Assembly (NCBI GenBank): GCA_044352465.1
Contig: JBILDU010000081.1
Span: 1 to 14,111, forward strand
From: Bdellovibrionota bacterium
Lineage (GTDB): Bacteria > Bdellovibrionota_C > UBA2361
Direction of reading: 5' to 3'
Length of the DNA stretch: 14,111 bases
The translations under genes were made by a program, and so were the position numbers. Of this stretch, positions 1 through 14,111 are shown piece by piece. Within the stretch, counting starts at the first letter, position 1; the number at the start of each line of letters is the position of its first letter. Below the pieces are notes generated by a model, which had not been told where the DNA came from, made no database searches, and was given only the letters and a program-made list of their open reading frames with translations.

Positions 1-1
1 G

Positions 2-466
2 GTTAACGATGATCGGTAAGATGGGCAGATTCAGTGGTCGGGCAAATTTCAGCACCGCAGCATCGCTGTAGACCGCCGTATCGTCCTCACGGTAGGCCTG
101 TGGAACTATGATTGCCGAGGCGAAGATCTCTTGCTCCCCGATGGTGATCGAAGCCGCTTCGATATCGAGTGAATCCTGTTCCGACAAGAAACAGTGTCCG
201 GCTGTCAGAACGTCTTGCGCCGTGACGACCGATCCCGAGCAGTTGTAGCTCTCTCCACTTCGGTCGTACAGATTCACCATAACTACCGGGGAACCCGTTG
301 GCTCACACGGGGTCCCATTGATAATCTTTGTGTTGAGACCGATGGTGCTACATGCGTTGGTTGCGAGGCCGCTTGTGGCTGTTCCGCCGTCACCACCGCA
401 TCCACTCAGTGTGAGAAGGAAGGCGAGCGGCAGAGTCGCAAGTGCAAGAGTTCGGCAGGCGAGCAT
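2..466 (-). CDS. Trypsin-like (S1 family) serine protease, lipoprotein; 3' end runs off the window
   Basis: Not in the ORF track; translated by hand from ATG 466 (alternative TTG 475): MLACRTLALATLPLAFLLTLSGC (lipobox LSGC) ... K-IINGTPC (trypsin-type mature N-terminus) ... CSGSVVTAQDVLTAGHC (catalytic His motif, 191-205) ... SDAAVLKF (catalytic Asp). Open to the window edge. Confidence 0.9.
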   Translation of the reverse strand, partial: MLACRTLALATLPLAFLLTLSGCGGDGGTATSGLATNACSTIGLNTKIINGTPCEPTGSPVVMVNLYDRSGESYNCSGSVVTAQDVLTAGHCFLSEQDSLDIEAASITIGEQEIFASAIIVPQAYREDDTAVYSDAAVLKFARPLNLPILPIIVN

Positions 467-826
467 GTGATTCAACCTATAAAAGTTAGTCTCTTACCCC
501 GGTAGGTTCAAAAACCGATGTGTCAGGCCGGGATTGAACACTCATCATAGTGGCAACACACCTTCGCTCGGAGCAAGGGGCCGCCCCTCGCTGCCCCCAC
601 ACTCCGGAAAACTGTTCGACCTATTCGCCGATGTTTTCGCCATCTCTGGCGTTCTTGCCTCATCTTAGTAAGGTGAGTTTTAGTCCCGCTGCTCGGACGG
701 TTTCGATCTGTTTACTGTTGTGGTTTCAGGCTGTTAGTTGATTGCTGTGATGGCGGCTGAGCACGAGTGATGTTTCATCTTTTATATGATATCGCTTGGA
801 GAGCCTTAACCGCTCACCGATCCGCT

Positions 827-2785
827 ATGCTAAAACGACGTTTCCAGAGCTCTCCGTTTTTTTTGATGCCGTTCGTTCTCCTGTCGCTGTGGGGGTGCGC
901 AACAGACACGAGCCCTTACCTCGCCCCCGCTCCGCCGCTTCCTCTTCCTGCGTCGCCAGCCCCGCACAAGGAGATGGTACAACGCCGCCCCTGGGACCTG
1001 TGGAGCCCCGGTCGCGATCTCGTCGGAGCAAAGATTCTCGACCCGCGCATCGTTGCGGCGGATCGTTTGTATGTCGATGGCGATCTCGCCAAAGCCGCAG
1101 CTGAGTTTGCGTCGATCAAACCAATCGGATTACCGGAAAATGAGCGTGCCGCCTTAGCGATGCGAACTGCAGCAACTCAGCTATCGCTTGACCAGCCGAC
1201 CAGAGCGCTGGCGACGTTAAGCAACTTTTTCCGGGCTGAGGGCCGCTCCGCTGATGCGGTTGGAGCAGATTTTGCGGTCCTGTTCGGGTACGCCTACGGT
1301 CGTGGAAAGGATCTTGAACAAAGTTTGGCGTGGTTCTCCCGCGCTGAGCGAACTGCTCCCGCGGGAATGCTGAGCGCTGGTGTTGCTCAAGGGGTACGTT
1401 ATTTCTTGGAGGGTGTCCCCGCCGAGAAATTTGATGCCCTTGATACGGTCTGGAGTAGCGATGAGTTTATCCGGCGCCTTATCGGTGAAGAACGGTATCG
1501 GCGTACCCAGGGGGGCGTCGTTGCCAGCGGCTCAAGGAATGAGCGCTTGTGGGCAAGTGCCGCCCCTCCAATTGAGCCTGTTCCGCTACCGCTTGAAGGA
1601 CAGACCACAACGACGGTCGGAGTTCTTCTCCCACTCACCGGACGATATACGGCGCTTGGGACCAGCACGAAGAACGGAATCGATTTAGCGCTGCAGGCTC
1701 AACCTGATAGGGATCTGATCAGTCCAGTTTTTAAAGATACCGGCGAGGACCCAACTCAAGCGCTCACCGTAGCGCAGGAGCTTTTTACCGTCGATCGTGC
1801 ACCGATCGTTATTGGTCCACTCCTCTCCGAACAGGTCAATGCCGTGACCGGAGTCGTTCGACAGAACGCTGCGGCGATGGTGTCTTTCTCGAAGCGGAGC
1901 GATGTCGAGCTTGGTGACGGTATTTTTCGTTTGGGAACGACCGTGGAGAGTCAGGTGAGCTCTCTTGCCGAGGCGGCGGTGCTGAAGCTTGGTTTGAAGC
2001 GGATCGCCATCGTTGCGCCGAGTGATATCGCTGGCCAGGAGTATACGAACTCTTTTGCCCAGAAACTTCGCGAGTTAGGTGTCGAACCAGCGTATCAAAC
2101 AAGCTACTCAAAAGATGATTTGAACGCCCTCGTAGCTATCGCTCAGGAGATCGAGGGCATCCCGCTCGACGGCATCTTCCTCCCCGACTCGCTGACGGTG
2201 GCTAGCCGGCTTTTCTCGAGTATCGCACCTGCGGTGCGTGGGCGGATTCGACCGCTCGGACTCGCGACTTGGGATAACCCGGGGCTTTTAGCTAACTCTC
2301 GTACGGTTCTGTCCGGTGCTGTTTTTGTGAGTCTCTTTTTCACCGCCAGTAGTCGGCCGGCGGTCACGACTTTCACGCAGAGTTATTTTGAGCAGTATCG
2401 TGTCAAACCCGATTTCCTCGCGGCGCAAGGTTTTGACGCCGCCACCCTCGTCGCATCTGCGGTAGCCCAGCAACGTATCTCCGGGGCACCCTTTGCCGTC
2501 GCCCTTGGTTCGATCGGTGCCTATGAGGGGCTGACCGGAACGATGACGATCGATGAGTCGGGTGAGATCCGTCGCTCTTTTGCGGTCGTTGAGTTGCGCG
2601 ACGATACGATCGCCGAACTTGTAAATCCAGTTACCCCCGCTTTTGTGATGCGGGGAAATGACATCGTAGAGACCGGCACCGGTATCGCGGCAATCTCTCA
2701 TGCGACCGCGCGGGAGGCGGCATCGCCAGCCGATCAGGTGAGCGGTCTTGTGAACCAATTCGAAGGAACAACCAAAGGATATTGA
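827..2785 (+). CDS. LpoA/LppC-like lipoprotein (penicillin-binding protein activator; TPR-like N-terminus plus type I periplasmic-binding-protein domain)
   Basis: Signal peptide with lipobox LWGC; helical N-terminal half; [23 protein letters not shown] and [10 protein letters not shown] motifs of PBP type I/LppC domains. Start placed at ATG 827 for signal peptide length (ORF is open from 767). Confidence 0.8.
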
Positions 2786-5253
2786 TGACATCAAAGAAAC
2801 GGGCGAAGAGCTCTCGAAAGAGCCGGCAAGGGAAACAGGCGAGTCGAGCTACCTCGGCGGGCCCCGCGCAGCATCTTGCTGAGCTCCCCACGCTCCTGCC
2901 GGTCTTACCAGCCAAGGATATGGTCGCGTTTCCCTCGGTGATGATGTCGCTCTACGTCGGACGTCCAGCGAGTGTCAGCGCAGTCGAACGGGCCATGGAG
3001 GCCGATAGACTTATCTTCATCGTCGCTCAACGGAATCAAGAGACTGAGGATCCGGGGAAAGCCGATCTCTACAGAGTCGGCGTCGTGGCGAACGTCGTGA
3101 GAACATTAAAACTCCCGGATGGACGATTTAAGGTCCTTCTCCAGGGGATCGTGCGTGCCGAGGCTGAGCGCTTTAACGGGACCGACCCTCTGACCGCTAA
3201 AATTCGTCCCCTCGAGGTGCCGGAGCGCTACGTCCTCAAAGCTGAGGATGAAGTCATCATGAACCGGATTCGTGAGAACCTCCAGGTGCTCGTCGAGCAT
3301 GAACACCTACCCGAGGAGATGCTGCTCGTGACCGAGGAGCTGCACGATCCCGGCGTTCTCGCGGATGTGGTATTAGCCCACTACAAACTTGATCCGGCTT
3401 TTGCGCAGGGCGTTTTGGAAGAGCTCGATCCAGCCAAACGTTTGCGCGCCACCGACACGATTATCACCGACGATCTGAACCAATTCCTCTTGTCAGAGAA
3501 GATTCGCGACAAAGCGCGTGACGAGATGACGAAAGGGCAGCGGGAGTATTACCTGCGCGAGCAGATTCGGCAGATTCAGCGCGAATTGGGCGAAGGTGAG
3601 ACCGCTTCGGAGGACATCTCGGCTCTCCGTCAGGCGCTCGATAAAGTACACCTACCGCCGCACGCTCTTGAGGAGGTCGCCCGTCAGATGAAGCGTCTGG
3701 AGCGTATGCCGATGGAATCGGGTGAGTACTCGATGCTGCGGACCTATCTGGAGTGGTTCTCTGACCTCCCGTGGGGTGAGCGCACCAAAGATCGGCTCGA
3801 TCTCGACTTTGCCAAGGACGTTCTGGATGAAGATCACTTTGGGCTTGAGAAGGTCAAGGAACGGATCCTCGAATATCTCAGCGTGCGCAAGCTCAACAAA
3901 GACTCGCGCGGTCCGATCTTATGTTTCGTTGGCCCGCCTGGGGTTGGCAAGACCTCGCTCGGAAAATCGATCGCTCGCTCGCTGAACCGTAAATTTTTCC
4001 GCATGTCGCTCGGTGGTGTTCGTGATGAAGCCGAGATTCGGGGGCACCGACGTACCTATGTCGGCGCGCTTCCCGGCCGGGTTCTTCAGGGGATGAAGCA
4101 GGCGGGGAGTAAGAATGCGGTGTTTGTTCTCGACGAGCTCGACAAAGTTGGCGCTGATTTTCGGGGTGATCCTGCCGCCGCTCTTCTCGAAGTCCTCGAT
4201 CCAGCCCAGAACAACGAGTTTCGTGATCACTATCTTGGAGTACCGTTCGACCTCTCCGAGGTCATGTTTATCGCCACCGCGAACACGATCGATACGATTC
4301 CTGATGCGCTCCTGGACCGTCTCGAGGTGATCTTCATCTCCGGTTACACGACCGAGGAAAAAGTGAAGATTGCGGAGCGTTACCTCTTTCCGCGGCAGAT
4401 CAAGGAGAACGGCCTCACCAAGTTCAAGTTTACCGTATCGGCTGCAGCGATCGAGTATCTTATCGAACGCTATACTCGCGAAGCGGGGGTGCGGAGCCTG
4501 GAGCGGGAGGTCGGGACCCTTTGTCGTAAGATCGCCCGCGAGCACGCCGAAGGGGGGAAGCCGCCCAAGGTGGTAACCCCGGAGGTCGTCAATAAACTCC
4601 TCGGTCCGACGAAGTTTGATCCCGAAGCGGATGACTTTAAAGACACCGTTGGGCTCGCCCGTGGTCTTGCCTGGACGGTGCACGGTGGTGAGGTCATGCC
4701 GATCGAGGTCTCAACAGCCAAGGGGAACGGCCAGCTCGCGCTGACGGGGCAGCTCGGTAGCGTGATGCAGGAGTCGGCCCAGGCCGCGTTGTTCTACGCC
4801 CGCTCAAACGCGAACTCTCTCGGACTCGATCTCGATTTTCAGCAGAAATTCGATATCCACGTCCACGTTCCGAACGGGGCGACCCCGAAAGATGGGCCAT
4901 CAGCGGGCGTGACGATCGCCACCGCGTTGGTTTCGGCGCTATCCGATCGCAAAGTGACGAAGAATATCGCGATGACCGGGGAGATCACCCTCCGCGGGAA
5001 TGTCCTCCCGGTCGGTGGCTTAAAAGAGAAGGCGTTAGCGGCGCTGCGTCACGGAATCAACAAGGTGATTATTCCGTTTGAGAATATCAAAGACCTTGAG
5101 GAGATCCCGAAGGAGCAACGTGACAAGATCAAGTTTGTTCCGGTGAAGCATATTAGTGAGGTGCTGGCGATCGCCCTCATCGGGACACAGCGCAAACCGA
5201 AGGTGCGCGCCTCGCGACGGCGGCGAGGTAAGACCTTAAGCGCTGAGGCCTAA
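2785..5253 (+). CDS. lon: ATP-dependent Lon protease (endopeptidase La)
   Basis: LON N-domain, Walker [23 protein letters not shown], Walker B VLDELDK, catalytic PKDGPSAG and GGLKEK. ATG 2785 overlaps the upstream TGA (TGATG); AAAGGA precedes it. Confidence 0.98.
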
Positions 5254-6324
5254 GTGGTGGGGCGCTGGGGGCTCCAGGTCGCCACGTTCCTTCTCGTTGC
5301 CGGAAGCTCCGTGTTCGCCGCTCCGCGTGAGCTGTGCGTTTACGTCTCGCGGAGCGGTAACGTGGAGCAGGTAAATTCAATCGAGCAGGTGCCGAGCGAT
5401 TATCGGGCTACGGCGCGATGTTTTACCGAGGCGATAAACCCTGAGCGACCGCAGAGTCCGACGAGGCCTCGTCCAATCCGCATCACTGAAGGTGGCCGTG
5501 TCGTGGGGGGCGAGAATCTCGCCTCCCCCGATACGTTGACGCTCGAGGGGGCGAGCCGGCGGGTTGATATGCCCTCAACGCTGGGGCGAATTCAACTACG
5601 CTGGCCCCGCGAGGTTGAAGCCCTCTTTGGTCGAACGCCCGAGCGTGCGGTCGCTGAGGCTGCCCGTGCCGTGAGTCGAGCCTTGAAGGCAGGCGCCTTC
5701 CCACCTCCGGTGCAGCGCCTCAATCTCGATTGGCGAATCGTCTTTATGGATGAGGCGAGGCCGGACGGTCAGATCCCAGCGGCGCTCGTCAGCAACTGCC
5801 ATCCCGGATGGATGGTGCCGCCCACCGACATCTACATCGTCGCTCAACGGGTCGCTGCGGGTTGTGGTGGGGGGGCGCCGGTCTCGCCGAGCACCGCCGA
5901 TGCTGCACTGACGAAGGTTTTAATCCACGAGATCGGTCATGCTGTTGAGTACCAGCTTCTGGGGGGCGAGTTTGGCCGCAGTCGGATGCGGGCTGAGGGT
6001 TTCGCGACTTGGTTTACCGGGTATGCTGCCGATTACAGCGCCCTACTCGAGCGCGGAAGCGTTGCAGCGGAGTATGCCCGTCGTGCCCGAGCGACGTTTA
6101 AAGAGACCTCTTTGGATGGACCGTTTCGCGGATCCGCGGACGACTACGCTCGCGCGAGTATTATCTTTTCAGCTCTCGTGGAGCGGCGCGGTATCCGCGG
6201 TCTCTTGCACCTCTATGAGGGGATGACGGTCAATAAGCTCGATCTCTTTCCGGCGCTTGAGGCCCGCATCGGTTGGGACGAGGCTAAAGTACGCGCCGAG
6301 ATGGAACGCCTTCTGCCGCAGTGA
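5254..6324 (+). CDS. Exported putative zinc metallopeptidase (HExxH...E, gluzincin/peptidase MA-like)
   Basis: Signal-peptide-like N-terminus (…SSVFA), LIHEIGHAVE followed by RAEGFATWF; GTG start immediately follows the lon stop. Confidence 0.7.
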   Translation: MVGRWGLQVATFLLVAGSSVFAAPRELCVYVSRSGNVEQVNSIEQVPSDYRATARCFTEAINPERPQSPTRPRPIRITEGGRVVGGENLASPDTLTLEGASRRVDMPSTLGRIQLRWPREVEALFGRTPERAVAEAARAVSRALKAGAFPPPVQRLNLDWRIVFMDEARPDGQIPAALVSNCHPGWMVPPTDIYIVAQRVAAGCGGGAPVSPSTADAALTKVLIHEIGHAVEYQLLGGEFGRSRMRAEGFATWFTGYAADYSALLERGSVAAEYARRARATFKETSLDGPFRGSADDYARASIIFSALVERRGIRGLLHLYEGMTVNKLDLFPALEARIGWDEAKVRAEMERLLPQ

Positions 6325-6348
6325 CGCGGCCCGGAGGTGGAGAGCCAC

Positions 6349-7185
6349 TCACTGAAGGGTTGGCGATTGTTTGGCGAGCATCGCTGCAAACTCGGCGAAG
6401 AGCCTTTCCCCAACCTTCCCATGATACCCGATGAGCTGAAAAGCTCTTATGACGTCGTGGTTCAGCTCCGGATTTCGGGCGGCGGCGTTAAACAATTCGT
6501 ACACCAGCAAAGGCGACATCGGTACGCCGAGCGAAAGTCGCCCCATGTTCGACTGAATCGCTGCCATCTCGGTGATGAGGATGCGGAATAGGTTCGGCTC
6601 GTCTGCCGCCATCCGAATGAAGGAGCGGACCGCCCACGCCGAGGCGAGGTACTCCCCCATCTCCAGGGACGGTGGAACCACGCTGTTCGGGTCAGCGCCG
6701 AATGAGAGTTCGTGCAGCGATCGATCGCTCGCCTTGGCAACGAGGTTCGACAGCGCCAGTCCCAGTCCCCGATGGAGGCGCTCTTCGCGGATGAGGTGGT
6801 GGGGGGCGTTGGCCGCTTTTCCTGAGGGCTTTAACGCTGCCAGAAGCGCTGCACGAAACTCGATCTGCGCCGCGGTCGGGATAAATTGAAGATTCGAAAA
6901 CTCCCGCGATATCTCGGTCAGGACCGCTTCTCCGCGGTGCTTCACCCCAGCGATCGGCAGGCACAAGATTCGGCTGCTCGATATGTCGTCGATAAAGTGA
7001 TCGGTGGTGGCTCCATTTGCCAGATGGTTCGAGATTCGATTCACAAACGGGAGCGCCGCACCCGTGGCGGAATCCACTTCGCTTCGAAGGTTGTCCTGAC
7101 GGTCGTAGTTGTCGCGGTAACTTCGGTTTGGCCCATCTCCTGAGCGTTCCGGCCCAGACGGGAGATAGTCAGGTTGAAAAATCAT
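6349..7185 (-). CDS. Hypothetical protein (278 aa), no family recognised
   Basis: Long ORF converging on the peptidase gene, GAGGGG just upstream of the ATG and a good sigma70 promoter upstream. Confidence 0.65.
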   Translation of the reverse strand: MIFQPDYLPSGPERSGDGPNRSYRDNYDRQDNLRSEVDSATGAALPFVNRISNHLANGATTDHFIDDISSSRILCLPIAGVKHRGEAVLTEISREFSNLQFIPTAAQIEFRAALLAALKPSGKAANAPHHLIREERLHRGLGLALSNLVAKASDRSLHELSFGADPNSVVPPSLEMGEYLASAWAVRSFIRMAADEPNLFRILITEMAAIQSNMGRLSLGVPMSPLLVYELFNAAARNPELNHDVIRAFQLIGYHGKVGERLFAEFAAMLAKQSPTLQ

Positions 7186-7296
7186 CGCCCCTCGACTGTT
7201 TCTGTGAGAGAGAATTTTCTCTCAAAGTTTAACGGTCACTGCGGTTTCCTGTCTCGATGTATTTGCCGGAGGCCGCAAAAGCTGCAATGGAGCGCG

Positions 7297-7325
7297 ACTA
7301 TACGCCCGAGGTTATACCTGGTCAA
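7297..7325 (-). promoter_or_regulatory. sigma70-type promoter for the 7185..6349 gene
   Basis: Minus strand reads TTGACC (7325-7320) - 17 bp - TATAGT (7302-7297): 5/6 match to each consensus box with ideal spacing. Confidence 0.65.
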
Positions 7326-7637
7326 CAAACTTGCCGCCGCCAGCGGCAGTTCGTGCACGCGAGCCCGCGTGTAGATCATCAGAAACGTTTAGTTTTTGGT
7401 CGAGTCAGTCGAGATTTCAGAGCGCGCCGCGCCCCCGAGTAAGGTTAGTTTTTGGTTAGGTTCATGCTTCTGAAGTTGCCGCGCTCTCCCCGTGCCCCTT
7501 TCAATAGGTTCTTCCACCTCATGCCGTTTTCAGACGTTTTTTTCACCAGGGCGGTTGTGCGGCACCAGCGCACACCTGCGCGGTCTGGGTTCCGACTGAA
7601 GCGCGTGCGTGCGTCGGCGAAGCGATGCTACGAGTCG

Positions 7638-8189
7638 TTAGTTCTTACTCGTGGCGGCTTTGATGAGCTGTCCGAGCGTCAGCGGTTTCTCTTCGGCCTG
7701 ACTCACACACTGCCCTGAGGCGGACCTTTTCCCACAAACCTGGCAGTTGCCCGATTTATCCACAGGTGGATGCCAATAGATTGAGAGGCTTAAGATAATG
7801 CTCTCTTGAATTATCGCCTCAAGGTCCAGATGTTCCCCCTCAAAGTATGAGATCCCCACATCATCGATGTAATCTTCGTCCTCCTCCCCCGCGGGTCTGT
7901 TTTCGAGATCAAGGGGTTTTGCCTTAAAGATCAGATTCGCTTCGACCTCAAGGTCCCGTTCCACCCCTTCAATGCACAAAGAGCACGGTTGCCGGTAGCG
8001 TGAGGTCACTTTGCCTCTGGTCTCGGCACCTTGGGGGGTCTTGAACACCATCAGATCTACCTGGGGAGGGGAGATGAATTCGATGCCGTGATCCTCCCCC
8101 TCGCGCATCCGGGCGTTGAGATTTTCAAGGGAGAGGCTCTCCTTTACCGCAAGACCTTCGTGGGGGATGTCAGAGATACGTATTTTCAT
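7638..8189 (-). CDS. yceD: DUF177/YceD family protein
   Basis: MKIRISDIPHEGL start, GKVTSRYRQPCSLC, acidic stretch then YFEGEHLDLEAIIQESIILSL and CQVCG, typical of DUF177. Confidence 0.9.
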   Translation of the reverse strand: MKIRISDIPHEGLAVKESLSLENLNARMREGEDHGIEFISPPQVDLMVFKTPQGAETRGKVTSRYRQPCSLCIEGVERDLEVEANLIFKAKPLDLENRPAGEEDEDYIDDVGISYFEGEHLDLEAIIQESIILSLSIYWHPPVDKSGNCQVCGKRSASGQCVSQAEEKPLTLGQLIKAATSKN

Positions 8190-8413
8190 AGCTGCTTAAA
8201 AATTGAAATCCATCGACGTTACGGGCTAATGTGTTACGGTGTTGACCTGCAAAACGGGGTGATCTTCCCCAAAGTTCGCAACGTTTGGGTTAGTTTTACG
8301 AAACTAAAGGGTCTCGTCAAATCTGTTAAAAAAGACGGGGCCGGCACCGCTCGAGCCTTAAAAGAAGGCGCGGGGAACAGTAGCCGATCACATCATTAGA
8401 GGAGTGTATCATT

Positions 8414-8872
8414 ATGGGAGTAAACAAAGTCATCTTGCTCGGTAACCTCGGTAAAGATCCGGAGTTGCGCTATACCCAATCGCAGACCCCGGTATGCTCT
8501 TTTAGCTTGGCTACGAGCGAGCGTCGCAAAGATGCGAGTGGCAATTGGGGCGACCACACCGAGTGGCACAATATCATCGCGTTCGGAAAGACCGCGGAAA
8601 ACTCGGCCAACTTCTTAAAAAAGGGACGGCAGTGCTACATCGAGGGAAAGATCCAGACCCGCAAGTGGCAAGACAAGGAAGGTAAAGATCGCTGGACCAC
8701 CGAGATTATCGCTAACACGATCCAGTTCGTCGGGGGGAAAGGTGAGGGCCGTGGTGCTGGGGGCGGAGCGGAGGAGAGCAGCTCTCCACCGCCGTTGCCG
8801 AGCTCGCTCCGGTCTGCTGATTCGATCGGGGGTGACTCAGTCACTTTCGACGAGGATGACATTCCTTTTTAA
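8414..8872 (+). CDS. ssb: Single-stranded DNA-binding protein
   Basis: VNKVILLGNLGKDPELRYT, TEWHNI, YIEGKIQTRKW, C-terminal DDIPF; RBS GAGGAG upstream. Confidence 0.98.
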   Translation: MGVNKVILLGNLGKDPELRYTQSQTPVCSFSLATSERRKDASGNWGDHTEWHNIIAFGKTAENSANFLKKGRQCYIEGKIQTRKWQDKEGKDRWTTEIIANTIQFVGGKGEGRGAGGGAEESSSPPPLPSSLRSADSIGGDSVTFDEDDIPF

Positions 8873-9150
8873 GGAGTGTCTTTGAAATGGGCCTTGTTTG
8901 GCTGCCCTCGACGAGAGTTCGAATGTAGCGGGCCCATTTCCTTTTCTCTCGACCATTAAGTGGGGCTCGGAATCTTGGAGCCCACTCTGTTATGGCCAGC
9001 TCGTCGTTCGTTCGGTTCGAGCCCACGAGCAAAGGTATGATCAAAGACCTTTCGCAGCCCCTGCGTGTGTTCTGTCTTCACCCGAGCCAGGTTCATTCTG
9101 GTCGAAAGCTCATCTCTGACCGACGTTCACCCACCTTTTGCGGCGGTCGA

Positions 9151-10200
9151 GTGTCCCTCACACGACCACTCGCTGGGTTAGTTATTTTTTTGCTGTATCT
9201 CCTCAGTAGTGGCCCTGTTTACGGTGCGCCCCAGGTTGAATTCATCGTCGATTTTTCGGCCTCGATGGGGGAGGGGACGAAAGATAGCGCCGGCACCGAG
9301 CTAGTCCGAGGTGCTTTACGCGAGGCGCTGAGGGTGCTGCCCGCAGATTTCGAGGCGGCTGTTAGGGTCTACGGGCATCGTGAGACCCGCGAGCAAAGAG
9401 GTGCGAGCTGCCGTGATACCGAGCTCCTTATTCCTTTTCAGCGGGGGCTTTCTCCCCAGAGTCTTGCACCACTCGACCAACTTTCTCCGCGTGGGCTCAC
9501 CCCCCTCGCTCACGCTATCGCTGAATCGGCGAAAGACTTTACCGCGGTGCGGGAGGAACGCTCGATCATCCTCATCACTGACGGTGCTGATACGTGTGAT
9601 GGTGACCCGGTCGCAGTTATTCGCGAGCTACAGCGCCGCGGATTTAAGACGGTCGTGCACACGATTGGGCTCAATCTTACCCCGGGGGCGCGTGAGCAGC
9701 TCGGCGGAATCGCCGCAGTTGGTGGGGGAGTCTTCGCTTCGGTGGGGGATATGCCCTCGATGCGTCGCGGGATTCTCAAAGCGTTGAAGTCTTCATTTAC
9801 TTCTCTCCGGGGGATCGACACCTCTGGTCGAGGTGACCTTGATTCTCCGTTTGATGCGGCGAATCAAGATGCCGTTGCGACGGTTCTCCCGATAGGGCGC
9901 GAGTTCTCACCTAATCACGTTGGGAGCGCGGAGGATCCGGTCGACGTTTTCCGCTTTTCGGTGAAACCGGGGGAGAAGTATCTCGGTTTGGTCGAGGTGC
10001 TTACCGAAAGAGGGGCGGTGCGGGTCGCTGTGTTTGATTCCGCTGGAAGATACCGGGATGTGCGGAGTGTTGCAGCCGGGGTATTTGAGTTCGACCTCCT
10101 CGATATTACCGGCAGCACCGATATTTTCGTGCGGGTGGCGGCCGACGAGCCGGCCGATTACCGGATTAAACTTACCGCCCTCGTGGGACTTTCTGAGTAG
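9151..10200 (+). CDS. Secreted von Willebrand factor A (VWA) domain protein with a beta-rich C-terminal domain
   Basis: MIDAS-type motifs IVDFSASM, PRGLTPL, ILITDGAD and VHTIG; hydrophobic signal-like segment LAGLVIFLLYLLSSGPVYG. Start uncertain: ORF is open from 8992, GTG 9151 chosen for signal peptide position. Confidence 0.8.
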   Translation: MSLTRPLAGLVIFLLYLLSSGPVYGAPQVEFIVDFSASMGEGTKDSAGTELVRGALREALRVLPADFEAAVRVYGHRETREQRGASCRDTELLIPFQRGLSPQSLAPLDQLSPRGLTPLAHAIAESAKDFTAVREERSIILITDGADTCDGDPVAVIRELQRRGFKTVVHTIGLNLTPGAREQLGGIAAVGGGVFASVGDMPSMRRGILKALKSSFTSLRGIDTSGRGDLDSPFDAANQDAVATVLPIGREFSPNHVGSAEDPVDVFRFSVKPGEKYLGLVEVLTERGAVRVAVFDSAGRYRDVRSVAAGVFEFDLLDITGSTDIFVRVAADEPADYRIKLTALVGLSE

Positions 10201-10390
10201 TCTATCGACAGAGTCGAGCCCAGAGTTCTCTGCGAGTGGTTCGATTCTGGAGGGCCGGATTCTATCCGGCCGGAGCGCCACCGGTGATGCGAGCACGGAT
10301 CTGGAGGGTCGTGTACACCATGTCTTGATCCTTCACACTTTCACGCTGCATGGTGAAAAAACTTATTGAAAGCGCACGAGGAACAGCGCC

Positions 10391-10535
10391 TTGCTGAGTT
10401 CCCCACGTAGCCACGCTTAAAAGCCCCATATTTCGCTCGCTCCAGCTCAATAGAGGCCCGAATTTTGCCCGTACCATCAATCCCGGAGAGACACGGAACG
10501 AGCCCCCGTGGGGCTTATTAAGAAGCCCGAAGCAA
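10391..10535. ncRNA. Candidate structured RNA (long imperfect hairpin), family unknown
   Basis: Nested pairings: TTGCT 10391-95/AGCAA 10531-35; CTTAA-AAGCCCCA 10416-28/TGGGGCTT-a-TTAAG 10509-22; GCTCGCTCC 10435-43/GGAACGAGC 10495-503. Lies in a gap between convergent genes. Confidence 0.35.
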
Positions 10536-10585
10536 CCACTCACGGAAGGGGCGGGAGCCTTCGCGTCGCTTCGCCGGCTGTGCTC

Positions 10586-11149
10586 TCAACGCCCCTCGAA
10601 ACGGCGTAGACCGAGGAGGCCAAAGGCAGCGACAACGAGGGCATGGTTGATGGTGCCAGTGCGCACGAGGTCGAGCACCTCTGGGAGAGGTTTGACGATG
10701 ACCTCGATATCCTCGCCGGGATCAAGCATCGGGTCACCCACGCGGGAGCAGTTGCGGGCAATATAGGTGTGAAGCCTCATCGACATCATCGCGGGATTCG
10801 GGTGTATGACTCCGAGCGGTTCGAGGGTGCTTGAGCTATAGCCGGTCTCCTCACGGAGTTCACGGAGCGCTGAGATCGCTGGGTCAGGCTCGTCCGGTTC
10901 GATGCATCCTCCGGGTATCTCCAGGGTGAATTCCTCGGCGCCGTGGCGATATTGCCGCACCAAGACCACTTCGTTTGCTGCGGTGAGGGGAATGATGTTG
11001 ACCCAACTCAGCCCCTCCATAAGAAAAAAATCGAAGGGGCGCTGGGTGCGGGGATTGACCCGACGGGAGCGCTTCAAGGTGAAGATCTTGAACGCCTGAT
11101 AGATATGCTCCTCTTCGATCGTCCAGCCTGATGGGGTCTCTTTTTTCAT
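10586..11149 (-). CDS. NUDIX hydrolase (ADP-ribose pyrophosphatase-like)
   Basis: VVLVRQYRHG, LEIPGG and Nudix box GGCIEPDEPDPAISALRELREETGY; LDPGEDIEV; RBS AAGGAG upstream. Confidence 0.93.
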   Translation of the reverse strand: MKKETPSGWTIEEEHIYQAFKIFTLKRSRRVNPRTQRPFDFFLMEGLSWVNIIPLTAANEVVLVRQYRHGAEEFTLEIPGGCIEPDEPDPAISALRELREETGYSSSTLEPLGVIHPNPAMMSMRLHTYIARNCSRVGDPMLDPGEDIEVIVKPLPEVLDLVRTGTINHALVVAAFGLLGLRRFEGR

Positions 11150-11289
11150 GGAATATCGAACTCCTTTGACGGTGTAGTGTCGGCGGGGTCGCCGTTCTCT
11201 TCAAGGGGTATCAAGGCGGTGTCGTGCCCTTTGGAACGCCCCCCGAGCTTACTCCCCGTGCGGCGTCGACCGATTCGGCCACTCCGATT

Positions 11290-11340
11290 TTCCTAAACTT
11301 GGGGTCGGGAGTTCGATCCTCTCCGGGCGCACCAGTTAAG
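11290..11340 (+). repeat. att core copy 1: 3' half of tRNA-Arg(CCT) plus 6 nt (not an intact tRNA)
   Basis: TTCCTAA (anticodon loop, CCT) ACTTG GGGTC GGGAG-TTCGATC-CTCTC (T arm) CGGGCGC-A-CCA (ends 11334). Identical over 51 bp to 13510-13560. No matching 5' acceptor strand or D arm upstream. Confidence 0.9.
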
Positions 11341-11400
11341 CCTCTGAAACTATTCAGTATTTAGAGGTTTTGGACTCTCCGCCAATGTTTGAAATTCGCT

Positions 11401-11498
11401 TTTTGACACACTTTTGACACACTCTTGCCACACAGCAGTTTTTTTTCTGCTGGTGAATGTGCCCCAAATTGTCCGGTTTGACACAATTAGTGTGTCAA
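11401..11498. repeat. Putative integrase arm-type binding sites
   Basis: Three 11-bp tandem units TTTTGACACAC / TTTTGACACAC / TCTTGCCACAC (11401-11433) and palindrome TTGACACA-ATTAG-TGTGTCAA (11478-11498). Confidence 0.75.
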
Positions 11499-11513
11499 GC
11501 GCAGGGGACAGAC

Positions 11514-11708
11514 ATGGCAACGTATCGAAAGAGAGGCAACCGTCACCAAGCAGTCGTGCGTATTAACGGAATCGAAGAGTACCGGTCCTTTGATACCAAA
11601 GGAGAGGCTAAAGCCTGGGCCGAAGCCAGAGAAAGGCTTATCACAAATGCGACCGATGAGTTTATGCTTGCAGCCATAAACTACCGGGTGCGGGACACAA
11701 TCGACTAA
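11514..11708 (+). pseudogene. Truncated tyrosine integrase (N-terminal arm-binding-like domain only, 64 aa)
   Basis: MATYRKRGNRHQAVVRINGIEEYRSFDTKGEAKAWAEARE matches the N-terminus pattern of phage/IME tyrosine integrases; adjacent to att core; stops after VRDTID with no catalytic domain downstream. Confidence 0.8.
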
Positions 11709-11856
11709 CCGTTCGTGTGTCATTAACCGAGAAGGATTGCCGCTCGTGCATTTTTATTGCCACTGGTGCATTTGAGATACTTACTGTATGGACAGATCCC
11801 AGCCAGTCAAGATAGTCAACGAAAAGGCTGCTTTCCGGCATGGAGGTTCAAAAAAC

Positions 11857-12768
11857 ATGAAGACCCAAAACCGTTTCACAAGAGGTGTGTTCCTGAGCTG
11901 CATAACAGCGATACTCGTATTAGTCGGGGTGTCACGACAAGCATTAGCGGATACTGCGGATGCTAAGGGTACGCTTGATCAGACTCAAGGTGGTCAAAAC
12001 CAATCTGGCGGCAACGAAGACCCCCTAGTTCCACTACCCAGCATATTTGATTTCACAAAAGGCTCTGGGTTTGGCGGTGCTATAGGTTTAAGCGTTGAGG
12101 CAGGAAACGCTTATGACGGTTCAGACGAATACGAAATAGAGGTTCAGCCCGCGGCGGCTCTACAATGGAGAACTGGAAAAAACCTTTTTTTCTGGGAAGG
12201 GTACGAGCTTGGGCTCAGGTCTCTTGTTGCAGACCAACTGCTCCTTCAAGGAGGTGCCAGATATGAAGCGGGATTGGAGCCGGATGATTCGGACGATGGT
12301 CGACTTGATGGCATTGAGAAACGCGATGCTCACATCGTTGGGTTCCTTGAGGCCCGATACTCTATCGACTCCGAGTGGCGCAACTGGCTAGCCGCAAGGG
12401 TCATGGGTGGAGAATCGGATTTCGGTTGGCTCGGCGTTCTCGCCGCTGGGCATCGCTTTGGCACGGCACGTGATGGTTCAGGTGCTGAGGCGTATGTCTT
12501 TTCTACTTTCGGCAACTCAAACTTTATTAACAAGGACTTCGGAGTTTCTGCATCCGATGCTCAAACCTCTGGATTACAAGAAACTGATCTACATGGAGGA
12601 TACCGTTCTACCGGATTAGATGCTCTGTACCGCTTATATCTTCACAAAAACGTTCAGATGATCGCAAGTGTCGGTATCGAGTTTTACAGCGGAGATATAG
12701 GAGAGAGCCCGATTGCTAGGGATGACTATGAAACTGAAGCGGAATTGACCTTATTGTATACTTTTTAA
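11857..12768 (+). CDS. MipA/OmpV family outer-membrane beta-barrel protein (cargo)
   Basis: RBS GGAGG 11842-46 before ATG 11857; signal peptide ending ALA; GNAYDGSDEYEIEVQP, DFGVSASDAQTSGL, IGESPI motifs of MipA/OmpV; C-terminal LLYTF beta-signal. Confidence 0.88.
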   Translation: MKTQNRFTRGVFLSCITAILVLVGVSRQALADTADAKGTLDQTQGGQNQSGGNEDPLVPLPSIFDFTKGSGFGGAIGLSVEAGNAYDGSDEYEIEVQPAAALQWRTGKNLFFWEGYELGLRSLVADQLLLQGGARYEAGLEPDDSDDGRLDGIEKRDAHIVGFLEARYSIDSEWRNWLAARVMGGESDFGWLGVLAAGHRFGTARDGSGAEAYVFSTFGNSNFINKDFGVSASDAQTSGLQETDLHGGYRSTGLDALYRLYLHKNVQMIASVGIEFYSGDIGESPIARDDYETEAELTLLYTF

Positions 12769-13093
12769 ATCTCGCGCTCAGGTCATACGTAACAATAGCC
12801 TTCAAGTCTGACAGTAGGTGTGCGACACTTCTAACACTGCTCATCTCAGGCAAAGCACAGCCCGGGTTGGATTCATCTCTGAGCAGCGGGTGAGACAGTA
12901 GACCCTGGCGCAGATAGAGTGAGAGGTGCCCCTTGTGTATAAAAAGCTTTCGTTGGGGAGATAGGATGGCCCCAGACTGCTGCAAGCCGTTCATGTTTCT
13001 CTGAGCTAACCAAAAGCGAACCCCACCGACGGTTAGTTGTGGGTTTCTCCTAACCAATTCTTGAACAGTAAAGTAACCTTCAAATATCGACAT
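12716..13093 (-). CDS. Excisionase-like/winged-helix DNA-binding protein; C-terminal part possibly read-through
   Basis: RBS AGAGGG then MSIFEGYFTVQELVRRNPQLTVGGVRFWLAQRNMNGLQQSGAILSPQRKLFIHKGHLSLYL, resembling small Xis/AlpA-like proteins of integrative elements; sits near the right att, converging on int; last 53 bp overlap the 3' end of the cargo gene. Confidence 0.6.
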   Translation of the reverse strand: MSIFEGYFTVQELVRRNPQLTVGGVRFWLAQRNMNGLQQSGAILSPQRKLFIHKGHLSLYLRQGLLSHPLLRDESNPGCALPEMSSVRSVAHLLSDLKAIVTYDLSARFKKYTIRSIPLQFHSHP

Positions 13094-13214
13094 ATACCCT
13101 CTTGAGAAATGCAATGTCTCACTAGAGGCAGTATGTCCGATCAGCTGGGCGCTATGACATTACCTTATGAACTACCTCGAAGTAGCATTTGATGAACTAG
13201 ATGGACGAGGGGGA

Positions 13215-13314
13215 GGAACTTGGGGTAGCATACGCTAGTAGGACACATTTGTTCGGAACTTGGGGTCTGCCATTTTTGAAAAAAGCAGACCTCATGTTGT
13301 CCAAACTTGGGGTC
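13215..13314. repeat. Cluster of three AACTTGGGGT direct repeats (plus inverted variants) identical to part of the att core
   Basis: AACTTGGGGT at 13217, 13257 and 13304; the same 10-mer is in the att cores at 11296 and 13516. Inverted variant at 13285-13298. Confidence 0.75.
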
Positions 13315-13335
13315 ATGGTGGGTCGGGGCGCAGAG

Positions 13336-13357
13336 CTTTGACACACTTTTGACACAC
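13336..13357. repeat. Putative arm-type sites left of att core 2
   Basis: CTTTGACACAC-TTTTGACACAC, the same 11-bp unit as 11401-11422. Confidence 0.75.
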
Positions 13358-13423
13358 TTGAAATGAAATGTGTTCGTAATAAGCAGCAACGACTCGCACG
13401 AAGTCATATTTTGAAGGTAGTGT

Positions 13424-13436
13424 TAAGTCGTTGATT
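13424..13436 (-). promoter_or_regulatory. IHF-consensus binding site in the att arm
   Basis: Minus strand AATCAACGACTTA matches WATCAANNNNTTR exactly and lies between arm sites and core, as in lambda-type attP. Confidence 0.65.
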
Positions 13437-13509
13437 TAAAAGTCAAATTGGACTTTTTGGCACTAGTTAGAGTTAGTCGAAAAGAGTTATCAAACGGGTT
13501 TTGTAACGA

Positions 13510-13560
13510 TTCCTAAACTTGGGGTCGGGAGTTCGATCCTCTCCGGGCGCACCAGTTAAG
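13510..13560 (+). repeat. att core copy 2: 3' half of tRNA-Arg(CCT); junction between two tandem elements
   Basis: Identical to 11290-11340; arm repeats on both sides (13336-57 and 13623-13707); no tRNA 5' half. Confidence 0.9.
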
Positions 13561-13622
13561 TCTATGAAAATAGTTAGTAATCTGAGGTTTTGGACCGTCC
13601 TGAAAAGTTTCCAATCTATTCG

Positions 13623-13707
13623 TTGACACACTTTTGCCACAGAGCCGATTTTTTTCTGTTGGTAAATGTGTCTGGAATTGCCCGCTTTGACACAATTAGT
13701 GTGTCAA
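13623..13707. repeat. Putative arm-type sites of the second element
   Basis: TTGACACAC-TTTTGCCACAG (13623-13642) and the identical palindrome TTGACACAATTAGTGTGTCAA (13687-13707). Confidence 0.75.
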
Positions 13708-13722
13708 GAGGATAGGAAAGAC

Positions 13723-13812
13723 ATGGCAACCTATAGAAAGAGAGGCAGCCGATACCAGGCAGTCGTGCGTATTAATGGAATCGAGGAGTACCGATCCTTT
13801 GCGAGCAAGTGA
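13723..13812 (+). pseudogene. Second tyrosine integrase, 5' fragment interrupted by an IS
   Basis: MATYRKRGSRYQAVVRINGIEEYRSFASK*, nearly identical to the 11514 peptide; the stop TGA (13810-12) is the first three bases of the IS. Confidence 0.85.
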
Positions 13813-14111
13813 TGTTCCCCCCGTATCTTAGACACCTGTACGTCAATTTTGGTAAGGTGTTGGAATGAGTAAAAGATATCCGCAGGCCGTGAAGGACGAG
13901 GTTCTTGGGAAGATCCGGGGAGGTCGTAGAGTCGTTGAAGTTGCGCGGGAACACGGGATCAACGAGATGACGGTGCGGAACTGGCTTGAGCGCGACACGG
14001 CGGCTGGTGCATCCGAGATCCTTGAAACGAGCCGCCTTCGGCGCGAGAACGAGGCGCTGTTGAGGCTTGTTGGTCAACTGACGTACGAGTCGGAGCAGCA
14101 GAAAAAAAATC
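13810..14111 (+). mobile_element. IS3-family insertion sequence, left end (partial)
   Basis: Begins 5'-TG (TGATGTTCCCCCCGTATCTTAGACACC), IS3-type terminal sequence, exactly where homology to the first integrase ends; followed by an OrfA-type gene. Confidence 0.85.
13865..14111 (+). CDS. IS3-family transposase OrfA (HTH plus leucine zipper), partial
   Basis: Not in the ORF track; MSKRYPQAVKDEVLGKIRGGRRVVEVAREHGINEMTVRNWLERD...EILETSRLRRENEALLRLVGQLTYESEQQKKN; A8 run at 14102-14109. Confidence 0.88.
   Translation, partial: MSKRYPQAVKDEVLGKIRGGRRVVEVAREHGINEMTVRNWLERDTAAGASEILETSRLRRENEALLRLVGQLTYESEQQKKN

Follow-up and report, generated by a model that had tools for sequence, protein, structure and literature searches.

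The closest described systems are the CIMEs, presented in the sources cited here as deletion derivatives that retain their att sites and lack recombination and transfer genes (PMC7563491, PMC5704250). According to the same sources they span 1.2-13 kb, carry cargo and are moved by accretion with a neighbour, as in the ICESt1/ICESt3 model, and in S. salivarius they always lie farthest from the target gene (PMC7563491, PMC5704250).

Here we analyse a 2220-bp cassette contained in a stretch of 14,111 nucleotides (the window), which is the entire contig C89 of the 3.13-Mb draft genome of a Bdellovibrionota bacterium (G000; 170 contigs, 57% GC, 95% complete). Judged by its sequence, the cassette fits the known CIME class, leaving aside the ICE or IME nature of its candidate parent. 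It keeps both att sites, with identical cores and arm repeats at both ends; it appears devoid of functional recombination or transfer genes, since it holds an integrase stub, an Xis-like gene that is probably damaged and mipA as its only long ORF; and, at 2220 bp with mipA as cargo, it stands in tandem with a sister element at position 13510. An earlier note on this DNA had proposed an undescribed system. This is not borne out, as integrase-less, att-flanked units of 1.2-13 kb at one att site are what the cited parts of these reports call CIMEs (PMC7563491, PMC5704250). However, in two further copies, L032 and L033, the cassette adjoins the tRNA, whereas the S. salivarius CIMEs are reported farthest from their target, and near-identical copies are found across families of one order. 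What is unusual with respect to the known class is this spread across families, the place beside the tRNA and the excess of defective over intact copies; a new cassette system is not established by these findings. A literature search returned no title on this element, most subscription papers and supplements lying outside its scope.

Integrase-less cargo islands in tandem at one target, for which accretion was proposed, are also reported for the Dehalococcoides ssrA locus; as far as that source goes, these use serine recombinases and the tmRNA gene, whereas the cassette goes with a tyrosine integrase and a tRNA anticodon loop (PMC3146451). Prochlorococcus tycheposons are stacked at tRNAs, with partial tRNA copies between them and fragmented integrases, but they are described as encoding their own integrase and their remnants are read as degenerate, and the cassette has no replication module (10.1101/2020.12.28.424599). 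With MITEs and CALIN hitchers, as portrayed in the source consulted, it shares that the ends are kept, the enzyme is lost and a helper is needed; MITEs are there about 300 nt long, non-coding and moved by a transposase, and integron cassettes use attC and IntI (PMC11389934). The cassette is 2.2 kb long, coding and bounded by direct rather than terminal inverted repeats, so that the term MITE-like, used in the earlier note, holds as an analogy and not in its particulars. As for an integron or CALIN array, mipA stands alone in all three readable copies and the bounding repeats are tRNA-derived cores.

Organization of the cassette

The features of the cassette and of the DNA to its right are the following (window coordinates and strand).

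11290..11334 (+): left core (attL), the 3' half of tRNA-Arg(CCT), beginning with the 7-nt anticodon loop and ending in CCA
11402..11432 (+): left arm, three tandem 11-bp repeats, the third a variant; five in L032
11477..11498 (no strand): imperfect palindrome of two inverted arm-type motifs, just 5' of the integrase start
11514..11708 (+): integrase stub, 64 aa, N-terminal part only, without catalytic domain
11857..12768 (+): MipA/OmpV-family outer-membrane protein gene, 303 aa, the only cargo; alternative start at 11788
12716..13093 (-): Xis-like gene, with homology in codons 1-53 (13093-12935), beyond which unrelated DNA is likely fused on
13217..13313 (+): extra core right halves, 10 nt, three copies (13217, 13257, 13304)
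13337..13358 (+): right arm, two tandem arm-type repeats
13424..13436 (-): IHF consensus match, between the right arm repeats and the core
13510..13554 (+): right core (attP-like), junction of the cassette right end with the sister left end
13555..13809 (+): sister left end, with arm repeats, palindrome and 29 integrase codons (13723-13809)
13810..14111 (+): IS3-type insertion sequence, interrupting the sister integrase and running off the contig

As the earlier note had stated, the same 51 nt of core occur at 11290-11340 and again at 13510-13560, with 2220 bp from one start to the other. Their first 45 nt correspond to the 3' half of tRNA-Arg(CCT), from the anticodon loop to CCA, and both junctions start at the anticodon loop. 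Crossover at the anticodon loop is a known class of tRNA integration site.

The arm repeats claimed for both ends were also recovered. Arm-type 10-mers, with at most one mismatch, lie at 11402, 11413, 11477, 11490 (-), 13337, 13348, 13622, 13686 and 13699 (-), which makes nine in 2.7 kb against 0.09 expected at the genome-wide rate. Those at 11402-11432 are likely integrase arm sites. In L032 this array (1755-1806) is two 11-bp units longer than in the window, and the palindrome at 11477-11498 is identical in the sister, L032 and L033. A search of viral contigs with the arm pattern gave one match, L078 (1793-2638), where an unrelated integrase (24% identity) beside tRNA-Ser carries the same 22-nt arm repeat; the arm motif is therefore not specific to this family.

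The IHF consensus site of the earlier note has a single match in the unit, where 0.057 are expected per 2220 bp; this putative site lies to the left of the right core, at a distance of 86 bp. The motif is retained in two other genomes holding cassette ends, G107 and G108, and G000 encodes four matches to HU/IHF-family proteins. Upstream of the Xis-like gene, the extra core halves are 40 and 47 bp apart; of 11 copies genome-wide, this element holds five. The other copies of the cassette do not extend over this part. The three halves fold only weakly (z -1.85, one strand) and could be additional core-binding sites for the integrase or relics of old junctions. Promoter and terminator counts in the window were at chance level.

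The integrase is indeed cut to 64 aa. The stub matches the N-termini of the 375-aa PF00589 integrases P0002 and P0003 at 88% and 80% identity, which identifies the unit as a non-autonomous derivative of a tyrosine-integrase element and supplies the full-length enzyme, with the start MATYRKRG, that had been predicted. Three intact cognate integrases of 375 aa (P0002, P0003 and P0080) are 79-88% identical. P0002 matches PF00589 with E 7.7e-36, and its search returned 11 proteins at E<=1e-40, three of them at 79% identity or more and three at 58-59%. R224, K251, H318, R321, H344 and Y353 are invariant in six of six integrases, the close ones and the 58-59% relatives, and we take these residues to be the tyrosine-integrase catalytic motif. 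In having a PF00589 cognate integrase with R-K-H-R-H-Y residues, the cassette resembles the lambda-type att systems. That the parent family targets tRNA-Arg(CCT) follows from genome G102, where a 59%-identical integrase comes immediately after this tRNA and the layout is the same, the tRNA 3' half and the arm repeats being its own. The same core at tRNA-Arg(CCT) also bounds a 6.7-kb element in G094 (L090, C56:7672-14445), with a 31%-identical integrase and other arms; this tRNA is thus used by several integrase families. L090 carries a DUF5681 gene and a MutH-like/adenine methyltransferase pair and looks satellite-like.

G000, G107 and G108 (95, 97 and 90% complete) yielded no intact cognate integrase, and none of the 124 genomes of the class holds a full-length integrase closer than 59%. 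Viral contigs gave no matches for P0002, P0035 (a relative of the Xis-like protein), the 45-nt core or the integrase alignment, and no relative was matched on plasmids.

The interior is a single intact MipA/OmpV gene (PF06629, E 3.7e-25, open frame), as had been described, and there is no other long ORF in the unit. The GC content is 48% in the unit, with a GC3 of 0.44 in mipA, against 57% in the genome and 0.68 in lon. Window and L032 mipA are 99.0% identical, and their six synonymous and three non-synonymous changes are too few for a selection test. MipA homologues at 66-69% identity occur in seven genomes, and neither core nor tRNA was present in the 1.5-kb flanks of these loci (7/7).

The Xis-like gene of the earlier note is conserved only over its first part. 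It matches the 68-aa P0035 at 47 of 53 residues and then at one of 15, it runs to 125 aa without the stop of P0035, and it has Tyr at the otherwise invariant Trp60. The lost match and the missing stop indicate that the gene is likely damaged, and from its sequence it is likely a damaged excisionase-like gene. The L032 copy holds one stop and one frameshift. Among 1.84 billion representatives, 21 relatives were found at E<=0.001, with P0035 the closest intact one; in the cluster of 18 members, nine of the 15 listed start internally, some perhaps by an effect of gene calling. Neither Pfam nor PHROGs gives the ORF a name. The P0035 model (pLDDT 87) is a small winged helix, whose last helix is the part replaced in the cassette. 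A Foldseek search with the model returned nothing at E<=0.001; in VIA-align, five of the best eight rows were excisionases, with Z 5.1-6.2, below the guide of Z 8, and 51-63 residues superposed at rmsd 2.8-3.9. In a few distant relatives the alignment reaches residues 62-68, and the tail may be divergent and still folded. As the gene is likely dead, excision needs the Xis function to be supplied as well.

A sister is present directly downstream, as claimed, but its arms are related to those of the cassette (83-84%, one repeat fewer) and not the same. Only 300 bp of it are visible, ending in an integrase cut by the IS after 29 codons; to call it a single-gene cassette would be conjecture. Its right end and the remainder of its integrase were not found in the G000 assembly.

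Further copies and the insertion locus

A metagenome scan with the 21-nt palindrome returned two stretches, L032 and L031, and a genome scan two loci, L033 and L034. Two of these were dropped: L031, where the pattern matches by chance, and L034, a distant integrase beside tRNA-Ser. L032 is another copy of the unit, 95.8% identical over 11289-13087 and with its integrase truncated identically, at 64 aa; to the right of 13087 the similarity is lost, and only 96 bp remain before the contig end. L033, which is the same contig as G108:C3 and was counted once, agrees with the window at 96-98% in the left end and the start of mipA; its stub is 114 aa long. Both lie at an intact tRNA-Arg(CCT) behind pcm-nlpD, with the cassette adjoining the tRNA. 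G108 and G000 share an order but not a family. The right end of the G108 copy is on another contig, followed by a peptidase-family gene and not by a sister, and its middle is unassembled; the full 2220-bp unit is contiguous in the window only. G107 holds the right arm alone, the right core being lost. Cassette ends are present in three of the 124 genomes of the class, and a search of the phylum gave the same number.

The host proteins flanking L032 and L033 are 37-66% identical to their G000 orthologues and 47-75% identical between the two loci, and the same truncation occurs in hosts whose flanking genes are 37-46% identical. MetG matches were left out of this comparison as non-orthologous: MetG of G000 (G000:C133) is only 25% identical to MetG of L032 and L033, which adjoins pcm, and G000 probably has a different MetG type.

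Several observations concern the surroundings of tRNA-Arg(CCT) in these genomes. In G107 (L037, C56:1-127) the core is missing, and a 7-nt microhomology links the right arm to a tRNA-like repeat that lies inverted downstream of tRNA-Arg(CCT); the end of contig C14 (L084) shows an empty tRNA. This is possibly an element that is locked in a fraction of the population. In G094 and G107 (L087 and L074), fragments of tRNA-Arg(CCT) are followed by a repeat of about 150 bp with hairpins, at whose end the T-arm and acceptor end of the tRNA occur a second time. It is possibly a small tRNA-associated repeat of genus g11.

In the protein collection, 57 contigs carry the 13 members of the 64-aa stub cluster, with the exact stub of the window on 18, and 17 contigs carry the three members of the 114-aa stub; the MipA cluster counts 70 members, whereas the three close full-length integrases have five members, with each representative on one contig; these counts may be inflated through repeated sampling of the same habitats. 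All 13 members of the stub cluster share the junction. They differ from one another at the N-terminus, and one of them agrees with P0002 in 59 of 59 residues. Between window and L032, 12 of the 31 substitutions over 11335-12880 fall inside 31 bp of the stub (0 of 20000 simulations). The P0002-like variant and the clustered differences point to recombination with full-length relatives in the same cells. The unit would thus have been in cells with potential helpers, although this leaves room for homologous replacement too.

The earlier note had missed that no 5' tRNA half precedes 11290 and that the host tRNA-Arg(CCT) is elsewhere, empty and with another 3' half. ARAGORN found no tRNA in the window; Rfam gave no matches in 11100-14111, where it missed the tRNA halves too. 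The tRNA-Arg(CCT) of G000 itself lies on contig C95, behind pcm-nlpD, and its 3' half has only 18 nt in common with the core before it differs, whereas the tRNA 3' halves of genus g11 match the core at 93-100%. As the core is of the g11 type, its sequence makes transfer from the g11 side into G000 the likely direction.

In G001, of the same genus, a Nudix gene faces a 361-aa ORF across 189 bp, and the host side of the window is syntenic with G001. In G000 this 361-aa ORF lies on C109, 63 bp from another IS of the same family near the contig end. From this arrangement and the position of the ORF on C109, the array likely sits in that intergenic gap, a secondary, non-tRNA site. C109 holds at 35336-36709 a complete IS3-type copy (93% identical to that of the window) and then a second IS at its end. 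The 189-bp stretch of G001 was considered as an empty site, the loop heptamer being matched at six of seven positions at offset 140 (143 in G000), and dropped because neither flank stands out from shuffled sequences, of which 375 and 143 in 500 attain the score. Elsewhere in the window, two ORFs of 356 and 278 aa, at 5254-6324 (+) and 6349-7185 (-), are without Pfam match, the former with an HExxH-type motif.

Probable origin and movement of the cassette

We propose, with a probability of about 0.7, that the 2220-bp unit arose by deletion from a tyrosine-integrase element targeted to tRNA-Arg(CCT) and is likely moved by a cognate integrase that a related element supplies. Near-identical copies that share one truncation in diverged hosts argue against a one-off decayed element and indicate that the unit likely moved after the loss of its integrase. 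The mipA-carrying DNA would have replaced the interior of the parent, cutting the 3' ends of the integrase and of the convergent Xis-like gene. A full-length relative would then bind the arm repeats and recombine at the 7-nt anticodon loop, and the unit would move alone as a circle or, somewhat more probably, together with a tandem neighbour. Its landing sites are the tRNA in two genomes and, in G000, a non-tRNA site with the junction at the loop. Both tRNA-located copies (2/2) adjoin the tRNA, which hints at integration in trans. For G000, the simplest history would be that cassette and sister arrived, together or in turn, while the sister integrase was intact; the IS would have cut it later, which probably left the window copy stranded.

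In a stronger form, which we regard as tentative and would not expect to hold in full, the integrase-less cassette would be excised alone as a 2220-bp circle and carried between families of uncultured Bdellovibrionota-type bacteria. It would integrate in trans, either at tRNA-Arg or at secondary sites, becoming the newest element there, and would have multiplied far beyond its autonomous parent. It would be the equivalent of a MITE for lambda-type integrases, with mipA as the selected payload.

Homologous replacement is a rather improbable account of the same data. Autonomous elements would have integrated in each host, the stub and mipA interior being swapped in through the conserved ends, and the integrase-less unit would never move by site-specific recombination. 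Different integrase N-terminal alleles at one junction and mosaic stubs fit this equally well, and so do the single tract in which window and L032 differences cluster and the different sequence of L032 right of the Xis-like gene. However, window and L032 share 98% identity in the left arm region, and in G107 and G108 the final 141 bp ahead of the right core show 96-97% identity, which argues that ends and interior travel together. Replacement also requires an autonomous parent in every host, at odds with the lack of integrases closer than 59% in the 124 genomes.

The integron-like accretion put forward in the earlier note, in which single-gene cassettes with exchangeable cargo are stacked at one att site by an integrase in trans, appears unsupported, and we give it little credence. 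The tandem junction at 13510 speaks for it, as do the position of the unit next to the tRNA in L032 and L033, expected for the latest arrival, and truncated forms that far exceed intact ones in the protein collection. But the search of genomes and metagenomes for the predicted exchange of cargo between the same ends gave the same mipA in both other readable copies: the metagenome scan yielded this element and a chance match, none of the three genomes with the ends shows other cargo, and the sister has an IS-cut integrase.

We consider it very unlikely that these are one-off or independently decayed islands, which lost the integrase in place after arrival. Damage to both recombination genes, the different and longer stub of L033 and the missing right core of G107 would agree with decay, and the earlier note had offered a one-off decayed island as its refutation; the same unit is found in other, deeply diverged hosts, and decay in place is largely refuted by the junction and captured mipA that window and L032 share in unrelated hosts at different sites. 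An assembly or binning chimera, joining an element of a co-occurring genus to a G000 contig, might be suspected in a draft of 170 contigs with a core of the type of another family, but it is hardly credible, as the left junction, placed at the anticodon loop, shares only 8 nt with the tRNA context, too short for joining at repeats, synteny with G001 holds on the host side and the exact stub is on 18 contigs.

Islands with truncated integrases are usually annotated as dead. Under the deletion-derivative reading, the truncation shared between deeply diverged hosts indicates recent movement. The cassette is a small and fully delimited substrate with which, given a cognate integrase, movement alone in trans can be tested against movement in tandem only. 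A Pseudomonas MipA is reported, in the source cited, as a polymyxin sensor (PMC10936184). The findings also point to selection for a MipA-family protein in these uncultured bacteria.
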